DNA of 64,000 nucleotides from the NCBI GenBank assembly GCA_017992455.1, contig JAGOOP010000007.1, forward strand, positions 2,335 through 66,334. The letters are read 5' to 3'. This document shows positions 1 through 64,000 of the stretch, piece by piece (the stretch's first letter is position 1; every line of letters begins with the position of its first letter). Below the pieces are notes generated by a model, which was given only the letters and a program-made list of their open reading frames with translations, made no database searches and was not told where the DNA came from. Origin of the DNA: Candidatus Omnitrophota bacterium (GTDB lineage Bacteria > Omnitrophota > Gorgyraeia > Gygaellales > Profunditerraquicolaceae). A program made the translations under genes and the position numbers.

Positions 1-80
1 CTGATCCATGGCGCGCACAAAGCCGCGCAGCTGAAGAGAACGATGATCGCCAGTCCCCAGAAAAGATATGGATTTTTCAT
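1..80 (-). CDS. ABC transporter permease, OppC/DppC-like (first 26 codons only; gene runs off the window start)
   Basis: Not in ORF track because it is truncated. Reverse-strand ATG at 80 reads MKNPYLFWGLAIIVLFSCAALCAPWI. This is a TM helix ending in the APWI motif usual at OppC/DppC N-termini. It starts 4 nt after the stop of the OppB-like gene. Confidence 0.5.
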   Translation of the reverse strand, partial: MKNPYLFWGLAIIVLFSCAALCAPWI

Positions 81-83
81 GAC

Positions 84-1055
84 CTATTTATACCGTATGC
101 GCGGGTCAACGTACGCATAGCTGATATCCGCGATCAGATTCCCCGTAACGGTCAACAGCGCCCCGAGCACCACCTCTGCCATGATCAAAGGAATGTCCCG
201 CGCCATCACCGCCTGAAAGAACAACTGTCCCAGTCCCGGAAGCGCGAAGATCGATTCGAATATGACACTGCCGCCCAGAAGCCCTGGTATGGAAAGCCCC
301 ACGAGCGTCACGATCGGCAGAAGCGCGTTGCGCAGGGCGTGTTTATACACGACCGCGGTTTCGGGCAATCCTTTGGCGCGGGCAGCGCAGATGTACGGCT
401 GGCGCAATGCCTCGAGAATGCTCGACCGCATATACCGCGACACCACCGCGATGCCTCCGATCGACGAAACGAACACCGGCAGCAGCAAATGCCGGGAGAT
501 ATCGAGGAATTTGTGCAGTGGCGTGAAATATTCGAAATCCATGGAATGCAGCCCCGATATGGGCAGCCACCCGAGCCGGATGCACAACAACTGCATGAGC
601 AATAACGCAAGCCAGAACGCGGGCACGGAAAGCATGACAAAAGAGGAAAAAGCCGTTGCGGTATCGAACGCGCCTCCTTCTTTTACCGCAGCCTTGATCC
701 CGACGGGAATCGCGATAAGGAACACGAACAGCAAAGAAAGCACGTTGATGCCGACCGTCACCGGCATGCGTTCAAGGATCTTCTGCGCAACAGGCCTGTT
801 ATCGATGAAAGACCGGCCGAAATCGAAGCGGACGAAGCTTTTGAGCCAGAGCACATACCGCACCGGCACGGGCTTATCGAGATTGAACGCCTTGTTCAGC
901 CGCGCCTGGTAATCCGCAGACACCTTCGGGTTCATTGCCTGGTCAAGGGACGAGAATTTGCCCGGCGCGAGGTTTATGATCCCGAAGCTGATAATGGTCA
1001 CGCCTAAAAGCACGGGGATCATGCCCAGCAATCTTTTAAAAAAGTAGTTGATCAT
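84..1055 (-). CDS. ABC transporter permease, OppB/DppB-like
   Basis: Track ORF 84..1481 is over-extended into the upstream SBP gene. Internal ATG at 1055 gives MINYFFKRLLGMIPVLLGVTIISFGIINLAPG, the canonical OppB/DppB N-terminus. The product is 323 aa and multi-TM, with the conserved loop ARAKGLPETAVVYKHALRNALLPIVT. Confidence 0.85.
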   Translation of the reverse strand: MINYFFKRLLGMIPVLLGVTIISFGIINLAPGKFSSLDQAMNPKVSADYQARLNKAFNLDKPVPVRYVLWLKSFVRFDFGRSFIDNRPVAQKILERMPVTVGINVLSLLFVFLIAIPVGIKAAVKEGGAFDTATAFSSFVMLSVPAFWLALLLMQLLCIRLGWLPISGLHSMDFEYFTPLHKFLDISRHLLLPVFVSSIGGIAVVSRYMRSSILEALRQPYICAARAKGLPETAVVYKHALRNALLPIVTLVGLSIPGLLGGSVIFESIFALPGLGQLFFQAVMARDIPLIMAEVVLGALLTVTGNLIADISYAYVDPRIRYK

Positions 1056-1077
1056 ATTCTTTGAACCGCTTTCGGCG

Positions 1078-2706
1078 CTACTGCGCCATCCGGTATTTCT
1101 GCTCAGGACCGGGCACCCACCAGTCGATAAAATTATACCCGATGCCTGCCGCAGACGGCCGGACCTCTTGGAACCGGTTATGGAGCGCTGAGAGGCTTTC
1201 CGCAGTATAGAGGAACATATACGGCTGTTCATCGTATATGATCTTATGCACGCGGTGATAGATCTTCTGCCTGTGCGCCTGGTCGAAAATACGCCTGCCT
1301 TCGACGAGCAATCGGTCCACCTCTTCGTTGCTGTATCCGATGAAGTTGAACTCTCCCTGTTTGGTCTTTCCCGAAAACCAGACATCGTAAATATCCGGCT
1401 CGCGGGCGACAGACCAGCCCAGCAGTATTGCCTCGAAATTCCTGCGGTCGATGTATTCGGACAGAAAAACGCTCCACTCAACGACCTTGATCTTCATCCT
1501 GATGCCGATATCCTTGAGCCTGCGCTGGATGATCTCCGCTGCCTTCTGCCTTTGCTCATTGCCCTGATTGGTAACCAGGGTGAACTCAAAAACACTGCCG
1601 TTCTTATCCAGCCAGCCGTCTTTGTCCGTATCTTTCCATCCGGCGTTGGCCAGGATCTGTTGTGCTTTCTGCGGGTCGAACCCGGCCGGCACGACATCGT
1701 GATTATACGCCCATGACTGCTCAACGAACGGCCCGGTCGATACCTGCCCGTAGCCGAGCAGGACCACATCGATGATCTCTTTTTTATCCACAGCCATGTT
1801 CAAGGCCTGCCGCACCCTTATATCGGCAAATCTCGGGTCATTCAGGTTATAGCCGACATACGTATAATTGAACCCGGGCAGGCGGAATTTGCGGAAGTGT
1901 TTTTTGAAAAACGTCGTATCGGTCTGACGGCTGAACTGCAAAGGAGTCAACCCTGCAGAATCGATACCCTGCGTCTGCAGTTCCAGGAATATCGTTGATT
2001 CATCAGGGATGACCCGGGTGATCGCGCGGTCTATATACGGCCGGTGCTCGAAATAACCGTGATGTGAGCGCAATTCTATTTTTTCCTGCACTTTCCATTG
2101 CTTGAACACATACGGCCCTGTCCCGACGGGCTTACGGGAAAACCCTGTTGTATTGAGATCCTGGCCGTCGAGCAGGTGCTTGGGGATAATGGACATTCCC
2201 CAGCTTGCCAGGCCCGGCGCGAACGGTTCTTTATACGTCACCCTGACCGTATGATCGTCGAGGACCTCAAGGGACTTCACCCGCTCGAAATCGCCTCCAT
2301 AAGGAGTGCGTACATCAGGATCGATCATCTTCCGGTAGGTGAACTCGACATCGGCCGCAGTAAAAGGATAGCCGTCCTGCCAGCGGACGTTTTTTCGCAG
2401 ATGAAAAACAATAACGACCCCGTCCTCGAGAATATCCCAGGATTCAGCCAGGTCTCCGGTAAGATTGAGATCCTTGTCGTACTTCACCAGTCCGTTAAAG
2501 ATCATGCCGCTGATTTCAGCCGATGCCGAATCGGACGCAAGCATGGGCAGGAGATTGCGCGCGTCGGCGATAGAAGCGCTGACGATCGCGTCGCCGTATT
2601 CCCGGGCGCATACAGGCGGTATTGCCAGAAACAAAAAAACTACCAGCAAAGCTGGTAGTTTTTTCGATCCCTTGAGGTTCACAGATATCCGCTGTTTCAA
2701 ACCCAC
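1078..2706 (-). CDS. ABC transporter substrate-binding protein, family 5 (peptide/nickel type)
   Basis: 542 aa with a signal peptide (LPALLVVFLFLAIPPVCA). Sequence is OppA/DppA-like throughout. It lies directly upstream of the two permease genes. Confidence 0.85.
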   Translation of the reverse strand: MGLKQRISVNLKGSKKLPALLVVFLFLAIPPVCAREYGDAIVSASIADARNLLPMLASDSASAEISGMIFNGLVKYDKDLNLTGDLAESWDILEDGVVIVFHLRKNVRWQDGYPFTAADVEFTYRKMIDPDVRTPYGGDFERVKSLEVLDDHTVRVTYKEPFAPGLASWGMSIIPKHLLDGQDLNTTGFSRKPVGTGPYVFKQWKVQEKIELRSHHGYFEHRPYIDRAITRVIPDESTIFLELQTQGIDSAGLTPLQFSRQTDTTFFKKHFRKFRLPGFNYTYVGYNLNDPRFADIRVRQALNMAVDKKEIIDVVLLGYGQVSTGPFVEQSWAYNHDVVPAGFDPQKAQQILANAGWKDTDKDGWLDKNGSVFEFTLVTNQGNEQRQKAAEIIQRRLKDIGIRMKIKVVEWSVFLSEYIDRRNFEAILLGWSVAREPDIYDVWFSGKTKQGEFNFIGYSNEEVDRLLVEGRRIFDQAHRQKIYHRVHKIIYDEQPYMFLYTAESLSALHNRFQEVRPSAAGIGYNFIDWWVPGPEQKYRMAQ

Positions 2707-2715
2707 TTCGGTCTC

Positions 2716-3150
2716 TTACTTAAGCTCTCCCTGACGCGGTTCAGGAGCGCTGCGCGTCTTAAGGGCTGGCTGCTCGGCAGGCTGTTGAGCCGGCTGGGTA
2801 ACAGCCGGCATTGGCTCAACCGGCGCTGACTGCGCCGCTGACGGAACCGCCTGTTCAGCCGCAGGCACTGCAGGAGTTGACGGGGCGCTTGCCGGCGCAG
2901 AACGGTATCCTTCAAGCAAAGATTTGCTCCGGTGCACTGACATAGCAGCCAGAGCCAGGCACGTGATGAAGAACACGACGGCGCTGTATGTGGTCGCCTT
3001 GGTCAGGAAAACGCTCGTCTTGGTGCCGAACATATTCTCAAGGCCGGAAAGGTTCTCCACAAACCCGCCGCCTCTGCCCCGCTGGACCAGGACAATAGTG
3101 ATCAACAGAACGCACGCGATAACATGGATCGTAATAACAAAGCTCATCAT
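2716..3150 (-). CDS. secG: preprotein translocase subunit SecG with Pro/Ala/Gln-rich C-terminal extension
   Basis: The N-terminal ~75 aa (LLITIVLVQRGRGGGF...FGTKTSVFLTKATTYSAVVFFITCLALA) matches SecG. The remaining ~70 aa is low-complexity and P/A/Q-rich. Confidence 0.75.
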   Translation of the reverse strand: MMSFVITIHVIACVLLITIVLVQRGRGGGFVENLSGLENMFGTKTSVFLTKATTYSAVVFFITCLALAAMSVHRSKSLLEGYRSAPASAPSTPAVPAAEQAVPSAAQSAPVEPMPAVTQPAQQPAEQPALKTRSAPEPRQGELK

Positions 3151-3160
3151 ATGTTCACCT

Positions 3161-3934
3161 TTATTTCTTTACCTTTGCCGCAGTTGCGACGATCTGTGCA
3201 AAGGAATCAACCTTCAGGCTCGCTCCCCCAACAAGCGCTCCGTCCACGTCGGGTTGACGCATCAACTCTTCTATGTTTTCCGGCTTCACCGAGCCGCCAT
3301 ATTGGATCCTCATACGCGACGCAACATCCTTGCCGAACAGCTTTGCCAGGGTATTGCGGATATACTGGTGCGCTTCCTGCGCCTGGGCAGGCGTTGCGGT
3401 CTTGCCTGTGCCGATGGCCCACACCGGCTCATACGCGATCACGATCTTCTCCGCTTCGTCTGCGGTAAACCCCTTGAGGCCGTTGGTCAAATGGTCATCG
3501 AGCACCTTGAACGTATTGCCTGCCTCGCGCTCGGCGAGCATCTCTCCGCAGCACATGATCGGCGTCAGGCCGTGGCCAAGCACCGCTTTGATCTTTTTAT
3601 CGACCGTTTCATTGGTTTCCGAAAAGAACTGCCTGCGCTCGGAATGGCCGATGATCACGTATGCGCAACCCGCATCCTTGAGCATTTTCACTGAAACTTC
3701 TCCGGTGAACGCTCCCTCGTCCTGCCAGTATGCGTCCTGCGCTCCCAGCGCTATGTTCGAATTCGCCACAACCTCGGCAACCTCGCTCAATGCGGTATAT
3801 ACCGGGCATACGACAATATCGACATCTCCGGCATTTACCTTGAAAAGTTCCCTTTTTAACCCATTGGCCAGTTCAATGGCCTCAGTGATCGTTTTATATA
3901 ATTTCCAATTCCCTGCAATGATAGTCTTGCGCAC
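3161..3934 (-). CDS. tpiA: triosephosphate isomerase
   Basis: MRKTIIAGNWKLYKT..., IIGHSERR and AYEPVWAIGTGKTA motifs. Confidence 0.95.
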   Translation of the reverse strand: MRKTIIAGNWKLYKTITEAIELANGLKRELFKVNAGDVDIVVCPVYTALSEVAEVVANSNIALGAQDAYWQDEGAFTGEVSVKMLKDAGCAYVIIGHSERRQFFSETNETVDKKIKAVLGHGLTPIMCCGEMLAEREAGNTFKVLDDHLTNGLKGFTADEAEKIVIAYEPVWAIGTGKTATPAQAQEAHQYIRNTLAKLFGKDVASRMRIQYGGSVKPENIEELMRQPDVDGALVGGASLKVDSFAQIVATAAKVKK

Positions 3935-3942
3935 GTATTCTC

Positions 3943-5121
3943 CTATTTATCAGACAATGCGGCAATGCCCGGAAGGGTCTTTCCCTCCAGGAACTCAAGG
4001 CTTGCTCCGCCGCCTGTTGAAATATGCGTCATCTTGTCCTGTAATTTGAACTTTGCAACCGCTGCCGCAGTATCCCCGCCGCCTATGATCGTTACTGCTT
4101 TGACGCCGGCAAGGAACTTTCCCACTGCTTCAGTGCCTTTGCTGAACGCGTCCATCTCGAAAATGCCCAGCGGCCCGTTCCATACGACTGTTTTAGCCGT
4201 AGCCAGTTTCTTGTTGAACAATTCGATTGTCTTGGGCCCGACATCCACCGCTATCTTTCCGTCAGGGATATCCTGGCCGACGACCTGCGTTGCTGCTTTC
4301 GGATCAACCGTATCGACCACAACATGGTCGATCGGAAGCACGATCTCTTTTTTCAGCGCCTTTGCCTTATCCAGAAGACTCTTGGCCAGATCCACTTTAT
4401 CTTTTTCAAGCTTTGAATTGCCGATCATTTTGCCCTGCGCCTTGAGAAACGTATACGCCATGCCGCCGCCGATGATGATCGCGTCGCATTGAGGCAAAAG
4501 ATTCTCGATCACGCCGATCTTATCCGACACCTTTGCCCCGCCCAGGATGACCATGAACGGCTTTGCGGGATTAGCCACCGCATCCCCGAGGTATTTGATC
4601 TCTTTTTCAAGCAAAAGCCCTGCGCCGGACTTGAGGAATTTATTCACGCCCGCAGTCGAGGCATGCGCGCGGTGCGCTGTGCCGAACGCGTCATTGACGA
4701 AAACCTCGCCTAAAGAAGCGAGCTGCTTTGCGAAATTCGCGTCATTGCCTTCTTCTTCTGCATGGTAGCGCAAGTTTTCAAGCAAAACAATCTTCTCTGA
4801 AGCGCCTGCGACACCCTTTACGCCGTCGCCGGCACAATCATCGAAAAACTTCACTTTTTCGCCTGTCAACTGTTCAAGTCTGGCAGCAACCGGCTTTAAG
4901 CTGTATTTATCAACGCGCTTTCCGTCCGGCCTGCCCAGATGCGACATGAGAACGATCTTTTTCGCGCCTTTTTCCAAAATAAACTTGATGGTCGGCACTG
5001 TTTCGCGGATGCGCGTATCATCGGTGATCGCCAACGAAGCATCAAGCGGAACATTGAAATCAGCCCGCATAAGAACGGTCTTATTTTTCAGATCAAGGTC
5101 TTTAACGGTCATTTTAGCCAT
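3943..5121 (-). CDS. pgk: phosphoglycerate kinase
   Basis: 392 aa with VLMRADFNVP, SHLGRP and FEMDAFSKGT motifs. Forms the pgk-tpiA-secG arrangement. Confidence 0.95.
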   Translation of the reverse strand: MAKMTVKDLDLKNKTVLMRADFNVPLDASLAITDDTRIRETVPTIKFILEKGAKKIVLMSHLGRPDGKRVDKYSLKPVAARLEQLTGEKVKFFDDCAGDGVKGVAGASEKIVLLENLRYHAEEEGNDANFAKQLASLGEVFVNDAFGTAHRAHASTAGVNKFLKSGAGLLLEKEIKYLGDAVANPAKPFMVILGGAKVSDKIGVIENLLPQCDAIIIGGGMAYTFLKAQGKMIGNSKLEKDKVDLAKSLLDKAKALKKEIVLPIDHVVVDTVDPKAATQVVGQDIPDGKIAVDVGPKTIELFNKKLATAKTVVWNGPLGIFEMDAFSKGTEAVGKFLAGVKAVTIIGGGDTAAAVAKFKLQDKMTHISTGGGASLEFLEGKTLPGIAALSDK

Positions 5122-5174
5122 AATTACCCCCTCTTTTCATGGAAGTAATAATATATAGCATTTTGGGGATTATG

Positions 5175-6890
5175 TCAAAGGATTTTGGAACCTGAAAGTT
5201 CCTGGAACACTACGCATGAGGGAGAGAGAGAAATAACCGAATCCGCCTGATCAAGCACTGACTGCCGGTGAGAAACAAAGATCACTGACCTGCCTTTACT
5301 CCAGGATCGCAATGCTTCGAATATCCTGTCTTCGGTCACAGAATCAACCGATGCGGTCGCCTCATCGAGCACCAAAATATCCGGTTCCCTGACCAGCGCG
5401 CGGGCAATAGTCAGGCGCTGTTTCTGGCCGTGCGACAGCCGGCAGGCGTCCTCTCCGATGACTGTATCGTACCCCTGCGGCAAAGCAAGAATATCGTCAT
5501 GGATACAGGCGATCCTGGCTGAACGCTCAACCGCCTCATCCGACACACCCTTCACTCCGCAGGCAATATTGCTCCGCACCGTGTCATCGAACAACAGCGG
5601 CTGCTGCGAGGCAATGGCAATGCGCCTGCGCAATGACGCAACACGGATATCCTCCAGAGCTATCCCGTCCAGAAGGATATTGCCTGACCATGGCTGATAC
5701 AACCGCAGAAGCAGGTTCAGAACCGTTGATTTGCCGCATCCGGAAGGCCCGGTAATGCCGGTCATGGAATGCGCGGGTATGATAAACGAAAGGCCTTTGA
5801 GGACCGGTCTGTCCTTTTGATACCCGAACGTGACATTCCTGACCTCGACAGCGCCGTTGAGACTGCCGATCGCGCGCGCGCCCGGATTGTCGACGGCCGG
5901 CACAGGCGCGTCCATGATGTCAGAAAATTTCGAAAAAGACACGCTTTCTTCGACGCAATACCTCCACCCCGCTCCTGCGGAACTGAACAATGCGCCAATC
6001 TGGGTCAAGTAGATCATCACTGCCGTGTAACTGCCAAGCGTCACCTCGCCTTTGATGATCAGCCAGCCGCCGTAGAGCGTGATCGCCCCGTAAATGAACT
6101 TGGACAGGAATGACGACAGCAACGAATCGACCTGGAGCCAGCGGAAATTCTTTGCCTTCCAGTGCAGGTTTTCGACGAGCGCGCGCATGAACGCCCGCCT
6201 CCGGGACTGTTCAAGCCCGAGCGCCTTGATGATATACATCCGGGATAGCGATTCGAATACCCTGCGCGACAGCAACGCCCCTGATTCCCAGAGACGGCTG
6301 AATACCGGCCGGATGCGCTTCTGCACGTACATGCTGCGCAGAAGAAACAACGGGCTTAACAAAAGCATGAAGACGGTCAACCGCGCGTTCACGATCGTCG
6401 CGATCGCAAGTATGATCGCGATCTGGATAACATCCACGAACATCCTCGGGATATGCTCGGTCAAGAAGAACGCCGTCGTCTCGATATCGAAAAAACGATA
6501 TATCGTCTCGCCCGAAGACAAAGACTGGAAAAACGGCATATCGAGGTTAAACAGTTTCCTTAAAAACCCTCCCGCAAGCCGTAAGCGCACCTGAACCGCG
6601 ATCCTGTTCACGAGAAATTCCCCCGTCAGCTTCACAAGCGCGCTGAACAAGAAGATAGAACCGCCGGCGATCGAAAGGCGCACGAACGCCTGCCAGTCCT
6701 TGTTCAAAAAAGCGTCGTCAATAAGATACCTGGAAAAGAACGGGGCTGTAAGGAAGAATACGCTTGATACGAGCTCAAGGGCGGATATGGCGAAAATCTG
6801 AGTGCGGAACTTGTTGATAAGCGGGATAAAAGAGATCCCGGGGAATAACTGTTTATTCTTTGGTCGTTCTTTCATACGGGATACCGTCAT
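5175..6890 (-). CDS. ABC exporter, fused permease/ATPase (MsbA-like type I exporter)
   Basis: 571 aa. N-terminal six-TM domain, then Walker A GPSGCGKST, signature LSHGQKQR and Walker B ILVLDEATAS. Confidence 0.85.
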   Translation of the reverse strand: MTVSRMKERPKNKQLFPGISFIPLINKFRTQIFAISALELVSSVFFLTAPFFSRYLIDDAFLNKDWQAFVRLSIAGGSIFLFSALVKLTGEFLVNRIAVQVRLRLAGGFLRKLFNLDMPFFQSLSSGETIYRFFDIETTAFFLTEHIPRMFVDVIQIAIILAIATIVNARLTVFMLLLSPLFLLRSMYVQKRIRPVFSRLWESGALLSRRVFESLSRMYIIKALGLEQSRRRAFMRALVENLHWKAKNFRWLQVDSLLSSFLSKFIYGAITLYGGWLIIKGEVTLGSYTAVMIYLTQIGALFSSAGAGWRYCVEESVSFSKFSDIMDAPVPAVDNPGARAIGSLNGAVEVRNVTFGYQKDRPVLKGLSFIIPAHSMTGITGPSGCGKSTVLNLLLRLYQPWSGNILLDGIALEDIRVASLRRRIAIASQQPLLFDDTVRSNIACGVKGVSDEAVERSARIACIHDDILALPQGYDTVIGEDACRLSHGQKQRLTIARALVREPDILVLDEATASVDSVTEDRIFEALRSWSKGRSVIFVSHRQSVLDQADSVISLSPSCVVFQELSGSKIL

Positions 6891-6891
6891 A

Positions 6892-7695
6892 TCATTTCAT
6901 AGAATCAGGCAACGCATCCGCAATCCGGGCGAAATCCGAAAGGCCCAGCTTTTCGGACCTAATATGCGGATCAATGCCTGCCGACGCGAATATGTCCGCG
7001 AGCGCACCCCCGGATACGATGTTTTTAAGGCAATTCCTTATCTGTTTACGCCTTTGCTGGAATGACGCGCGGATGATCCTGAAGAATAATTCCTCATCCG
7101 TAATAGATACAGCCGGTTTTGGCCGCACGGCAAGCTTTAAAAAACAGGACTCGACTTTCGGCTGCGGATAAAAACACCCGCGCCTGATCACAAATTCGAT
7201 CTTAGGCTCTGAGTAATACTGAACAAAACAACTGAACGCGCCGTAATGCTCACTACCCGGCTGGGCGACGACACGCTGCCCGAACTCCTTTTGCACCGTA
7301 AGATATATCGCTGATATCCTGTTGCGGAAAGAGACTAGATGTTCGATAATAGGAGAGGTGATGTAATACGGGATATTGCCGACAACCTTGAGCTTGTGCG
7401 ACGGCGGGATAGACACGGCAGAAAGGTCATATTTCAAGAAATCTGCATTAATAACGGTTACCCGGGGATCTCCCTGAAACCGTCCCGACAGCTCAGCGCT
7501 TAATGCGCGGTCCACTTCCACAGCGATCAGCCGTTTTACTTTCGGGGCTATCAGTTCGGTCAGAGCGCCCTGGCCCGGGCCGATCTCGAGGACCGTGTCG
7601 CGTTCTGAAAGATCGCACGCGGCAATGATCTTCCTGCGGATATTCGGGTCCTGAAGAAAGTTCTGGCCTAGGCTTTTCTTTGGTTTTGCACGCAT
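6892..7695 (-). CDS. rsmA: 16S rRNA (adenine1518/1519-N6)-dimethyltransferase
   Basis: KKSLGQNFLQDPNI and VLEIGPGQGALT SAM motifs. Downstream of pdxA, as in the surA-pdxA-ksgA operon. Confidence 0.9.
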   Translation of the reverse strand: MRAKPKKSLGQNFLQDPNIRRKIIAACDLSERDTVLEIGPGQGALTELIAPKVKRLIAVEVDRALSAELSGRFQGDPRVTVINADFLKYDLSAVSIPPSHKLKVVGNIPYYITSPIIEHLVSFRNRISAIYLTVQKEFGQRVVAQPGSEHYGAFSCFVQYYSEPKIEFVIRRGCFYPQPKVESCFLKLAVRPKPAVSITDEELFFRIIRASFQQRRKQIRNCLKNIVSGGALADIFASAGIDPHIRSEKLGLSDFARIADALPDSMK

Positions 7696-8612
7696 CGCAA
7701 AGCAAGGTTGACAGCTGCGCGTAATGATGCCGGGTCTGCTTTATGTTTCCCTGCTATGTCGAATCCGGTGCCGTGAAGGGGCGAAGTCCTGACGAACGGC
7801 AGGCCGAGCGTCAGGTTCACTCCGGTCCGGTCGCCGGTCAGTTTAAGCGGGATCATCGCCTGGTCATGGTACATCGCAAGAACGCAATCGTACATGCCTG
7901 CGGCTGCCTTTGTAATCGCAACATCAGCACCGAGAGGGCCGCTGACCCCGGGGAACCGGCAGGACCGGATGGCAGGACAGATAACTGTATTCTCCTCATT
8001 GCCGATAACGCCGTTATCCGAACCGTGGGGATTGATGCCGAGGACAACGATCTTCGGTTTTCGTATGCCGAACAACGTGCGCAGCGCATCATGGGTCGTG
8101 CGCAGGGTCGAGCATATGTTCCGGCTGTTCAGCTTCCTGCTGACCGCTGCCAGAGGCACGTGCCTGGTCACGAGGCTGAATTTTAAGCAATCATTCACCA
8201 GCATCATGACAACATCAGGCCGGTGAGCCCGGGCCGCGAAATATTCCGTATGTCCGCTGTACGGGTATCCTGCCTTATGCACCGCCTCTTTCGAGATCGG
8301 GCCGGTGACGAGGCAGTCGATCTCTCCTGCGCCAAGCAGGCCCATTGCTGCGTCAAGATATTCTATCGACGCCTTGCCGTTTTTTGCGGATATTTTTCCG
8401 AATACAAAACGACGGCGATCCGCGTTTGCCAGGTCCACGAATTGAAAAGGCAGGCGAAAATTTCTTCTGCCTGCCGCCTTATCGAACACGTTCCTGTCGC
8501 CTATTACAACATACCGGACATTCCTGCTGTCCTTCAGGCCGGCGCCGGCAATGATCTCGGGCCCGATGCCTGCCGGGTCCCCCATGGTGATAGCGACCCT
8601 GATCTTATTCAT
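7668..8612 (-). CDS. pdxA: 4-hydroxythreonine-4-phosphate dehydrogenase
   Basis: Start moved to the ATG at 8612 (MNKIRVAITMGDPAGIGPEI). It forms an ATGA overlap with the stop of the upstream surA-like gene. C-terminal FVRTSPLHGTGFDIAGK motif present. Confidence 0.9.
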   Translation of the reverse strand: MNKIRVAITMGDPAGIGPEIIAGAGLKDSRNVRYVVIGDRNVFDKAAGRRNFRLPFQFVDLANADRRRFVFGKISAKNGKASIEYLDAAMGLLGAGEIDCLVTGPISKEAVHKAGYPYSGHTEYFAARAHRPDVVMMLVNDCLKFSLVTRHVPLAAVSRKLNSRNICSTLRTTHDALRTLFGIRKPKIVVLGINPHGSDNGVIGNEENTVICPAIRSCRFPGVSGPLGADVAITKAAAGMYDCVLAMYHDQAMIPLKLTGDRTGVNLTLGLPFVRTSPLHGTGFDIAGKHKADPASLRAAVNLALRCVQNQRKA

Positions 8613-9547
8613 TGCGCAGGGATTTCCTCGTGTGCGTCCATTATCTTGATATACGCTTTTTTCTTGAGCTGATCGAGCCATTCGACCATGCGTTCCTGCA
8701 TCTTTTTATCAAGCAGCATGCGGTTGATGGCATTCTGCGCCTCGATCAGTTCCTGTTTGTATCCGGGGATGATCCTCAAAAGCTTGAATACGTAATACGC
8801 ATTATCTATCTTCACCGCATCCGAAACGCCGTCGAGATGCAAAGCGAACACGACATTCTCGATCTCAGCTTTCAGTTCCCCGCCTTTTTTTGCAGTGAAC
8901 GTGTTCGGCTTTACCGAGTGCTCCACCGCAGCCGCTTCGACGACCTTTCCGGCTTTCAGGTCCTGGGAAACCTTCCGGGCGCGATCCTCGTCCTCTATGA
9001 CGATCGAGACGAATTCCCTCTGTTCCGGAACGGAGAACTGCGCCGGATTCGCTTCATAATATTCGGTGATCTCCGACGGCTTGACGACGATCTTGTTCTT
9101 GATCTGCGATTCGATGATCTCATAGGTCATCATCTGGTCCCGCATCTTCTGCTCAAGGTCCGATTCCGTCACCCCCTGCATGAGGAGGAATTCCTGGAAC
9201 TCCGCTTCCGAAGAATGGGCGCGCTTGAGCTCGATGATCTTCGCCTTGATGCGGTTCTTGTCGACGATCACATTGTTCTTTTTCGCTTCCTGCAGGATCA
9301 ACCGGTCCTCGACGAGCCGCTGCAGAAGGTCCTGTTTCATGGTATCGATCTGCTGTTCCACGCGGTCCTGCGACTGGTCACGGGCCAACTGCACGCGCAT
9401 AAAGCTGATGAACCCGTCAAGGTCCTTCTGGGTGATGATCTCATTATTGACGACGGCAACGACCTTATCCTGGCCGAGGCATACGCACGGCAATCCCGCG
9501 CACAAACAGATCATGGATAACGCTCTGACGGCTATTTTTATCAACAT
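8609..9547 (-). CDS. surA: periplasmic chaperone / parvulin-type PPIase, SurA-like
   Basis: Signal peptide MLIKIAVRALSMICLCAGLPCVCLGQ, a SurA_N-like helical region and one degenerate parvulin domain. The ATG at 9547 is preceded by GGCGGGAG. The track start at 9577 is a GTG overlapping mfd. Synteny with pdxA-rsmA supports the call. Confidence 0.7.
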   Translation of the reverse strand: MLIKIAVRALSMICLCAGLPCVCLGQDKVVAVVNNEIITQKDLDGFISFMRVQLARDQSQDRVEQQIDTMKQDLLQRLVEDRLILQEAKKNNVIVDKNRIKAKIIELKRAHSSEAEFQEFLLMQGVTESDLEQKMRDQMMTYEIIESQIKNKIVVKPSEITEYYEANPAQFSVPEQREFVSIVIEDEDRARKVSQDLKAGKVVEAAAVEHSVKPNTFTAKKGGELKAEIENVVFALHLDGVSDAVKIDNAYYVFKLLRIIPGYKQELIEAQNAINRMLLDKKMQERMVEWLDQLKKKAYIKIMDAHEEIPAQ

Positions 9548-9560
9548 TCGAGCTCCCGCC

Positions 9561-11456
9561 TTACGATGAAAAATCACTTTTCTTAAAGGTCGCGACCGCC
9601 TCTTTCAGAAGCCGGCAATAGAGGTCGAATCCGACCGCGTTGATGAACCCGTGCTGCTCGGAGCCGAGGAGATTCCCCGCCCCCCTGATCTCAAGGTCTT
9701 CCATGGCGATCCTGAAGCCCGCGCCGAGATGGCTGTATTCCTCAAGCGCCTGCAGGCGTTTCGAAGCGACCGCGGATATCGACAGCGACCGCGGGACGAC
9801 GAAATACGCGTACGCCGGCCGGTCGAACCGGCCGACCCTGCCGCGCAGTTGATGCAGATCGGACAATCCGAATGTGTGCGCATTGTTAACGATGATCGTA
9901 TTGGCATTGGGTATATCGATGCCCGACTCGATGATCATCGTGCACAGGAGGATATCGATCCTGCCCTGCAGGAAATCAGCCATGACCGCTTCAAGCTCGG
10001 ACGAGGGCATCTGTCCGTGGCCGACGCGCAGGCGCGTCCCCGCAGGGACAAGCCGCTTGATCTTTTCCTGCAAGTTGTCAATATCCTCGATCCGGTTATG
10101 CAGAAAAAAGACCTGTCCCCCCCGGTCCAGCTCGCGCATGAGCGCCTGGCGCAGGATATCTTCATCATATTCTACCACGGCCGTCTTGATAGGCAATCTA
10201 TTTTCCGGCGGGGTGTTGATGACCGACAGGTCCCGCGCGCCCATAAGCGACATGTACAAAGTCCTGGGTATAGGCGTTGCCGTGAGCGTGATGACATCGG
10301 TCGTCAGGCGCAGGGTCTTGAGCTTTTCTTTTGCCCGCACGCCGAAACGCTGTTCTTCGTCTATGATGATAAGGCCGAGGTCCTTGAATTGCACGTCTTC
10401 CGAAAGCATACGGTGCGTGCCGATGACGATATCGACGCTGCCCCGGGCAATGCGCTCGATAATGGACTTCTGCTGTGCCTGGCTCCTGAACCGAGAGAGC
10501 ATCTCGACGTTGAGGGGAAAATCCTTCAGGCGGCCGGTGAAATTCTGGAAATGCTGCTCGGCAAGGATCGTCGTCGGCACCAGATACGCCACCTGCCGGC
10601 CGTCCATGACCGCCTTGAACGCCGCGCGCATCGCGACCTCAGTCTTGCCGTATCCAACGTCCCCGCATATGAGCCGGTCCATGGGCCGGTCGGTTTCCAT
10701 ATCCTGCCGCACCTGGCCGCAGACCGTTACCTGGTCAGGGGTCTCTTTATACGGGAAGGTCTTTTCAAAATCGCGGTGCCAGCCGGTATCAGGGGAAAAT
10801 GCGGGACGCTGCGTGCTCATGCGCAGCGCCTGCAGAGACAGCAGGTCCCAGGCGAGCTTTTCAATGCCTTTGCGCGCGCGCTGTTTGATCCTGAGCCATT
10901 CCTTGCTTCCGAGCCGGTTGAGCCTGGGCCTGCGCACGTGAAAAGCGATGTACTTCTGCACCAGATGCATGGACTCGACGGGAACGAAAAGCTTTTCCCC
11001 GCCTTCATACTCGATGACGAGATGGTCCCGCAGCCGGTCCTGTTTCCTGATCTTCTCGATGCCCTTGAACCTGCCGACGCCGTGATCGTTATGCACCACA
11101 TAATCGCCGGGATGGATATCGACGAAGTTCTCGAGGGGGAACTGCTCGGAGAAACCGCCGGGGCGCGCCGATGCGGTTTTTTTATACGGAAGGATGATGA
11201 CCATCCGGTGTTCCCAGAGGCTCGTGCCTTTGGCAGGGTCGAAAGTCCTGATGGAACCGATCGCATTCTCTGAAAATTCGATGCGGATGGGCAGTTCGAA
11301 GGTAAAAGCGAAAACGTCGAGGATATTGCCGCGGCGGGCGAAATCGCCTTCATGCAATACGGCGTCCCGGCGCTTATAGCCGAACTCGGCCAGCGCTGCG
11401 TTGAGCCGGTCGAAATCAAGCTCGGCGCCGACATAAAGCTTTAATGATCTGAACAT
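9561..11456 (-). CDS. mfd: transcription-repair coupling factor, unusually short (631 aa)
   Basis: Contains an RNAP-interacting CarD/TRCF motif (GDYVVHNDHGVGRFKGI). Helicase motifs are GDVGYGKTEVA, IIDEEQRFG, TATPIPRT and QLRGRVGR, followed by a TRG-type region (EIRGAGNLLGSEQHG). Only ~90 aa precede the RID, and these resemble UvrB domain 2 (RRGNILDVF...PIRIEF). Confidence 0.85.
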   Translation of the reverse strand: MFRSLKLYVGAELDFDRLNAALAEFGYKRRDAVLHEGDFARRGNILDVFAFTFELPIRIEFSENAIGSIRTFDPAKGTSLWEHRMVIILPYKKTASARPGGFSEQFPLENFVDIHPGDYVVHNDHGVGRFKGIEKIRKQDRLRDHLVIEYEGGEKLFVPVESMHLVQKYIAFHVRRPRLNRLGSKEWLRIKQRARKGIEKLAWDLLSLQALRMSTQRPAFSPDTGWHRDFEKTFPYKETPDQVTVCGQVRQDMETDRPMDRLICGDVGYGKTEVAMRAAFKAVMDGRQVAYLVPTTILAEQHFQNFTGRLKDFPLNVEMLSRFRSQAQQKSIIERIARGSVDIVIGTHRMLSEDVQFKDLGLIIIDEEQRFGVRAKEKLKTLRLTTDVITLTATPIPRTLYMSLMGARDLSVINTPPENRLPIKTAVVEYDEDILRQALMRELDRGGQVFFLHNRIEDIDNLQEKIKRLVPAGTRLRVGHGQMPSSELEAVMADFLQGRIDILLCTMIIESGIDIPNANTIIVNNAHTFGLSDLHQLRGRVGRFDRPAYAYFVVPRSLSISAVASKRLQALEEYSHLGAGFRIAMEDLEIRGAGNLLGSEQHGFINAVGFDLYCRLLKEAVATFKKSDFSS

Positions 11457-11532
11457 ACCGGTTACACCAAGCCCCTACGACCTCGCTCGGTATAAGCGAC
11501 GCGGTAGGGGCGGGGTATGCGGGCAAGAAAGA

Positions 11533-13734
11533 CTATTTGTCTTTTTTGCCGCTCATTGCCAGAACAAGAGGCGAGGCGATATATACGGTCGAATAGATAC
11601 CGGATATGAACCCGACAAGGAGCGTAAACGCGAAATTACTCAAGACCTCGCCGCCATATATCAGGATCGCGATAACGACAAGCAGCGTAATGCCGGACGT
11701 GAGCAATGTCCTGGCCAATGTCTGATTCACGCTCAGATTAATGAGCTCTTTCAAGGTCGCCTTGCGCAATAACCGGGCGTTCTCCCTGACGCGGTCATAG
11801 ATGACGATCGTATCGTTGATCGAATAACCGGCAATGGTCAAGAACGCCGTGACCGATAACAGGTCGATCTGCCTGCCCGTGAGCGCGAGCGCGCCCATTG
11901 CAACAAGCACGTCGTGAAGAAGCGCGACAACGCCGGCGACCGCAAAGTTGAAATGCTTGAACCTGAAACTGACGTACACGAGGATCCCGACAAGCGCCCA
12001 GATTAGGGCCGCGACCGCCTTGTCCTTCAGATGCTTGCCTGCAACAGGCCCGACACGCTCGATGCGCAGGATCTGGATATCTTCCTGCGTGAACACCGCC
12101 TTGAGTTTTTCGGTAATAGCGATATTCTTATCTTCTGATGTCCGTATCAGCACGACATTCGGGTTCTCCTTGAACTGCTGAATGGACGCGTCGGCAAGGC
12201 CGAGTTCCTTGAGCGCCGCGCGGATCTTTTCGACCTCGACCGGATTCTTGAAACTGTATTCCTGAAGCTGGCCGCCGGCAAAATCGATGCCGTAGACCTT
12301 TTTGCCCTGGCTGAAGAACGAGAACAATCCTGCGCCGATGACCACGGCCGAGATCGCGTAGAAAATATGCCGTTTGGCGATAAAATCGAATTTTGTCTCG
12401 CCGATAAGATTCATCATCGGAAGGGATCTGATCAGATTGAAATGCAGGCACAGCTCGAACAGGACCCGCGTTACGACGATCGCCGTGAACATGCTGGTGA
12501 TCAAACCGATGGTCAATGTAACCGCAAAGCCCCTGATCGGGCCGGTGCCGAACTGGAACAGAAAGAATGCAGCCAAAAGCGTCGTCAGGTTCGAATCGAA
12601 AATGGCGCTGAAGGCCTTTTCATAACCATTGGCGACCGCGGTCCTCAGGTTCCTGCCTGCGGCAAGCTCCTCCCTGATACGCTCGTTGATGAGGACGTTG
12701 GCGTCAACAGCCATGCCTAAGGAAAGCACAAGGCCGGCGATGCCGGGCAGGGTCATGGTCGCAGAGATCCCGTGGAACAATAAAGGCAGCATGCCGAGGA
12801 TCCCGAGCGTCAATAAAGCGTTCAACAGGATCGCCATGACGGAAAAAGTGCCCGCAACCAGGTAATAGGCGATCATTGCGATGAACACGAGCGCACAGCC
12901 GATGAGCGATGCCTTAACGCCGCTTTTGATGGAATCGGCGCCGAGCAAAGGCCCGACGGTCCGTTCTTCCTCGACCGTCATGGGAGCGGGAAGCGCGCCG
13001 ACGCGCAATATGAGCGCAAGGTCCGCTGCCTGGTCAGGATTGAACCGGCCGGTTATCACTGCCTCTCCCGAGGGGATCGCTTCTTTGATATTCGGCGCAG
13101 ACTGGACTTTGCCGTCGAGCACGATCGCCAGCCGCCTGCCGACGTTCGCCGCGGTGATCTCGGCGAACTTCTTTGCGCCTTCGGCATTGAATCTGATGGA
13201 AACGACCGGTTCGCCGAACCCGCTCTGGCTGAAGGTGACCTGCGCGTCGGTCAGGGAATCGCCGGTGAGCACTGCGGCCTGCTCAAGCAGGACCGGCTCG
13301 CTGTCCTCTTCGGTATACCTCAATTCATACCCTTCGGGCACCGTGCCCTCAAGGGCCGCTTTCATCTTGTCGTTGTCACGCTCGACGAGCTTGAACTCGA
13401 GCAGCGCGGTCCTGCCGATGACCTCGAGCGCCCGCTCCCGGTCGGTGATGCCCGGCAGCTGCACGACGATCTCATCCATGCCCTGCTTCTGGATGGATGT
13501 CTCCCTCACGCCGAACTGGTCGATGCGGTTGCGGATGACCTCGATGGCCCGGTCCGCCGCGTCTTCCCGGGCTTTTTCGCTGATCTTGGAGGTATCCACT
13601 TTCAAAAGCAGATGCATGCCGCCCTGAAGGTCGAGCCCCAGGTTGATGCGTTTATCGAGCGGGAACGCGAACCACGCGCACGCGCAGCAGATGCCCAGGA
13701 TGAGCGCTATCCTGAATTGAAGTTTTTTGTCCAT
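11533..13734 (-). CDS. secDF: protein translocase subunit SecDF (fused)
   Basis: 733 aa. The SecD-type N-terminus (LGLDLQGGMHLLLKVD) with periplasmic domain and 6 TM is followed by a SecF part (YGIDFAGGQL...). Confidence 0.9.
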   Translation of the reverse strand: MDKKLQFRIALILGICCACAWFAFPLDKRINLGLDLQGGMHLLLKVDTSKISEKAREDAADRAIEVIRNRIDQFGVRETSIQKQGMDEIVVQLPGITDRERALEVIGRTALLEFKLVERDNDKMKAALEGTVPEGYELRYTEEDSEPVLLEQAAVLTGDSLTDAQVTFSQSGFGEPVVSIRFNAEGAKKFAEITAANVGRRLAIVLDGKVQSAPNIKEAIPSGEAVITGRFNPDQAADLALILRVGALPAPMTVEEERTVGPLLGADSIKSGVKASLIGCALVFIAMIAYYLVAGTFSVMAILLNALLTLGILGMLPLLFHGISATMTLPGIAGLVLSLGMAVDANVLINERIREELAAGRNLRTAVANGYEKAFSAIFDSNLTTLLAAFFLFQFGTGPIRGFAVTLTIGLITSMFTAIVVTRVLFELCLHFNLIRSLPMMNLIGETKFDFIAKRHIFYAISAVVIGAGLFSFFSQGKKVYGIDFAGGQLQEYSFKNPVEVEKIRAALKELGLADASIQQFKENPNVVLIRTSEDKNIAITEKLKAVFTQEDIQILRIERVGPVAGKHLKDKAVAALIWALVGILVYVSFRFKHFNFAVAGVVALLHDVLVAMGALALTGRQIDLLSVTAFLTIAGYSINDTIVIYDRVRENARLLRKATLKELINLSVNQTLARTLLTSGITLLVVIAILIYGGEVLSNFAFTLLVGFISGIYSTVYIASPLVLAMSGKKDK

Positions 13735-13736
13735 GC

Positions 13737-14036
13737 TTACTTTCCTTCGCTGGTAGCGGGTTTTGTTTTCACGTGCGCGACAGCGGCCTTATCGACCTCG
13801 ATCTTGGCGTTGTCGTCGACCCTGATGATCACCGTCGTATCCTTGACATTGACGATCGTCCCGTGTATGCCGGAAGACGTCACGACTTCGTCGTTCTTCG
13901 CCAGCTTCGACAGAAGCGCTTTATGCTCCTTCTCGCGCTGTTTCTGCGGCCTTATGATCAGAAAATAAAAGATCCCGAAAATAAAGATAAACGGAACGAA
14001 CTGCATGATGGGGCTGACCTGCGTCTGTGGGGGCAT
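13737..14036 (-). CDS. yajC: preprotein translocase subunit YajC
   Basis: Start moved to the ATG at 14036. Reads FIFIFGIFYFLIIRPQKQREKEHKALLSKLAKNDEVVTSSGIHGTIV, the YajC signature. The track extension overlaps rpsP. Confidence 0.85.
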   Translation of the reverse strand: MPPQTQVSPIMQFVPFIFIFGIFYFLIIRPQKQREKEHKALLSKLAKNDEVVTSSGIHGTIVNVKDTTVIIRVDDNAKIEVDKAAVAHVKTKPATSEGK

Positions 14037-14038
14037 TA

Positions 14039-14296
14039 TCAGGCTCCTTGAGCTGTCTGGGACTTCGCTTTTTTCACGATCGCGGCGACGGCGGCGGTCG
14101 GCTTCGCGCCCTTCGAGACCCAATGATCATACCGGTCTATCCTGACCTTCGATTGTTTGGAAACGGGATTGTGGAAACCGATCTCTTCGATGAACCTGCC
14201 GTCCCGTGTCGTCCTCTCGTCAAAGACCGTGATGCGCCAATGCGGTTTCTTGATCGGGTTCTTGCCGATCCTTCTTAATCGTATCCTGACTGCCAT
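14039..14296 (-). CDS. rpsP: 30S ribosomal protein S16
   Basis: MAVRIRLRRIGKNP...GFHNP; 85 aa. Confidence 0.95.
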   Translation of the reverse strand: MAVRIRLRRIGKNPIKKPHWRITVFDERTTRDGRFIEEIGFHNPVSKQSKVRIDRYDHWVSKGAKPTAAVAAIVKKAKSQTAQGA

Positions 14297-14321
14297 GCCG
14301 TACTCCTTCCTTATTGTTGGA

Positions 14322-15812
14322 TTATTGAAGGGCCTCTACCAGTGCCCTTGCCTTGTTCTGCGTTTCGACATATTCCTTCGCGGGTACCGAATCCGCGACG
14401 ATACCGGCTCCCGCCTGTATATACGCGGTGCCGCCGACGACCGCCATGGTGCGCAGGGTGATGCACGTATCGAGATTGCCGGAAAAACTCACGTATCCGA
14501 CACAGCCGGCATAGGTGGACCGCCGCGTGTTCTCAAGCTCGTCGATGATCTCCATGGCGCGCACCTTGGGGCTGCCGGAGACCGTGCCTGCGGGAAAACA
14601 CGCGCGCAGGACGTCGTACACGTCGTATTTCGCATCGAGCGTCCCGTTCACTTCGCTCACCAGATGCATGACGTGCGAGTAACGCTCGACCGACATGAAA
14701 CTCGCCACCTTGACCGATCCGGGCCTGGCGACCCTGCCGATATCGTTCCTGCCCAGGTCCACAAGCATGAGATGCTCTGCTTTCTCCTTCGGATCGTTCA
14801 ACAACTCTTTTTCCAGGGCCGCGTCCTCGGCGTCCGTCCTGCCGCGCCTGCGGGTCCCGGCGATCGGGCGCGCCTGCACAAGGCCGTTCTCGCACCTGAC
14901 CAGAAGCTCAGGCGACGCGCCGATAAGCGTCACACGGTCAAGGCGCAGATAAAACATATAAGGAGACGGATTGAGACCCCGCAGAGAACGATACATATCG
15001 AACGGCTCGCGCGTGATCTTTGCCTTGAACCGCTGGGACAGGACGACCTGGATGATATCCCCTGCTTTTATGTACTCTTTGGCTTTATTCACTATACCAC
15101 AAAACCGGGATTTTTCAAAATTAGAACTTACGGACGCTTTGCCCCCTGCGCCGGCTGCCCTGCCCGCATCAAGCTCAGCGGCGCGTACGGGCCTGCGGAA
15201 ATCCTTATCGATCTCCTCGATCTGCTTCAACGCCTGGCGGTAACGGCGCGATTTCGCAGCGGCAGACAACGGCCTCCGGTCCGCGGGCAGGATCACGTTC
15301 ACGATGATCTTGAGCGTATGGTTGATATGATCGAACAGCAGGATCTTGTCGGTCAATATCAGGAACGTATCGGGGATATTAAGCTCGTCAGGGTTCCTGT
15401 CCGGGATATTCTCGATGAACCTGACATAATCATAGCCGATATACCCGACAAACCCGCCGTAGAACCGCGGCAGGCCCTTTATCTTCGCCGGCTTGAACCC
15501 CTGCATGATCTTCTTGATCTCATCAAGGGGGTCTTTTTCGGCAATATACCGGCGCACGGTCCCGCGGTCCCTCGTCTCGATATGCCTTCCCTTGCTCGAC
15601 AGTACAAAACACGGTTTGCTTCCCAGGAACGAATACCGCGCGATCTTTTCCTGCCCTTCAACCGATTCAAGCAGAAATGAATATTTATCCTTGGACAGCT
15701 TCAGGAAACACGATACCGGCGTATCGAGATCGGCATTGATCTCTTTATACACCGGGATCACATTCGCCCGGCGGCTCAATGAGAGGAATTCTTTTTGCGA
15801 AATATTGTACAT
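14322..15812 (-). CDS. trpE: anthranilate synthase component I family (chorismate-utilising enzyme)
   Basis: Start moved to the ATG at 15812 (MYNISQKEFLSL...). Has LESVEGQEKIARYSF and C-terminal chorismate-binding motifs (GTVSGSPKVRAMEII, YAGCVGY). No trpG is adjacent, so a PabB-type role cannot be excluded. Confidence 0.75.
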   Translation of the reverse strand: MYNISQKEFLSLSRRANVIPVYKEINADLDTPVSCFLKLSKDKYSFLLESVEGQEKIARYSFLGSKPCFVLSSKGRHIETRDRGTVRRYIAEKDPLDEIKKIMQGFKPAKIKGLPRFYGGFVGYIGYDYVRFIENIPDRNPDELNIPDTFLILTDKILLFDHINHTLKIIVNVILPADRRPLSAAAKSRRYRQALKQIEEIDKDFRRPVRAAELDAGRAAGAGGKASVSSNFEKSRFCGIVNKAKEYIKAGDIIQVVLSQRFKAKITREPFDMYRSLRGLNPSPYMFYLRLDRVTLIGASPELLVRCENGLVQARPIAGTRRRGRTDAEDAALEKELLNDPKEKAEHLMLVDLGRNDIGRVARPGSVKVASFMSVERYSHVMHLVSEVNGTLDAKYDVYDVLRACFPAGTVSGSPKVRAMEIIDELENTRRSTYAGCVGYVSFSGNLDTCITLRTMAVVGGTAYIQAGAGIVADSVPAKEYVETQNKARALVEALQ

Positions 15813-15823
15813 AAAACCGCGCC

Positions 15824-16159
15824 TTATATGATCCTGCGGTAAAAACAGCTCCGGTTGCCCGTGTGGCATGCGACGCCGACCTGCCTGACCTTGATCAAAA
15901 GCGCATCCTGGTCGCAATCATAAGCGATCGACTTGACGAACTGAAAATGTCCCGAGGTCATTCCCTTGACCCAGTATTCCTTGCGGGACCGCGACCAGAA
16001 ACATGTTTTCTTGCCCTTGAGCGTGCGGCGGACCGACTCAAGGTTCATATACGCGATCATGAGCACCTCGTTGCTGCGGTAATCCTGGATGATCGCCGGG
16101 ATCAGGCCTTTGTCGTCGAATTTCAGCGTTCTGATATCGAAATCTGATCTTTTTTTCAC
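15824..16159 (-). CDS. hisI: phosphoribosyl-AMP cyclohydrolase
   Basis: GLIPAIIQD...WSRSR...WVKG.TSG...[11 protein letters not shown]...[15 protein letters not shown] start in a GTGA overlap with the hisF stop. No HisE domain. Confidence 0.9.
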
Positions 16160-16947
16160 TTCCTGCTCCTCTTGTCATTGTCTGTGCGCACGGGAATACC
16201 GTTCTTTTTCAAATAATGTTTGAGCCGGCAAATGTCAAGCTGGCGGTAATGGAACAGCGATGCCGCAAGGCACGCGTCTGCGCGGGCCCGGAGAAAACAA
16301 TCCCGGAAATGCTCCTGTGCCCCTGCTCCTCCGGATGCGATCACCGGGACCGTCACCGCATCGCAGACCGCTTTTGTCAGCGCAATATCATACCCGTCTT
16401 TCGTGCCGTCGCGGTCCATGCTTGTCAGCAATATTTCGCCTGCGCCCAGGCGCGCTGCCCGGACAGCCCAGGATACCGCCTCAAAACTCGTCCGGGTCCT
16501 GCCGCCGCGAGTATAAACGGACCAGCCTTGAGCGCCGGCCGATATGCATTTTTTCGCGTCGATCGCCACGACGATGCACTGGCTGCCGAATTTGGCAGCA
16601 GCACGGGCGATCAGGCCGGGATCCTGCACTGCCGAGGTATTGAGAGAGACCTTGTCGGCGCCGGCGTTTAACAGATCCCGTATATCCCTGACGGCCGAAA
16701 TGCCGCCGCCGACGGTGAACGGCATGAAGATGTTCTTGGCGATCTTTTCGACAAGCCTGGCGAGGGTCTTTCGCTTTTCATAGCTCGCCGTGATATCGAG
16801 GAACACGAGCTCATCGGCTGCCTGGCGGTCATATTCCCGGGCCGCGGCGACCGGGTCTCCGGCGTCGCGAAGGCCGAGGAACTTAACGCCTTTGACCACC
16901 CTGCCGTCCTTGATATCAAGGCACGGGATGATCCTCTTGGTAAGCAT
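16156..16947 (-). CDS. hisF: imidazole glycerol phosphate synthase, cyclase subunit
   Basis: [23 protein letters not shown]... and SGGAG motifs. Confidence 0.95.
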
Positions 16948-16955
16948 ACCCCGCC

Positions 16956-17393
16956 TTATTGCTTGTTCAGGAACGGCTCAAGCTGAGCCCAGGTCTTCTT
17001 GCCGACTTTTCCGTCGACCGTAAGGCCGTTGGCTTTCTGGAAATCCCTGATCGCCGAACGGGTCTGTTTGCCGAGTTTCCCGTCGATCTCGATCGTATAG
17101 CCCGCATTGCACAGCGCAGTCTGTATCTGTGTCGCGGACGGGACCGCCGAGCTTTCCGTAACTTTGCTCTCCTGGCGGGAGATCGCGTATCGCTCTTCGG
17201 TGGTCCTGCTCAATGCCTTGCGAAGGCTGTCGATCTCGGCGTCTTTCTGCTGCACCTGGCCCTGAAGATCGGAGACCTGGCTTTTCAGCGCCGCTGTTTC
17301 CGGATTCTCTTTTTTTCGCAGCGTCGCACAACCTGCAAGCGAAACCGCCGCGCACCCGACCACGAGCAACCGACCCACGGATATCAACTTCAT
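16956..17393 (-). CDS. lipoprotein with coiled-coil and C-terminal peptidoglycan-binding (PG_binding_1-like) domain
   Basis: Lipobox VSLAGC, then a Q/E-rich coiled segment. The C-terminus is [46 protein letters not shown]. Its ATG forms an ATGA overlap with the hisA stop. Confidence 0.7.
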
Positions 17394-18139
17394 ACGCCCT
17401 CCTTCCGGTTTGTTTTTAAAATGTTCAACGCCTCTTTCAGCATAAACCGCTCCTCATACAGCGCCTTGCCGATGATCGCGCCGGTCAATCCCTTGGGCTC
17501 CAGACCGGAGAGCGCGATCACATCGTCGAGGCTTGCGACCCCGCCCGACGCTATGACCGAAATCCCCGAGCCCGACAACAACTCCTCCAGAGCCCTGATA
17601 TTGGGGCCGCGCAGTGTGCCATCTTTCGAGGTATCGGTGTAAATAGCTTCTGTAAAACCCATGGCTTTGAGCTCGATGCCGAAATCCACCGCTTTTTTCC
17701 CCGCGCTCGACTGTTCCTGCCATCCTTTGGTCATGACGATGCCGTTCCGCGCATCGATGCTGACGATCACCCGTGACCCGAATTCATCGCGCGCGCCGCG
17801 CAAAAAATCCCTGTCCTCGACCGCTTTGGTCCCGAGCACGGCCCGGGAAACGCCCAGCGCCAGGACCTGCCGGATACTTTCTGCCGTGCGCAGGCCGCCG
17901 CCGAATTCGATCGGGATATCGACCGCCTGCACGACCTTTTTCAGCCCGGCCAGGTTCTTCGGTTCGCCCGTGAACGCGCCGTCAAGATCCACGACGTGTA
18001 TGAGCGATGCTCCCTGTTTTTTCCAATGGCGCGCCACGACCTGCGGATTGCGGGAATACACCTTTTCGTCGTCCCTGCCCTGGTACAGCCGCACGACATT
18101 GCCGTCTTTCAGGTCTATAGCGGGAATAAGCTGTATCAT
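17390..18139 (-). CDS. hisA: 1-(5-phosphoribosyl)-5-[(5-phosphoribosylamino)methylideneamino]imidazole-4-carboxamide isomerase
   Basis: Start moved to the ATG at 18139 (MIQLIPAIDLKDGNVVRL). It forms an ATGA overlap with the hisH stop. The 82-codon track extension is Cys/Arg-rich and overlaps hisH. Confidence 0.9.
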   Translation of the reverse strand: MIQLIPAIDLKDGNVVRLYQGRDDEKVYSRNPQVVARHWKKQGASLIHVVDLDGAFTGEPKNLAGLKKVVQAVDIPIEFGGGLRTAESIRQVLALGVSRAVLGTKAVEDRDFLRGARDEFGSRVIVSIDARNGIVMTKGWQEQSSAGKKAVDFGIELKAMGFTEAIYTDTSKDGTLRGPNIRALEELLSGSGISVIASGGVASLDDVIALSGLEPKGLTGAIIGKALYEERFMLKEALNILKTNRKEGV

Positions 18140-18750
18140 AGTTTCACAAAATTTTCGATCATCGCAAGGCCGGTTGACTGGCTTTTTTCCGGATGGAACT
18201 GCATAGCGTACACATTTTCCTTCCAGACGACTGACGCGAACGGCCGGCCGTAATCGGTCGCAGCCGCAACGCATCGCGCATCGGCAGGCCGCGCATAATA
18301 CGAGTGGCAGAAATACACCGACGCCTGGTCCGGGATGCGCCTGAACAGCGGACAGCCGCGGCCGCGCAGGATGAGTTGATTCCATCCCATATGCGGGACT
18401 TTGAGGCGCGGTGTTGCCGTGAACCTGGCAACGGATCCTTTGAGGATGCCGAGGCCCTTGACCGCAGGGCTTTCCCTGCTCGATTCGAACAAAAGATGCA
18501 TGCCCAGGCAGATGCCGAGGAATATCCTGCCGCAGGCGATATGCTCTTTGACCGCATCCGCCAGCTTGCGCCTGCGCAGTTCTTTCATCGCATCCCCGAA
18601 CGCGCCCACGCCCGGCAGCACCACCTTATCCGCTTTGCGAATATCGAGCGGGTCGTTGGTAACCCTGACCCGGCCGCCTTTTGATTCCAAAGCTTTCCTG
18701 ACGCTGTGGATATTTCCCATCCCGTAATCGATGATCGTAATAGCAGCCAT
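18136..18750 (-). CDS. hisH: imidazole glycerol phosphate synthase, glutamine amidotransferase subunit
   Basis: ITIIDYGMGNIHSV, LPGVGAFG, GICLGMHLL (catalytic Cys) and QFHPEKS motifs. Confidence 0.9.
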   Translation of the reverse strand: MAAITIIDYGMGNIHSVRKALESKGGRVRVTNDPLDIRKADKVVLPGVGAFGDAMKELRRRKLADAVKEHIACGRIFLGICLGMHLLFESSRESPAVKGLGILKGSVARFTATPRLKVPHMGWNQLILRGRGCPLFRRIPDQASVYFCHSYYARPADARCVAAATDYGRPFASVVWKENVYAMQFHPEKSQSTGLAMIENFVKL

Positions 18751-18755
18751 ATGTA

Positions 18756-18889
18756 AGGGCTAAAAACGGGGTCAGAATTATTTATTAATGGGGTCGGAAT
18801 TATTTATTTACTCTTAACCATGGCGATCGGGAAATAAATAATTCCGACCCCATTAAGCCTTAAATAATTCTGACCCCGTTTTTAGCCTT
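18756..18889. repeat. nested double palindrome of repeat family A
   Basis: Outer arms 18758-18784 (GGCTAAAAACGGGGTCAGAATTATTTA) and 18861-18887 are perfect reverse complements. Inner arms 18787-18809 (AATGGGGTCGGAATTATTTATTT) and 18832-18854 are also perfect. The element fills the hisB-hisH gap. Confidence 0.9.
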
Positions 18890-19495
18890 TCAATCGATGA
18901 CGCCTTTGGTCGACGGAACGCCTTTTCTTCTCGGATCGATCTGCGTCGCCTGGTCGAGCGCGAGCCCTAAAGCCTTGAACACCGGCTCCAGGACGGCGTG
19001 GATATCGCGGTTCGGATATTCGATCCGGATGTTCAGATTCATGCCGAGATGCTTTGCCAATCCGTCGAAAAAATGCTCCGCGTATCCGAATCGATACCCT
19101 TCGGACGGAATGAATTTCGACGCGGCCATACTCGTTTTCATATCGAAGAAACCCCGGCCGTTAATATCAAGGACCGCTTTGCCCACGACTTCTTCCATGG
19201 GCACGCCCGCATAGCCGAAACGCCTGATGCCTTTTTTATCTCCGAGGGCATGCTTGAACGCCTGGCCGAGCACAATGCCGATATCTTCGTTGGTGTGATG
19301 GATATCCACTTTCAGATCGCCTCTGGCGCTGATCTCCAGGTCGAAAAATCCCCAGAAGGCGAACAATTCCAGCATATGATCGAGGAACCCTATGCCCGTA
19401 TCGATCTTGTTCTTCCCCGATCCGTCGATATTAAGCTTTACGGTGATATCGGTTTCCCGTGTCCTGCGCCTGACCGTTGCCTTCCTGTTCTTCAT
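18890..19495 (-). CDS. hisB: imidazoleglycerol-phosphate dehydratase
   Basis: RETDITVKLNIDGSG..., HHTNEDIGI and DIHAVLEPVFKALG motifs; 201 aa. Confidence 0.9.
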   Translation of the reverse strand: MKNRKATVRRRTRETDITVKLNIDGSGKNKIDTGIGFLDHMLELFAFWGFFDLEISARGDLKVDIHHTNEDIGIVLGQAFKHALGDKKGIRRFGYAGVPMEEVVGKAVLDINGRGFFDMKTSMAASKFIPSEGYRFGYAEHFFDGLAKHLGMNLNIRIEYPNRDIHAVLEPVFKALGLALDQATQIDPRRKGVPSTKGVID

Positions 19496-19507
19496 CGTTG
19501 TCTCCGA

Positions 19508-20737
19508 TCATTCGAACCGCACTTTTACGGACTGTAAATGTTCGCTCAACCCCTCGATACCCGCCACTTTCTCAAGCGGCCCCCTGATATTCTCAAGCGC
19601 TTTTTTCGAATAGCTGATCACGTGGTTGGTCTTGATAAAATCGCAGACCGACAGGCCCGAGAAGAACCGCGCCGTGCCGTTGGTGGGCAGGACATGGCTC
19701 GGGCCCGCGACATAATCGCCGACCGCGGTCGGGCTGTACGGCCCGAGGAATATCGCGCCGGCGTTCTTGATGAGCTTGACGATGCGCTGGGGGTTCTGCA
19801 CGAGGATCTCGAGATGCTCGGGCGCCACGCGGTTGCTGATCTCCGCGGCCTGCTCGAGGTTCTTGGTCAGGATGATGTATCCTTCGACGTTCGGAAGCTG
19901 CGCCCTGACGTTCTTTGCCAGTTCCCTTGAATTCGTGATGAGGATCGCCAGGCCGTGCGCATGCTCCGCCTGCGCTTTGAGGTCCGCAAGTATGAACTTG
20001 GGATCGGAAAAACGGTTGGCGATGATCACCAGTTCCGTCGGCCCCGCGATCATGTCGATATCGACGTACCCGAAGACCTGGCGCTTTGCCTCGCTCACAT
20101 AGATATTGCCCGGCCCGACGATCTTATCGACCCGCGGGATGGTCCTGGTGCCGAACGCAAGCGCGGCGATCCCCTGCGCGCCGCCGGCGCGGTATATCTC
20201 ATCGACCTTGAGCAGGTCAGCCACGACAAGGATATGCGGGTTGATGAAGCCGCTGCGATCAGGCGGGCTGATGAGCACGATCTTTTTCACGCCCGCGATC
20301 TTCGCCGGCAAGACCGACATATAGACCGTCGATACCAGGGGCGCAGTCCCGGCGGGGATATATACCCCGACCCGGTCGATGGGCGAATATATTTCCCCGA
20401 GCGCCATGCCGTCGGCGTCGCGCATCTTCCAGGACTTCCTGATGGTCTTGCGGTAGAACCGGTTGATGTTCTCGATGACGATCTTGAGGCTCGATACGAA
20501 ATGCGGGGTAATATTCTGGTATGCGCCGCTGATCTCCCGTTCGGTCACGCGCAGCTGTTTGGCGGTCAGCTTGACATGATCGAATTTGCGCGTGTATTTC
20601 AGCAGTGCATCGTCACCGAGCAGCCGCACGTCATCGACGATCTGCCTGACCTTATCCTCCACCCTGCGCGATTTGACAAACCCGCGGTTGTATATCTTCT
20701 CAAGCTGATTGGCCGAATTGGACCTGATGATCTTCAT
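19508..20737 (-). CDS. hisD: histidinol dehydrogenase
   Basis: 409 aa. AGPTELVIIA, QAEHA and GDYVAGPSHVLPT motifs. Confidence 0.9.
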   Translation of the reverse strand: MKIIRSNSANQLEKIYNRGFVKSRRVEDKVRQIVDDVRLLGDDALLKYTRKFDHVKLTAKQLRVTEREISGAYQNITPHFVSSLKIVIENINRFYRKTIRKSWKMRDADGMALGEIYSPIDRVGVYIPAGTAPLVSTVYMSVLPAKIAGVKKIVLISPPDRSGFINPHILVVADLLKVDEIYRAGGAQGIAALAFGTRTIPRVDKIVGPGNIYVSEAKRQVFGYVDIDMIAGPTELVIIANRFSDPKFILADLKAQAEHAHGLAILITNSRELAKNVRAQLPNVEGYIILTKNLEQAAEISNRVAPEHLEILVQNPQRIVKLIKNAGAIFLGPYSPTAVGDYVAGPSHVLPTNGTARFFSGLSVCDFIKTNHVISYSKKALENIRGPLEKVAGIEGLSEHLQSVKVRFE

Positions 20738-20750
20738 AAGAATACCTCTG

Positions 20751-23396
20751 CTACGCGATCACGTTTTTCAGTATCGCCTGTATCTTTTCAAACGCCGCTT
20801 CGATCCTGTCGGGCTGTGTACCGCCTGCCTGGGCAAAATCCTTCCTTCCGCCGCCGGACCCGCCGATCTCGGGCGCAACCTGCTTGATCATCGCCTGGGA
20901 ATCGATCGACGGGATGTTCGTCGCGATAATAAGATTCGCCCTGCCCTCGCCGCCTGACCCCAGGGCAATGACGACCCGTTGTTCCTTCTGCTTTATCAGA
21001 TCGGCGGCCTTGCGCAAAATATCCATATCGGCGCCCTGCAGCCGCTCCATGATGACCTTCACGCCTTTGATATCAGCCGCCCGGGCGATCAACCGGTCGA
21101 TATCGGCCGCCACGGACTGCAGCCGCTGGCTCGCCAGCTGCTTTTCCATGTCTTTGATGGTCTTGAGCCGCTTCTCGAGTTCGGAAACAGCCTTGTCAAC
21201 AGGAGCGCGCAAGGCCTGCGCCACGGCGCTCATTGCTTCCTGTTCCTCTTTCATGAGCCGATATGCGGTGCTGCCCGTTGCTGCCTCTATCCTGCGCACC
21301 CCGCTGGCAACCGAACTCTCGTGCAAAATTTTGAACAGCCCGATGAACCCGGTCTGGTCAAGATGCGTTCCGCCGCAGAACTCTTTCGAAACGCCTTCGA
21401 CGGAAACGACGCGCACCGTATCTTCGTATTTTTCAGCGAAGAACGCGAGCGCCCCTTGTTTACGCGCCTCCTCCAGCGACATCTCTCTTTTGGAAACCTG
21501 AAGGTTCCCGATCACCAATCCGTTGACGATCTCTTCGATCCGGTCCAGTTCCGGCTGGCTGACCTGCTTGAAATGCGTGAAATCGAACCGCAGTCGGTCG
21601 ACGCCGACCCACGATCCCTGCTGCTGCACATGGTCGCCGAGGACTTTGCGCAGGGCCGCCTGAAGCAGATGCGTTGCGGTATGATTGCGCGCGATCGAAA
21701 GCCTGCGTTGGACATCGACCTGTACTTGAGCCGGATCGCCGCTGTTGATCGTCCCTTCTTTGACTGTGCCGACGTGCAAAAAAACTTTCTCGAATTTCCG
21801 GGTATCCGCCACTTCGAACACGCCGGTCGCGGTCCTGATGAACCCCGTATCTCCGACCTGGCCGCCTGATTCCGCATAGAACACAGACGAATCAAGAATG
21901 AGCTTGGCTTCTTCTCCGGTCTGTATCCGGTCTGTTTCCTGCCCGTCCCTGAGTATCTTGATGATCTTTGCATCACCCGACACAGTTTCATATCCGGTAA
22001 AGACGGTCGCGGCAACATCCTTCAGGTGCGCTTCCTTCAGGTTGAACACGTCGCCCTGCATTGCGCTCTGCGCCTTGGACCGCTCTTTCTGCTGACCGAG
22101 CTCCTGATCATAAGCTTTTTGTGAAAACATTATCTTCTTCGTATTCAACCAACTAGCTGTCAAATCAACAGGTATCCCATGAGTATCATATAATTGAAAA
22201 GCAATTTTACCTGCTAAATCAGGATTTTGATTACGTTCAAATCCAGCAAATTTATCTTTGAGCAACTGAGTGCTAGTTTTTAAGGTCGCAATGAAGCTTT
22301 TCTCTTCAGCTAAAATAACGTCTGCAATATTTTCTTGCCTACGCACTAAATCAGGATATGGCACTTTCATTACTTGCGCAACAATAGGAACTAATTTATT
22401 CAAAAATGGTTCTTGCTGTGTTTTCCAGAGGCTAAAAATACATTTACGTATTAATTTTCTGATAACGTAACCACGGCCCTCGTTAGATGGTAAAACACCA
22501 TCATATATAGAAAAAGTTACGGCTCGCATATGATCCGCAATCGAATATATAACTGTATTGCTATAGAATGGTTTCCTTGCATCTACATCTTCAAGCTTAA
22601 GAACATATTCTTCAGATATCTGTCTGATCTCCTTGATTATGGGCTGGAACAGGTCTGTCTCGAAGTTGTTCGTGACGCCCTGCATGACCGCGGTGATGCG
22701 TTCAAGGCCCATGCCCGTATCGATATTTTTCTGGGGCAGGGGCTCGAGCACGCCGCCGTCCTTGCGGTTGAACTGCGTGAACACCAGGTTCCATATCTCG
22801 ATGAACCTGCCGCACGAGCATGCAGGCGAGCAGTCCGGTTTCTTACATCCGACCGACGGCCCGAGGTCTATGAATATCTCCGAGCAAGGGCCGCACGGGC
22901 CGTTGGGGCCGTTCTCCTTCGCGTCGGCAGGCCAGAAATTCTCGTGATCCCCGAGCCGGACGATCTTCGCCGCGGGGAATTTAACGTCATTCTTCCAGAT
23001 ATCGTACGCCTCATCGTCGTCCTTATACACCGAGACCCATAACCGCTCGGGAGCGATCGCAAGCTCCTGGGTCAGGAATTCCCATGCCCAGGCGATCGCC
23101 TCCTTCTTGAAATAATCCCCGAACGAGAAATTCCCGAGCATTTCGAAGAACGTGTGATGGCAGTCGGTCTTGCCGACTTTATCAAGGTCGTCGGTGCGCA
23201 GGCAGCGCTGAGAGCTCGCGGCGCGGGTAAAATCGGTGATCATTCCGAGGAACTGCTTCTTGAACTGGTTCATGCCCGCGGGAGTGAACAGGACCGTCGG
23301 GTCGTCCTTGGGCACCAGGGAGTCGCTTTCGGCTACTTTATGGCCTTTTGATCTGAAGAACTGCAGATATTTTTCGCGCAGTATGTCAGCTTTCAT
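20751..23396 (-). CDS. alaS: alanine--tRNA ligase
   Basis: 881 aa. FTPAGMNQFK, class II core, editing-domain HTATHLL and C-terminal DHHA1-like GGGRKDFAQAGG. Confidence 0.95.
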   Translation of the reverse strand: MKADILREKYLQFFRSKGHKVAESDSLVPKDDPTVLFTPAGMNQFKKQFLGMITDFTRAASSQRCLRTDDLDKVGKTDCHHTFFEMLGNFSFGDYFKKEAIAWAWEFLTQELAIAPERLWVSVYKDDDEAYDIWKNDVKFPAAKIVRLGDHENFWPADAKENGPNGPCGPCSEIFIDLGPSVGCKKPDCSPACSCGRFIEIWNLVFTQFNRKDGGVLEPLPQKNIDTGMGLERITAVMQGVTNNFETDLFQPIIKEIRQISEEYVLKLEDVDARKPFYSNTVIYSIADHMRAVTFSIYDGVLPSNEGRGYVIRKLIRKCIFSLWKTQQEPFLNKLVPIVAQVMKVPYPDLVRRQENIADVILAEEKSFIATLKTSTQLLKDKFAGFERNQNPDLAGKIAFQLYDTHGIPVDLTASWLNTKKIMFSQKAYDQELGQQKERSKAQSAMQGDVFNLKEAHLKDVAATVFTGYETVSGDAKIIKILRDGQETDRIQTGEEAKLILDSSVFYAESGGQVGDTGFIRTATGVFEVADTRKFEKVFLHVGTVKEGTINSGDPAQVQVDVQRRLSIARNHTATHLLQAALRKVLGDHVQQQGSWVGVDRLRFDFTHFKQVSQPELDRIEEIVNGLVIGNLQVSKREMSLEEARKQGALAFFAEKYEDTVRVVSVEGVSKEFCGGTHLDQTGFIGLFKILHESSVASGVRRIEAATGSTAYRLMKEEQEAMSAVAQALRAPVDKAVSELEKRLKTIKDMEKQLASQRLQSVAADIDRLIARAADIKGVKVIMERLQGADMDILRKAADLIKQKEQRVVIALGSGGEGRANLIIATNIPSIDSQAMIKQVAPEIGGSGGGRKDFAQAGGTQPDRIEAAFEKIQAILKNVIA
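22108..22640 (-). other. AT-rich in-frame mosaic segment inside alaS
   Basis: Hand count gives 20/60 G+C at 22141-22200, against 34/60 at 22681-22740. The segment still encodes conserved AlaRS sequence (ADHMRAVTFSIYDGVLPSNEGRGYVIRKLIRK). Confidence 0.7.
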
Positions 23397-23892
23397 CTTT
23401 CAGTATTTGATTGAGATTATCGGCGATCGCGTCCGAAGAGAACCCTCTGCGGAAAAGGAACGCGTACAACCGTTGTTTCGTTTTCCGGATATCAAGTCCC
23501 TTGAGGGACCGGAGTTTGCGGCTGATCAGGCTGCGCACGACCTCATCTTCGTTATACCCTTCTCTGACAGCCTCGACCGATCCCTCGATGAGCGCCGGCT
23601 TGATGCCTTTCTGCCGCAGTTCGTTCTTTATCCTGCGTATCCCGATCGAACGCTTGAGCCTGCTGTCAAGCCACGCCCGGCTGAACAGGCTGTCGTCTAT
23701 GAACTTCTTTTCCTTCAGGAACCTCATCGTCGAATCGATGACGGCCGGAGGAAATTTCTTTTGCTTCATGCGGCCGCACAATTCCTGTTCGGAACGAAGC
23801 CTGAATTTAAGCAGCAAAAAGGCGTACTCCCGCGCTTTTTCTTCAAGCCCGGCGCTACTTTGCTTTTTCACTCTTCTCTTTGAGGATGACAT
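23386..23892 (-). CDS. recX: recombination regulator RecX
   Basis: 168 aa of three-helix repeats typical of RecX (LLKFRLRSEQELCGRMKQKKF...IDDSLFSRAWL...). Lies in a recA...recX-alaS context. Overlaps the htrA 3' end by 38 nt and the alaS 5' end by 11 nt. Confidence 0.8.
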   Translation of the reverse strand: MSSSKRRVKKQSSAGLEEKAREYAFLLLKFRLRSEQELCGRMKQKKFPPAVIDSTMRFLKEKKFIDDSLFSRAWLDSRLKRSIGIRRIKNELRQKGIKPALIEGSVEAVREGYNEDEVVRSLISRKLRSLKGLDIRKTKQRLYAFLFRRGFSSDAIADNLNQILKDES

Positions 23893-25282
23893 AGCCCCGG
23901 GATACGCCGACCAATACGTCCCCGCGAAGGTTCCGCGTGGCCTTGCGATACGCAGCCATACCGGTAACGGGGATCCTGTTGATCTCCTGGATCACATCGC
24001 CGGGAGTGATGCCTGCGGCATCGGCAGGGCTGTCCGGCTCAACTGCAACAACGACAAGCCCGTTCTTATCTTCCCTGACCGTCATGCCGCGCCAGCTGTC
24101 AGCCGCTCCGGCCGATTCCACAGCGGCCTGCTCGGCAGGCTCTGCGGAGCGCGTGCCGATCTCCACGGTAACAAGCTCGGTTTTTTTATCGCGGAACACT
24201 TCGATCGGAACTTTCCTGCCCACCTCGCTGCGGCCGACCATCTGCAAAAGAGATCTGACATCTTTGACCGGTTCGTTGCCGAACTTCAATATGATATCCC
24301 CGTCCTTGAGGCCGCCTTTCTGGCCGGGAGAACCTTCAAGCACTTTGGCGATCAATACGCCTTTTTTATCCGCAAGGCCGAAATATCGCGCCAGGTCGTC
24401 GTTCAACTCCTGGATGCTCACGCCCAGCCACCCGTATTCGATCTTCTGCCCTTCGATAAGCCTTGATATGATGCGCTTGGCGCTGTTGACCGGGATGGCA
24501 AAACCGATGCCCTGGTTGCCGCCGGTTGTGGAAAAGATCGCTACATTGATGCCGACTACATTGCCTTTGAGATCGACGAGCGGACCGCCGGAATTCCCGG
24601 GATTGATCGCCGCATCGGTCTGGATCAGATCGTTATAATCCCGGTCTGCCGCAAGAGCAGTGCCGAGCGTGCGGTGAAGCGCGCTTACCACCCCGACCGT
24701 AACCGTCGGCTCCGGATTCTGCATGGCGAATCCGAACGGGTTTCCGATGGCCATGACCCACTGGCCGATCTTCAGGCTGTCGGAATCGCCCAGCCGCGCC
24801 ACCGGAAGGTTATCCGCGGCTATCTTGATGACCGCCAGGTCAGCGCGCGGATCAGCGCCCTTGACCTCTCCGGGAAACTGCCTGCCGTCAGGCAGGATCA
24901 CGGTGAGCTTATCCGCTCCTTCAACCACATGCTGATTGGTAAGGATATACCCCTGCGCGTCGATGATGACGCCGGAGCCGAGCCCGTTCCTGCGGAATTC
25001 GCGTTCAGGCGCGGAGCCGAAATATTGATCGAAGAACCTGCGCAGCATATCGTCGTCAGCGCCCGGGCCGTAGTAATAATACCTGCGCGCCGCCGGTATC
25101 CTGGTCACATGTTCCGCAGATATGGATACCACCGCCTTGCCGGTCGTTTGGGCAACCGACACGGTCGCCTGGTCCAGAGCAGCCAACGGCGCCTGATCAT
25201 CCTGAGCCGCGACAGCCGATGCCGAAAACGCCAGAACGACGGCTAATCCGACAATCCCGGCGATTATTCTTGTTGTCTTCAT
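23855..25282 (-). CDS. htrA: periplasmic serine endoprotease, HtrA/DegP family, two PDZ domains
   Basis: Signal peptide present. Catalytic His in TNQHVV and catalytic Ser in GNSGGPLVD, then two PDZ-like regions. The ATG at 25282 is preceded by GGGGTGGA. An alternative ATG at 25297 abuts the recA stop. Confidence 0.85.
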   Translation of the reverse strand: MKTTRIIAGIVGLAVVLAFSASAVAAQDDQAPLAALDQATVSVAQTTGKAVVSISAEHVTRIPAARRYYYYGPGADDDMLRRFFDQYFGSAPEREFRRNGLGSGVIIDAQGYILTNQHVVEGADKLTVILPDGRQFPGEVKGADPRADLAVIKIAADNLPVARLGDSDSLKIGQWVMAIGNPFGFAMQNPEPTVTVGVVSALHRTLGTALAADRDYNDLIQTDAAINPGNSGGPLVDLKGNVVGINVAIFSTTGGNQGIGFAIPVNSAKRIISRLIEGQKIEYGWLGVSIQELNDDLARYFGLADKKGVLIAKVLEGSPGQKGGLKDGDIILKFGNEPVKDVRSLLQMVGRSEVGRKVPIEVFRDKKTELVTVEIGTRSAEPAEQAAVESAGAADSWRGMTVREDKNGLVVVAVEPDSPADAAGITPGDVIQEINRIPVTGMAAYRKATRNLRGDVLVGVSRGYVILKEKSEKAK

Positions 25283-25297
25283 ATGTCCACCCCGCAT

Positions 25298-26371
25298 TTA
25301 CATCCCTGCGACGATCTTTTTCCTGATCTCTTTTTCTATATCGTCGGACAGTTTCTGGTTTTCCCGCAGCGCGTTGATCGCTGCCTCCCTGCCCTGGCCG
25401 ATCTTTTCGTTGTTATACGACATCCACGTGCCTGATTTCTGGATCACCTCGAGGTTCACGCCTGCGTCGATGATGCTTCCTGCCTTATTGATGCCCTGGT
25501 CATGAAGGATATCGAACTCAGCCTCGCGGAACGGCGGCGCGACCTTGTTCTTGACGACCCTGACCCTCACATGGCCGCCGACAACCGCGTCCGCGACCTT
25601 GATGGATGCTATTCTGCGCACGTCAAGCCGCACCGAGGAATAGAATTTGAGCGCGCGGCCGCCGGGAGTCGTCTCGGGATTGCCGAACATGACGCCGATC
25701 TTTTCGCGCAGCTGGTTGATGAATATGACGCACGCGCGCGATTTTGAGATCGCGGCGGTCAGTTTCCTCAGCGCCTGGGACATAAGCCGCGCCTGAAGGC
25801 CCACATGCGAGTCGCCCATCTCTCCTTCGATCTCGGCGCGCGGGGTCAGGGCCGCAACGGAATCGATCACGATAAGGTCAACGGCATTGGACCGGACAAG
25901 GGTCTCGGCGATCTCAAGCGCCTGTTCGCCCGTATCCGGCTGGGAAATAAGCAGTTCGTCGAGGTTGAGCCCGATCTTTTTGGCATAGGTCGCGTCAAAC
26001 GCGTGCTCCGCATCGATGAACGCGGCGACCCCGCCTTTCTTCTGCATTTCCCTGATCGCCGTCAGCGTCAAAGTCGTTTTTCCGGATGCCTCGGGCCCGA
26101 ATATCTCAACAACCCTGCCGCGCGGCAGTCCGCCCGTGCCTAACGCGTAGTCAAGGGTCAGCGATCCTGTCGGGATCACTTCCACATCGACTTTTACCTT
26201 CTGGCCAAGCTTCATGATCGAGCCCTTGCCGAACTGCTTCTCTATATGGGACAGGGCAAGATCAAGCGCTTTCTGGCGTTCGGAACTGTCCTTCGCCGTA
26301 TCTTTTGTCACGTCTCTGGCCTGGACTTCTTTCTGCGCTTCTTTATGCGATTCCTTCTTTTCGAGTGCCAT
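25298..26371 (-). CDS. recA: recombinase RecA
   Basis: [12 protein letters not shown] Walker [10 protein letters not shown] and [27 protein letters not shown] lies 8 nt upstream of the ATG. Confidence 0.97.
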
Positions 26372-26418
26372 AAAAGCCTCCGTAAATAGAGTTAAAAAGC
26401 ATTGGAAATTAGAGAATT

Positions 26419-26447
26419 ATTATATAGTACCCGCATGGACGTGTCAA
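26419..26447 (-). promoter_or_regulatory. sigma70-type promoter upstream of recA
   Basis: On the minus strand: TTGACA (26447-26442), a 17-nt spacer, then TATAAT (24-19). This sits ~45 nt upstream of the recA ATG. Sequence match only. Confidence 0.5.
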
Positions 26448-26574
26448 CCGAATTGTCCTGCCTGATCATGATCCTCCTTTCTCAGGCCCATGCCGCCCTA
26501 CTATAATAGACACATCGTTGACGGATATCTCACTCTTTTATTTTCTGCCGGGCCGGTCCGGAACCCATATGGGG

Positions 26575-26603
26575 TTGACACGGCCTGGTAAATATGCTAT
26601 ATA
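26575..26603 (+). promoter_or_regulatory. sigma70-type promoter of the GAF-GGDEF gene (implies a leaderless or near-leaderless mRNA)
   Basis: TTGACA (26575-26580), a 17-nt spacer, TATATA (26598-26603), then only 9 nt before the ATG at 26613. No Shine-Dalgarno. Confidence 0.45.
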
Positions 26604-26612
26604 TTAATATCT

Positions 26613-27776
26613 ATGGAAGAACTCACCTCGATCAAGCAGGAGCTCGAACGCACCAAATCAGAGCTCGCCATCCTCTACGAAATCTCCAATGCAATGCGCA
26701 CCACTCTCAAGCTGGATGAGATCCTCTATATCATCCTGACCGGGGTGACGGCGCATATCGGCCTTGGATTCAACCGGGCGGTTTTGTTCCTTTTTAATGA
26801 AAAAGAGGGCCTTGTCGAAGGCAAGATGGCCATCGGCCCGGAAACAGGCGAAGACGCCAACCGGGTATGGAAGTATGTGGAACAGGAAAAGATGGACATG
26901 GAGGACCTGATAAACGCCTACAAAGTATCGGGCCACATCCAGCAGTCAGCGTTCAACCGGCAGGTCCAGCGGTTCAGGATCCCCATGCAGGAGCAGAAGG
27001 ACAACCTATTCTCTATCGTGGTGCTCGAAGGCATGCCCCTGCATCTGACCAAGGAAACGATCAGCCATTACAGTAACGACGCGGTCATCAAAATGCTTAA
27101 GTCCGAGGAACTCGTCATCGTGCCGCTGAAAGCCAAAGACAAAGTCAACGGGATCATCCTCGCGGATAACTTTATCACGAAAAAACCGATCACCAAGGAC
27201 GACCTGCGCATGCTCATCATGTTATCGAACCAGGCAGGCCTTGCGATCGAAAATTCCCAGCTCTACGAAAAAACCGTCATCAGCACGCATCAGGATTCGT
27301 TGACGGAACTATGGAACCACGGATATTTTCAGCATTTGCTTGCGGTCGAGCTTGAAAGAGCAAAAGCGACATCCAATCCTTTGAGCCTGGTCATGCTCGA
27401 TATCGATGATTTCAAGGTCTATAACGATACGCTCGGCCATCAGGAAGGAGATAAGATCCTCAAGGACATGGCGTCAATGCTCAAGAACCATTCGCGCAAG
27501 ATGGATTTCGTTTGCCGCTACGGCGGGGAAGAATTCGCGATCATACTGCCCTATACGGATAAAAAAGAAGCGTATATGATTGCCGAGCGCATGCGGGAGA
27601 ATATCGCCAAAACGCCCTTCCTGAACCAGGAAGTCCTGCCCAATAAAGTGCTGACGGTCAGCATCGGCGTTTCGACCTTCCCTGAAAACGCAGGCACGGC
27701 GGCCGAGCTTATCGCATACTCCGACAAAGCCCTGTACGAAGCGAAGAAAAAAGGCAAGAACGCCACCTGCGATTAA
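26613..27776 (+). CDS. GAF domain-containing diguanylate cyclase
   Basis: N-terminal coiled segment, then a GAF domain (...IVPLKAKDKVNGIILADN...). The GGDEF domain has an active GGEEF and an I-site RKMD five residues upstream. Confidence 0.85.
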   Translation: MEELTSIKQELERTKSELAILYEISNAMRTTLKLDEILYIILTGVTAHIGLGFNRAVLFLFNEKEGLVEGKMAIGPETGEDANRVWKYVEQEKMDMEDLINAYKVSGHIQQSAFNRQVQRFRIPMQEQKDNLFSIVVLEGMPLHLTKETISHYSNDAVIKMLKSEELVIVPLKAKDKVNGIILADNFITKKPITKDDLRMLIMLSNQAGLAIENSQLYEKTVISTHQDSLTELWNHGYFQHLLAVELERAKATSNPLSLVMLDIDDFKVYNDTLGHQEGDKILKDMASMLKNHSRKMDFVCRYGGEEFAIILPYTDKKEAYMIAERMRENIAKTPFLNQEVLPNKVLTVSIGVSTFPENAGTAAELIAYSDKALYEAKKKGKNATCD

Positions 27777-27782
27777 GAAACG

Positions 27783-27866
27783 GGGCTTAAAAAACGGGGT
27801 CAGAATTATTTATTCCCCATCTTCCATATGAGAGGGAATAAATAATTCTGACCCCGTTTTTAGCCC
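27783..27866. repeat. repeat family A palindrome between convergent genes (likely bidirectional terminator)
   Basis: Left arm GGGCTTAAAAAACGGGGTCAGAATTATTTATTCCC and right arm GGGAATAAATAATTCTGACCCCGTTTTTAGCCC. Sits between the GGDEF stop (27776) and the smc stop (27878). Confidence 0.85.
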
Positions 27867-27877
27867 TTTATTTTTTG

Positions 27878-30800
27878 CTACGCGGTAACTGCTTCTGATT
27901 CTGCGCTCGCCGGAACGCTCGACTCCTGCCCTGCCTTCTTCTCTCCGAACTTCACCGATACGATCTTCGAAACGCCTGATTCCTGCATGGTGATGCCGTA
28001 CATGATGTCGGCGTTGGCAATGGTCTTCTTGTTATGAGTGATGACGATGAACTGCGATGTCTGGCTGAACTCCTGCAGTATCCTGCCGAACCGGTCGACG
28101 TTGGCTTCGTCGAGCGCGGCGTCGATCTCATCAAGAATGCAGAACGGCGACGGTTTCACCTTGAAGATCGCGAATATAAGCGCGATCGCAGCCATTGACT
28201 TCTCCCCGCCTGACAACAACAGAACGTTCTGCAGTTTCTTGCCCGGAGGCCGGCAGATGATCTCGATGCCGGATTCCAGCGGATCCTGCTCGTCGATTAG
28301 ATATACCTGGGCGTCGCCGCCGTTGAACAGGACCCTGAAATAGTTCTTGAACTCCTCGCGCACGCGCTCGAAGGTCTCAAGGAACATCTTTCTGGTCGTG
28401 CGGTTGATCTTCTGTATCGCATCCTGCAGCGACGCTTTGGCATTGACAAGATCCGCCTGCTGCTGGGTCAAAAAGTCATAGCGCTTCTTTAACTCATCAT
28501 ATTCTTCGATAGCGACAAGATTGACCGCGCCGTACGAGCTTAATTTATCCTTGAGCTTCGCGACCTCTTCGTTGAGCATATTTTCGTCGATCCCGTCAAG
28601 GAGCACGGCCGGTTCAGCCGGCGGTTCTGCGGCCGGGGCGGTTTCCGCAGAAAGCTGATCAGCCGCTTGTTGAGCAGGCTCCTGTTCCGGCACGGCCTCC
28701 TGTTTCTGCTCGCCCGCGATCAAAGCGGCGGTCTCCTGCGTATCCAGATCGATCTTATACGACTGCAAAAGCTTTTGCCTGATGCTCTGGTATTTGAATT
28801 CGAGGTCCTTTGCGTCCATCTGCACTTCGTAGAGCTTTTCCTTCACCGCATCCGACTCTTTACGCTGCGCCGCGATATCCTCTTCGATCTGCGCGATCCC
28901 TGCCGCGACCGCCTGAGACTGCGCCTGCGCGTCGATAAGCGACGATTTCAAGGCCTCCATATCGGCCCCGGTCTGCCTGATCTTCTTATGCAGATCCTCT
29001 ATCTCAAGGGTAAAGGCGTCCTGCTTAGCCGACATTTCCTGGGACCGCGCTGCCATCTGCGCGATCTCCGCTTCATCCTGAATGCACGTCTGTTCAAGCG
29101 CCTTCAGGCTGCCTTCGTCAGCGCTGCGCCGCTTGACCAGATTCTCCAGCTCGGTCTTCACCTGCGCGATAACGACAAGCACCTCTTCCTTGATCCGGTT
29201 GTTCAGGTTGATATGTTCCTGAGCTTCGTGGATGGATGTTTCCCATGCCGTATGCTCTTTTTCGAGATTATCAATGTCCGCGCGCAGCCTGGCGAGCGTC
29301 TGCTCGAGCGCAGCCATTTCCTGGCCGGCATCGCCTAATTCCATAACAATGATCTGCGCCTCTTCGCTGATCTTATCGAACTGCTCCTTGACACTCTGCT
29401 GGACCGTCTTCTTGCTGGAAAGCGCGACTTCCTTATCCTGGACCTGCCTGACAAAATCCGCGACCATGCCGCTCAATTCCTGGATCCTGGCTTCTTTACC
29501 AAGCTTCTCGTTTTTGAGCACCGCGATCCGCCCTTCGGCAGCGCGGATGTTCTCCATGACCTTCTGCGCGTCGAGATCGATCGGCTTTGCCTCTCCGGCG
29601 ATGCGGTAACCCTGCAAAGGCTGTGCCGGATATCCCTGCGCTGACTGCTCCTGCGACGGCCCGGCCTGCGCGTCCCCGGTATCCCTGACCTTGACCACAA
29701 GGCCGGTAATGCGCTCGCTCGGCGCTTTATCAAGGTAAATGGTCGCGTTCATGGACTCGCTGATATCGTCATACTGGCTCTTCAGCCGCTCAAGGAACTC
29801 CCGCTGGGATTCAAGCGCATGGCGCTGGCGCTCCATATTCTCCAGGTCCTGATTGATCCCGAGCAGCGATGCATTCTCCGCGTCGAGTTCGGCCTTCATG
29901 GCAGCCAGCCTGTTGCCAAGGTCCGCGTATTCGGTCTCCAGCTGGGAAACCTCTCCGTATATCTGGGCAAGCGATGACTCAAACTGATTTCTTTCTTCCG
30001 ATATCTTGGCCCGTTCAAGCTCCAGACGCTTTTTCCGGGCAAGCAGCACCTGCTCTTTTGAAGTGAGGCCCGACAATTCGTTCTTCGCCTGCGACACCCG
30101 CACCGCCAGGTCCATAATGTTCTTTTTTGCCATCGCGATGCTGTCCGCCGCTGTTTTAATGGCCGCCACGACCGCGCTCAACTGTTCTTCGTTACCGTGC
30201 AAAGCGGCCGTCTTATCCTCGATGCTCCTGGCAATGACCAGGAATTCCTGCCGCAGCCTGCTCAATTTTTCCGTATCCTGGATCAGGCGCTCTTTGGTCT
30301 GCGTGATCTGCGATCCGAGATACTGCTTTGACGAATCGAGCTCTTTTATGCGCTCCGTGTTGAACTCGATATGTTGATTGTCATGGGCGATCGTATTCTC
30401 GAGGTTGACCAGGTCGTTCTTGACCATGGATATCTTCTCTTCATACCCCTTCAGCTCTTCGCTGCGCAAAGAAAGCTTCAGTTCCGCTTCCTGGATCCGG
30501 CACGTAATGGCCTGTTCCTGAGCCTTCAACCCTTCTATCTGCGCAAGGAACGCCGCCTTCTCTTTGGCGAGGTTGTTCTTCTGCACCGCAGCAAGGAACA
30601 ATTCTTTTTTCTTGAGCTCCTCGAACGCCGCCTGATACCGGCGCGCCTTGTTGGCCTGTCGTTCCAGGTAACCGATGGAGCGCTTCACCTCGGCGATGAT
30701 ATCATTGACCCGCAAAAGGTTCTGCTCGGTTTCTTCGAGCCGGCGCAGCGCCTCGCGTTTTTGCGACTTATATTTGGTGATGCCGCTTGCCTCGTCGAAT

Positions 30801-32962
30801 ACCATGCGGCGTTCTTCCGGTTTCGAGCTTAACACAAGGTCGATCTTGCCCTGCGCGATGATCGAATAGCTTTCCGCGCCGACGCCCGTGCCCATCAAAA
30901 GATCAAGGATATCCTTCAACCTGACCTGCGAGCGGTTGAGCAGATATTCGCTGTCGCCGGACCGGAAGATCCTTCTGGTGATCATGACCTCGTCGTGGTC
31001 GTATGAGAAGAACCGCGCCTTGTTATCAAAGGTAAGGCTCACCTCAGCCATGCCCAGCGCCTGCTTGGTGTCGGTGCCGTTGAAGATAACGTCCTCCATC
31101 TGCGTTCCGCGCAGGGATTTGATCGATTGCTCGCCGAGCACCCAGCGGATAGAGTCGAAGATATTGCTGTTATGAACGATGATATCCTGCGCGACGAAAT
31201 TATGGTTCACCGGTATGGAAAGGTCATACACCCATTCAGGCGCAGCGACTTTGCAGACGGAAACCACCTCATCCCAATACACCTGAGAAACGGCCAGCTG
31301 CTTGAGATAATCATGGATGCACCGCGCAAGGCCGGTCAGATCGGCATATTCGGTGATAATATGAAGCGCCTCGGACAACCCCTGCCGCGACGGCAGGCAG
31401 CGGTTTTCATAATACGCGGCGAGTTTTGGGGAATATGTTCTCAGCTTTTTCACGGACACGCCGGACAACTGAACCAGCTTCTTAAATAAGCCGTTCACGC
31501 CCGGAATAAGATCAAAATTGGGGTTCGCTTGGGCATGCATATTTTTGATCCGGTCCAGATCATCCGCTTTCGCGCCGACAAAACGCAAATGGCCGGCCAG
31601 CGTCTTTACATTGTCCAGTCCGTAAATATAAACGGAATAATACGGCCGCCTGGTCTTATTCTCCGTATTGGCTGCATATTTCAGCTTCTTTCGGAGCACT
31701 GATTGCACCCCGAGTCTCAACAATAAACTTCTGACGCCGACTGCAAGGTCATTCGATGCCGTTGCATACTCGATATATGCCGTTTTGTTGCCGCGCGCAC
31801 GCCCAACATCAGTCCGTATATACGCGTCTCCCTCGAATAACGCCGATAAAAATTCACCCGCAATCTCAATGCCGGCATTCTGTATCAATTCCGGCACTTT
31901 CTTTTCGCTCGAACGGCTTTCAATACCGACGCCGAACGCTTTCTCAAGATACTGGCACAATGCGTGAGAAAAAATGATAACATCTTTTGCAGACGCCTTA
32001 TACCGGAATTCCTTCGCTTCAACAGAGAATGCGTCCTGAGCGCACGCAATATAGTCGTCGACAACCGGCTGATCTTCGTTCACAAACCGGACTTGATTTC
32101 CTTTGCTCGTCCTTCCCTCTGCTAACAGATACCCAAGAAAACGGGCGACAGACCTGTTTACGGTTTGAGGCAGACGGAGCGTGCCTGAACTGCGCGATTT
32201 TATACTTTGGACGAATCCGGGCGCCTGTTCACATCCGATACGTTCGAGAGCGGCGCAAAAATCGACGACATTGATCGCCTGCCGGGCAGACGCCGATCTG
32301 ATACATGAAGAATAAGAATTATGAACGGCGGATCGGCACGCTGTCGCTTCCTCCTGCCCGTCGCTTGACTCAAGGAACCGCGCCAGATCTTCCGAGAACG
32401 GGATATACGTCAGGTCTTCTCTCTGAAAACGCTTCAGTATCTCGAAATTATCGATCTTATCGCACGCGTTGACAGGGCTGATGGCCCGCGGGCATGCGAT
32501 AGAAACGCCCGCTTGCAATTCTTCAGCTTTCAATGCGAATACCTGCCCGTCCTTAATGCTGAAGAACGGATGGTAATGCGTTGTCACGACGTTCCTGCCG
32601 GATCGAGTGGTTACGGACAACAGATACTCAGGAGCTTTTCGTTTGATAAATGAATACACGGACTTCGGCTCAAGGGACATGGTGTGCGGGTTCATTGAAA
32701 GCACGCGAATGCCTGCCGGATTGTCCCCTGTCATGACGCCGTCATCGAGCTTCCTGACGTCAGAGGACTGCGCCAGAGCCTTCTCGACCAGGGCGCCGAT
32801 CTTGACCTGAACGCCGTTATCCAGCGTCACCAGTGAATCGTAATGCAGGCATTTCCCACACCCGTTCGGACCCACGACCGCGGTGATGCCGGGCTCGAAA
32901 TCAAGCACGGTCTTGTCCATGAACGATTTAAATCCGACGATCTCGAGCTTTTTAAAATACAT
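27878..32962 (-). CDS. smc: chromosome segregation protein SMC, interrupted by an in-frame intein
   Basis: The N-terminus is MYFKKLEIVGFKSF...GPNGCGK, and it continues after the insert as SNIFDSIRWVLGEQS. There are long coiled coils. The C-terminal head has LSGGEKSMAAIALIFAIF, CILDEIDAALD and QFIVITHN. GGAGGA precedes the ATG. The host protein is 1133 aa after removing the insert. Confidence 0.9.
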   Translation of the reverse strand: MYFKKLEIVGFKSFMDKTVLDFEPGITAVVGPNGCGKCLHYDSLVTLDNGVQVKIGALVEKALAQSSDVRKLDDGVMTGDNPAGIRVLSMNPHTMSLEPKSVYSFIKRKAPEYLLSVTTRSGRNVVTTHYHPFFSIKDGQVFALKAEELQAGVSIACPRAISPVNACDKIDNFEILKRFQREDLTYIPFSEDLARFLESSDGQEEATACRSAVHNSYSSCIRSASARQAINVVDFCAALERIGCEQAPGFVQSIKSRSSGTLRLPQTVNRSVARFLGYLLAEGRTSKGNQVRFVNEDQPVVDDYIACAQDAFSVEAKEFRYKASAKDVIIFSHALCQYLEKAFGVGIESRSSEKKVPELIQNAGIEIAGEFLSALFEGDAYIRTDVGRARGNKTAYIEYATASNDLAVGVRSLLLRLGVQSVLRKKLKYAANTENKTRRPYYSVYIYGLDNVKTLAGHLRFVGAKADDLDRIKNMHAQANPNFDLIPGVNGLFKKLVQLSGVSVKKLRTYSPKLAAYYENRCLPSRQGLSEALHIITEYADLTGLARCIHDYLKQLAVSQVYWDEVVSVCKVAAPEWVYDLSIPVNHNFVAQDIIVHNSNIFDSIRWVLGEQSIKSLRGTQMEDVIFNGTDTKQALGMAEVSLTFDNKARFFSYDHDEVMITRRIFRSGDSEYLLNRSQVRLKDILDLLMGTGVGAESYSIIAQGKIDLVLSSKPEERRMVFDEASGITKYKSQKREALRRLEETEQNLLRVNDIIAEVKRSIGYLERQANKARRYQAAFEELKKKELFLAAVQKNNLAKEKAAFLAQIEGLKAQEQAITCRIQEAELKLSLRSEELKGYEEKISMVKNDLVNLENTIAHDNQHIEFNTERIKELDSSKQYLGSQITQTKERLIQDTEKLSRLRQEFLVIARSIEDKTAALHGNEEQLSAVVAAIKTAADSIAMAKKNIMDLAVRVSQAKNELSGLTSKEQVLLARKKRLELERAKISEERNQFESSLAQIYGEVSQLETEYADLGNRLAAMKAELDAENASLLGINQDLENMERQRHALESQREFLERLKSQYDDISESMNATIYLDKAPSERITGLVVKVRDTGDAQAGPSQEQSAQGYPAQPLQGYRIAGEAKPIDLDAQKVMENIRAAEGRIAVLKNEKLGKEARIQELSGMVADFVRQVQDKEVALSSKKTVQQSVKEQFDKISEEAQIIVMELGDAGQEMAALEQTLARLRADIDNLEKEHTAWETSIHEAQEHINLNNRIKEEVLVVIAQVKTELENLVKRRSADEGSLKALEQTCIQDEAEIAQMAARSQEMSAKQDAFTLEIEDLHKKIRQTGADMEALKSSLIDAQAQSQAVAAGIAQIEEDIAAQRKESDAVKEKLYEVQMDAKDLEFKYQSIRQKLLQSYKIDLDTQETAALIAGEQKQEAVPEQEPAQQAADQLSAETAPAAEPPAEPAVLLDGIDENMLNEEVAKLKDKLSSYGAVNLVAIEEYDELKKRYDFLTQQQADLVNAKASLQDAIQKINRTTRKMFLETFERVREEFKNYFRVLFNGGDAQVYLIDEQDPLESGIEIICRPPGKKLQNVLLLSGGEKSMAAIALIFAIFKVKPSPFCILDEIDAALDEANVDRFGRILQEFSQTSQFIVITHNKKTIANADIMYGITMQESGVSKIVSVKFGEKKAGQESSVPASAESEAVTA
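31169..32851 (-). mobile_element. intein (561 aa) with LAGLIDADG homing-endonuclease domain, inserted in the SMC P-loop
   Basis: Starts at Cys38 (CLHYDSLVTLDNG) and has block B VVTTHYH. LAGLIDADG motifs are FLGYLLAEGR (32114-32143) and FLSALFEGDA. The C-terminal blocks read WVYDLSIPVNHNFVAQDIIVHN, followed by the +1 Ser. Confidence 0.85.
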
Positions 32963-32986
32963 TATTCCTCCGTCGTAGAATAGTCA

Positions 32987-33157
32987 TTATGCCTGGGATT
33001 GCTGCTCGATCCACGAGTCGATCTTCTCTTTGCGAAAACGCCATTGCCCGACGAGCTTGAGCGCCGGGATCTTGTTATGCTTGAGCCAGTCGTAAATGGT
33101 CCTGCGGCTTACGCGCAGGTAACCGGAAAGGTCATCTATTGTCATAAGGTCATTCAT
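32987..33157 (-). CDS. excisionase-family (MerR-like) helix-turn-helix DNA-binding protein, 56 aa
   Basis: Below the ORF-track size cutoff, found by hand translation. Reads MNDLMTIDDLSGYLRVSRRTIYDWLKHNKIPALKLVGQWRFRKEKIDSWIEQQSQA. This fits the excisionase-type HTH pattern (L.vs..TiY.w...g.iPa.k.G..wrf....i..W). It ends 24 nt before smc. Confidence 0.6.
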   Translation of the reverse strand: MNDLMTIDDLSGYLRVSRRTIYDWLKHNKIPALKLVGQWRFRKEKIDSWIEQQSQA

Positions 33158-33166
33158 ATGGATTAG

Positions 33167-33194
33167 ATTATATATAAAACCAAAAATTTGTCAA
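33167..33194 (-). promoter_or_regulatory. sigma70-type promoter of the HTH-smc unit (leaderless geometry)
   Basis: On the minus strand: TTGACA (33194-33189), a 16-nt spacer, TATAAT (33172-33167), then 9 nt to the ATG at 33157. No Shine-Dalgarno. Confidence 0.45.
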
Positions 33195-33212
33195 GCATAT
33201 TTTTGCTATACA

Positions 33213-33290
33213 TGACATAAAAGTCATAAAAAGTTCATAGATAAGTAATAAGATGGCAAATAAGTCATAATTATTCATGAATTGACATAA
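33213..33290. promoter_or_regulatory. array of five WGWCATAA-like boxes in an AT-rich intergenic region
   Basis: The boxes are TGACATAA at 33213, AGTCATAA at 33222, AGTTCATA at 33232, AGTCATAA at 33263 and TGACATAA at 33283. The palindrome ATTCATGAAT lies at 33274-33283. Box spacings are 9, 10, 31 and 20 nt. Confidence 0.3.
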
Positions 33291-33375
33291 TCATGCAGAT
33301 CTTAACATTCTATACGGTGTTGGTTTTCGGTGGGATTATGAGGAAAGGGACCCTGAAATGATGGACCTGGTCCTG

Positions 33376-33750
33376 CTATCCGAGAGCGGCCTTGACCTTC
33401 TGGAGCAATGCGTCAAACGTGCAGGGCTTGTGGATAAAATCGCATTTGCCCAGTTCCTGCGCCTGTTTGATCATTCCGTAAAATTCAAGTTCCTTGCCGG
33501 TCATGAAGATGATCGGCGTATCTTTCGTGTCCTTGTCCTGGCGCAGCAGGATACCCACGGCATAGCCGTCCATATCCGGCATAACGATATCCAGGATCAA
33601 CAGGTCCGGTTTGAACTCCTTGACCCTGCTGTTTATGTCTTTGCCCTTGGAAAGCGCAAGGACTTCGAAACCGTTGGAGATGAACTTCTTTTCCAGGATC
33701 GAAAGCACATCGGGCTCGTCATCCGCGATCAGGATCTTTTTCATGGCCAT
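33376..33750 (-). CDS. single-domain response regulator (CheY-like receiver)
   Basis: KKILIADDEPDV..., phospho-acceptor context LLILDIVMPDMDG, and the conserved IIFMTGK. Confidence 0.85.
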   Translation of the reverse strand: MAMKKILIADDEPDVLSILEKKFISNGFEVLALSKGKDINSRVKEFKPDLLILDIVMPDMDGYAVGILLRQDKDTKDTPIIFMTGKELEFYGMIKQAQELGKCDFIHKPCTFDALLQKVKAALG

Positions 33751-33776
33751 CTCCGTCGGTCTTGCTGCCTCTTTGC

Positions 33777-34979
33777 CTATTTATGCAGAACTTCTTTAAA
33801 TTTCCTGGTAAGAGCGGGCACGATCTCGAATATGTCGCCGACGATGCCGTAAGTCGCGACCTTGAAGATCGGCGCGTCGGGATCTTTGTTGATCGCGACG
33901 ATGACCTTCGACGACTGCATGCCGACGAGGTGCTGGATCTGGCCCGAGATGCCGCAGGCGATATACAGCTTGGGCGCGACCGTCCGTCCGGTCTGCCCGA
34001 CCTGATGGGAATACGGCATCCATCCCGAATCGACCGCCGCGCGCGACGAGCCGACTGCGGCGCCGAGGACCTGCGCCAGTTCTTCGAGCATTTTGAAGTT
34101 CTCGTGATTGCCGAGCGCCCGGCCGCCGGACACGATAATATCCGCCTCGGCGAGATTCACCAGGTTCTCGACCTCTTCCACGACGTCGAGCAAAGTCGTG
34201 CGGTTCGAAAGGTCTGTAGCGGTGAATGTTTCCTTGATGATCTTGCCTTTTCTGCGTTTGTCGAGTTCGGGCTGGACGAATACCTTGTGCCTGACCGTCG
34301 CCATCTGCGGACGGTGATTGGGCGAAATGATCGTGGCCATGATGTTGCCGCCGAATGCCGGTCGGGTCTGCAGTAATATCTTGCGGTCAGGATCGATATC
34401 AAGGCCGGTGCAATCCGCAGTCAGCCCGCAGTCGACCGTAATGGCAACACGCGACATCAAAGACCTGCCGATGATCGTAGCACCGCTCAACACCGCTTCC
34501 GGTTTATATTTTTGGATCAATTTGATGACAACTTTTGAATAGGCTTCGTCGAGGAAATTCGCAAGCTGCGGCGCATCGGCGACATACACGGTATCGGCTC
34601 CGGCGCAGATCAATTCCTGGGCTCCCATGTCGACATTATGGCCTATCAGCACGGCGCCGACGTACGTTCCCAGCTTGTCGGCGAGTTCCCGCGCCTTGCC
34701 GACGAGTTCGAACGACACGGACTGGACCTTGCCTTTTTTCTGCTCGGCAAAGACCCACACGCCTTTGTGATCACTGAAATCTTTTTTAGGCTGCGCGGCG
34801 GCGGGCTTTTCAAGCAGGATCGCCTTGAACTTGCATGCGGGCACGCAAGCGCCGCACAGATTGCATTTATGAAGGTCGATCACGGCCTTCTTGTTCACGA
34901 CCGTGATCGCGCCGAACGGACAGGATTTGACGCACAGCGTGCAACCGGTGCATTTTTCTGCGATGATCTTGATTGACAT
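33777..34979 (-). CDS. etfA: electron transfer flavoprotein alpha subunit with N-terminal 2x[4Fe-4S] ferredoxin domain
   Basis: Two Cys clusters, [12 protein letters not shown] and [12 protein letters not shown], are followed by an EtfA/FixB body ending in the FAD-binding region ([23 protein letters not shown]). Confidence 0.85.
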
Positions 34980-34989
34980 TTATTTTCCC

Positions 34990-35787
34990 CTAACCCGTAA
35001 TGACTTCTTTTAAAAGCCCCGCCACTTTATCGACGATCTCGCCTGTTTCTCCGGTGATGATCTGGCCTCCGGTGCGGTGCGGAGGAGTGAATATCCTGAC
35101 CACATTGGTCGGAGAACCTGAAAGGCCGAGATCCTTGGGGTCCGCATCGATATCCTTTGCGGTCCACACCGCGATCTTCGCCGATTTTGCCCGCATCATG
35201 CCTTTGAGCGACGGGATGCGCGGCTCATTGATCTCTTTGACAACGGTGAACAACACCGGCAAAGGCGCTGAGATGACATCATATCCCTCTTCGGTCATGC
35301 GCTCGACCTTGACCGTGTTGTCCTTGACCTCTTCGATCTTCTTCACATACGTCACCTGCGGGATATCCAGGTGCGTAGAAATCCCGGGGCCGACCTGCGC
35401 GGTATCGCCGTCGGAGGCCTGCTTGCCGCAGATGATCACGTCATACCCGCCGAATTCCTTTGCCGCCTTTTTGATCGCGCACGACAACGTGTAGCTTGTC
35501 GCCCAGGTATCGCTTCCGGCGAACGCGCGGTCGGACACAAGCACCGCGTCGTCGCAGCCCATGGAAATCGCTTCGCGCAAAGCTGCCTCTGCCTGGGGCG
35601 GCCCCATGGTGATAACGATGACCTTGCCTCCCATCTTCTCTTTCAGCCGCACGCCCGCCTCGATGGCGTACATGTCGAACGGATTGATGATGGATTTCAC
35701 CCCGTCGCGGATCAACGTGTTGGTCTCCGGATTTATCCTGACGTCGGTCGTTTCCGGGACCTGCTTGATGCAAACGATTATGTTCAT
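34990..35787 (-). CDS. etfB: electron transfer flavoprotein beta subunit
   Basis: MNIIVCIKQVPET...INPFD...; 265 aa EtfB/FixA family. Confidence 0.9.
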   Translation of the reverse strand: MNIIVCIKQVPETTDVRINPETNTLIRDGVKSIINPFDMYAIEAGVRLKEKMGGKVIVITMGPPQAEAALREAISMGCDDAVLVSDRAFAGSDTWATSYTLSCAIKKAAKEFGGYDVIICGKQASDGDTAQVGPGISTHLDIPQVTYVKKIEEVKDNTVKVERMTEEGYDVISAPLPVLFTVVKEINEPRIPSLKGMMRAKSAKIAVWTAKDIDADPKDLGLSGSPTNVVRIFTPPHRTGGQIITGETGEIVDKVAGLLKEVITG

Positions 35788-35789
35788 TG

Positions 35790-36941
35790 TTATTTCCCTA
35801 ATTCTTTGATCATCTGCAAACCGATGATATTGCGCTGGATCTGGTTCGTGCCTTCATAGATCTGGGTGATCTTGGCGTCGCGCAGGTATTTCTCGACCGG
35901 GTAATCCTTCATGTAGCCGTAGCCGCCGTGGATCTGGATCGCGTTATCGCATACGCGGAACGCCACGTCCGATGCGAACAGTTTCGCCATTGCCGAGGCA
36001 GCCCCGACATCCTTATCTCCGGCGTCGATGGCGCGCGCGCAGGAATACACCAGCGCCCGTGCCGCTTCCAGTTCGGTCGCCATGTCGGCGATCATCCACT
36101 GGATGCCCTGGAAGCTCGAAATGGGCTTGTCGAATTGTTTGCGCTGACGGGTATATTTCGCCGCAAGTTCAAGAGCTCCCTGGCCGATGCCGAGCGCCTG
36201 CGCCGCAACCCCGGGCCTTGACATATCGAACGTGCGCATGGTCACGATAAAGCCCATGCCTTCTTTCGCAAGGAGGTTCTCTGCCGGGATCTTGCAGTCG
36301 TTGAAGATAAGTTCCATGGTGGAAGACGCGCGGATACCCATCTTGTCTTCCTTCTTGCCAAAGGTAAAACCCTTGGTGCCTTTTTCCACGATGAACGCTG
36401 ACGCGCCGCGCGCGCCTTTGCTTTTATCCGTGATCGCGACGACCGAATACGTCTCGGCGTCGCCGCCGTTGGTGATGAAATGCTTGGTGCCGTTCAGAAT
36501 ATAATAGTTTCCTTCCTTGCGCGCCGTGGTCTTGATGGAACCGGCGTCAGACCCTGCCTCGGGCTCGGTCAGGCCGAAGGCCGCAAGCTTCTTGCCCTTT
36601 GCCAGGTCAGGAAGGTATTTCTTCTTCTGCGCGTCGTTGCCGTACAGGACGATCGGGAATGTGCCGAGTGCGCTTGCCGCGTAGCAGACGGCAATGCCGC
36701 CGCAGGCGCGGGATAATTCCTCGGTCGCGAGGCACAGGTTCATGACGCTCACGCCCATGCCGCCGTATTCTTCAGGGATGAACAGGCCGAAAAGGTCGGA
36801 TTCCGCGATCACCTTGATGACTTCCCACGGGAACTCTTCTGTCTGATCGTGTTTCGCTGCCACCGGCCTGATCTTTTCTTCAGCGATCTTATGCGCGAGT
36901 TCCTTGATCATCTTCTGTTCATCGGTCAAAAGGTAATTCAT
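35790..36941 (-). CDS. acyl-CoA dehydrogenase (short-chain / butyryl-CoA dehydrogenase-like)
   Basis: 383 aa. FGLTEPEAGSDA, QIHGGYGY...YPVEKYLRDAKITQIYEGTNQIQ. GGAGGA precedes the ATG. Confidence 0.9.
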   Translation of the reverse strand: MNYLLTDEQKMIKELAHKIAEEKIRPVAAKHDQTEEFPWEVIKVIAESDLFGLFIPEEYGGMGVSVMNLCLATEELSRACGGIAVCYAASALGTFPIVLYGNDAQKKKYLPDLAKGKKLAAFGLTEPEAGSDAGSIKTTARKEGNYYILNGTKHFITNGGDAETYSVVAITDKSKGARGASAFIVEKGTKGFTFGKKEDKMGIRASSTMELIFNDCKIPAENLLAKEGMGFIVTMRTFDMSRPGVAAQALGIGQGALELAAKYTRQRKQFDKPISSFQGIQWMIADMATELEAARALVYSCARAIDAGDKDVGAASAMAKLFASDVAFRVCDNAIQIHGGYGYMKDYPVEKYLRDAKITQIYEGTNQIQRNIIGLQMIKELGK

Positions 36942-37047
36942 GTTTGTATCCTCCGGTTAAGATACGCGCGCGGCTATGCCGGCCGTGCGCCGTTGATGCC
37001 GATCGAGCGGCAATGACAAAAATTTATTATACTATAATTATCTTGTT

Positions 37048-37497
37048 TTACAATACCTTTAATAGGGAAATTTCCTGGCAGTTGGGGAATTTCGGGCAGT
37101 TGATGCACTCTGCCCAGACCTTATGCGGCAGGGCATCGTGGCGGACCCGCTTAAAACCGAACCGGGTGAAGAACGCGGGCTGATACGTGAGCACAAAGAC
37201 CCGTCCGACTCCGAAGTCTTTTGCCTCTGCAAGGCACGCAGCGACCAGCTGCTTTCCGATGCCTTGGCACTGCCGGTCCTTCCTGACAGCCAGGGACTTG
37301 ACCTCGGCGAGGTCATCCCATGAAACGTGAAGCGCGCAGCAGCCCAGGACCCTGCCGTTCTTTTCATAGACCCAGAAATCCCTGATGCCCTCGTATAATT
37401 CGTTGAGCGAACGCGCAAGCATCAAATCTTTTTTCGCGAACGAATTGATGAGCGTCTGGATCTGTTTAATATCCTTGATTTTCGCTTTTCTGAGCAT
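37048..37497 (-). CDS. GNAT family N-acetyltransferase (short N-acetylglutamate-synthase-like type)
   Basis: Acetyl-CoA motif RKDRQCQGIGKQLV. C-terminal HKVWAECINCPKFPNC element. Confidence 0.7.
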   Translation of the reverse strand: MLRKAKIKDIKQIQTLINSFAKKDLMLARSLNELYEGIRDFWVYEKNGRVLGCCALHVSWDDLAEVKSLAVRKDRQCQGIGKQLVAACLAEAKDFGVGRVFVLTYQPAFFTRFGFKRVRHDALPHKVWAECINCPKFPNCQEISLLKVL

Positions 37498-37506
37498 GGC
37501 TCCCTC

Positions 37507-38736
37507 TTATTTTATCTCGGTGCGCTTGGCGACCACCACGATACCCGACTCGGTCACGACAAACCGCTTGCGGTCCTCGTCAGGATCATAGCCGATCACC
37601 ATGCCCTCGGGTATGGCAACATCTTTATCGATGATAGCCCTGCGTATCCGTGCGTGGCGGGCCACGTTAACGCCTTCCATGAGGATCGAATCCGTGACCT
37701 GGACATAACTATTGATGCGGACATTGGGGGACAGGATCGAGCGCTTGACCTGGCCGCCGGAAATGATACAGCCGCCGGCAACGAGGGAATCGAGCGCAAG
37801 CCCCACCCTGCCGGTGATCTCTTCTCCCGCGAACACGCTTTTGGCGGGCGGGCACTGTTCCTGATAGGTCCTGACCGGCCACTGGCCGTCATACAGGTTG
37901 AAAACCGGGTCCACCTGGACAAGGTCCATGTTCGCCTCATAATACGCGTCGAGCGTGCCGATATCCCTCCAGTACTGGGCGTTTTTTTTGTTCTCGTCGA
38001 TGAAATTATACGCGATGACCTTAAACCCGCCCTTTGCCATGCGCGGGATGATGTCTTTGCCGAAATCATGGGTCGAACGTTCGTCGCGGGCATCGTTATG
38101 GAGCTCCCGGACAAGGACCCCGTGCTTGAAGACATATATCCCCATCGAGGCATATATCTTATCGGGCTTATGCGGGATCGTTTTGGGTTTGAGCGGTTTT
38201 TCCTCAAACCCGATGACGCGTCCGTCCGTATCGACCTCGACAACGCCGAAATGGATCGATTCGTGTTTATCCACTTCGACAACGCTCAGGGTGATGTCCG
38301 CGCTTTCGGCCCGGTGATAATCGACCAGGGTCGCGTAATTCATCTTATACACGTGGTCTCCGGCGAGCACGAGGACCTCGTCCGGATTCTCGATCTCGAG
38401 CGTGTTGAGGTTCTGGTAGATCGCATCGGCGGTGCCGAGATACCATGATCCGCCCGTGCGCTGCTGGGCGGGAATGACCTCGATGTATTCGTTCAGCTCC
38501 GAAGACAGGATGTTCCAGCCGAGGCGGATATGCCGCTGGAGCGACGCGGACTTATACTGGGTCAGGACATTGACCCTGCGCATGCCGGAATTGATGCAAT
38601 TGCTCAGAGTAAAATCGATGATGCGGTAGATGCCGCCGAAGGGCACGGCCGGCTTGGTCCGGTCCTTGGTCAAAGGCCACAGCCGCTCGCCTTTTCCGCC
38701 GGCCATGATGAACGTCACGACGTTTCTTTTGATCAT
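37507..38736 (-). CDS. glgC: glucose-1-phosphate adenylyltransferase
   Basis: FIMAGGKGERLWPLTKDRTKPAVPFGG.YRIIDF..SNCINSG, with a left-handed beta-helix C-terminus. Confidence 0.9.
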   Translation of the reverse strand: MIKRNVVTFIMAGGKGERLWPLTKDRTKPAVPFGGIYRIIDFTLSNCINSGMRRVNVLTQYKSASLQRHIRLGWNILSSELNEYIEVIPAQQRTGGSWYLGTADAIYQNLNTLEIENPDEVLVLAGDHVYKMNYATLVDYHRAESADITLSVVEVDKHESIHFGVVEVDTDGRVIGFEEKPLKPKTIPHKPDKIYASMGIYVFKHGVLVRELHNDARDERSTHDFGKDIIPRMAKGGFKVIAYNFIDENKKNAQYWRDIGTLDAYYEANMDLVQVDPVFNLYDGQWPVRTYQEQCPPAKSVFAGEEITGRVGLALDSLVAGGCIISGGQVKRSILSPNVRINSYVQVTDSILMEGVNVARHARIRRAIIDKDVAIPEGMVIGYDPDEDRKRFVVTESGIVVVAKRTEIK

Positions 38737-38742
38737 AGAAGA

Positions 38743-39357
38743 TTACTGCCCGAGGAAATTGACCGCGATGGTGGATAGAACGCCCTTACGGACCATCATG
38801 ACGCCGATGGCCGCAAGCAGGATATACATTATTTTTGCAAGCGCCCGCAATCCGGTCTGTCCGAACAGCCTGACCAGAAGATCGGATTTGACGAGCGTCA
38901 GCCAGACGATGAGCATATTGAGCATGACCGCAGCCAGCGTCGGCATCAGGCCATACGCGTCGACCATGATCAATGTGGTCGTCAAAACCGCAGGGCCGGT
39001 GATCAACGGGGTTCCCATGGGGAATACCCCGAGGTCCGTGCCGCGGCCGTCGCTCAAGAACCCCTTGGTGCTGCCGGGAAGCAAAAGCCGCGCCGATATG
39101 ATGAACAACAATGCGCCGCCGGCGACCTGGAAATCTGGGATCGTAATGCCGATAAAACGCAGGACTGCCTTGCCGACGAACATGAAAACGAGCGCGACAA
39201 CGGTCGCGGTCGTGACAGAGTCCCTGACGACCCTGCGCCGGTCCTTCCTGCTCATGCCCTCGACAAGGGAAATAAAAATAGGAATATTCCCCAGCGAATC
39301 CACGGCAACGAACAACGCAACGAACGTCAGCAAATAGGATTCAAGCGCGCTCACCAT
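38743..39357 (-). CDS. MarC family (UPF0056) integral membrane protein
   Basis: 204 aa, six TM. FVALFVAVDSLGNIPIFISL is the signature N-terminus. Confidence 0.8.
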   Translation of the reverse strand: MVSALESYLLTFVALFVAVDSLGNIPIFISLVEGMSRKDRRRVVRDSVTTATVVALVFMFVGKAVLRFIGITIPDFQVAGGALLFIISARLLLPGSTKGFLSDGRGTDLGVFPMGTPLITGPAVLTTTLIMVDAYGLMPTLAAVMLNMLIVWLTLVKSDLLVRLFGQTGLRALAKIMYILLAAIGVMMVRKGVLSTIAVNFLGQ

Positions 39358-39373
39358 GGCAGTATTATAGCAT

Positions 39374-39413
39374 AAAAAAAACGGGGTCAGAATTATTTAT
39401 TTCCAACCCCGTT
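39374..39413. repeat. repeat family A, left arm only with short fold-back
   Basis: AAAAAAAACGGGGTCAGAATTATTTATTTCC is followed by AACCCCGTT, which pairs only with the AACGGGG part. There is no full right arm. Confidence 0.75.
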
Positions 39414-39491
39414 AAATAATAGGGACGGTTCTCCTTTTCTCCTTTTCCCGCGAACCAGGCAGTTGGAAAAGGAGAACCGTCCCTATTATTT
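39414..39491. repeat. repeat family B palindrome (core TAGGGACGGTTCTC)
   Basis: Arms 39414-39438 (AAATAATAGGGACGGTTCTCCTTTT) and 39467-39491 are perfect reverse complements. The truA stop codon (39490-39492) overlaps the right arm. Confidence 0.85.
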
Positions 39492-40233
39492 AATACCTCA
39501 CCCGTAGCAAGCACAGGCCGCGGGCCGGAGCGGTCGGGCCTGCGATCGTGCGGTCTTTCGCGCTCAGCATACTGCGGATGCTCGATACCGGCAGCTTCCC
39601 CCTGCCGATCTCGATGAGCGTGCCGGCTATCCCGCGCACCATCTTATACAAAAACCCCTCGCCCGTTACCCGGATGACGATAACACCGCCTTTATGCGAT
39701 ATGCTGATCCGCCTGATCTGCCGCACGTTGGACATACTGCGGCTCGTCCCTGATGCCCTGAAAGAGGTAAAATCATGTTTGCCGGACAATAGACGGGCTG
39801 CGGCCCGCATGCGGGAAACATCAAGCTTCGCAATGCCGTAATGATACACCAGATTACGGTAAAAAACGTCGCCATACGGCCGGTTCAGGATCGTATATTG
39901 ATACGTTTTCTCTTTCGCATGGTAACGGCTGTGGAAATCAGGCCGGACGTCGGCCGCGGCTGCGACTTTTATATCGTCGGGCAAAAGCGCATTCAGGCCA
40001 TGCTGGAGCTTGCGCAATGAAATGGGGCTGCGGGTCTTGAAATTCGCGGTCTGCTGGCGGGCATGAACGCCCGAATCGGTCCTGCCCGCTCCGGTCACGC
40101 GAACCGATTCCTGCAGGATCTGCTTCAACGCCCTTTCAATGATGGTCTGAATGGTACGGTCGGTGCCGGCCTGCTTCTGCCAGCCGAGGTAATTGGTTCC
40201 GTCATATTGGATGGTCAGGCGGATGTTACGCAT
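39490..40233 (-). CDS. truA: tRNA pseudouridine(38-40) synthase
   Basis: IQYDGTNYLGWQKQ, GAGRTDSGVHA (catalytic Asp); 247 aa. Confidence 0.9.
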   Translation of the reverse strand: MRNIRLTIQYDGTNYLGWQKQAGTDRTIQTIIERALKQILQESVRVTGAGRTDSGVHARQQTANFKTRSPISLRKLQHGLNALLPDDIKVAAAADVRPDFHSRYHAKEKTYQYTILNRPYGDVFYRNLVYHYGIAKLDVSRMRAAARLLSGKHDFTSFRASGTSRSMSNVRQIRRISISHKGGVIVIRVTGEGFLYKMVRGIAGTLIEIGRGKLPVSSIRSMLSAKDRTIAGPTAPARGLCLLRVRY

Positions 40234-40249
40234 GGACAGAACGGTTAAG

Positions 40250-40327
40250 GCTAAAAACGGGGTCAGAATTATTTATTTCCAGCAACAGCGCAGGCGGGAA
40301 ATAAATAATTCTGACCCCGTTTTTAGC
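40250..40327. repeat. repeat family A palindrome (31-nt arms)
   Basis: Arms are GCTAAAAACGGGGTCAGAATTATTTATTTCC (40250-40280) and GGAAATAAATAATTCTGACCCCGTTTTTAGC (40297-40327). Located between the asd stop and the truA start. Confidence 0.9.
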
Positions 40328-40338
40328 ATCCATTTATT

Positions 40339-41364
40339 CTACTTCGTCAATTCCTGCGCGATCTGGACTGCGTTGGACGCGGCGCCCTTGAGCAGGTTGT
40401 CCGAAACGACCCACAGCCACAATCCGTTCTTGACGAACGGGTCTTTGCGGATGCGGCCCACATAGGTCTCGGTCTTGCCTTCCACATCCTTGGGCATGGG
40501 ATACAGGTTGTTCTTCGGGTCGTCGATCACGATGATGCCGGGGGACTTTGCAAGAAGTTTTTTGACTGCATCAGGAGAGATCGGCTTTTTTGTTTCGATA
40601 TATACCGCTTCCGAATGGCCGGTCCTGACCGGAACGCGCACGGTGGTCGCGGTGACCTTGATCTTTTTATCGCCGATGATCTTGTGGGTCTCCTTGACAA
40701 GCTTCCACTCTTCGGAAGTATAGTCGTCCTCGGCAAAACCGCCGATATGCGGGAACACGTTATACGCGAGCTGCTGCGGCATTGCCTTGTTCGGCAGGTT
40801 GACCTGAATGTTCTGATAATCATTCGCCGCGATCTGCTTGAGCTCCTCTTTCATCTGCTCTACCGCTGCCTTGCCTGCGCCTGATGATGCCTGCAGCGTG
40901 GTCACGATCACCCGTTTGATGCCGGCTTTCTTGTGAATCGGGTTCAGCGCAACGACCATCTGCACGGTCGAACAATTCGGATTGGCGATGATCCCTTTGT
41001 GTTTCTTGATCTCTTTTGCGTTGACTTCGGGGACAATAAGCGGCACACTCGGGTCCATGCGGAAGTCAGCGCCGTTATCAATGACCACTGCGCCTCTCTT
41101 CACCGCTTCGCGCGCATAGGTGACTGCCGCACCTTTCTCTCCTTCGGTCCCGGCGAACAAAGCGATATCCATGCCCTTGAAAGAATCAGGCGATATCGCC
41201 TCGACATTATATTTATCCCCGTCAACGTCGATCTGCCGGGCGGACCGCGCCAGGACTTTCAAAGTTCCGACGGGAAAATTAAACCGCTTCAGGCACCGCA
41301 GCATCTCTATGCCGACAACGCCGGCGCCAACCACCGCCACATTATACTTCGATTTCTTGATCAT
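40339..41364 (-). CDS. asd: aspartate-semialdehyde dehydrogenase
   Basis: VAVVGAGVVG, NPNCST (catalytic Cys); 341 aa. Confidence 0.9.
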   Translation of the reverse strand: MIKKSKYNVAVVGAGVVGIEMLRCLKRFNFPVGTLKVLARSARQIDVDGDKYNVEAISPDSFKGMDIALFAGTEGEKGAAVTYAREAVKRGAVVIDNGADFRMDPSVPLIVPEVNAKEIKKHKGIIANPNCSTVQMVVALNPIHKKAGIKRVIVTTLQASSGAGKAAVEQMKEELKQIAANDYQNIQVNLPNKAMPQQLAYNVFPHIGGFAEDDYTSEEWKLVKETHKIIGDKKIKVTATTVRVPVRTGHSEAVYIETKKPISPDAVKKLLAKSPGIIVIDDPKNNLYPMPKDVEGKTETYVGRIRKDPFVKNGLWLWVVSDNLLKGAASNAVQIAQELTK

Positions 41365-41391
41365 ATCTATCCTCCGGGAAAGCAGGGGACT

Positions 41392-41471
41392 GCTAAAAAC
41401 GGGGTCAGAATTATTTATTTTCCCGCAATCAAACCTATCTGAAAATAAATAATTCTGACCCCGTTTTTAGC
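41392..41471. repeat. repeat family A palindrome (31-nt arms)
   Basis: Arms are GCTAAAAACGGGGTCAGAATTATTTATTTTC (41392-41422) and GAAAATAAATAATTCTGACCCCGTTTTTAGC (41441-41471). Located between the leuB stop and the asd start. Confidence 0.9.
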
Positions 41472-41481
41472 CCCCTATTAT

Positions 41482-42531
41482 TTAAAGGTTCTTGACGACC
41501 AGGTCGCCGACTTCGGTCGTGGAAAAGCCCATTTTGCCTGCTGCAAGAGATTTCAGTTTCTTCGTCGCAACGGCGATAACCGCGGCCTCGACCGATTTAG
41601 CCGCTTTTGTTTCGCCCAGATGTTCAAGCATCATGCCTGCCGCGCAGATCGCTGCGAGCGGATTGATGACATTCTTGCCTGTATATTTCGGAGCAGATCC
41701 GCCGATCGGCTCGAACATCGACACGCCCTGCGGGTTGATATTGCCGCCCGCGGCAATGCCCATGCCGCCCTGGATCATGGCGCCGAGATCCGTGATGATA
41801 TCGCCGAACAGGTTGTCAGTAACGATCACGTCGAACCACTCCGGGTTCTTGACGAACCACATGGTGGTCGCATCGACGTGCACGTAATTGGTGGTGATCA
41901 TCGGATACTCTCTGGCGACCTCGTTGAATGTCCGTTCCCACAGGTCCCAGGCAAAGGTCAGGACATTGGTCTTGCCGCACAACGTCAGCTGTTTTTTCTT
42001 ATTGCGCTTCTTGCACAATTCAAACGCATACCGGATGCAGCGCTCAACGCCCTTGCGCGTGTTATACGAGATCTGGATCGCCAGCTCATCTTTCGTGCCC
42101 TTATCCTTGAACTCGCCCATGCCTTTATACAGCCCCTCGGAGTTCTCGCGCACGACGACGAAATCGATATCAGCCGGCTTCTTGTCCTTCAAGGGGCAGA
42201 ACCGGTCGTCATACAGCTTGACCGGGCGCAGGTTGATATACTGGTCAAGGGCAAAACGAAGTTTGAGCAAAATCCCCGTTTCGAGGATGCCCGGCTTGAC
42301 ATCGGGATGGCCGATCGCGCCCAGAAGGATCGCTGAATACTGCTTTAACGCGCGCACATCGTCATCGTCAATGGTCTTGCCGGTCTTCAGATAGCGTTCT
42401 CCGCCGTAATCGAAGGTCTTTGATTCATATTGAAATCCGAATTTTTTGCCCGCGGCATCCAGGACCTTGACCGCCTCTGCCACGACTTCAGGGCCGGTGC
42501 CGTCGCCGGGTATGATCGCTATCTTATGCAT
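41482..42531 (-). CDS. leuB: 3-isopropylmalate dehydrogenase
   Basis: IAIIPGDGTGPEV and NLFGDIITDLGA motifs. Directly downstream of leuCD. Confidence 0.85.
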   Translation of the reverse strand: MHKIAIIPGDGTGPEVVAEAVKVLDAAGKKFGFQYESKTFDYGGERYLKTGKTIDDDDVRALKQYSAILLGAIGHPDVKPGILETGILLKLRFALDQYINLRPVKLYDDRFCPLKDKKPADIDFVVVRENSEGLYKGMGEFKDKGTKDELAIQISYNTRKGVERCIRYAFELCKKRNKKKQLTLCGKTNVLTFAWDLWERTFNEVAREYPMITTNYVHVDATTMWFVKNPEWFDVIVTDNLFGDIITDLGAMIQGGMGIAAGGNINPQGVSMFEPIGGSAPKYTGKNVINPLAAICAAGMMLEHLGETKAAKSVEAAVIAVATKKLKSLAAGKMGFSTTEVGDLVVKNL

Positions 42532-43027
42532 GTTTTGCTCCCTTGGATTTTTTCTGGATGTATTTCATCAGCCCTCCCTGCGCCACGAGTTCCTGCAAAA
42601 ACGGAGGGAATGCCTGTGTCTTGTATGTCTGCCCTCTGGTGATATTGCGCACGGTCCCGGAGCCGAGGTCTATCTCGAGCTCATCGCCCTCGGATATTTT
42701 ATCCACCTCGGTGGATTCAAGGAACGGCAGTCCGATGTTGATGGCATTGCGGAAGAATATGGCGGCAAAACTCGGCGCCAGGACCGCGCGGATGCCGCAG
42801 CCCTTGATCGCGACAGGCGCGTGCTCCCTTGACGAGCCGCACCCGAAATTCTTGCCTGCGACAATGATATCCCCCTCGCGCACGGATGTGACAAAATCCG
42901 GCTTTATCGACTCCATGCAATGGCTGCCGAGCTCTTTCGGATCAGTGGACACGAGATACTTGGCTGCAATGATATCGTCCGTGTTGATATCGTCGCCTAA
43001 TATATGCGCTTTCCCTTTGATGATCAT
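42524..43027 (-). CDS. leuD: 3-isopropylmalate dehydratase small subunit
   Basis: 167 aa. [13 protein letters not shown] motif. 4-nt overlap with leuC. Confidence 0.85.
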
Positions 43028-44322
43028 GCGACCTCTTGCGGATGCGTGATCCTGCCGGTCACCGCCGACGCTGCGGCAACGACAGGATTTGACAAATATA
43101 CGAACGATTTCGGAGAACCCATGCGGCCGATAAAATTACGGTTCGTCGTCGCAAGGCACGTCTCGCCTTCGGTCAGGATACCGACGTGGCCGCCGAGGCA
43201 CGGGCCGCAGGTCGGGGTCGAGACGATCCCTCCCGCTTTGATAAATATCTCAACAAGCCCTTCTTCGATCGCCTCACGATAGATCTTCTGCGTCGCGGGG
43301 ATCACGACCAGGCGCATTCCCGCTTTGACCTTTTTGCCCTTTAATATTTTCGCTGCTGCACGCAGGTCAGAGATCCTGCCGTTGGTGCAGGACCCGATGA
43401 CAACCTGATCAAGAACCGTATCTTTTAACGCGCTCACCGGCTTGACATTGCTCGGCAGATGCGGACAGGCAACCTGCGGCTCAAGAGAACTTATATCCCA
43501 CTCATATGTTTGGGCATAATGCGCGTCTTTATCCGATGACATTTTCTTTGAACGCGCTTTTAATGCCGCCGGCTTGATCTTCGATCTCTCATTTTTCAAA
43601 GCCGCTGTCACATATTCCCACGTAATGGCATCCGGCTCGATAATGCCTGCGCGCGCGCCTGCCTCAATAGCCATATTGGACATGGAGAACCTGCCGTCCA
43701 TATCGAGCTTTTCGATGACCGGGCCGGTGAACTCCATTGCGCAATATAATGCGCCGTCAACGCCGATCCTGCCGATCGTGTATAAAATAAGGTCCTTGCC
43801 GCTCAGCCATTTGCCGAGCTTTCCTTTATATATGAATTTGATGGATTCAGGCACCTTGAACCAGCATTTGCCGTCGGCATACGCGCGGGCAAGATCAGTG
43901 GAACCCAGGCCGGTCGAATAGCAGCCAAGCGCGCCGTAGGTGCACGTGTGGGAATCAGCGCCGATAACCAGATCTCCGGGCAGGACAACCGCCTTTTCAG
44001 GCAGGAGCGCATGTTCGATACCCATACAGCCGATCTCGTAATAATGGGTGATCTTCTGCTCGCGGGCAAAGGTCTGCAGTATCTTTGCCTGGTTTGCGCT
44101 GCGCTGGTCTTTGGCAGGGGTGAAATGGTCGGGCACAAGCACGACCTTTTTGCGGTCAAAGACTTTCGTAAAACCCGCTTTTTGGAACTCCTCAATGGCC
44201 AGAGGCGCGGTAATATCGTTGCCTAACGCGATATCGACATTGGCTTCGATAAAATCGCCGGGCCGGACATGTTTCAGTCCGGCATGAGCCATCAGGATCT
44301 TTTCAGCTATAGTATACGGCAT
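43024..44322 (-). CDS. leuC: 3-isopropylmalate dehydratase large subunit (short, archaeal-like type)
   Basis: 432 aa aconitase-family protein. [19 protein letters not shown] and TPTCGPCLG cluster ligands. Confidence 0.85.
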
Positions 44323-44330
44323 AGGTCCGG

Positions 44331-45578
44331 TTATTTTCCGGTAAACTTCTTTACTGCCAGCGTTGCGTTATGGCCGCCGAAACCGAGCGAATTCGACAAA
44401 GCCACGTTGATCGGGGTGCGGCGTGCGGTATTGGGGACATAATCGAGGTCGCAGTCAGGATCGGGAAACTCGTAATTTGTGGTCGGCGGCGCGATATCTT
44501 CTTTTACTGCAAGGCACGAAACGACGAACTCATAACCGCCCGCTGCGCCGAGCATATGGCCGGTCATGGACTTGGTAGAACTGACCATGACTTTCTTCGC
44601 GTGGCTGCCGAGCGCTTTCTTGATCGCGAGCGTCTCGCCTTTATCGTTCAGTTTGGTCGATGTTCCGTGGGCATTGATATAATCGACCTGTTCCGGATTT
44701 ACCCCGGCGTCTTTCAATGCCCATTTGATCGCCAAAGACGCGCCCACGCCTTCGGGATCGGGCGCGGTCGAGTGGTACGCGTCGCACGATGCGCCGTATC
44801 CGGCGAATTCCGCGTAGATCTTCGCACCCCTTTTCTGCGCATGCTCCAGAGACTCAAGCACGACGATCCCGCATCCTTCAGCCATGACAAAGCCGTCGCG
44901 CTGAAGGTCAAAAGGACGGGACGCTTTCTGCGGAGCGTCATTCCTCGTAGAGAGCGCCTTTAAGGCGCAGAAGCCGCCTACGCCAAGCTTGGTGATACAG
45001 CTCTCGGTGCCGCCGGATATCATGACATCCGCGTCTCCCCGCTGGATGACCCGCAAGGCATCGCCGAGCGCATGCGAGCCTGACGCGCACGCGGTCGTTA
45101 CGCATGCGTTCGGGCCCATTAAACCATAGGTTATGGCGATATGGCCCGCCGCCTCGTTCACAATAAGGCTCGGGATCAAAAAAGGCGATATCCGCGACGG
45201 CCCTTTTTTCAGGACAACCTCGTATTCTTCCTCTATGATCCGCAGACTCCCGATGCCTGAGCCGACGATGACGCCGATGCGCTCCCGGTCCTCTTTCTCC
45301 GCATCCAGGCCGGAATCAACGATCGCCTGTTTTGTGGATGCAAGCGCATACTGCACGAATTTTTCAAAGCGTTTGGCGTCCTTGGCAGACATGCCGAAGG
45401 TAAGCGGATCGAACCCTTTCACTTCGGATGCGATCCGCGCATCATACGCGGAAACGTCAAACGTCTGCAGCGGCCCGATGCCCGAAACCCCTTCGCATAA
45501 AGCCTTCCAGTTCGCCTCGACGCTGTTTCCGAGCGAGGATATGAGCCCTAACCCTGTAACGACAACACGTTTTTCCAT
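44331..45578 (-). CDS. fabF: beta-ketoacyl-ACP synthase II
   Basis: TACASGSHA (active Cys), HGTST and NSLGFGGHN motifs. Confidence 0.9.
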
Positions 45579-45596
45579 ACGAAACCATTAACATTT

Positions 45597-45633
45597 TGCC
45601 CCCCTTATCGCGTTTAACCGGTCAAGGGGGGCA
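45597..45633. other. 10-bp G/C-rich stem-loop in the acpP-fabF intergenic region
   Basis: TGCCCCCCTT (45597-45606) pairs with AAGGGGGGCA (45624-45633), with a 17-nt loop. No T-run follows on the transcribed (minus) strand. Confidence 0.5.
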
Positions 45634-45662
45634 TATGTTTATATTAAACGACGCATGAATCT

Positions 45663-45902
45663 TTATTTATTCGCGGTCTTCTCGTCGATATACTTTACTG
45701 CATCAGCGACTTTTGTGATCTTCTCCGCATCCTCATCAGGGATCTCGATGCCGAATTCCTCTTCGAATGCCATGACCAGTTCGACGGTATCAAGAGAATC
45801 GGCGCCCAGATCGTCCACAAACGACGCGTCCGGCACCACTTCTTCGGGCTTGACCCCTAACTGCTCGGCAATGATCGCTTTCACTTTCTCTTCAACAGCC
45901 AT
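45663..45902 (-). CDS. acpP: acyl carrier protein
   Basis: [20 protein letters not shown]; 79 aa. Confidence 0.95.
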
Positions 45903-45916
45903 TCTTCCTCCTTGAT

Positions 45917-46663
45917 TTATACCATCACCATGCCACCGTCCACGACGATCGTCTGGCCGGTTATATAATCCGCCTCGTTCGAGGCCAGGAACAAACAGGC
46001 ATTCGCCACGTCTTTGGGCGTTCCCAGTTTCGCCATCGGTATTGCGGACATCATCTTCGCCTTGACGTCCTCCGGCAGTTTAGCGGTCATCTCGGTCTGG
46101 ATGAACCCCGGAGCGATGGCGTTGACCGTGACATTGCGCGCCGCAAGCTCCCGCGCGGCCGTCTTGGTCAGGGCAATGATGCCTGCTTTCGATGCGGCAT
46201 AATTCGCCTGCCCGTAATTACCGATAATGCCGATGATCGATGCGATGTTGACGATCCTGCCGGAACGCTGTTTGCTCATGGGGCGAAAAACCGCCTTTGT
46301 GCAGTTGAACGTGCCTTTCAGGTTCACGCTCAGCACCGCGTCCCACTCCTGCTGGGACATCCTCAGCAAAAGATTGTCCTTGGTTATCCCTGCATTGTTA
46401 ACTAATATATCAAGCTTGCCGTATTTGTCAAGAATTTTATTAACAGCAGTCTCGACCATCTCGAAATTCGTCACATCTACCTGCTCGGCAAGGGTTTTCC
46501 TGCCTAATGACTCTATCTCTTTGCAGGTGTTCATGGCATCAGCCTGATTGACGTCCCAGATAACGATATCCGCCCCTTCGCCCGCAAGGGTCATGGCGAT
46601 CTCGCGGCCGATGCCCCGAGCGCCGCCGGTAACCAGGGCGACTTTTCCCTCTAATCTCATCAT
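45917..46663 (-). CDS. fabG: 3-oxoacyl-ACP reductase
   Basis: [15 protein letters not shown] and YAASKAG motifs. Confidence 0.9.
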
Positions 46664-47568
46664 TATCCTCCTATATCTTTCGTTTTTTCAACATTCGCGA
46701 CTGACACAGCCGGGTCTATCCTGCGCATCAGGCCTTTGAGCACTTTGCCGGGTCCGAATTCGATGAACCGGGTCACGCCCTGTGCCAGCGCATATCTCAT
46801 GGATTCTTCCCAGCGGACGGAAGAATATATCTGTTTTACGAGGTTCTCTTTGATCCGGACGCTTTGCTGCTCGGGCTGCGCCGTAAAATTTGCGATGACC
46901 GGGACCTGCGCGTCGCGTATGGTGATCCTGTCCAGAGCCTCCTGCAGCTTAACAGACGCCTCTCGCATCAGCGAAGAATGAAAACCGCCTGAAACCTCAA
47001 GAGGGATCACCCGTTTGGCCCCTGCCTGCTGGCAGGCATCCTGGGCCTTCCGAACGCTCTCGGAATTGCCGGTGATAACAACCTGGCCCGGGCAGTTCAG
47101 ATTGGCTATTTCTGCGCCTGTATCCCGGCAGATCGCGCGGAGTTTCTCGATATCAAGCTCCAGGACCGCGGCCATGGTACCCGGATGAGCCCGTGCCGCA
47201 GCTTCCATGATCTCCCCGCGCTTTTTGATAAGCGCAATACCCTGCTTGAAATCTATGCTGCCTGCTGCGATCAACGCGCTGTATTCTCCAAGGCTTAAGC
47301 CCGCGCAGAATGACGGCGTGACCGGCTGGCGTTTCCTGAACGCCTCGTATGCCGCGATCGTCATGGTGACGATGGCAGGCTGGGAGATATTCGTCGGCTT
47401 TAACGCGCTGTCAGGGCCTTCGAACATGGCCTTTTTCAGGTCGAACCCGAGCGCGTCGCACGCCTCGTCGATAACGGCCCTGCTTTCAGGGAAAGAGTCA
47501 TAGAGGTCCTTGCCCATGCCGCTGTACTGGCTTCCCTGGCCTGCGAATAAAAATGCCGTCTTTTCCAT
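46663..47568 (-). CDS. fabD: malonyl CoA-ACP transacylase
   Basis: The ATG at 47568 gives [24 protein letters not shown] (active Ser). The track start at 47583 is a GTG inside fabH. Confidence 0.9.
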
Positions 47569-47576
47569 ACCGGGAT

Positions 47577-48566
47577 CTACCACTGGATGATCGCCGATCC
47601 GCGCACGAGCCCTGCGCCGAACGCCACGAGCACGACAATATCGCCCTTTTTGATCTTGCCTTCCTGAGCGGCCTCGACCATGGCGGTCGCGGTCGATGCA
47701 GAGGACATATTGCCGTATTTATCGATATTAAGGTATACCTGGGCGTTGACGAACCCGAGCCGCTTGGAGACCGCGTCGATAATACGAAGATTTGCCTGAT
47801 GCGGAATGATCCAGTTGATATCGGCGCATTTCAATCCCGCCTGCTTGAGCGCCGTCTGCGCCGCCTCGACCATTGACATGACCGCGATCTTGAAGACCTC
47901 GTTGCCCGCCATTTTGATATAATTCTGGCGCTCGTCGAGCGTCTGCTGGGATGACGGGATACGGGAACCGCCTGCGGGCATATACAATAATCCCGTATAT
48001 TGCCCTTCGCACCCCATATACGAGGACAGTATCCCGCCGGACTGGACTTCTCCCAGAACGGCAGCGCCCGCGCCGTCGCCGAACAAAACACAGGTCGAAC
48101 GGTCCTTCCAATCGGTGATGCGGGACAATACCTCCGCGCCGACGACAAGCGCGTTCCTGCACGCGCCCCCTGAAATGAACTTTTCGGCAACGGCAAGCGC
48201 ATAAATAAACCCCGCGCAGGCGGCGGAAATATCGAAACAGATCGCGTTCCTGGCGCCGAGCTTTGCCTGCACAAAACAGGCGGTCGCCGGGAACTGCACA
48301 TCGGGGGTGATCGTCGCTATGATGATCAGGTCCAGGTCCTCGGGCTTTATCTGCGCCTGATCGAGCGCCTGCCGCGCCGCATTGACCGCCAGGTCGCTCG
48401 TCGCCTCATCCGGTGCGACAATGCGCCGCTCTTTGATGCCCGTGCGGGTCGTGATCCATTCGTCGGACGTTTCGACCATCTTCTCAAGGTCGGCGTTGGT
48501 CAGGACCTTCGAAGGCAGATACTTGCCGACGCCTATAATACCTACTTTTTTCATGGTTTTGGTCAA
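47577..48566 (-). CDS. fabH: beta-ketoacyl-ACP synthase III
   Basis: SAACAGF (active Cys), HQANLRI and GFGAG motifs. Confidence 0.9.
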
Positions 48567-49609
48567 TCCTTCTGCCCCGCCTCTGAAACATCAGAAGCTT
48601 CGGAATGGGATAAAACGACATTTTCGGATTCGATCGCGGCAACGAGCTTTTCGGTGAACCGATTCTCCACTTCGGCCTTGGCGACACGGATCGCGTTCTT
48701 GACCGCTTTCGCGTTCGACCTGCCGTGTCCGATGATGACGACGCCGTTGACGCCCAGAAGCGGCGCGCCGCCGTATTCGGAATAATCAATGTCCTTTTTG
48801 AACCGCCGGAGGCTCGACCTCAAAAGGAGCGCGCCGAGTATGCCCAGCGGATTGCTCAAAATATGTTTTTTCAGGAATTTCTGCATGGCTTCGGCAAGCG
48901 ATTCCGACACCTTCAGCGTCACGTTGCCGACAAAACCGTCGCAGATGACGATGTCGCATTCGCCGCTGAACAGGTGCTTTCCTTCCACGTTGCCGATGAA
49001 ATTCAGGTGCGTTTTGGACAGAAGCTCGAACGAGTCTTTCAGGAATTCGGTCCCCTTGGATTCCTCTTCCCCGACGTTCAACAGCCCGACGGCCGGGTTC
49101 TTCATGCCGAGGATATCGCTGCCGTAAATTTCAGCCATGAGGCCGTACTGCATAAGATGGAGGGGTTTAGGGTCGATATTAGCGCCGACGTCCATAATAA
49201 GGAACATGCCTTTGAGGCTCGGCATGACGATCGCAATGCCCGGCCGCTCGACACCGGGAAGGAGCCCGAGCGTCAATGTCCCCGCGCACACCGCAGCGCC
49301 CGTATTGCCCGCCGATACGAACGCGTCCGCTTTGCCGTCCCGCACGAGCTTCAATCCCACGACAATGGACGAATTACGCTTGCGCCTGACGCTCGTTGCC
49401 GCCGGATCGTGCATCTCGATCACTTCGGTGGAAGGGCAGACGGAAAGTTTGTCGGATTTGAATTGCGCCTTCTCGATCAAAGCCCTGATCCTCGCCTCAT
49501 CGCCCACAAGGACGACCTCGACGCCGTATTCCTTGATCGCGGCAATAGCCCCTTCGACCACGACATCAGGCGCGTGATCCCCGCCCATAGCATCAACGAC
49601 TATTTTCAT
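48563..49609 (-). CDS. plsX: phosphate acyltransferase
   Basis: MKIVVDAMGGDHAP...SAGNTGA... Confidence 0.9.
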   Translation of the reverse strand: MKIVVDAMGGDHAPDVVVEGAIAAIKEYGVEVVLVGDEARIRALIEKAQFKSDKLSVCPSTEVIEMHDPAATSVRRKRNSSIVVGLKLVRDGKADAFVSAGNTGAAVCAGTLTLGLLPGVERPGIAIVMPSLKGMFLIMDVGANIDPKPLHLMQYGLMAEIYGSDILGMKNPAVGLLNVGEEESKGTEFLKDSFELLSKTHLNFIGNVEGKHLFSGECDIVICDGFVGNVTLKVSESLAEAMQKFLKKHILSNPLGILGALLLRSSLRRFKKDIDYSEYGGAPLLGVNGVVIIGHGRSNAKAVKNAIRVAKAEVENRFTEKLVAAIESENVVLSHSEASDVSEAGQKD

Positions 49610-49621
49610 ATTATGTAAGGG

Positions 49622-49825
49622 TTATTTCTCTTTCTTTTTCTCGGCTTTGACCTTGATCTCCACTGCCTGCTTACCCGCATATGTCCCGCACACAGGGCAG
49701 ACGCGGTGGGAAAGCTTGGGAGTCTTGCATTGAGGACAGACGGAAAGCCCCGGATTGGCTATCTTCCAGTGGGTCCTGCGTTTTTTGCCGCGGGTGCTCG
49801 AATGTCTTCGTTTCGGTAATGGCAT
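49622..49825 (-). CDS. rpmF: 50S ribosomal protein L32
   Basis: MPLPKRRHSSTRGKKRRTHWK... with CPQC...CPVC zinc ribbon. Confidence 0.95.
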   Translation of the reverse strand: MPLPKRRHSSTRGKKRRTHWKIANPGLSVCPQCKTPKLSHRVCPVCGTYAGKQAVEIKVKAEKKKEK

Positions 49826-49842
49826 GGTGTTTCCTCCTTATA

Positions 49843-50253
49843 TTAATCACAACCGCATTTTGCGACGGTATTGAGATTCGCCCCGCACCGCGGGCACAAA
49901 CCTTTGCATGCTTCACTGCACAATGGCTTCAGGGGATAATCGAGCATGATATGGTCCCTGATATCCGGGTCCAGATCGATCAACCGCATGCCTTTTTCGA
50001 CCTGATAATCCACGGAGAAGCCCTCATCGAGCTCGACCTTGAATTCAGACAGGCACCGGCAGCATACCAGAACAAGCGTTCCCCGGACGTTCAATGACGC
50101 GTTCACGACATCATTGATCCGCTCGAGCCGGGCTTCTATCTTCAGGGGTGCGCGAAAACAGGCGATCTCGGTGTTCAGATCGAGTTTCTGCGGATCAGCA
50201 TCTTCCTGGACCTGAAGCCCTTCGGGCCTGATCCGGTCAACCGGTACCTTCAT
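49843..50253 (-). CDS. yceD: YceD/DUF177 family protein (23S rRNA accumulation protein)
   Basis: CCRCL...DPDIRDHIMLDYPLKPLCSEACKGLCPRCGANLN. Upstream of rpmF, as is usual. Confidence 0.8.
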   Translation of the reverse strand: MKVPVDRIRPEGLQVQEDADPQKLDLNTEIACFRAPLKIEARLERINDVVNASLNVRGTLVLVCCRCLSEFKVELDEGFSVDYQVEKGMRLIDLDPDIRDHIMLDYPLKPLCSEACKGLCPRCGANLNTVAKCGCD

Positions 50254-50731
50254 GGCGGATCTTTTTTTTCAGCGCCAGAGCGATGAACTTCGGCACGAAC
50301 GACGACAGGTCAGCGCCAAGCGCAGCGCCTTCTTTTAACAATTTCGAAGATATATAGCTGAACGTTTCCTGCGGCATAAGGAAGATCGTTTCGATATCCG
50401 GCGCCAGCTTCCTGTTGGTCAATGCCATCTGGAACTCATATTCGTAATCGGAAAGCATGCGCACGCCCCTGATCAGAACATGCGTCTTATGATCTGCCGC
50501 AAACTTCACCGCCAGGCCGTTAAAATCGGTCACGCTCACGCCCTTCATCCCCTGCGTCGCTTTTTTTAGCATCGTTACCCGTTCGGCAACGGAAAAAAGA
50601 GGCCTTTTCTGAGGATTATGCGCGACCGCCACGATAACCTCGGGAAATATCTCGCGCGCCCGCTTGATGATATCAAGATGGCCGAATGTGCACGGATCGA
50701 AAGTGCCTGGATATATTGCCCGGCGGCTCAT
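50237..50731 (-). CDS. coaD: phosphopantetheine adenylyltransferase
   Basis: AIYPGTFDPCTFGHLDII and ISSKLLKE motifs. Confidence 0.9.
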   Translation of the reverse strand: MSRRAIYPGTFDPCTFGHLDIIKRAREIFPEVIVAVAHNPQKRPLFSVAERVTMLKKATQGMKGVSVTDFNGLAVKFAADHKTHVLIRGVRMLSDYEYEFQMALTNRKLAPDIETIFLMPQETFSYISSKLLKEGAALGADLSSFVPKFIALALKKKIRHEGTG

Positions 50732-51282
50732 GGATGGTTATAAAACGACAGTACGGTGTCCCCGTACCTGGACTGTTTGAATAAAACCAAATTCCCCTGC
50801 CTTGCAGGCAAGGGATCCTTTTTAAAATGCTGGATTATCAGGAATCCTGAAATATTGTTTAATATATCATATTTTTCAATGCGTTGCAAGATTTTTTCTG
50901 ATAATCCTTGATAATAAGGAGGGTCGGCAAAGACGACATCGAACCTCCGCCCCTGTGCGGCAAGCCGGGCAACGGCTTCCATCGCGTCATCCTGATAGAC
51001 CTCGACAGCAGGCGCAGCCCTGCCTTGTTTCAAAGAGGCGATATTCGCTTCAATAGTATGCACGCCCTTTCTGTCCTGTTCGATAAAGACCACGGTCTGC
51101 GCTCCCATGGACAAGGCCTCAAGGCCGACACTGCCTGAACCGGCGAAAAGCTCCAGAAAAGACGATCCGGACATATCACCAAGAATATCAAATAAAGCCT
51201 TGCGCACCCGGTCCTCTGTGGGCCTGATACCCGCCGGCGCTTTCAACACGATCCCTTTATATATCCCGCTGATTATGCGCAT
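50728..51282 (-). CDS. rsmD: 16S rRNA (guanine966-N2)-methyltransferase
   Basis: RIISG.YKG..L......RPT.DRVRKALF and DPPY motifs. Confidence 0.85.
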   Translation of the reverse strand: MRIISGIYKGIVLKAPAGIRPTEDRVRKALFDILGDMSGSSFLELFAGSGSVGLEALSMGAQTVVFIEQDRKGVHTIEANIASLKQGRAAPAVEVYQDDAMEAVARLAAQGRRFDVVFADPPYYQGLSEKILQRIEKYDILNNISGFLIIQHFKKDPLPARQGNLVLFKQSRYGDTVLSFYNHP

Positions 51283-51283
51283 A

Positions 51284-53359
51284 TCAACCTGCCATAGAAA
51301 GTTTTTCGTATTCCGGGAACCGCTCCATGATCTTGCGTTTCAAAGGTTGATGGGGCTTCTCCTTCAGGCAGGGATCATCGGAAACCAGGCTCACGGCCTC
51401 TTCCCTGGCTTTTTTCAAAAGATGCATCTGCGTCAAAGGATTGCCGATGCGCAAGCCGGTCAGGCCGTGCTGGCGGCTGCCGAAATACTCGCCCGGTCCG
51501 CGGATCTTAAGGTCCTCTTCCGCGATGACAAACCCGTCATTCGACCTGACCATTGCCTCAAGCCGCGCTCTGGCTTCTTCCGTAGCGGCATCGGAGATCA
51601 GGATGCACGTCGAGGCATGCGCCCCCCTGCCGATCCTGCCCCGGAGCTGATGCAGCTGCGACAGGCCGAACCGGTCTGCGTGTTCGATCACCATGCACGA
51701 GGCATTCGCGACATCGATGCCGACCTCCAGCACGGTCGTGGCTATGAGGATATTCACCTTCCCCGCCTTGAAGCCGGCCATGACCGCATCCTGTTCCGGC
51801 TGTTTAAGCCTGCCGTGTATGAGCCCGACATTCAGATCCTTGAATATCCTGTTTTTGAATTCCTCATACATCCTTTCGGCGCTTAAAAGGTCCATGGCAT
51901 AGGATTCTTCGATAAGCGGGTACACGACATATACCTGCCTGCCTGAAGAGACCTCTTTCCTGATCTGCGAATACAGCCATGGCCGCTGTTCTTCCGTGAT
52001 CCGGCGGGTAACGACCGGCTGGCGGCCGGGCGGAAGCATGGTAATTGCGGAAATATCCAGGTCCCCGTATATGGTGATGGCAAGGGTCCGGGGTATTGGC
52101 GTGGCGGTCATGATAAGAACGTCCGGATTATTACCTTTCCGGGGCAAGAGCGCCCGCTGGCCCACGCCGAAACGGTGCTGTTCGTCGATAACGACCAGGC
52201 CGAGATCCCTGAACCTGACGGTTTCTTCCAATAACGCGTGCGTGCCGATAACAAGGTCGATGCGGCCTTCCTGGATCTCTTTGACGATCCTCTCGCGATC
52301 TTTTTTCGACGCGCCTGCGGTCAACAAACCGACCCTGACCCTGCCTGCCTGGAATGATATCTTTTCAAAATGCTGCTTTGCAAGGATCTCGGTCGGGACC
52401 ATGAACGCCGCCTGATATCCTCCCTGTATAGCCATCATCGCGGCAGCGGTCGCGACAACGGTCTTGCCTGAACCGACATCGCCCTGCAAGAGCCGGTGCA
52501 TGGGCTGGGGCGCTGCCATGTCAGCGCGGATCTCTTCCAGGACCTGCTCCTGGCTCTTTGTCAGGCTGAACGCAAGACGCTTCATAAAGCCGTCGACAAG
52601 CGCACCCCTGGTCGTATGGCTGATGCCGGATACCTGCTTTCTTCTCAGCTTGCGCATGATAAGCGGGACCTGGAACAGAAAAAATTCCTCAAAAGCAAGC
52701 CTGCCGTATGCCTTTGCGCGCACAGCCTCATCCCGGGGGAAATGGATGTTGCAAATGCTCTGCTCGAGATCGAGAAAATCACTGCCCGCAAGCACCCGGG
52801 ATGGAAGAAAATCAGTTATCCGGCAGGCATATTTTTCGATCGCGCATTTCATGAGTTTGCGAAAACTACGCTGGCCAATGCCTGAGGGCAGGGTATAAAC
52901 CGGCACGATGCGGCCGATATTAAGGGACTCGTCAGCCGGATCATCGGATACAAGCTCGAACTCCGGATTCGACATCTGCAGCCTGCCGGCGTATATCTGC
53001 GGCTTGCCGTACAGTATCACTTCGCTCTGGGGCTTCAGATACTGCTTGATATACGGCTGATTGAACCAGACACATTCGAGTTTTCCGGTCTTATCGTCAA
53101 CCAACGCCTGCGTAATGCAAAAACCCTTTCTGCGCCATGACCGGCGCTCATTGCTCACCAGGATCTTTGCCTTGATCGTCTGCGGCTCTCCTTCGCGCAG
53201 CATCGCGATAGAAGCGAAGTTCGTGCGGTCCTCGTATCTGCGGGGAAAATAGTAGAACAGGTCTTCCACTGTCCTGATGCCGCGGCAGGCAAAGCTCTCC
53301 GCCCTTTTCGGGCCTATGCCTTTGAGATACCGTATCGGAATATCCTGAAGTCGTTCCAT
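51284..53359 (-). CDS. recG: ATP-dependent DNA helicase RecG
   Basis: 691 aa. Wedge domain, then GDVGSGKT, VIDEQHRFG, TATPIPRT and QLRGRIGRG. Confidence 0.9.
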   Translation of the reverse strand: MERLQDIPIRYLKGIGPKRAESFACRGIRTVEDLFYYFPRRYEDRTNFASIAMLREGEPQTIKAKILVSNERRSWRRKGFCITQALVDDKTGKLECVWFNQPYIKQYLKPQSEVILYGKPQIYAGRLQMSNPEFELVSDDPADESLNIGRIVPVYTLPSGIGQRSFRKLMKCAIEKYACRITDFLPSRVLAGSDFLDLEQSICNIHFPRDEAVRAKAYGRLAFEEFFLFQVPLIMRKLRRKQVSGISHTTRGALVDGFMKRLAFSLTKSQEQVLEEIRADMAAPQPMHRLLQGDVGSGKTVVATAAAMMAIQGGYQAAFMVPTEILAKQHFEKISFQAGRVRVGLLTAGASKKDRERIVKEIQEGRIDLVIGTHALLEETVRFRDLGLVVIDEQHRFGVGQRALLPRKGNNPDVLIMTATPIPRTLAITIYGDLDISAITMLPPGRQPVVTRRITEEQRPWLYSQIRKEVSSGRQVYVVYPLIEESYAMDLLSAERMYEEFKNRIFKDLNVGLIHGRLKQPEQDAVMAGFKAGKVNILIATTVLEVGIDVANASCMVIEHADRFGLSQLHQLRGRIGRGAHASTCILISDAATEEARARLEAMVRSNDGFVIAEEDLKIRGPGEYFGSRQHGLTGLRIGNPLTQMHLLKKAREEAVSLVSDDPCLKEKPHQPLKRKIMERFPEYEKLSMAG

Positions 53360-53372
53360 AGGATAAAACTTA

Positions 53373-53466
53373 GAAAACTTAGGGACGGTTCTCTTCGAAA
53401 ACTTAGGGACGGTTCTCTTCGAGAACCGTCCCTAAGTTTTCGAAGTTTTTGACCCCGTTTTTAGCA
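53373..53466. repeat. composite repeat: family B (two direct copies plus one inverted) followed by a family A right-arm remnant
   Basis: GAAAACTTAGGGACGGTTCTCTTC occurs at 53373-53396 and again at 53397-53420. Its reverse complement lies at 53421-53441. TTTTTGACCCCGTTTTTAGC follows at 53447-53466. Confidence 0.85.
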
Positions 53467-54106
53467 GTTCTTTCGCATAAATATAGACGCTGATGTCGCT
53501 GCCGGTGATATATCTGAAATACGTCCTTTTCTTCTGAAATACCAGCGTGAAGCCGCTGCGCTCAAAAAACGAGCCCGCCTCCGGGGAATATGTGGCAAGA
53601 CGCACGCCGGGGATACGAAACTCCTTGAGATACGTCAAAAACGATGACATTAACCGCGTCCCTGCGCCCATGCGGCGGAACCCTTGGGCAAGATTGATAT
53701 GCATAGTAGCCGGATACGCTCGGGTAAGATCAGGAACGCTAAACTCCCCGCAGATCAAACTATTGAGCATATGCAGGCCGAACCGGAGGTTCTTTGCCCG
53801 CAACAAAACATCGCGGCACGCCAGTTGTCCGATAAGGCGCGGAGCAATACGGCGCATCGAGACCCGGTCGAGCCTGGCTGAATCGCGGCAGCCCAGTAAA
53901 TAGCCGACGATGGTATTATCCGATTCAGCGACAAAACATGACTCCGGCTCGTAATCGGTGAAATATCCGGTCAAGAGGTCCTTCAAAAACTCTTCGCTCT
54001 CGAAAAAAGCGGACGCCGGAGCTCCCCGGTATGCCGTATCCCAGGCGATCTGCCGTACCCTGCTGCGGTCACGCGGCTGATAGTGCCGGACAACAAACGA
54101 TCCCAT
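53432..54106 (-). CDS. GNAT family N-acetyltransferase
   Basis: 224 aa. VVRHYQPRDRSRVRQI... and the acetyl-CoA motif QGFRRMGAGTRLM. The last 11 codons and the stop are encoded by the repeat element. Confidence 0.7.
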   Translation of the reverse strand: MGSFVVRHYQPRDRSRVRQIAWDTAYRGAPASAFFESEEFLKDLLTGYFTDYEPESCFVAESDNTIVGYLLGCRDSARLDRVSMRRIAPRLIGQLACRDVLLRAKNLRFGLHMLNSLICGEFSVPDLTRAYPATMHINLAQGFRRMGAGTRLMSSFLTYLKEFRIPGVRLATYSPEAGSFFERSGFTLVFQKKRTYFRYITGSDISVYIYAKELLKTGSKTSKT

Positions 54107-54107
54107 C

Positions 54108-55448
54108 TCAACGGACCTCTAATATACGCCAGGATGCCGCATCCAGAGGCACGCGGAAAAAACGCCTTCTGGCCCGCGCCATGATATAATCCGGATCTCC
54201 CAGGCTGGCAAGAGGGATTGAAATATGCGCGGTCGTCCCCTCAAATGCAAGCTTCGAGCCCTTGATGAATACGACATCTTTCTTGTTCTTGATGCGCATG
54301 CCCCGCCACCCGACCGTGATCGTCAACTTGGGCATGCGGCTGAAATCCTTTTTCCGGTTATACCCGAGCAGGTGTATATACAACCCGATCCGTTTGTCGA
54401 CCTTTCTTCTCAGCGCCACCTTGATGCGCAGGTCATTGCCCGCAACCGCATACTGCAGGAATGAGCCGTTGCCCTGAGGCCCGTTGCCTTCTCCGACCGC
54501 CTGCCATCGTATCGAACTATCATCCGCGCACCGGGGAATGATCACCGGGTCGAAATCCCCGAACAGTTCATTCGCACGCGCAAAGGTATACAGATAGGGC
54601 GGATTATACGCGATCTGGCTCTTGTAAAAGCCGATCGCTTTTTGTTTATTCGAAATCTCCTCTTGGGTCAGCGATAATTCATACCATGAAAGGTTTGCCA
54701 GGGATTTGGGCGGCTTCAGCGCGAGCTTCGGGTGCCTGCCCCGCGGCCGGGGCCATCCGATCACATGTATGAGATACGGATATACCTGAGGCTCTTCTAT
54801 GCGTCCTGCAAGGTCCCATAAGGCCACGGACAGGAATAAATACAGGGATTGATGGTCGCGGTTGGTGTCGGCAGGATGAGAAACGAATATCCTGGTCGGT
54901 TTGTACGCCATGATGATCGTCTTGAGATCGGAAAGGATGCTTTCGCCGACATACGGCGCGCCGATGGACAATGCGTCCTGATAGGGGACTTTCCGCACGC
55001 GAGGCAGCCAACTGCGATAGGGCCTGGCGGTATCCCAGTACTTCGTCAGGATCTCCATGGTGCCGAAATCCGGGTATCCCATATAATCGACGTCATGCTC
55101 TTTGATCCCGAGGAACTTCATGGCCTCCATGGTCTCCCGCGCGCGGACCGCGCCCATATGGAGGAAGATCCCTTTGCGGAACGTCAGGCGTTTTTCGTAT
55201 ACGATAAAAGAAAACTCATTATTGTCTCCGTTGGTATAGCAGACGACCTTGACCGAACTGCCTGCCTTGACCGCGCGCTGGATCACGCCTCCTGTCGCTA
55301 TTGCCTCATCATCGGGATGCGGAGCCAGAATAAGCACACGGTCGCGGCTCGAAAATTCCGGCAATGCCGTCTGCGCCCACAGAGCGGGCCTGCCGCAGCA
55401 GGCGGCGAGAAGAAGGATAAAAAATAGCCTTGAAATCCGGCGGTTCAT
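54108..55448 (-). CDS. secreted PIG-L/LmbE family deacetylase with extra C-terminal domain
   Basis: The ATG at 55448 gives the signal peptide MNRRISRLFFILLLAACCGRPALWA. LILAPHPDDEAIATGG is the LmbE zinc motif. About 200 aa of uncharacterised C-terminus follow. Confidence 0.7.
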   Translation of the reverse strand: MNRRISRLFFILLLAACCGRPALWAQTALPEFSSRDRVLILAPHPDDEAIATGGVIQRAVKAGSSVKVVCYTNGDNNEFSFIVYEKRLTFRKGIFLHMGAVRARETMEAMKFLGIKEHDVDYMGYPDFGTMEILTKYWDTARPYRSWLPRVRKVPYQDALSIGAPYVGESILSDLKTIIMAYKPTRIFVSHPADTNRDHQSLYLFLSVALWDLAGRIEEPQVYPYLIHVIGWPRPRGRHPKLALKPPKSLANLSWYELSLTQEEISNKQKAIGFYKSQIAYNPPYLYTFARANELFGDFDPVIIPRCADDSSIRWQAVGEGNGPQGNGSFLQYAVAGNDLRIKVALRRKVDKRIGLYIHLLGYNRKKDFSRMPKLTITVGWRGMRIKNKKDVVFIKGSKLAFEGTTAHISIPLASLGDPDYIMARARRRFFRVPLDAASWRILEVR

Positions 55449-55540
55449 ATGGCATGCTTTATATGCAAGAAGGAAAAAGCTCATCTTTCAAGCAAGGAGG
55501 ACGGTCGATAGCGAAAAGCTATTAAGGCCTATCACCTGCG

Positions 55541-55573
55541 AAAAACCCCAAGTAACCATTCTTGGGGTTTTTT
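55541..55573 (-). terminator. intrinsic terminator downstream of the octaheme cytochrome gene
   Basis: AAAAACCCCAAG-(8 nt)-CTTGGGGTTTTTT. An A-run and a T-run flank the stem, so it is usable in both orientations. Confidence 0.7.
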
Positions 55574-55598
55574 GTCGAGTGTCAAACGGACCTCTCTC

Positions 55599-56837
55599 TC
55601 ATCGTTTTTCTTTTCTCATCCGCGCCGCCGTTTCCCGGATCTCGGTCAGCGCCTGCTGCATAGCGCTCCAACCGTACCAGAATGTATAGTCCGGATTATT
55701 ATGGAACGCTCCCTGGAATGCCCGCATGCGGTATTCCGCGAACATGCGAAACAGTTTTTGTTCGATCGCCGAAGACACGTCATGGAACGCCAGGAGGTCC
55801 GGATATCCTGTTGTTCCTCCGGCCGGATCTTTCAGTATGCCGTCTTCGTAAAGGCCGCCGACGATCGTGACCGCCTCGGCCATAAGCCGGTCCGCTTCCC
55901 TGATCATTTGATCGTTCTTCTCGAACCGCGTTTTGACAAAACGGCCGGAATGGCATTGCGAGCAGGTCTTGATCATGCGGTCCCGCTCTTGCTGCCAATC
56001 CTCCTGCGTCAGGCGCACCGCATCGATGATTTTGACGGCTTCGAACCGCGGCGTCGTTTTGCCTGCCGCGTCAATGACCCCCAGGGCCCGCAATATGACC
56101 GCGCGGTCAGCTGCCCATTGCTCGTCCTGCGGCATGGGCAAACGGACGGCGAGAAACCCCCACGCGGTGCGGACCATATGGTCGCCTTCTTTCATATGGC
56201 ACATCTGGCAGGACGGTGCCTGCAACCCTTCGGCAAGAACCTTGTTCTGCTGCAGCAAATACCGCACCCCGTGCTTCGAGCCCGAATACATCTCCCATTG
56301 CGGATGATCGAAACCCATATGGCATGTCTGGCATGCCTGCGGCTGGCGCGCTTCCTGAACGGAGAAACGATGGCGCGTATGGCACGCGTTGCACGCCGTC
56401 ATTCCGTATCCGCCGCGCTTCCGGCCGAGGCCCCTGATCTCGCTCTCCGGCTTGACCCCTATCTTATGGCAACCGCCGCAGCCGAGCATACCGTCGATAA
56501 GCGTCTGGGCCTGCCGGTGGACCGTGGGCATGGCCTTCATCGCCTCCCATGCGCGAGCGTGCTTGCCTTTGAGATACCGGCCTGATTGCTTCGCGTGGCA
56601 TTTCCCGCATACTGCCTGTGTGGGAATGGAGGCCTTGTCCGCGTCGCGTGCGCCGGCATGTTCCGTCCCGTGGCAGGCGCCGCAGCCGATCGAAGCGCCG
56701 GCATGTTTGCTTGCCTTCCAATCAAGCACGATATCAGGGGTCACCCGCGTATGGCACTCGACGCAGTCAGGCGCGGCATACACGTGCGAAACGCACAGAC
56801 ACATTACTGCCGCACAGCCGCATGCATGCCGGAACAT
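55599..56837 (-). CDS. octaheme c-type cytochrome, hydroxylamine-oxidoreductase (HAO)-like family
   Basis: There are eight CxxCH motifs (CVECH, CGACH, CGKCH, CGGCH, CNACH, CQTCH, CQMCH, CSQCH). HAO-like stretches are CHMGFDHPQWEMYSGSKHG and FHNNPDYTFWYGW. The ATG at 56837 is preceded by GGGAGGTG and gives a signal peptide ending VYA/AP. Confidence 0.85.
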   Translation of the reverse strand: MFRHACGCAAVMCLCVSHVYAAPDCVECHTRVTPDIVLDWKASKHAGASIGCGACHGTEHAGARDADKASIPTQAVCGKCHAKQSGRYLKGKHARAWEAMKAMPTVHRQAQTLIDGMLGCGGCHKIGVKPESEIRGLGRKRGGYGMTACNACHTRHRFSVQEARQPQACQTCHMGFDHPQWEMYSGSKHGVRYLLQQNKVLAEGLQAPSCQMCHMKEGDHMVRTAWGFLAVRLPMPQDEQWAADRAVILRALGVIDAAGKTTPRFEAVKIIDAVRLTQEDWQQERDRMIKTCSQCHSGRFVKTRFEKNDQMIREADRLMAEAVTIVGGLYEDGILKDPAGGTTGYPDLLAFHDVSSAIEQKLFRMFAEYRMRAFQGAFHNNPDYTFWYGWSAMQQALTEIRETAARMRKEKR

Positions 56838-56853
56838 ACCGCACCTCCCTATG

Positions 56854-57882
56854 CTACAGGTATTCGGCCAGCCTGAGGACCAGATTCCGCGAATCATCCC
56901 AGCCCAGGCAGGGATCGGTGATGGATCTGCCGAACACCCGGCCTTTGGGATCCTGCGCGCCTTCGACAAGGTAGCTTTCGATCATCAATCCTTTGACGAG
57001 CGCCCTGAGGGCGCGGGAATGCTTGATGCCGTACATGATCTCTTTTGCTATGCGCGGCTGGTCGTCGAACTTTTTGCCGGAATTGGCATGATTGGTATCG
57101 ATGATGACCGCGGGGTTTGCGAGCGAACGCTTATGATACATGTCCGCAAGCTTCACCATATCTTCGTAATGATAATTCGGGATATACTGGCCGTGCTGGT
57201 TCATGGCCCCGCGCAATATGCAGTGGCTGTAGGGATTGCCCGAGGTCTTGACCTCCCAGCCGCGGTAGATGAACACATGGGGAGCCTGCGCGGCCTGCAC
57301 TGAATTAAGCATGACCGTAAGGTCTCCGCTCGTCGGGTTCTTCATGCCCACGGGGATATCGAGGCCGCTGCAGGTCAGCCGGTGCTGTTGATTCTCGACC
57401 GACCGGGCGCCCACGGCGACATACGACAGAATATCCTCCAGATACGGATAATTCCCCGGGTACAGCATCTCGTCCGCGCTCGTCAGTCCGGACTCGGACA
57501 AAAGCCGCAGATGCATCTTACGGAGGGCTTTCAAGCCCTGCACGATATTGGGCTGGTCTTTGGGATCAGGGCTGTGCATCATTCCCTTATACCCTTCTCC
57601 GGTCGTGCGCGGCTTGTTCGTATACACGCGCGGTATCAGCAAGAACTTGTCCTTTACCTGCTCCTGCAATTTCGCAAGCCGCGAAACATATTCGCAGACG
57701 GCATCCTCATTGTCGGCCGAACACGGCCCTATGATGATAAGGAACTTATCGCTGGCGCCTTCGAACACGCCTGCGATCTGGCGGTCCCTGTTCTTCTTAA
57801 CCTTCTTGAGTTCCTCGGACACGGGCATCCGGGCAATGATCTCATTCGCACTCGGTATTTGACGCAGGTATTTAAATGACAT
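56854..57882 (-). CDS. aroG: 3-deoxy-7-phosphoheptulonate (DAHP) synthase, class I
   Basis: IIIGPCSADN, KPRTT.G.YKG, GARSVENQQHR and GMKNPTSG motifs. Paralogue identity (F/G/H) cannot be determined. Confidence 0.85.
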   Translation of the reverse strand: MSFKYLRQIPSANEIIARMPVSEELKKVKKNRDRQIAGVFEGASDKFLIIIGPCSADNEDAVCEYVSRLAKLQEQVKDKFLLIPRVYTNKPRTTGEGYKGMMHSPDPKDQPNIVQGLKALRKMHLRLLSESGLTSADEMLYPGNYPYLEDILSYVAVGARSVENQQHRLTCSGLDIPVGMKNPTSGDLTVMLNSVQAAQAPHVFIYRGWEVKTSGNPYSHCILRGAMNQHGQYIPNYHYEDMVKLADMYHKRSLANPAVIIDTNHANSGKKFDDQPRIAKEIMYGIKHSRALRALVKGLMIESYLVEGAQDPKGRVFGRSITDPCLGWDDSRNLVLRLAEYL

Positions 57883-57885
57883 GTG

Positions 57886-58398
57886 TCACTCCAGGGTAAA
57901 AACGTTCGACCGGACCGTGGTCCAATTCCATGCGGACGGATCAGTTTCTTTTTTCACGCGGTACATGATCGTTACACGGTACAGCCCGGGTTCGGGGTTT
58001 ACGTACGTATTGTCCAGAAATATCTTCGGCTGCCACCGGAAGGAAAAAGACGCCCCTGCCTTGATCTCCGCAGGCTCGGGGATCGTATAATCAACCGTGC
58101 AGGAGGGCTGGCGGCAGCGCAGCGGCAGCGCATCCCATCCCACCGACGCCTTTTTCTCTATATTGGTCAGACCCATCTCCGGCCGGGAACTTGCCGCGAC
58201 GGTGAATACTCCGGCGGAAGATACGTTGTTTATGGTCAGAACGACCTGTTCTCCGGTTTTATACGCGTTCTTCTGTGTCGCAATTGATATATGCTGGCAA
58301 AAAACAGCGCACGGCATGCACAATACAAAAACCGCGGTAACCGCGATCGCGTTCACGTATGGTGATGTTCTTACAATGATCTCACTCCTTAAGTTCAT
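57886..58398 (-). CDS. hypothetical secreted protein
   Basis: 170 aa with an N-terminal hydrophobic signal-like segment and beta-rich composition. 4-nt overlap with the upstream GNAT gene. No motif recognised. Confidence 0.5.
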   Translation of the reverse strand: MNLRSEIIVRTSPYVNAIAVTAVFVLCMPCAVFCQHISIATQKNAYKTGEQVVLTINNVSSAGVFTVAASSRPEMGLTNIEKKASVGWDALPLRCRQPSCTVDYTIPEPAEIKAGASFSFRWQPKIFLDNTYVNPEPGLYRVTIMYRVKKETDPSAWNWTTVRSNVFTLE

Positions 58399-58892
58399 GA
58401 GCGGAGGGATGAAACTTCTTTTAAGACGACAGAGGTCTCTATCTGTCGCTCGGGGATCGACCAGTAATCGCGCAGAAGCCGGTTCTTTTTCTGTTCAGAT
58501 ACGCATCTGAACCCGTGTTTTTCGTAAAATTTGATCGCCCACGCCGCGTCTTTCCACGTGCCGATGAGGACCGGCCGTTCGGTCTGCGCCATGAGAAACC
58601 TCAAAAGATTTGAGCCGATCCCCTTATTCCGAGAAGCGGTCCGCACGTAGGCATGCCTGATCAGGGTCACATCCCGGACATCCTGTATGCCCATAATCCC
58701 CAGCACCACGCCGCCCTTTTCATAAGCCCAGAACCTGACGCCCTCCGCGATCTCATGGCGAAGTTCATCCTCGGACATATACGGGTCTTTCCACCGGTCA
58801 GCGGGAATACGGCCGCGGTATGCCTGTGCGGCATCGTTGATGATCTCAAAGATCACGCCAAAATCATTGTCGGCACATTGACGGACAGCCAT
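58395..58892 (-). CDS. GNAT family N-acetyltransferase
   Basis: Acetyl-CoA motif RTASRNKGIGSNLL, with ...FYEKHGF. Confidence 0.8.
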   Translation of the reverse strand: MAVRQCADNDFGVIFEIINDAAQAYRGRIPADRWKDPYMSEDELRHEIAEGVRFWAYEKGGVVLGIMGIQDVRDVTLIRHAYVRTASRNKGIGSNLLRFLMAQTERPVLIGTWKDAAWAIKFYEKHGFRCVSEQKKNRLLRDYWSIPERQIETSVVLKEVSSLRS

Positions 58893-58908
58893 ACGCTTTC
58901 ACGGGTGA

Positions 58909-59388
58909 TCATTTCTCGAACAAATAATACCATTCATCGTACCTGTTGGTGAATTTCCATGCCTGGATGCTGACGGGCGCCGTACTTAAACCGCCTTTGG
59001 TATCAACGGTAGAAAAATAGACCTTTACTCCGACAGACGCGTCTTTCATGTCATTTTTCAGTTTGACGGTGATCACTTCAATGTTCGTGCATGTAAAACC
59101 TTCTTTATTGTGGTACGCATTGATGAGGGCTGCGATCTTCGCCTTCTTTTCCGATGGGAACCCGTCATAATAGGTGCGTTCATCCAGGTCTTCGGCATCT
59201 TTCATCAACAGCGCCATGGCATATTCTTCAACCACTCCCTTGACCTGTTCTTTGATGCCGGCCTCAAGGGCGTCGTATGCAGCGCCTTCATACAGTTTCC
59301 CGTCTTTCCAGACACTTTTATCTTCGGCGCAAAATGCAGCGGCGGACGCCAGCAAAACCATGAGAACAACGCCCCAGAGTTTCCTCAT
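58909..59388 (-). CDS. hypothetical secreted protein
   Basis: Signal peptide MRKLWGVVLMVLLASAAAFCA. 159 aa, no motif recognised. Confidence 0.5.
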   Translation of the reverse strand: MRKLWGVVLMVLLASAAAFCAEDKSVWKDGKLYEGAAYDALEAGIKEQVKGVVEEYAMALLMKDAEDLDERTYYDGFPSEKKAKIAALINAYHNKEGFTCTNIEVITVKLKNDMKDASVGVKVYFSTVDTKGGLSTAPVSIQAWKFTNRYDEWYYLFEK

Positions 59389-59397
59389 CCCGCGCTC

Positions 59398-59589
59398 CTA
59401 TCTTCTGCCGAGCAGCTGCTCGCGCAGCCGGTCGATCGCACGGACGACCGCGCCGGCGGCAAAACAGATCACCGCTCCTATGAATGAAACGGCCACCACG
59501 ACCAGCTGAAAATTATCCGAGATATCAATGGACGCCGCGATACCGAGCAGCAGACAGAACCCGCATACCACATACAGCGCATTTTTCAT
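59398..59589 (-). CDS. small two-TM membrane protein (63 aa)
   Basis: The ATG at 59589 is preceded by AAGGAGG at 6 nt. MKNALYVVCGFCLLLGIAA...VVVAVSFIGAVICFAAGAVV. The track extension lacks an RBS. Confidence 0.5.
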   Translation of the reverse strand: MKNALYVVCGFCLLLGIAASIDISDNFQLVVVAVSFIGAVICFAAGAVVRAIDRLREQLLGRR

Positions 59590-59632
59590 CAATGCCTCCT
59601 TACTGCCTCTGAAGAACCCGCTTGTTTGTGTT

Positions 59633-59962
59633 TTATTTCGAAAAGGCCAGGACACCGAGAGCGGCCAGATTCCCGACCGGAACCAGGACAACGATAAGGC
59701 CGAGCCAGCCCGGTTTTTTGCACGCCTCTGCCACTTTGAACCATAGGATCAACGAAATGACGATGTTAACGAATGGAACGAACATAAGGACCGTCCACCA
59801 GCCCGGCTTACCCGCGATCCAGCAGGTCAGCACGACATTGGCGACGGGGACCCAGGCGAACCATGACTTTGCCGCCTGGCCTGTTTTGTGCGCAATGCGC
59901 TGCAGGCAGAGTGCGCTGAAAACATACAGTGCGATGATCAATAATAATGCAAGCGCTTCCAT
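59633..59962 (-). CDS. small integral membrane protein
   Basis: 109 aa with three or four TM segments (WVPVANVVLTCWIAGKPGWW...). I recall similar small W/P-rich membrane proteins but cannot name the family with confidence. Confidence 0.55.
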   Translation of the reverse strand: MEALALLLIIALYVFSALCLQRIAHKTGQAAKSWFAWVPVANVVLTCWIAGKPGWWTVLMFVPFVNIVISLILWFKVAEACKKPGWLGLIVVLVPVGNLAALGVLAFSK

Positions 59963-59977
59963 CCTTCCCCCCCTGTT

Positions 59978-60838
59978 TTAGCCGTCCTCCCCGCCCAGAT
60001 ATTCGGCGAGTATCGCCCGGTCATCATCCCCGATGAACTCGAACACTCCGGCGATATCGAACCCCGGATGCGCCTGATCCATCGACTCTTTTCTCTGGAC
60101 CCGAAGTATCTTGACCATAAAATCAACGCCTTTGCCTTCCTTAAAATCAAGCTCGCATATAAGATCGACATCGACCGGCAACGCGACCGCGGACACAAAA
60201 CAGATCCCCGCAACGCTGATATTGACGGTTTGGGCCTGGAAGGCCCTGCCGTGGAACATATAATCCATGCTGATCTTTTTGTTGATCCTCGCATATCTTC
60301 TGCGCTCTGCGCCGCGATATGCTTTGGTCTGAATGAATTCCCGCATGAGCGCGTGCTTCTTCAGGTCCTCGGCGCTCGAATCGCGCATCTTCCGGATATC
60401 ATCCGCATAATAATGCTCGATAGCTTCTTTGATCTCTGAGAACGTGCTGATGAACACCTTCACGTCGTAATTCGTCATCTGGTGGATCATCTGGATCACG
60501 CCTTCATTCAGGGGGTCGGCCATCGCGACCGATATGGTGTTGCCGATCTTATCGATAGGGATAAGGGAATATAACCTGGCCCATTTCAACGGCACCAGGG
60601 AAAGAACATCCCGGGGGATCGTGTAGAGCTTAAGCGGTAAATACGCAAAATCATATTGGTTCGACAGAGCGACCGCAACATCTTGTTCGGTGGCGAAACC
60701 CAATGCGATCAGATGCTGGCTGATATACCCGCCCTTCTGCCGCTGCTCTTCGAGCGCCTGATCGAGCTCTTCATGCGTGATGACCTTCCGCTCTATCAAA
60801 AGTTCGCCTATCTTGCGCCTCAACGTCCGCGTGATCAT
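59978..60838 (-). CDS. MshEN (T2SSE_N)-domain plus PilZ-domain protein, putative c-di-GMP receptor
   Basis: The N-terminal tandem MshEN-type motifs are RKIGELLIERKVITHEELDQALEEQ and ISQHLIALGFATEQDVAVALSNQ. The C-terminal PilZ motifs are RRRYAR (RxxxR) and NISVAG (D/NxSxxG). Confidence 0.75.
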   Translation of the reverse strand: MITRTLRRKIGELLIERKVITHEELDQALEEQRQKGGYISQHLIALGFATEQDVAVALSNQYDFAYLPLKLYTIPRDVLSLVPLKWARLYSLIPIDKIGNTISVAMADPLNEGVIQMIHQMTNYDVKVFISTFSEIKEAIEHYYADDIRKMRDSSAEDLKKHALMREFIQTKAYRGAERRRYARINKKISMDYMFHGRAFQAQTVNISVAGICFVSAVALPVDVDLICELDFKEGKGVDFMVKILRVQRKESMDQAHPGFDIAGVFEFIGDDDRAILAEYLGGEDG

Positions 60839-60947
60839 ACAAAAGCCTCTGTGTTCACTGTGTGTAATGACGAATCGACATTATTGTAACTCGGATTCAC
60901 GGATTGAGCAACGAAATTTGATGCGGGGTATGCGACGCGGGAAAGGA

Positions 60948-61421
60948 TCAGAACTTTGAGGTAAATGCATACATCAGGCGGCCCTTTTCGATGATCGGCT
61001 CGCCCTTCATCCTGAATACCCTGACACTGGCTTTTTTCTTGACCCAGCGCTCGACTTCCTTGGCGCGGTAATACGGATACCATACGTCAAAACCGAATGC
61101 CTCTTTCCATGCTTCGCGAACGACCTCATTTTCGTCGCGCACGGGCTTGGTGCAGAATGAGTTGAACGCGGCGCGGTCGATATGCGTTGAGGCGGGCTGT
61201 ATTCCGGCGGTATCTGCCAGGCGCGGATACTCCATGACCATACCTCTCCATGCGATCGCTGAGAAATCATCATCGGTAACGGCTATCTTGAGCGTGACCG
61301 GCGCGATCGGAGGAATACTTCCCATCACCGGAGCGTGAACAAACATATCCTGCGCGTGCGCGAACGGCTGCAGGATCAGGATGCTCAGGATTATCACTAA
61401 TTGGATGATTGCGGCTGTCAT
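60948..61421 (-). CDS. hypothetical secreted protein
   Basis: The ATG at 61421 is preceded by AAGGGAGA. Signal peptide MTAAIIQLVIILSILILQPFAHA. 157 aa. Confidence 0.5.
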   Translation of the reverse strand: MTAAIIQLVIILSILILQPFAHAQDMFVHAPVMGSIPPIAPVTLKIAVTDDDFSAIAWRGMVMEYPRLADTAGIQPASTHIDRAAFNSFCTKPVRDENEVVREAWKEAFGFDVWYPYYRAKEVERWVKKKASVRVFRMKGEPIIEKGRLMYAFTSKF

Positions 61422-61547
61422 TTTTGTCTCCCTTAAGAATATAACATATAAATAGACAGATTTCAACCTTGAATTGAAATATTTTCAAGTAAAAATAGCA
61501 ATCATAAATTATATATAAGTCTAATATTGAAAGTGATTTATAAAAAA

Positions 61548-61587
61548 ACATCCGCCCAGGCATTCAACCTGCGCGGATGTTTTTAAA
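61548..61587 (-). terminator. intrinsic terminator downstream of the 77-aa ORF
   Basis: ACATCCGC (61548-55) pairs with GCGGATGT (61573-80). On the minus strand the stem is followed by a T7 run. Confidence 0.6.
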
Positions 61588-61601
61588 AAAAATTCTTAAA
61601 A

Positions 61602-61835
61602 TTACATGTTTATACCTACCTGGCCGCTCGATGATATTAAATACGACGTGTAGTGCCAGCTCTTTTCGCCGTACGGATTGAAGCTGAACGTCGGCACAAA
61701 CACCTCCACCGTTCCGTATATCTCGTAATGATCGCCGACTTTTCTCAAAGCCGATTCGATCGATCTTCCGTCAACGGTGCGGATAATAGTATTATACGTG
61801 ACGCCTTGTTCCGGATAGGACGCAAACTGGATCAC
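61602..61835 (-). CDS. hypothetical small protein (77 aa)
   Basis: An ORF with its own downstream terminator. Beta-rich, no motif recognised. Confidence 0.35.
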   Translation of the reverse strand: MIQFASYPEQGVTYNTIIRTVDGRSIESALRKVGDHYEIYGTVEVFVPTFSFNPYGEKSWHYTSYLISSSGQVGINM

Positions 61836-61899
61836 GGTGTTGTCAGGAAGTGTGCCCGAACTGGACGCCAGACGAACTTCACAACTCCAAGTAATACAT

Positions 61900-62283
61900 A
61901 TGGTTGTGAAAATTTACACGCGCAGAAGCAAGAAACAATTAATCCGTTTTGGCGATCCTTTGCCTGAGAAACCTCAGCGGGCAAAGCGTATTTATCAAAA
62001 TGTTATCTACGAAGGCCTGAAACTTCAAGCCTTTATCAATAACGGCTCTACCAGAATAACCTGGGCGCAAGCCCGTAAAGAGTTAAAAATTTCAGAATCC
62101 AAGTTAGCACACTTATTAAAAATAATCAATCAATTACCGCCGGATTTCGTCGAAAACATGAGATCATGCAAAGATCCGGAAGTCCTAAAAATCTTCACTG
62201 GCCGAAGACTGTTGCAAATCTCCCGCCTTAAAACCGAGAAAGAACGCCGGGCAGAGATTGAACACCTATTGCCCAAGGTTTAA
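61900..62283 (+). CDS. ParB-like helix-turn-helix DNA-binding protein lacking the ParB N-terminal domain
   Basis: ATG at 61900 (MVVKIYTRR...). ITWAQARKELKISESKLAHLLKIINQLPPDFVENM resembles the ParB/Spo0J HTH region (LTQEELA..lG.S.s.v...LrLl.LP..v...). 127 aa. Confidence 0.4.
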   Translation: MVVKIYTRRSKKQLIRFGDPLPEKPQRAKRIYQNVIYEGLKLQAFINNGSTRITWAQARKELKISESKLAHLLKIINQLPPDFVENMRSCKDPEVLKIFTGRRLLQISRLKTEKERRAEIEHLLPKV

Positions 62284-62339
62284 GCCTTCTTACCCCTGTA
62301 ATACACCTCTGTTGCCCGTTTTGACCCATTATTACCCTC

Positions 62340-63755
62340 TTAATCATTACTGATTCCAAATATTTCAAAGAATTTCTCAGCAAAAGATCGTTGGTAGCTG
62401 TCTTTAAAATCTTTGGCCTTAGCTTCATTAGACATGTCTTCCTTGATAAATCCATAACAATTTACGCAATATTCAACAACTATCTCGTTATTTTCTTTGA
62501 GGGTCAATCGTTTTGTTTCCCTCTCATAACCCGAGAAAGAATCTTTAACTTTCTTGGGTTCATCTTCAAAGATATAAAATTCTAAGCCATGTATTTCCTT
62601 TTTTATAACATCAAAATTTATTCTCATGCCAAGCCAAATATTATTCTTGTTTTTTGGATATCGTTCATAAAAACTAACTAGCTCTTTCTCTGCTCTAGTT
62701 AAAATCTGCTCCACACATCTATGATAAAAATCAACAAGCTCATTTTTATCCAATATCTCTTTTTTTCTGCGATATTCTTCCAAAGCAGTCGCAAAATCCT
62801 CTTGCCGATGAACATCTCGAGCATTCGCACAAATATTACCACTGCTTCCTATATAGGCCCCGAGATCATCGCTCAACTTAGCTATTTTGACAGGATCGCT
62901 CTCTAAAAGAATGTTCTTAAGAACCTCTATCGGCTCTTCAAGGTCAAACAAAATACTCTGCGCGTGTTTCTTTATATTTGAAACTTCTTTCTTAATATCG
63001 CAATAAAAATTTGGAATCGTCGTATCAGCATAAAACTCTTCTATTTTGTCGATGTTAATTCTTCCAAGGTTAATATCAGCAATATAATGTGAAATCTTTT
63101 GATAGTGATCAACGTCGATTTCTAAATCTGAAGTCAAAACCTTTCTTAGAAGATCAGCGCGGACACTCTCTTTGTCGATAATTACATTTAATAATTTTGT
63201 TAAGTTATTAAGTAAAAAGTTTCTTTGCCGCGTCAATACCTCAAGACCATTTTCAGCTTCAGTCCAATATTCTTTAAAATACTCGTCAACCAAATCCGGC
63301 AGTTTATTAATATCAATAGCTTGGCGTATAAGTTTATCCAACCTTTCACTTTTTAAAGTATTGTAGATACTATCCAAAGACGTTGGGAGAAATCGACCGT
63401 TGATAATAACCATACAACCATCGACATAAACTTCTTTTAAGTCATAAATATGCTTGTACGGCTCATTGAATGATTGTTTTATTTGATTTGCAAGTGCAAA
63501 ATAACTCGAGCTGCCAGAAGAAGAGCCAGTAACATCTCCAGATTTAACGATAACCGCAACATAATTAATTTTCTTAAATTTGGCGTCGAGCTCTTTGCAA
63601 ACAATGTCTTTTCCTTTTTCATTGCTATGGTGATGAAGTATTGGATCAATAAACCCCATTTTAGACAATAACGGGATTAACACTAACTCCCGGAGGTCTT
63701 TTTCGTTTAATTCTTGAAGCAATTGAATTTTCTTTTCTTTTGTTAACGCTGTCAT
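62340..63755 (-). CDS. Mrr-like PD-(D/E)xK nuclease-fold N-terminal domain protein with large uncharacterised helical C-terminus
   Basis: The ATG at 63755 is preceded by GAAGG; the track start at 63761 is a TTG. The N-terminus LRELVLIPLLSKMGFIDP...EKGKDIVC...NYVAVIVKSGD fits the Mrr_cat pattern (E...D...xK). The remaining ~340 aa are K/E/N/D-rich with no recognised motif. Very low G+C. Confidence 0.6.
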   Translation of the reverse strand: MTALTKEKKIQLLQELNEKDLRELVLIPLLSKMGFIDPILHHHSNEKGKDIVCKELDAKFKKINYVAVIVKSGDVTGSSSGSSSYFALANQIKQSFNEPYKHIYDLKEVYVDGCMVIINGRFLPTSLDSIYNTLKSERLDKLIRQAIDINKLPDLVDEYFKEYWTEAENGLEVLTRQRNFLLNNLTKLLNVIIDKESVRADLLRKVLTSDLEIDVDHYQKISHYIADINLGRINIDKIEEFYADTTIPNFYCDIKKEVSNIKKHAQSILFDLEEPIEVLKNILLESDPVKIAKLSDDLGAYIGSSGNICANARDVHRQEDFATALEEYRRKKEILDKNELVDFYHRCVEQILTRAEKELVSFYERYPKNKNNIWLGMRINFDVIKKEIHGLEFYIFEDEPKKVKDSFSGYERETKRLTLKENNEIVVEYCVNCYGFIKEDMSNEAKAKDFKDSYQRSFAEKFFEIFGISND

Positions 63756-63776
63756 TTCCAACCTTCTACATGTTCA

Positions 63777-64000
63777 TTAAAAACCATATTTTTCTTTTCT
63801 TAGCTTAAATGCCGCTTCTCCGCCTTCCATAACTTTTGTTATTTCGTTACGAATATTGCTGATATCAATCGCGCCCAGATGTTTAATCTCGCCTTTTGAT
63901 TGATCGGTGGTAATCTTATAGTCACAACAAACAACGAGTTCCGCGTCCCCATTAACGACAATATTGGCATTATGGCTGGCAAATATTAATTGTCTTTTCT
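63777..64000 (-). CDS. C-terminal end of an ABC/Rad50-SMC-type ATPase (partial; gene continues past the window end)
   Basis: Hand translation gives ...KRQLIFASHNANIVVNGDAELVVCCDYKITTDQSKGEIKHLGAIDISNIRNEITKVMEGGEAAFKLRKEKYGF*. The QxIxxSHN...GDAE segment looks like the H-loop region of SMC-like ATPases. The stop lies 21 nt before the next gene. Confidence 0.45.
   Translation of the reverse strand, partial: KRQLIFASHNANIVVNGDAELVVCCDYKITTDQSKGEIKHLGAIDISNIRNEITKVMEGGEAAFKLRKEKYGF

What the first reader, a model, noticed from the sequence alone, without database searches (positions are those of the whole stretch)
31169..32851. Full-size LAGLIDADG intein splitting the Walker A P-loop of SMC
The 1694-aa SMC ORF reads GPNGCGK | CLHYDSLVTL ... 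QDIIVHN | SNIFDSIRWVLGEQS. Removing exactly 561 codons (Cys38 to Asn598) restores the universal SMC N-terminus GPNG(S)GKSNIxDxIRWVLGEQS and leaves a normal-sized 1133-aa host.

The insert has all the splicing hallmarks: Cys1, a TxxH block (VVTTHYH), a terminal HN, and a +1 Ser. It also carries two LAGLIDADG motifs (FLGYLLAEGR, FLSALFEGDA), so the homing endonuclease may still be active. Hand counts give about 30/60 G+C at two sites inside the insert, against 34/60 in flanking core genes.

The ATP-binding loop of the condensin ATPase is physically interrupted, so SMC function depends on protein splicing. I cannot check here whether this insertion site is already catalogued.
Basis: partly seen in the sequence, partly recalled or inferred. 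Interest (0 to 1): 0.8.

Follow-up and report, generated by a model that had tools for sequence, protein, structure and literature searches.

The report
Homing-endonuclease intein in bacterial SMC P-loop
The chromosome-condensing ATPase SMC of this Omnitrophota bacterium is interrupted, inside its ATP-binding loop, by a real 561-residue self-splicing intein with an apparently intact homing endonuclease; this is an ordinary kind of mobile element in a host protein and phylum where it is barely documented.

Summary
ORF 27878..32962(-) encodes 1694 aa. Residues 38-598 (window 31169..32851) are a 561-aa insert between Lys and Ser of Walker A (GPNGCGK|C...HN|SN).

Removing it gives a 1133-aa SMC whose junction matches the nearest intein-free orthologues (1137 and 1142 aa, about 80% identical).

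The insert hits the Pfam and NCBIfam intein models and LAGLIDADG_3. Its AF2 model (pLDDT 91) matches full-size HE-inteins: TliVMA, PI-PkoII, PI-PfuI and PI-SceI.

All splicing residues (Cys1, TxxH, block F Asp/His, HN, Ser+1) and all endonuclease residues (Glu245, Lys317, Asp342) are invariant across 14 homologues. dN/dS is 0.15 for the intein and 0.12 for the HE core.

The same site holds homologous inteins in 47 reference genomes from six bacterial phyla and several archaeal lineages. Some cross-phylum pairs have inteins more alike than their exteins, which points to horizontal spread.

Verdict: a genuine class-1 intein that is probably still mobile. It is a new member of a known kind. P-loop inteins are common, and archaeal SMC inteins were noted in 2016. 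Splicing and cleavage remain untested. Interest is modest.

The parts
27878..32962 (-). smc precursor ORF (1694 aa, intein included)
   Evidence: TIGR02168 SMC_prok_B scores 846 bits against a cut-off of 567, and Pfam SMC_N scores 8e-68. It is identical to database protein P0097, from an NCBI MAG labelled Candidatus Omnitrophica.
32852..32962 (-). N-extein, aa 1-37, ending in the first part of Walker A (GPNGCGK)
   Evidence: It aligns residue for residue with the intein-free orthologues P0099 and P0100.
31169..32851 (-). Intein, 561 aa (precursor residues 38-598)
   Evidence: Pfam PF14890 and PF14528. TIGR01445 and TIGR01443. AF2 pLDDT 91 and pTM 0.90. Foldseek hits 7qss at 1.5e-26 and 2cw7 at 6.5e-25.
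32477..32851 (-). N-terminal splicing (Hint) lobe, intein residues 1-125, with the Cys1 codon TGC at 32849..32851 and block B THYH at 32570..32581
   Evidence: A 125-residue stretch (52 bits) aligns to the PhoCDC21-1 intein 6rpq, whole-sequence E 1.7e-21. Foldseek gives 31-32% identity to 6rpq and 6rpp over about 125 columns. C1, T91 and H94 are invariant in 14 homologues. dN/dS is 0.09.
32156..32476 (-). Helical insert domain, intein residues 126-232. It is probably an accessory DNA-recognition region
   Evidence: AF2 secondary structure. This is the most variable part, with 65% identity to P0098 and dN/dS 0.22. The function is inferred only by analogy with the accessory domains of PI-PkoII and PI-SceI.
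31577..32155 (-). LAGLIDADG endonuclease core, intein residues 233-425. Motif 1 ARFLGYLLAEG lies at 32114..32146 (Glu245). The block D Lys317 lies within 31889..31909. Motif 2 FLSALFEGDAY lies at 31820..31852 (Asp342)
   Evidence: Pfam LAGLIDADG_3 at 1.7e-14. E245, K317 and D342 are invariant. The fold matches PI-PfuI, I-OnuI and I-DmoI. dN/dS is 0.12.
31286..31576 (-). C-terminal helical domain, intein residues 426-522
   Evidence: AF2 helices 429-520. It is 90% identical to P0098 with dN/dS 0.11. It is retained in the 288-aa mini-intein derivative P0036, which has lost the HE core.
31169..31285 (-). C-terminal splicing lobe, intein residues 523-561, with blocks F and G (WVYDLSIPVNHNFVAQDIIVHN, 31169..31234)
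   Evidence: D543, H550, H560 and N561 are invariant. TIGR01443 passes its cut-off.
27878..31168 (-). C-extein. It starts with the +1 Ser codon AGC (31166..31168), which is the Walker A Ser. It also carries the signature motif LSGGEK (28199..28216) and Walker B ILDEID (within 28109..28138)
   Evidence: The extein dN/dS against P0098 is 0.09.

Best explanation
This is a class-1 (Cys1) protein-splicing intein that carries a LAGLIDADG homing endonuclease. It sits in frame between Lys37 and the Ser of the SMC Walker A motif (GPNGCGK|S).

**Splicing (inferred from the standard mechanism; every required residue is present)**
1. Cys1 attacks the Lys37 carbonyl in an N-S acyl shift, assisted by block B Thr91 and His94.
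2. The hydroxyl of Ser+1 takes over the N-extein, giving a branched ester.
3. Asn561 cyclises with help from His560 and block F Asp543 and His550, releasing the intein.
4. An O-N shift restores the native Lys-Ser bond and an intact P-loop.

The unspliced precursor has 561 residues inside the nucleotide-binding loop. SMC ATPase function should therefore require splicing.

**Homing (inferred)**
- The excised protein of about 63 kDa is a monomeric, two-motif LAGLIDADG enzyme.
- It would cut intein-free smc alleles across the sequence encoding GPNGxGK|SN.
- Double-strand-break repair would then copy it in.
- The near-universal target would explain its spread across phyla and domains.

In this lineage the intein was inherited vertically since the split from the P0098/L003 species. 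The next-closest relatives lack it.
For: **Boundaries and restored junction**
- establish the boundaries and show that removing the insert restores the junction seen in intein-free orthologues.

**Family and fold**
- Family models hit the insert.
- Sequence similarity reaches solved inteins: the PhoCDC21-1 P-loop intein at 1.7e-21 and the VMA HE-inteins.
- The AF2 model has pLDDT 91.
- Foldseek finds TliVMA at 1.5e-26 with TM 0.82, plus PI-PkoII, PI-PfuI and PI-SceI.

**Conservation and selection**
- The catalytic residues of both activities are invariant in 14 homologues that share only 36-55% identity with the window intein.
- Purifying selection acts on the intein (omega 0.15), on the HE core (omega 0.12) and on the exteins (omega 0.09) since the intein-bearing sister diverged.
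- The host gene has therefore stayed functional with the intein in place.

**Distribution**
- The same site and family occur in 47 GTDB species.
- About 55 of the best 150 cluster representatives start at residue 35-46 of their protein.
- The distribution is sporadic. Only 2 of the 120 closest SMC homologues carry the intein.

**Mobility**
- Intein identity exceeds extein identity in cross-phylum pairs, for example 62% against 41% for Chloroflexia against Acidobacteriota. An archaeal copy is 40-44% identical to Omnitrophota inteins while the exteins are only 23-26% identical.
- In the NJ tree the inteins of Acidobacteriota and Chloroflexota are each polyphyletic.
- The +1 Ser codon is AGY in 38 of 44 intein-bearing alleles but in 55 of 118 intein-free alleles. 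This fits target preference or co-conversion.
Against: - No experiment shows splicing or DNA cleavage.
- The conservation of the HE could reflect a structural need for correct folding or splicing rather than nuclease activity.
- A natural HE-less derivative exists (P0036), so the endonuclease is lost in some lineages.
- dS of the intein (0.74) is similar to that of the extein (0.96) against the sister species. There is thus no sign of recent homing in this lineage.
- The composition contrast is weak at the level of the window.
- The codon association is not corrected for shared ancestry.
- The NJ tree has no support values.
Confidence: 0.9

Rival explanations
1. The intein still splices, but its endonuclease is no longer an active homing enzyme. 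On this reading the element is a fixed, immobile passenger. It persists because only a precise deletion could remove it from an essential P-loop.
For: - dS of the intein and of the extein against the sister species are similar, which indicates vertical descent.
- Mini-intein derivatives at the same site have lost the HE core (P0036).
- Only 2 of the 120 nearest SMCs carry the intein. Many close intein-free alleles have therefore remained uninvaded.
Against: - The catalytic residues Glu245, Lys317 and Asp342 are invariant across divergent homologues.
- The HE core has omega 0.12, as low as the splicing lobes.
- The cross-phylum and cross-domain distribution, with intein identity above extein identity, requires mobility at least in the recent history of the family.
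Confidence: 0.3
2. Splicing is conditional and acts as a post-translational switch on SMC. In this host the junction reads C-G-K-C. Cys(-3) of the N-extein and the catalytic Cys1 thus form a CxxC pair that could close into a disulfide (a 'redox trap'). That would hold SMC inactive under oxidising conditions.
For: - The sequence GPNGCGK|C is present in the window and in most bacterial intein-bearing alleles.
- A Cys(-3)/Cys1 disulfide controls intein activity in an engineered Ssp DnaE intein. A native one controls the Pyrococcus abyssi MoaA intein (PMC3922620).
- A DnaB helicase intein has been reported as an oxidative-stress sensor (title of PMC6195587).
Against: - Cys at -3 is conserved at 90% or more in intein-free Omnitrophota SMCs. 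It is therefore a host-lineage trait, not an adaptation to the intein.
- Many intein-bearing alleles have Ser, Thr or Ala at -3.
- No data on disulfide formation exist.
- The neighbouring genes (EtfAB with a ferredoxin domain, acyl-CoA dehydrogenase) suggest an anaerobe with a reducing cytoplasm.
Confidence: 0.12
3. The insert is an assembly or binning artefact, or smc is a dead gene disrupted by a decayed element.
For: - The window comes from a metagenome-assembled genome.
- One related database entry (P0024) looks chimeric.
Against: - The same precursor architecture appears on independent contigs from other samples (L002 from a Logan run, L003 from GenBank).
- It also appears in 47 species.
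- The reading frame is open for 1694 codons.
- Both intein and exteins are under strong purifying selection.
Confidence: 0.02

Closest known systems
P-loop inteins of archaeal MCM/CDC21 (PhoCDC21-1 and PabCDC21-1, PDB 6rpq and 6rpp; 'MCM-a' site)
   Same: - They insert directly after the Walker A Lys, with Cys1 and a +1 Ser.
- They give the best sequence match to the N-splicing lobe, at 1.7e-21, with 31-32% identity in the Foldseek alignment.
- Full-length MCM P-loop inteins were recovered as outgroups (GDPGVAK|C...HN|SQ).
   Different: - The host protein is the AAA+ helicase MCM, not an ABC-type SMC head.
- The crystallised forms are mini-inteins of about 168 aa without an endonuclease.
- They form a separate clade in the NJ tree.
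Full-size LAGLIDADG inteins with solved structures: TliVMA and PhoVMA (7qss, 7qst), PI-PkoII (2cw7), PI-PfuI (1dq3) and PI-SceI (1vde)
   Same: - The architecture is the same: a Hint splicing domain interrupted by a two-motif LAGLIDADG endonuclease plus accessory DNA-binding domains.
- Foldseek E-values range from 1e-26 to 1e-10, with TM up to 0.82.
- The HE part also aligns by sequence to the VMA inteins.
   Different: - Overall identity is only 11-20%.
- The hosts differ (V-ATPase A, DNA polymerase, RNR).
- The helical domains at intein residues 126-232 and 426-522 have no assigned counterpart that I could test.
SMC inteins of archaea, noted in the survey of Novikova et al. 2016 (PMC4760082)
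   Same: - The host family is the same. The paper states that the archaeal structural maintenance of chromosomes ATPase contains inteins.
- It also states that P-loop insertion is common in ATPases.
- I found archaeal SMC inteins at the identical site, 29-35% identical to this one. They occur in Iainarchaeum, Micrarchaeota, Woese-, Nano- and Pacearchaeota and Methanosarcinales.
   Different: - The paper's supplementary tables with sites and species are not held. I therefore could not confirm that its cases are at this site.
- Bacterial SMC is not among its top-15 bacterial hosts.
- Full-text searches found no paper describing a bacterial SMC intein.
Conditional P-loop inteins and the Cys(-3)/Cys1 redox trap (Pho RadA, M. 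smegmatis DnaB, Pab MoaA)
   Same: - The intein sits in the P-loop of a DNA-transaction ATPase.
- Here the junction CGK|C gives the same Cys(-3)-x-x-Cys1 spacing as the described redox trap.
   Different: - No evidence of conditional splicing exists here.
- Cys(-3) predates the intein in this lineage.

Membership tests
Intein (class 1, Hint superfamily) | Hint-fold splicing domain split into N- and C-terminal lobes | tested here: met
   Pfam Intein_splicing at 8e-23 spans residues 47-598. TIGR01445 and TIGR01443 exceed their cut-offs. Mini-intein structures align to the N-terminal lobe at rmsd 1.6-2.6 A.
Intein (class 1, Hint superfamily) | Block A nucleophile (Cys or Ser at position 1) and block B TxxH | tested here: met
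   Cys1, Thr91 and His94 are present. They are invariant in 14 homologues.
Intein (class 1, Hint superfamily) | Block F Asp and His, a terminal His-Asn, and a +1 Cys, Ser or Thr on the C-extein | tested here: met
   D543, H550, H560 and N561 are invariant. The +1 residue is Ser, or Thr in P0036.
Intein (class 1, Hint superfamily) | In-frame insertion at a conserved host site, with intein-free orthologues whose sequence equals the ligated exteins | tested here: met
   P0099 and P0100 (1137 and 1142 aa) read GPNGCGKSN(I/V)FDSIRWVLGEQS. The DNA junction was compared.
Intein (class 1, Hint superfamily) | Autocatalytic excision with extein ligation | not testable with these tools
   Indirect evidence only. 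The exteins have stayed under purifying selection (omega 0.09) while carrying the intein.
LAGLIDADG homing endonuclease (intein-encoded, monomeric two-motif type) | Two LAGLIDADG helices, each ending in a catalytic acidic residue | tested here: met
   ARFLGYLLAEG carries Glu245 and FLSALFEGDAY carries Asp342. Both residues are invariant.
LAGLIDADG homing endonuclease (intein-encoded, monomeric two-motif type) | Pseudo-symmetric alpha-beta-beta-alpha-beta-beta-alpha core fold | tested here: met
   Pfam LAGLIDADG_3 at 1.7e-14. Foldseek matches PI-PfuI, I-Tsp061I, I-OnuI and I-DmoI. The strand and helix order appears in the AF2 model for residues 233-419.
LAGLIDADG homing endonuclease (intein-encoded, monomeric two-motif type) | Site-specific cleavage of the intein-free allele, followed by homing | not testable with these tools
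   Indirect evidence only: HE core omega 0.12, cross-phylum incongruence and bias in the +1 codon.
Bacterial SMC (Smc-ScpAB condensin ATPase) | ABC-type head with Walker A, Walker B and signature motifs, and a whole-protein match to the SMC equivalog model | tested here: met
   TIGR02168 scores 846 bits against a cut-off of 567. SMC_N scores 8e-68. GPNGCGK|S, LSGGEK and ILDEID are located.
Bacterial SMC (Smc-ScpAB condensin ATPase) | Globular hinge dimerisation domain (Pfam SMC_hinge PF06470) between two long coiled-coil arms | tested here: not met
   - There is no PF06470 hit for the host or for the orthologues P0103 and P0130, even at E up to 10.
- None of the 120 nearest homologues lists PF06470.
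- No solved hinge matches the host by sequence.
- AF2 of P0099 shows only a low-confidence apex of about 55 residues.
Bacterial SMC (Smc-ScpAB condensin ATPase) | Partnership with the kleisin ScpA and with ScpB | not tested
   The genome beyond the window is not available. No scpA or scpB was seen among the 20 further window ORFs scanned.

The most novel reading that the evidence does not exclude
One intein family has moved repeatedly between bacterial phyla and between bacteria and archaea, using the near-universal DNA that encodes GPNGxGK|SN of SMC as its homing site. In Omnitrophota, where the host already has Cys at -3, the junction CGK|C would work as a natural CxxC redox trap. Activation of the chromosome-condensing ATPase would then depend on the cell's redox state.
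Probability: 0.1. Interest if true: 0.6.

Novelty: new member of a known kind. Interest (0 to 1): 0.3.

Why it matters
- The finding adds SMC, the core of the bacterial condensin, to the bacterial DNA-transaction ATPases that carry a P-loop intein. These already include DnaB, RecA and clamp loaders.
- It shows that a single family occupies this site in at least six bacterial phyla and several archaeal lineages.
- This supports the view that P-loops are preferred, hard-to-lose homing sites. The intein here uses the essential Walker A Ser as its +1 nucleophile.
- The family gives a compact test case for inter-domain homing and for target-site immunity (AGY against TCN Ser codons).
- In practice, automated annotation calls these genes 'AAA family ATPase' or 'LAGLIDADG family homing endonuclease, partial'. 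SMC can therefore be missed or mis-sized in MAG surveys of Omnitrophota.
- It does not change what is known about how inteins work.

Tried and rejected
1. **Cys(-3) as an intein-specific adaptation: rejected.** Cys35 is conserved at 90% or more in 70 intein-free Omnitrophota SMCs. Many intein-bearing alleles have Ser, Thr or Ala there.
2. **Strong compositional foreignness: not supported.** The GC3 of the intein is 0.15 below its host gene but only 1.2 sd below the window's genes.
3. **A second intein in the window: none found.** phmmer and a family HMM were run against all six-frame ORFs. The RecA encoded at 25298..26371 is intein-free.
4. **Literature on bacterial or Omnitrophota SMC inteins.** Five full-text searches found only the 2016 survey sentence on archaeal SMC. 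That paper's supplementary tables are not held.
5. **DNA of the intein-free orthologue P0099.** It could not be fetched because the sample file is too large. P0100/L001 was used instead.
6. **AF2 of the full-length intein-free orthologue.** This was meant to place the insertion site on the head and to inspect the hinge. The model has low confidence (pLDDT 69, head under 50), so it is used only as a weak hint.
7. **The first intein search missed the window's own protein and P0098**. This is a limit of the word index, not biology.
Full report
**1. The observation**

The window holds one long ORF on the minus strand, 27878..32962, of 1694 aa.
- CLHYDS begins at residue 38 and IIVHN ends at residue 598. 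That is exactly 561 codons, window 31169..32851. Deleting them leaves 1133 aa.
- The composition remark holds in direction but is modest. Intein GC is 51.6% against 55.4% for the exteins, and GC3 is 0.59 against 0.73.
- The same GC3 gap appears in the sister species.
- Among 50 genes of the window (GC3 0.68 ± 0.07) the intein is only 1.2 sd low.

**2. What the insert is**

Family models:
- Pfam finds Intein_splicing (8e-23, spanning residues 47-598) and LAGLIDADG_3 (1.7e-13). SMC_N is split around them.
- NCBIfam finds intein_Nterm and intein_Cterm above their cut-offs. The whole protein passes the SMC equivalog TIGR02168 at 846 bits against a cut-off of 567.

Solved structures by sequence:
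- The N-terminal lobe aligns over 125 residues to the Pyrococcus CDC21/MCM P-loop intein 6rpq (E 1.7e-21; 31% identity in the Foldseek alignment).
- The middle part matches the endonuclease of the Thermococcus and Pyrococcus VMA inteins.

Predicted structure:
- An AF2 model built on 38 homologues is confident, with pLDDT 91 and pTM 0.90.
- Its best PDB matches are full-size homing-endonuclease inteins: TliVMA 7qss (1.5e-26, TM 0.82), PI-PkoII 2cw7, PI-PfuI 1dq3 and PI-SceI. Free LAGLIDADG enzymes and mini-inteins follow.

From the model I divide the intein into five parts:

| Part | Intein residues |
|---|---|
| N-splicing lobe | 1-125 |
| Helical insert | 126-232 |
| LAGLIDADG core | 233-425 |
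| Second helical domain | 426-522 |
| C-splicing lobe | 523-561 |

**3. Intein-free alleles and relatives**

- A search with the spliced host found the window's own protein (P0097, a Candidatus Omnitrophica MAG). It also found an intein-bearing sister (P0098, exteins 85% identical).
- The next hits are the intein-free orthologues P0099 (1137 aa), P0100 (1142 aa) and P0101 at 72-80% identity. Their sequence across the site is GPNGCGKSN(I/V)FDSIRWVLGEQS.
- Only 2 of the 120 nearest SMCs carry the intein.
- Gene order is shared between intein-bearing and intein-free loci: etfB, etfA, a small HTH_17 gene and then smc.
- The neighbourhood is core chromosome, with hisD, alaS, recX, htrA, recA, recG, mfd, secDF and trpE.

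**4. Conservation and selection**

- In 14 complete homologues (36-55% identical to the window intein) the invariant residues include Cys1, Thr91 and His94 (TxxH).
- Also invariant are Glu245 and Asp342 (the two LAGLIDADG acids), Lys317 (block D), Asp543 and His550 (block F), and His560-Asn561.
- All complete copies have the junction GK|C...HN|S or T.
- Against P0098, dN/dS is 0.15 for the intein and 0.09 for the exteins.
- By domain, dN/dS is:

| Domain | dN/dS |
|---|---|
| N-splicing lobe | 0.09 |
| Helical insert | 0.22 |
| HE core | 0.12 |
| C-helical domain | 0.11 |
| C-splicing lobe | 0.24 |

- Both the splicing and the endonuclease parts are therefore maintained. The host gene has stayed under constraint while carrying the insert, which implies that splicing works.
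- dS is 0.74 for the intein and 0.96 for the extein. This fits vertical co-inheritance since the split from P0098.

**5. Distribution**

- A scan of one genome per GTDB species found homologous inteins at the identical SMC site in 47 species.
- The bacterial hosts are Omnitrophota, Planctomycetota, Acidobacteriota, Rokubacteria/Methylomirabilia, Chloroflexota and Armatimonadota.
- The archaeal hosts are Iainarchaeum, Micrarchaeota, Woese-, Nano- and Pacearchaeota and Methanosarcinales.
- The next-best matches are inteins placed after the Walker A Lys of other ATPases: MCM, a HerA-like ATPase, RecA and DnaB.
- In the library of 1.84 billion representatives, 167 clusters match at E ≤ 1e-30. About 55 of the best 150 start at residue 35-46 of their protein, as expected for this site.
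- An NJ tree without support values puts all SMC inteins in one clade, with an archaeal branch and a bacterial branch. One archaeal copy (L029) sits with the Omnitrophota copies. Acidobacteriota and Chloroflexota inteins are each polyphyletic.
- Several cross-phylum pairs have inteins more alike than their exteins, for example 62% against 41%. The archaeal L029 intein is 40-44% identical to Omnitrophota inteins with exteins at 23-26%. This indicates horizontal transfer.

**6. Homing site**

- The intein-free allele L001 reads GGCCCCAACGGCTGCGGAAAA|TCTAATATTTTCGATTCC.
- The +1 Ser codon is AGY in 38 of 44 intein-bearing alleles, including all 15 of the Omnitrophota-type alleles.
- It is AGY in only 55 of 118 intein-free GPNGCGKSNIFD alleles from metagenomes. 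Fisher's test gives 5e-6.
- AGY and TCN cannot interconvert by a single substitution. The bias therefore fits either a target preference of the endonuclease or co-conversion of the flank.
- The sequences are not phylogenetically independent, so this is only suggestive.

**7. Mechanism**

- Splicing should follow the standard class-1 pathway given under the best explanation. Each step is inferred from the residues present, not shown.
- The +1 nucleophile is the Walker A Ser itself. This explains why the site is both highly conserved, making it a good homing target, and intolerant of imprecise loss.
- The unspliced precursor cannot form a P-loop. This is an inference from established knowledge of Walker A.

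**8. Rivals**

- An inactive endonuclease is possible. A natural 288-aa mini-intein exists at this site (P0036). However, this rival is disfavoured by the invariant active site and the low omega.
- A redox-conditional switch is suggested by the CGK|C junction, which has the spacing of the described Cys(-3)/Cys1 trap (PMC3922620). But Cys(-3) is a trait of intein-free Omnitrophota SMCs too and is absent from many intein-bearing alleles.
- An artefact or pseudogene is excluded for practical purposes.

**9. Comparison with what is known**

- P-loop inteins are a well-known hot spot. Novikova et al. 2016 state that the archaeal SMC ATPase contains inteins. Their tables are not held.
- I found no paper describing a bacterial SMC intein.
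- Database names for these proteins are generic.
- This is therefore a new, well-supported member of a known kind. It is not a new kind.

**10. Side observations**

- The host and all its close orthologues lack a detectable SMC hinge domain. A low-confidence AF2 model shows two long helices joined by an apex of about 55 residues. For that reason I file the host as SMC by head and equivalog score, with the hinge criterion not met.
- Other items are listed separately under things noticed in passing.

Noticed in passing
window ~29590-29770(-), apex between the two coiled-coil arms of SMC; also P0099 residues 506-560: The host SMC and all 120 nearest Omnitrophota orthologues show no SMC_hinge (PF06470), even at E up to 10, and no sequence match to solved hinges. 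A conserved segment of about 55 residues (ESMNATIYLDKxPSExITGLVVK...GEAKPIDLDAQ) replaces it. AF2 of P0099 is of low confidence there. A phylum-wide 'mini-hinge' SMC may deserve its own study.
   Followed up: partly
window 32987..33157(-): A 56-aa HTH_17 (excisionase/MerR-like) gene lies 24 nt upstream of smc. It is conserved at the same position in intein-bearing and intein-free relatives (L001, L002 and the P0099 contig). Database entry P0033 is annotated as one protein that fuses it to smc.
   Followed up: partly
window 61400..64000, including ORF 62340..63761(-): The last 2.6 kb drop to 33-43% GC, against 54% for the window. The 473-aa ORF there has GC3 0.31 and no Pfam hit. It may be foreign DNA.
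   Followed up: partly
L047, L048, L049 (Nano- and Woesearchaeota), junction region: These archaeal SMC inteins read GPNGSGKS|CHYDT...HN|SN. Either they start with Ser1 followed by Cys, or they sit one residue downstream. Both would be a variant of the same site.
   Followed up: no
P0024 (Candidatus Rokubacteria, 638 aa): The SMC N-extein and intein run, near the intein's C-terminus, into GyrB-like sequence (...HIRTLLLTFFFRQ...FIAQPPLYKV). This may be an assembly chimera or a recombination between related inteins in two genes.
   Followed up: no
P0036 (836 aa, metagenome): This is a 288-aa mini-intein at the same SMC site. It has lost the LAGLIDADG core but keeps the C-terminal helical domain (NPN.DLIP...KLAAYYENRCLPSR) and has Thr at +1.
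   Followed up: partly
window 25298..26371(-): The recA gene lies about 1.5 kb from smc, with a GGDEF gene between them. It is intein-free, although RecA P-loop inteins related to the SMC intein exist in other phyla.
   Followed up: no

What the first reader, a model, noticed from the sequence alone, without database searches (positions are those of the whole stretch)
61440..64000. Abrupt AT-rich island at the window end
G+C drops from about 57% (34/60 at 60001-60060) to about 28% (17/60 at 63001-63060). The drop starts right after the last core gene, whose start is at 61421.

The island holds four ORFs with no housekeeping function:
- a 77-aa ORF
- a ParB-like HTH protein
- an Mrr-like protein
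- a partial SMC-type ATPase

Gene polarity, codon composition and gene function all change at the same point. This is the classic signature of recently acquired DNA, such as a defence island or mobile-element remnant. No tRNA, integrase or flanking direct repeat is visible inside the window, and the far border is not in view.
Basis: seen in the sequence. Interest (0 to 1): 0.6.

Follow-up and report, generated by a model that had tools for sequence, protein, structure and literature searches.

The report
Mobile defence island splitting a native gene
The AT-rich end of the window is real foreign DNA: the first 2.1 kb of an integrated mobile element that carries anti-phage genes.

Summary
**Observation.** The G+C drop is real: 0.548 in the core against 0.35 for 62230-64000. 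Tetranucleotide distance is about 21 sd from the core. The border, however, is at 61853-61855, not 61440.

**What is native.**
- Eight conspecific contigs are 99.1-99.97% identical up to 61860, then continue with an intact 1374/1401-aa gene.
- The AT-rich spacer 61422-61601 is therefore native.
- The "77-aa ORF" is the 3' stump of that disrupted gene.

**What is foreign.** It begins with a 36-nt end, TGCCCGAACTGGACGCCAGACGAAC..., which abuts about 37 different flanks in other metagenomes. After it come:
- a 127-aa protein with a ParB-type HTH fold;
- a variable cargo slot that here holds a 471-aa protein with a nuclease-like N-terminal domain;
- a TrlF-family PHP/SMC-like ATPase, a relative of the anti-phage protein Ppl;
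- beyond the window, a type II methyltransferase, a HEAT-repeat protein, and conserved 60-aa and 249-aa genes.

**Likely integration mechanism.** In relatives the same end is joined to the 3' end of a large serine recombinase gene. That gene belongs to prophages integrated at the 3' end of tRNA-Gln, with core TGGYTGCCC. So this is most likely an att junction at a secondary site.

**Open points.** It is unresolved whether this copy is a whole prophage, a remnant, or an integrase-less hitchhiker. The source contig ends about 2.4 kb past the window.

**Verdict.** A known kind of thing, in a family not described before.

The parts
60948..61421 (-). Last intact native gene (157 aa, no family hit). 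Not part of the island; listed as the anchor.
   Evidence: The identical protein is found on 12 contigs of Ca. Omnitrophota with conserved neighbours. G+C 0.54, GC3 0.665.
61422..61601 (.). Native AT-rich intergenic spacer (G+C 0.256). It holds a promoter-like site for the 157-aa gene, and an inverted repeat ACATCCGC...GCGGATGT (61548-61580) flanked by A and T runs.
   Evidence: 99.3-100% identical in L004-L013. Promoter-like TTGAAA-17-TATATT on the minus strand at 61466-61438. The repeat was read; the terminator scanner did not call it.
61602..61852 (-). 3' stump (last ~84 codons) of a native 1374/1401-aa secreted protein gene with faint TPR hits.
   Evidence: In L004-L011 a 1374/1401-aa gene ends 180 nt from the 157-aa gene, exactly as here. 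The C-terminal residues are identical and diverge upstream of '...TLPDNTVIQFASY'. GC3 0.615.
61853..61888 (+). Element end: 36 nt, TGCCCGAACTGGACGCCAGACGAACTTCACAACTCC. The crossover lies in TG at 61853-61854; the first foreign-specific base is 61855.
   Evidence: Exact copy in 14 loci whose adjacent gene is only 89-94% identical. Homology of 27 further loci to the window starts at exactly 61853. 37 distinct flanks. Occurs once in the window, with 0 expected. Resembles the antisense 3' end of tRNA-Gln.
61900..62283 (+). Terminal gene 'ORF148' (127 aa from the ATG), a small DNA-binding protein with a ParB/Noc-type HTH domain. It reads inward from the element end.
   Evidence: 132 homologues at 56-96% identity, mostly Omnitrophota and Deltaproteobacteria, none with a Pfam domain. 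AF2 pLDDT 82.8. The top 38 Foldseek PDB hits are all ParB/Noc/Spo0J/SopB DNA-binding domains, best TMq 0.54-0.57 and rmsd ~3.2 A over ~97 residues. No Pfam, NCBIfam or PADLOC hit.
62284..62339 (.). C/T-rich spacer with GCCC-type motifs about 11 nt apart (TTACCCC, TTGCCCG, TGACCC, TTACCC). It marks the boundary between the conserved end module and the variable cargo.
   Evidence: Conserved at ~80% in 8 other contexts (homology to 62328-62342), while other cargo variants diverge at 62246-62263. Three contigs 99.9-100% identical to the window's cargo all end at 62223-62230.
62340..63755 (-). 'p471', a 471-aa protein. Its N-terminal ~170 residues have a restriction-endonuclease-like (PD-(D/E)xK-type) fold. 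The rest is helical plus a C-terminal beta domain of unknown function.
   Evidence: 73 homologues, length conserved at 464-477 aa, no Pfam domain. Invariant H42 E46 G48 K49 D50 D57 K71 Q91 Q94. AF2 pLDDT 81.3. Foldseek best hits are MspJI, FokI and HamA nuclease domains (E 1.7e-3, prob 1.0, TM ~0.2). Residues 7-169 are 36% identical to P0190, which carries PF04471. 0 of 48 members hit Mrr_cat.
63777..64000 (-). C-terminal 73 codons plus stop of a 933-aa TrlF-family ATPase with an N-terminal PHP domain. It lies 21 nt upstream of p471 on the same strand.
   Evidence: The fragment hits NF045780 TrlF_fam_ATP at E 9e-31 (profile 875-944/944), and also Spaf_1101 and Ppl. The full gene on L001 (99.94% identical DNA) scores 534 bits against a cut-off of 350 over profile 1-944. 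PHP is weak (4e-4); AAA_23 and SMC_N are present.

Best explanation
**What it is.** Window 61853-64000 is the outermost 2.1 kb of a horizontally acquired element. The element integrated by site-specific recombination into a native 1374/1401-aa gene of a Candidatus Omnitrophota bacterium.

**Anatomy (shown).**
- A 36-nt conserved end.
- An inward-reading gene for a small protein with a ParB-type HTH fold.
- A cargo slot read on the opposite strand.
- Conserved 60-aa (RHH-like) and 249-aa genes that close the slot.

In this lineage the slot holds four genes:
- p471, with a nuclease-like N-terminal domain;
- a TrlF-family PHP/SMC-like ATPase;
- a type II N6/N4 DNA methyltransferase;
- a 488-aa HEAT-repeat protein.

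In other lineages the same slot holds other cargo:
- Vsr + Dcm + HATPase;
- candidate SIR2 + HerA, type III R-M and CBASS-like sets (identified by reading their translations, no domain scan);
- TrlF alone;
- nothing at all.

**How it got there (inferred).** The end is one half of an att site used by a family of large serine recombinases (LSR) of Omnitrophota prophages.
- In these phages the att site overlaps the 3' end of the recombinase gene.
- The natural target is the 3' end of a tRNA gene. For this end type it is tRNA-Gln(CTG), with core TGGYTGCCC.
- Here recombination used a non-tRNA secondary site that shares TG plus 7 of 8 bases (TGACCGAA against TGCCCGAA).

**What the cargo does (inferred from family membership).** It is anti-phage defence.
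- TrlF probably acts like its relative Ppl. A review describes Ppl as an NTP-inhibited 3'-5' ssDNA exonuclease that is activated by nucleotide depletion and free 3'-OH ends.
- p471 would be a linked nuclease.
- The methyltransferase/HEAT pair would be a separate restriction-modification-like module.
For: **Foreign DNA inserted into a native gene.**
- The empty site is present in 8 conspecific contigs.
- Composition and k-mer content deviate strongly from the core.

**A discrete mobile end.**
- 37 distinct flanks abut the same first base. 36 of 37 have a pyrimidine at -1, and -4..-2 is TGG or AAA, as expected for the antisense of a tRNA discriminator plus CCA or trailer.
- The same island, at 96-99% identity, sits in three different flanks: the window, L035/L016 and L042.

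**Cargo slot.**
- ORF148, p60 and p249 are conserved at 88-97% around unrelated cargo.
- TrlF + p471 are swapped as a unit against other genes, while the methyltransferase + HEAT pair stays (L044/L046).

**Link to a large serine recombinase.**
- A Resolvase/Recombinase/Zn_ribbon protein is joined to the end in L068 and L073-L075.
- The same recombinase ends a lambda-like prophage at tRNA-Gln, with a shared TGGCTGCCC.
- Of 42 IMG/VR proviruses with related recombinases, 28 have an antisense tRNA overlapping the gene's 3' end.
- The two recurrent flank types in front of ORF148 match the phage-side arms of the tRNA-Gln-type proviruses.
- L066 shows a 1.5-kb element between 9-bp direct repeats TGGTTGCCC, the right one being the tRNA-Gln 3' end.

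**Defence function.**
- TrlF passes its NCBIfam cut-off, and Ppl is the next-best hit.
- The methyltransferase hits a PADLOC MTase_II model at 1.3e-159.
- The p471 fold resembles restriction-nuclease domains.
- The Ppl mechanism is taken from PMC12904381.

**Junction supported independently.**
- Contig L013 stops at 61854.
- NCBI protein accessions run consecutively across the junction on a 66,382-nt MAG contig.
Against: - No recombinase, tRNA, second att site or phage gene is visible in the window, or in the 6.5 kb beyond it recovered from L001.
- The far end of the element was never found, and no second assembly with this exact junction was recovered.
- The window's flank has G at -1, unlike 36 of 37 other flanks.
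- Over 50 nt the empty site matches the phage att joint no better than 3.8% of random positions in the window. Secondary-site choice by the recombinase is therefore not demonstrated.
- In most loci with enough sequence, host-like genes follow within 1-12 kb of the end, and no phage genes are seen.
- ORF148 and the 25-nt end are absent from IMG/VR and from GenBank phages.
- A 31-kb walk along the tRNA-Gln prophage did not reach its other end.
- No defence activity has been tested, and p471 relatives also occur without TrlF.
Confidence: 0.72

Rival explanations
1. Integrase-less hitchhiker. The ORF148...p249 unit is not part of a phage. It is a small satellite- or CIME-like island that carries a copy of the phage att site and is moved in trans by the large serine recombinase of co-resident tRNA-targeting prophages. 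This is a sub-model of the best explanation: it differs only in what lies beyond the window.
For: - L066 is a 1.5-kb element without any recombinase, lying between the two att repeats at tRNA-Gln.
- In L051, L060, L070, L110 and L113 a phage-type arm (GTTCGCCTGAGCGTCAAGGT) precedes ORF148, but the neighbouring genes are Fic or unknown genes on the other strand, not a recombinase.
- Host-like genes (MgtE, FeoB) follow the island within 1-12 kb in most loci.
- ORF148 is absent from IMG/VR.
Against: - In L073-L075 and L087 the recombinase gene is directly adjacent. The DNA to its left is the same phage as the tRNA-Gln prophage, which is what a circular phage attP would look like.
- Serine recombinases do not normally recombine attP with a hybrid attL, so tandem accretion is mechanistically awkward (established knowledge, not tested here).
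- Small elements could equally be deletion remnants of prophages.
Confidence: 0.35
2. Chimeric assembly. The contig joins an Omnitrophota chromosome fragment to an unrelated island-bearing fragment at about 61853.
For: - No second assembly with the same junction was found among 183 fetched loci.
- Island-side contigs from three other samples all stop at 62223-62230.
- The chromosome-side contig L013 stops at 61854.
- The window's flank is atypical at -1.
- The source is a metagenome-assembled genome.
Against: - The two parts share only 8 nt (7 of 8 identical), far too few for a k-mer graph mis-join.
- The break falls within 2 nt of the canonical element end defined by 37 other flanks, which a random mis-join would not do.
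- The stops at 62223-62230 have another explanation: the ORF148 module is shared between elements with different cargo.
- L013 ending at the last base common to both alleles is what a real polymorphism gives.
Confidence: 0.07
3. Illegitimate (microhomology-mediated) rearrangement. A pre-existing island end was joined to the native gene by non-site-specific recombination at TG(A/C)CCGAA, with deletion of the upstream part of the gene. This is not an insertion by a recombinase.
For: - There are 8 nt of near-identity at the junction.
- The site is not a tRNA, and its wider similarity to the att joint is not significant.
- The flank base at -1 is atypical.
- The far junction is unknown, so a simple insertion has not been shown.
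Against: - The junction coincides to the base with the end used in all other contexts.
- This would require a free or recombinogenic end exactly at the att crossover.
Confidence: 0.1
4. Island of a tyrosine-integrase type. tRNA 3'-end targets and 9-bp direct repeats are classic for tyrosine integrases. The serine recombinase might merely be a neighbour.
For: - The target is a tRNA-Gln 3' end.
- A 9-bp identical core is found at both ends in L066.
- The element end resembles a diverged tRNA 3' half.
Against: - The only recombinase at these junctions is the serine type. Its ORF runs across the att site in 5 loci here, and an antisense tRNA overlaps its 3' end in 28 of 42 proviruses.
- No integrase-like ORF was noted in the ORF-length and cluster maps of the ORF148 loci. 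Most of those ORFs were not domain-scanned.
Confidence: 0.05

Closest known systems
Defence hotspots of temperate phages and their satellites (P2-like prophages, P4-like satellites) and of integrative elements. Cited from my own knowledge: Rousset et al. 2022.
   Same: Conserved frame genes (here ORF148 on one side, p60/p249 on the other) bracket a slot that holds different anti-phage systems in otherwise near-identical elements. The slot sits at the end of the element next to the att site.
   Different: - The frame genes are unrelated, with no Pfam or PADLOC hit and only sub-threshold PHROG hits (E about 0.004-0.005) for ORF148 and p60.
- The host phylum is Omnitrophota.
- The recombinase is a large serine recombinase, not a tyrosine integrase.
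- Many copies have no phage genes nearby.
Ppl, a single-gene anti-phage PHP/ATPase (NCBIfam NF042955, PADLOC PDLC02208).
   Same: The 933-aa protein has the same architecture, with an N-terminal PHP domain and an SMC/ABC-like ATPase with a coiled coil. It matches the Ppl models over residues 227-928 (200 bits; PADLOC E 7e-49).
   Different: - It scores far below the Ppl cut-off (1000 bits) and belongs to the sister family TrlF (534 bits against 350).
- Here it is followed 21 nt downstream by a 471-aa nuclease-like gene, and the two are exchanged together.
- No paper on TrlF was found.
Large-serine-recombinase prophages that interrupt host genes. Cited from my own knowledge: SPbeta in spsM, A118 in comK, the skin element in sigK.
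   Same: Relatives have a serine recombinase gene at the element end next to the att site. Here the insertion disrupts a host ORF that is intact in sister strains.
   Different: - The natural target of this recombinase family is the 3' end of tRNA genes, and the att site overlaps the recombinase's own 3' end.
- The gene hit here is a secondary site.
- The recombinase itself was not seen for this copy.
CIMEs, integrase-less cis-mobilisable elements flanked by att sites. Cited from my own knowledge: described for the Streptococcus thermophilus ICESt1/3 family.
   Same: L066 is a 1.5-kb element with both att repeats and no recombinase. Several loci show phage-type att arms next to ORF148 without a recombinase gene.
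   Different: - CIMEs depend on tyrosine integrases.
- Mobilisation in trans has not been shown here.
- These copies could be deletion remnants.
ParB/Noc/Spo0J/SopB centromere-binding proteins.
   Same: The fold of ORF148 residues ~30-125 matches the ParB HTH DNA-binding domain (TMq 0.54-0.57).
   Different: - ORF148 has no ParB N-terminal CTPase domain and no dimerisation domain.
- There is no Pfam ParB hit.
- It has 127 aa against about 280-330 aa.
- No partner ATPase is present.
Mrr, MspJI and FokI-type restriction nuclease domains.
   Same: The p471 N-terminal domain superposes on the MspJI, FokI and HamA catalytic domains. It is 36% identical to a protein annotated with Mrr_cat.
   Different: - No member of the family reaches Pfam Mrr_cat (0 of 48).
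- The canonical (D/E)xK triplet is not obvious: the sequence is I69-V70-K71, with D50, D57 and E46 invariant.
- About 300 further residues have an unknown role.

Membership tests
TrlF family AAA-like ATPase (NCBIfam NF045780) | Full-length match above the curated cut-off (350 bits) | tested here: met
   The 933-aa product of L001 (DNA 99.94% identical to the window over 1771 nt) scores 534.2 bits, E 1e-159, over profile 1-944/944. The window fragment of 72 aa matches profile 875-944 at E 9e-31.
TrlF family AAA-like ATPase (NCBIfam NF045780) | N-terminal PHP phosphoesterase domain plus an SMC/ABC-type ATPase | tested here: met
   Pfam PHP at 4e-4 (residues 38-98, below gathering). AAA_23 at 6e-10, SMC_N at 7e-11, AAA_21 at 1e-9. 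This is outside the window, seen on L001.
Ppl anti-phage protein (NF042955 / PADLOC PDLC02208) | Score above the NCBIfam cut-off (1000 bits) | tested here: not met
   199.5 bits; PADLOC Ppl at E 7e-49 over part of the length only. It is a relative, not a member.
Ppl anti-phage protein (NF042955 / PADLOC PDLC02208) | Protects cells against phage; NTP-inhibited 3'-5' ssDNA exonuclease | not testable with these tools
   The mechanism is known only from a review (PMC12904381).
Mrr-type restriction endonuclease (Pfam PF04471 Mrr_cat) | Sequence match to Mrr_cat | tested here: not met
   0 of 48 p471 family members match at E <= 0.01, and there is no hit for the window protein at E <= 0.1. Only the distant relative P0190 carries PF04471.
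Mrr-type restriction endonuclease (Pfam PF04471 Mrr_cat) | PD-(D/E)xK fold with a catalytic Asp ... (Asp/Glu/Gln)-x-Lys | tested here: inconclusive
   Foldseek best hits are the MspJI, FokI and HamA nuclease domains, but they are weak (E 1.7e-3 to 3e-2, TM ~0.2). D50, D57 and K71 are invariant, but the residue two before K71 is hydrophobic.
ParB/Spo0J family | HTH DNA-binding domain of ParB type | tested here: met
   The top 38 Foldseek PDB hits are all ParB/Noc/Spo0J/SopB, with prob up to 1.00 and best TMq 0.54-0.57. The model has pLDDT 82.8.
ParB/Spo0J family | N-terminal ParB_N (CTP-binding) domain and C-terminal dimerisation domain | tested here: not met
   The protein has 127 aa. Residues 1-33 are predicted unstructured, and there is no Pfam hit.
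Element integrated by a large serine recombinase | Empty target site in close relatives; a precise, recurrent element end | tested here: met
   Empty site in L004-L011. The same end abuts 37 different flanks.
Element integrated by a large serine recombinase | Recombinase gene (Resolvase + Recombinase + Zn_ribbon_recom) next to the att site of the same element | tested here: inconclusive
   Met in the relatives L068, L073-L075, L087 and L121-L124. Not seen for this copy, nor within 8.6 kb of its near-identical copies. The source contig ends about 2.4 kb past the window.
Element integrated by a large serine recombinase | Second junction (attR) with the displaced half of the target | not testable with these tools
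   It lies beyond the contig.
Element integrated by a large serine recombinase | The target resembles the recombinase's att site | tested here: inconclusive
   7 of 8 bases match next to the crossover. Over 50 nt there are 20 matches, and 3.8% of background positions do as well.
Prophage | Virion and packaging genes in the same element | tested here: inconclusive
   Present in the recombinase-bearing relative: TerS, TerL, portal, tube, GpJ and others. None is seen in the window lineage within 8.6 kb, where patatin and an RND pump paralogue lie behind p249.
Type II restriction-modification module | DNA methyltransferase | tested here: met
   The 329-aa product on L001 hits Pfam N6_N4_Mtase at 3e-42 and PADLOC MTase_II PDLC03323 at 1.3e-159. 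It lies outside the window.
Type II restriction-modification module | Cognate restriction endonuclease | tested here: inconclusive
   The adjacent 488-aa protein shows only HEAT repeats. The methyltransferase is split in L034 while the rest of the island is intact, which argues against a lethal partner.

The most novel reading that the evidence does not exclude
The ORF148...p249 units are a previously undescribed class of integrase-less carriers of defence cargo in Omnitrophota and neighbouring phyla. They keep a copy of the attP of tRNA-targeting large-serine-recombinase phages and are inserted in trans by the phage enzyme, as a serine-recombinase analogue of satellites or CIMEs. In addition, the att site lies inside the recombinase reading frame. 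Recombination therefore changes the enzyme's C-terminus: it is fused to the ParB-HTH domain in the joint state (695 aa) and to a junk tail in the integrated state (667 aa). This could be a built-in directionality switch.
Probability: 0.15. Interest if true: 0.7.

Novelty: new member of a known kind. Interest (0 to 1): 0.42.

Why it matters
**For this genome.** The island marks a strain-specific insertion that inactivated a large secreted protein gene, and it brought in at least two candidate anti-phage modules.

**More generally.**
- It gives a base-precise handle on mobile elements of Candidatus Omnitrophota, a phylum with almost no genetics. The handle consists of a 36-nt end, a core TGGYTGCCC and tRNA-Gln as the natural target.
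- It defines a cargo slot, bracketed by ORF148 and p60/p249, that can be mined for new defence genes. More than ten different cargo sets were seen in about 80 loci.
- It points to two untested candidates. One is the TrlF + p471 pair, a two-gene relative of Ppl. The other is a family of large serine recombinases that target tRNA 3' ends and whose own gene overlaps the att site.

Tried and rejected
1. **tRNA or structured RNA in the window.** ARAGORN found 0 genes and Rfam found 0 hits at the gathering threshold.
2. **Inverted or direct copy of the 25/36-nt end elsewhere.** There is no other copy in the window or at the far side of related loci. A transposon with terminal inverted repeats is therefore not supported.
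3. **The AT-rich spacer as the island border.** Rejected: it is native.
4. **ORF148 as a spurious antisense ORF.** Rejected: 132 conserved homologues and a confident fold.
5. **TrlF and p471 as an obligate pair.** Rejected.
   - p471 relatives stand alone next to HipBA or in other contexts.
   - TrlF occurs without p471 in L057 and L060.
   - The two are adjacent in three lineages (window, L025, L028).
6. **Search for the element in viral collections.**
   - ORF148, the 25-nt end and the empty-site flank are absent from IMG/VR.
   - ORF148 and p249 are absent from GenBank phages.
7. **Walking the tRNA-Gln prophage from the recombinase.**
   - The aim was to see whether ORF148 lies at its other end.
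   - About 31 kb were covered.
   - A related phage shows an HTH_17 gene followed by AT-rich cargo, but no ORF148.
8. **Statistical test that the empty site resembles the att joint.** Not significant.
9. **Literature on TrlF.** Nothing relevant was found.
11. **Terminator scan of the native spacer.** No call was made.

Full report
**1. The observation**

The compositional break is real.
- The core (1-61421) has G+C 0.548. No 2.56-kb window there falls below 0.495, with sd 0.018.
- 61440-64000 has 0.367 and 62230-64000 has 0.350.
- Tetranucleotide distance from the core is 0.675 for 61853-64000. Core windows of equal size give 0.208 +/- 0.022, maximum 0.293.
- GC3 drops from 0.65-0.69 to 0.31-0.33.
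- No tRNA gene and no Rfam family is present in the window.

**2. Where the foreign DNA really starts**

The 157-aa protein of 60948-61421 occurs unchanged on 12 public contigs of Candidatus Omnitrophota.
- Eight of these (L004-L011) are 99.1-99.97% identical to the window, and all stop matching at 61860.
- Beyond that point they carry a 1374/1401-aa gene with faint TPR hits. Its stop codon lies 180 nt from the 157-aa gene, exactly where the '77-aa ORF' ends here.
- The C-terminal ~84 residues are identical.
- The AT-rich spacer 61422-61601 and the 77-aa ORF are therefore native. The ORF is the stump of a disrupted gene.

From the other side, contigs carrying the island match the window from 61853 onward. 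L016-L019 and L034-L041 are about 95-96% identical, and L042 is 98.7% identical.

The two homology blocks overlap in TGCCCGAA (61853-61860). The empty site reads TGACCGAA. The crossover therefore lies in the TG at 61853-61854.

**3. The end is a recurrent, base-precise element end**
- The 36 nt TGCCCGAACTGGACGCCAGACGAACTTCACAACTCC are identical in 14 loci, although the adjacent gene is only 89-94% identical.
- In a scan of metagenomes, 27 further loci match the window starting at exactly 61853.
- In all, 37 non-redundant flanks abut this end.
- 36 of 37 flanks have C or T at -1, preceded by TGG (about 20 flanks) or AAA (about 11). The window, with G at -1, is the exception.
- The same island (96-99% identical) sits in three different flanks: this window, L035/L016 next to an efflux operon, and L042.

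**4. Anatomy of the element**

The first gene, ORF148 (61900-62283, 127 aa), has 132 homologues without any Pfam domain.
- Its AlphaFold model (pLDDT 82.8) matches only ParB/Noc/Spo0J/SopB DNA-binding domains among the top 38 PDB hits, best TMq 0.54-0.57.
- It lacks the ParB N-terminal and C-terminal domains.

Downstream, on the opposite strand, lies variable cargo closed by a 60-aa (weakly RHH/VapB-like) gene and a 249-aa gene.

Cargo sets identified by Pfam or family hits:
- p471 + TrlF + methyltransferase + HEAT488 (window, L001, L016, L035, L042);
- Vsr + Dcm + 458 aa + HATPase_c_3 (L014, L043, L045, L089);
- TrlF without p471 (L057, L060);
- no cargo at all (L055, L095).

Cargo sets named only by reading their translations, with no domain scan:
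- a candidate HerA-like + SIR2-like pair together with the same methyltransferase + HEAT pair (L044, L046);
- type III R-M-like genes with a caspase-like protein and an SMC-like ATPase (L074, L075);
- a candidate CBASS-like set (L092, L093).

Three contigs 99.9-100% identical to the window's cargo all stop at 62223-62230. The shared ORF148 module begins there, so it behaves as a repeat in assembly graphs.

**5. The cargo in and next to the window**

*TrlF fragment.*
- The fragment 63777-64000 is the C-terminus of a 933-aa protein that passes the NCBIfam TrlF cut-off (534 against 350 bits).
- Ppl is the next-best family (200 bits, cut-off 1000).
- It has a weak N-terminal PHP match and SMC/AAA_23 ATPase matches.
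- A 2026 review describes Ppl as an NTP-inhibited 3'-5' ssDNA exonuclease activated by nucleotide depletion and 3'-OH ends (PMC12904381).
- No paper on TrlF was found.

*p471 (62340-63755).*
- It starts 21 nt after the TrlF stop.
- Its family has 73 members of 464-477 aa, with no Pfam domain.
- The model (pLDDT 81.3) gives MspJI, FokI and HamA nuclease domains as best, though weak, matches for the N-terminal ~170 residues.
- Residues 7-169 are 36% identical to a protein annotated with Mrr_cat.
- No family member reaches Mrr_cat itself.
- p471 is next to PHP/ATPase genes in three lineages (window, L025, L028) and without them elsewhere.

*Beyond the window (L001).*
- A type II N6/N4 methyltransferase (PADLOC 1.3e-159).
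- The HEAT488 protein, p60 and p249.
- A gene that carries a Pfam Patatin hit in the equivalent loci and has a lipoprotein-like signal sequence by reading.

**6. How it probably integrates**

In L068 and L073-L075 the element end is preceded by the 3' end of a large serine recombinase gene (PHROG integrase 4e-105; Pfam Resolvase, Recombinase, Zn_ribbon_recom).
- The ORF runs in frame into ORF148, giving 695 aa.
- DNA to the left of it is about 90% identical to a prophage. That prophage carries a replication initiator, a sigma factor, ParB_N-methyltransferase, TerS, TerL, portal, tube and GpJ.
- The prophage's recombinase ends at tRNA-Gln(CTG) next to gltX.
- Phage homology stops within TGGCTGCCC, the antisense of the tRNA 3' end.

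Further support comes from other collections and loci.
- Forty-two IMG/VR proviruses encode relatives of this recombinase. In 28 of them a tRNA gene on the opposite strand overlaps its 3' end: Gln, Asn, His, Ser, Arg or Glu.
- The phage-side arms of the Gln-type proviruses are ...GTTGTCAACAT|TGGC and ...GTTCGCCTGAGCGTCAAGGT|TGGC. These are the two recurrent flank types found in front of ORF148.
- L066 shows a complete small element (ORF148 plus two membrane proteins, no recombinase). It lies between 9-bp direct repeats TGGTTGCCC, the right one being the tRNA-Gln 3' end.
- The flank consensus TGGY/AAAY is thus the antisense of discriminator + CCA, or discriminator + trailer.

I conclude that 61853 is an att junction of this recombinase family, used here at a non-tRNA site. 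This step is inferred, for three reasons.
- The recombinase of this copy was not seen.
- The wider similarity of the empty site to the att joint is not significant: 20 of 50 matches, and 3.8% of background positions do as well.
- The far junction is unknown.

**7. What remains open**

Three possibilities remain for the window's copy.
- **Complete prophage.** The joint in L075 looks like a phage attP.
- **Remnant.**
- **Integrase-less hitchhiker.** In most loci host-like genes follow within 1-12 kb, and ORF148 is absent from IMG/VR and GenBank phages.

The source contig (66,382 nt) ends about 2.4 kb after the window, inside TrlF.

**8. Artefact check**

A chimeric join is unlikely.
- Only 8 nt are shared at the junction.
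- The break coincides with the canonical element end.
- The independent contig L013 ends at 61854, the last base common to both alleles.

Only read mapping can exclude a chimera.

**9. Verdict**

Its interpretation (recently acquired defence island or mobile-element DNA) is supported.

The thing itself is a new member of a known kind: a defence-cargo region at the end of a site-specifically integrated element. Its interest lies mainly in three points:
- the base-precise att definition for Omnitrophota;
- the ORF148/p249 cargo slot;
- the untested TrlF + p471 pair.

Noticed in passing
L075:2683-4770 (also L074, L073, L068); L121:10001-12004: The large serine recombinase ORF crosses its own att site. 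In the joint configuration it is fused in frame to the ParB-HTH protein (695 aa, found in 5 contigs). When integrated at tRNA-Gln it reads into the antisense tRNA and gains a junk tail (667 aa, found in at least 8 contigs). In L087 the two parts are in the same frame but separated by a stop codon.
   Followed up: partly
L142-L183 (IMG/VR proviruses), around position 7600-7750 of each locus: A whole family of large serine recombinases (53-100% identical to P0220) has a tRNA gene on the opposite strand overlapping the 3' end of the recombinase gene. This holds for 28 of 42 proviruses, with tRNA-Gln, Asn, His, Ser, Arg or Glu. As far as I know, tRNA 3'-end targeting is unusual for serine integrases.
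   Followed up: partly
L066:9950-11530: A minimal 1.5-kb element (ORF148 plus two small membrane proteins, no recombinase) lies between 9-bp direct repeats TGGTTGCCC. The right repeat is the 3' end of tRNA-Gln(CTG), next to gltX.
   Followed up: yes
window 62284-62339 and the equivalent spacers in L048, L049, L064, L068, L070, L076: The C/T-rich spacer after ORF148 holds GCCC-type motifs about 11 nt apart. In several loci it is followed by AATCGCCAC repeats. These may be binding sites for the ParB-like protein.
   Followed up: no
L090:2502, 3703 and ~5550: Three copies of the element-end sequence lie in tandem on one 6-kb contig. The first two are followed only by short ORFs. This may be an array of degraded elements.
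   Followed up: no
L034:6222-7131: In one otherwise 99.99%-identical copy of the island, the type II methyltransferase gene is split (225 + 38 aa) while HEAT488, TrlF and p471 are intact. The methyltransferase is therefore probably not protecting against a lethal cognate nuclease.
   Followed up: no
L004:2202-4689, L009, L011 (upstream of the intact 1374/1401-aa gene): Conspecific genomes carry two or three LAGLIDADG homing-endonuclease ORFs (PF00961, PF03161) a few kb beyond the disrupted gene. I suspect intron-containing rRNA genes. In this strain that region lies behind the insertion and out of view.
   Followed up: no
window 22101-22600: This is the lowest-G+C 500-nt stretch of the core (0.348). 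It lies inside the 881-aa alanyl-tRNA synthetase gene (20751-23396, minus strand). It is a local dip within a housekeeping gene, not an island.
   Followed up: partly
L139:3654-9560: In a related phage, an HTH_17 (excisionase-like) gene is followed by an abrupt fall in G+C (0.50 to 0.35). The cargo there includes a 617-aa zinc-ribbon/coiled-coil protein and an 833-aa HSP70-like protein. This looks like a second cargo region in these phages.
   Followed up: no
L086:1731-2012 against L143, L166, L179 around 5600-5800: The flank in front of ORF148 in L086 is homologous to phage DNA lying just upstream of the recombinase gene, in inverted orientation (54-71% at the protein level). No simple integration model explains this arrangement.
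   Followed up: no
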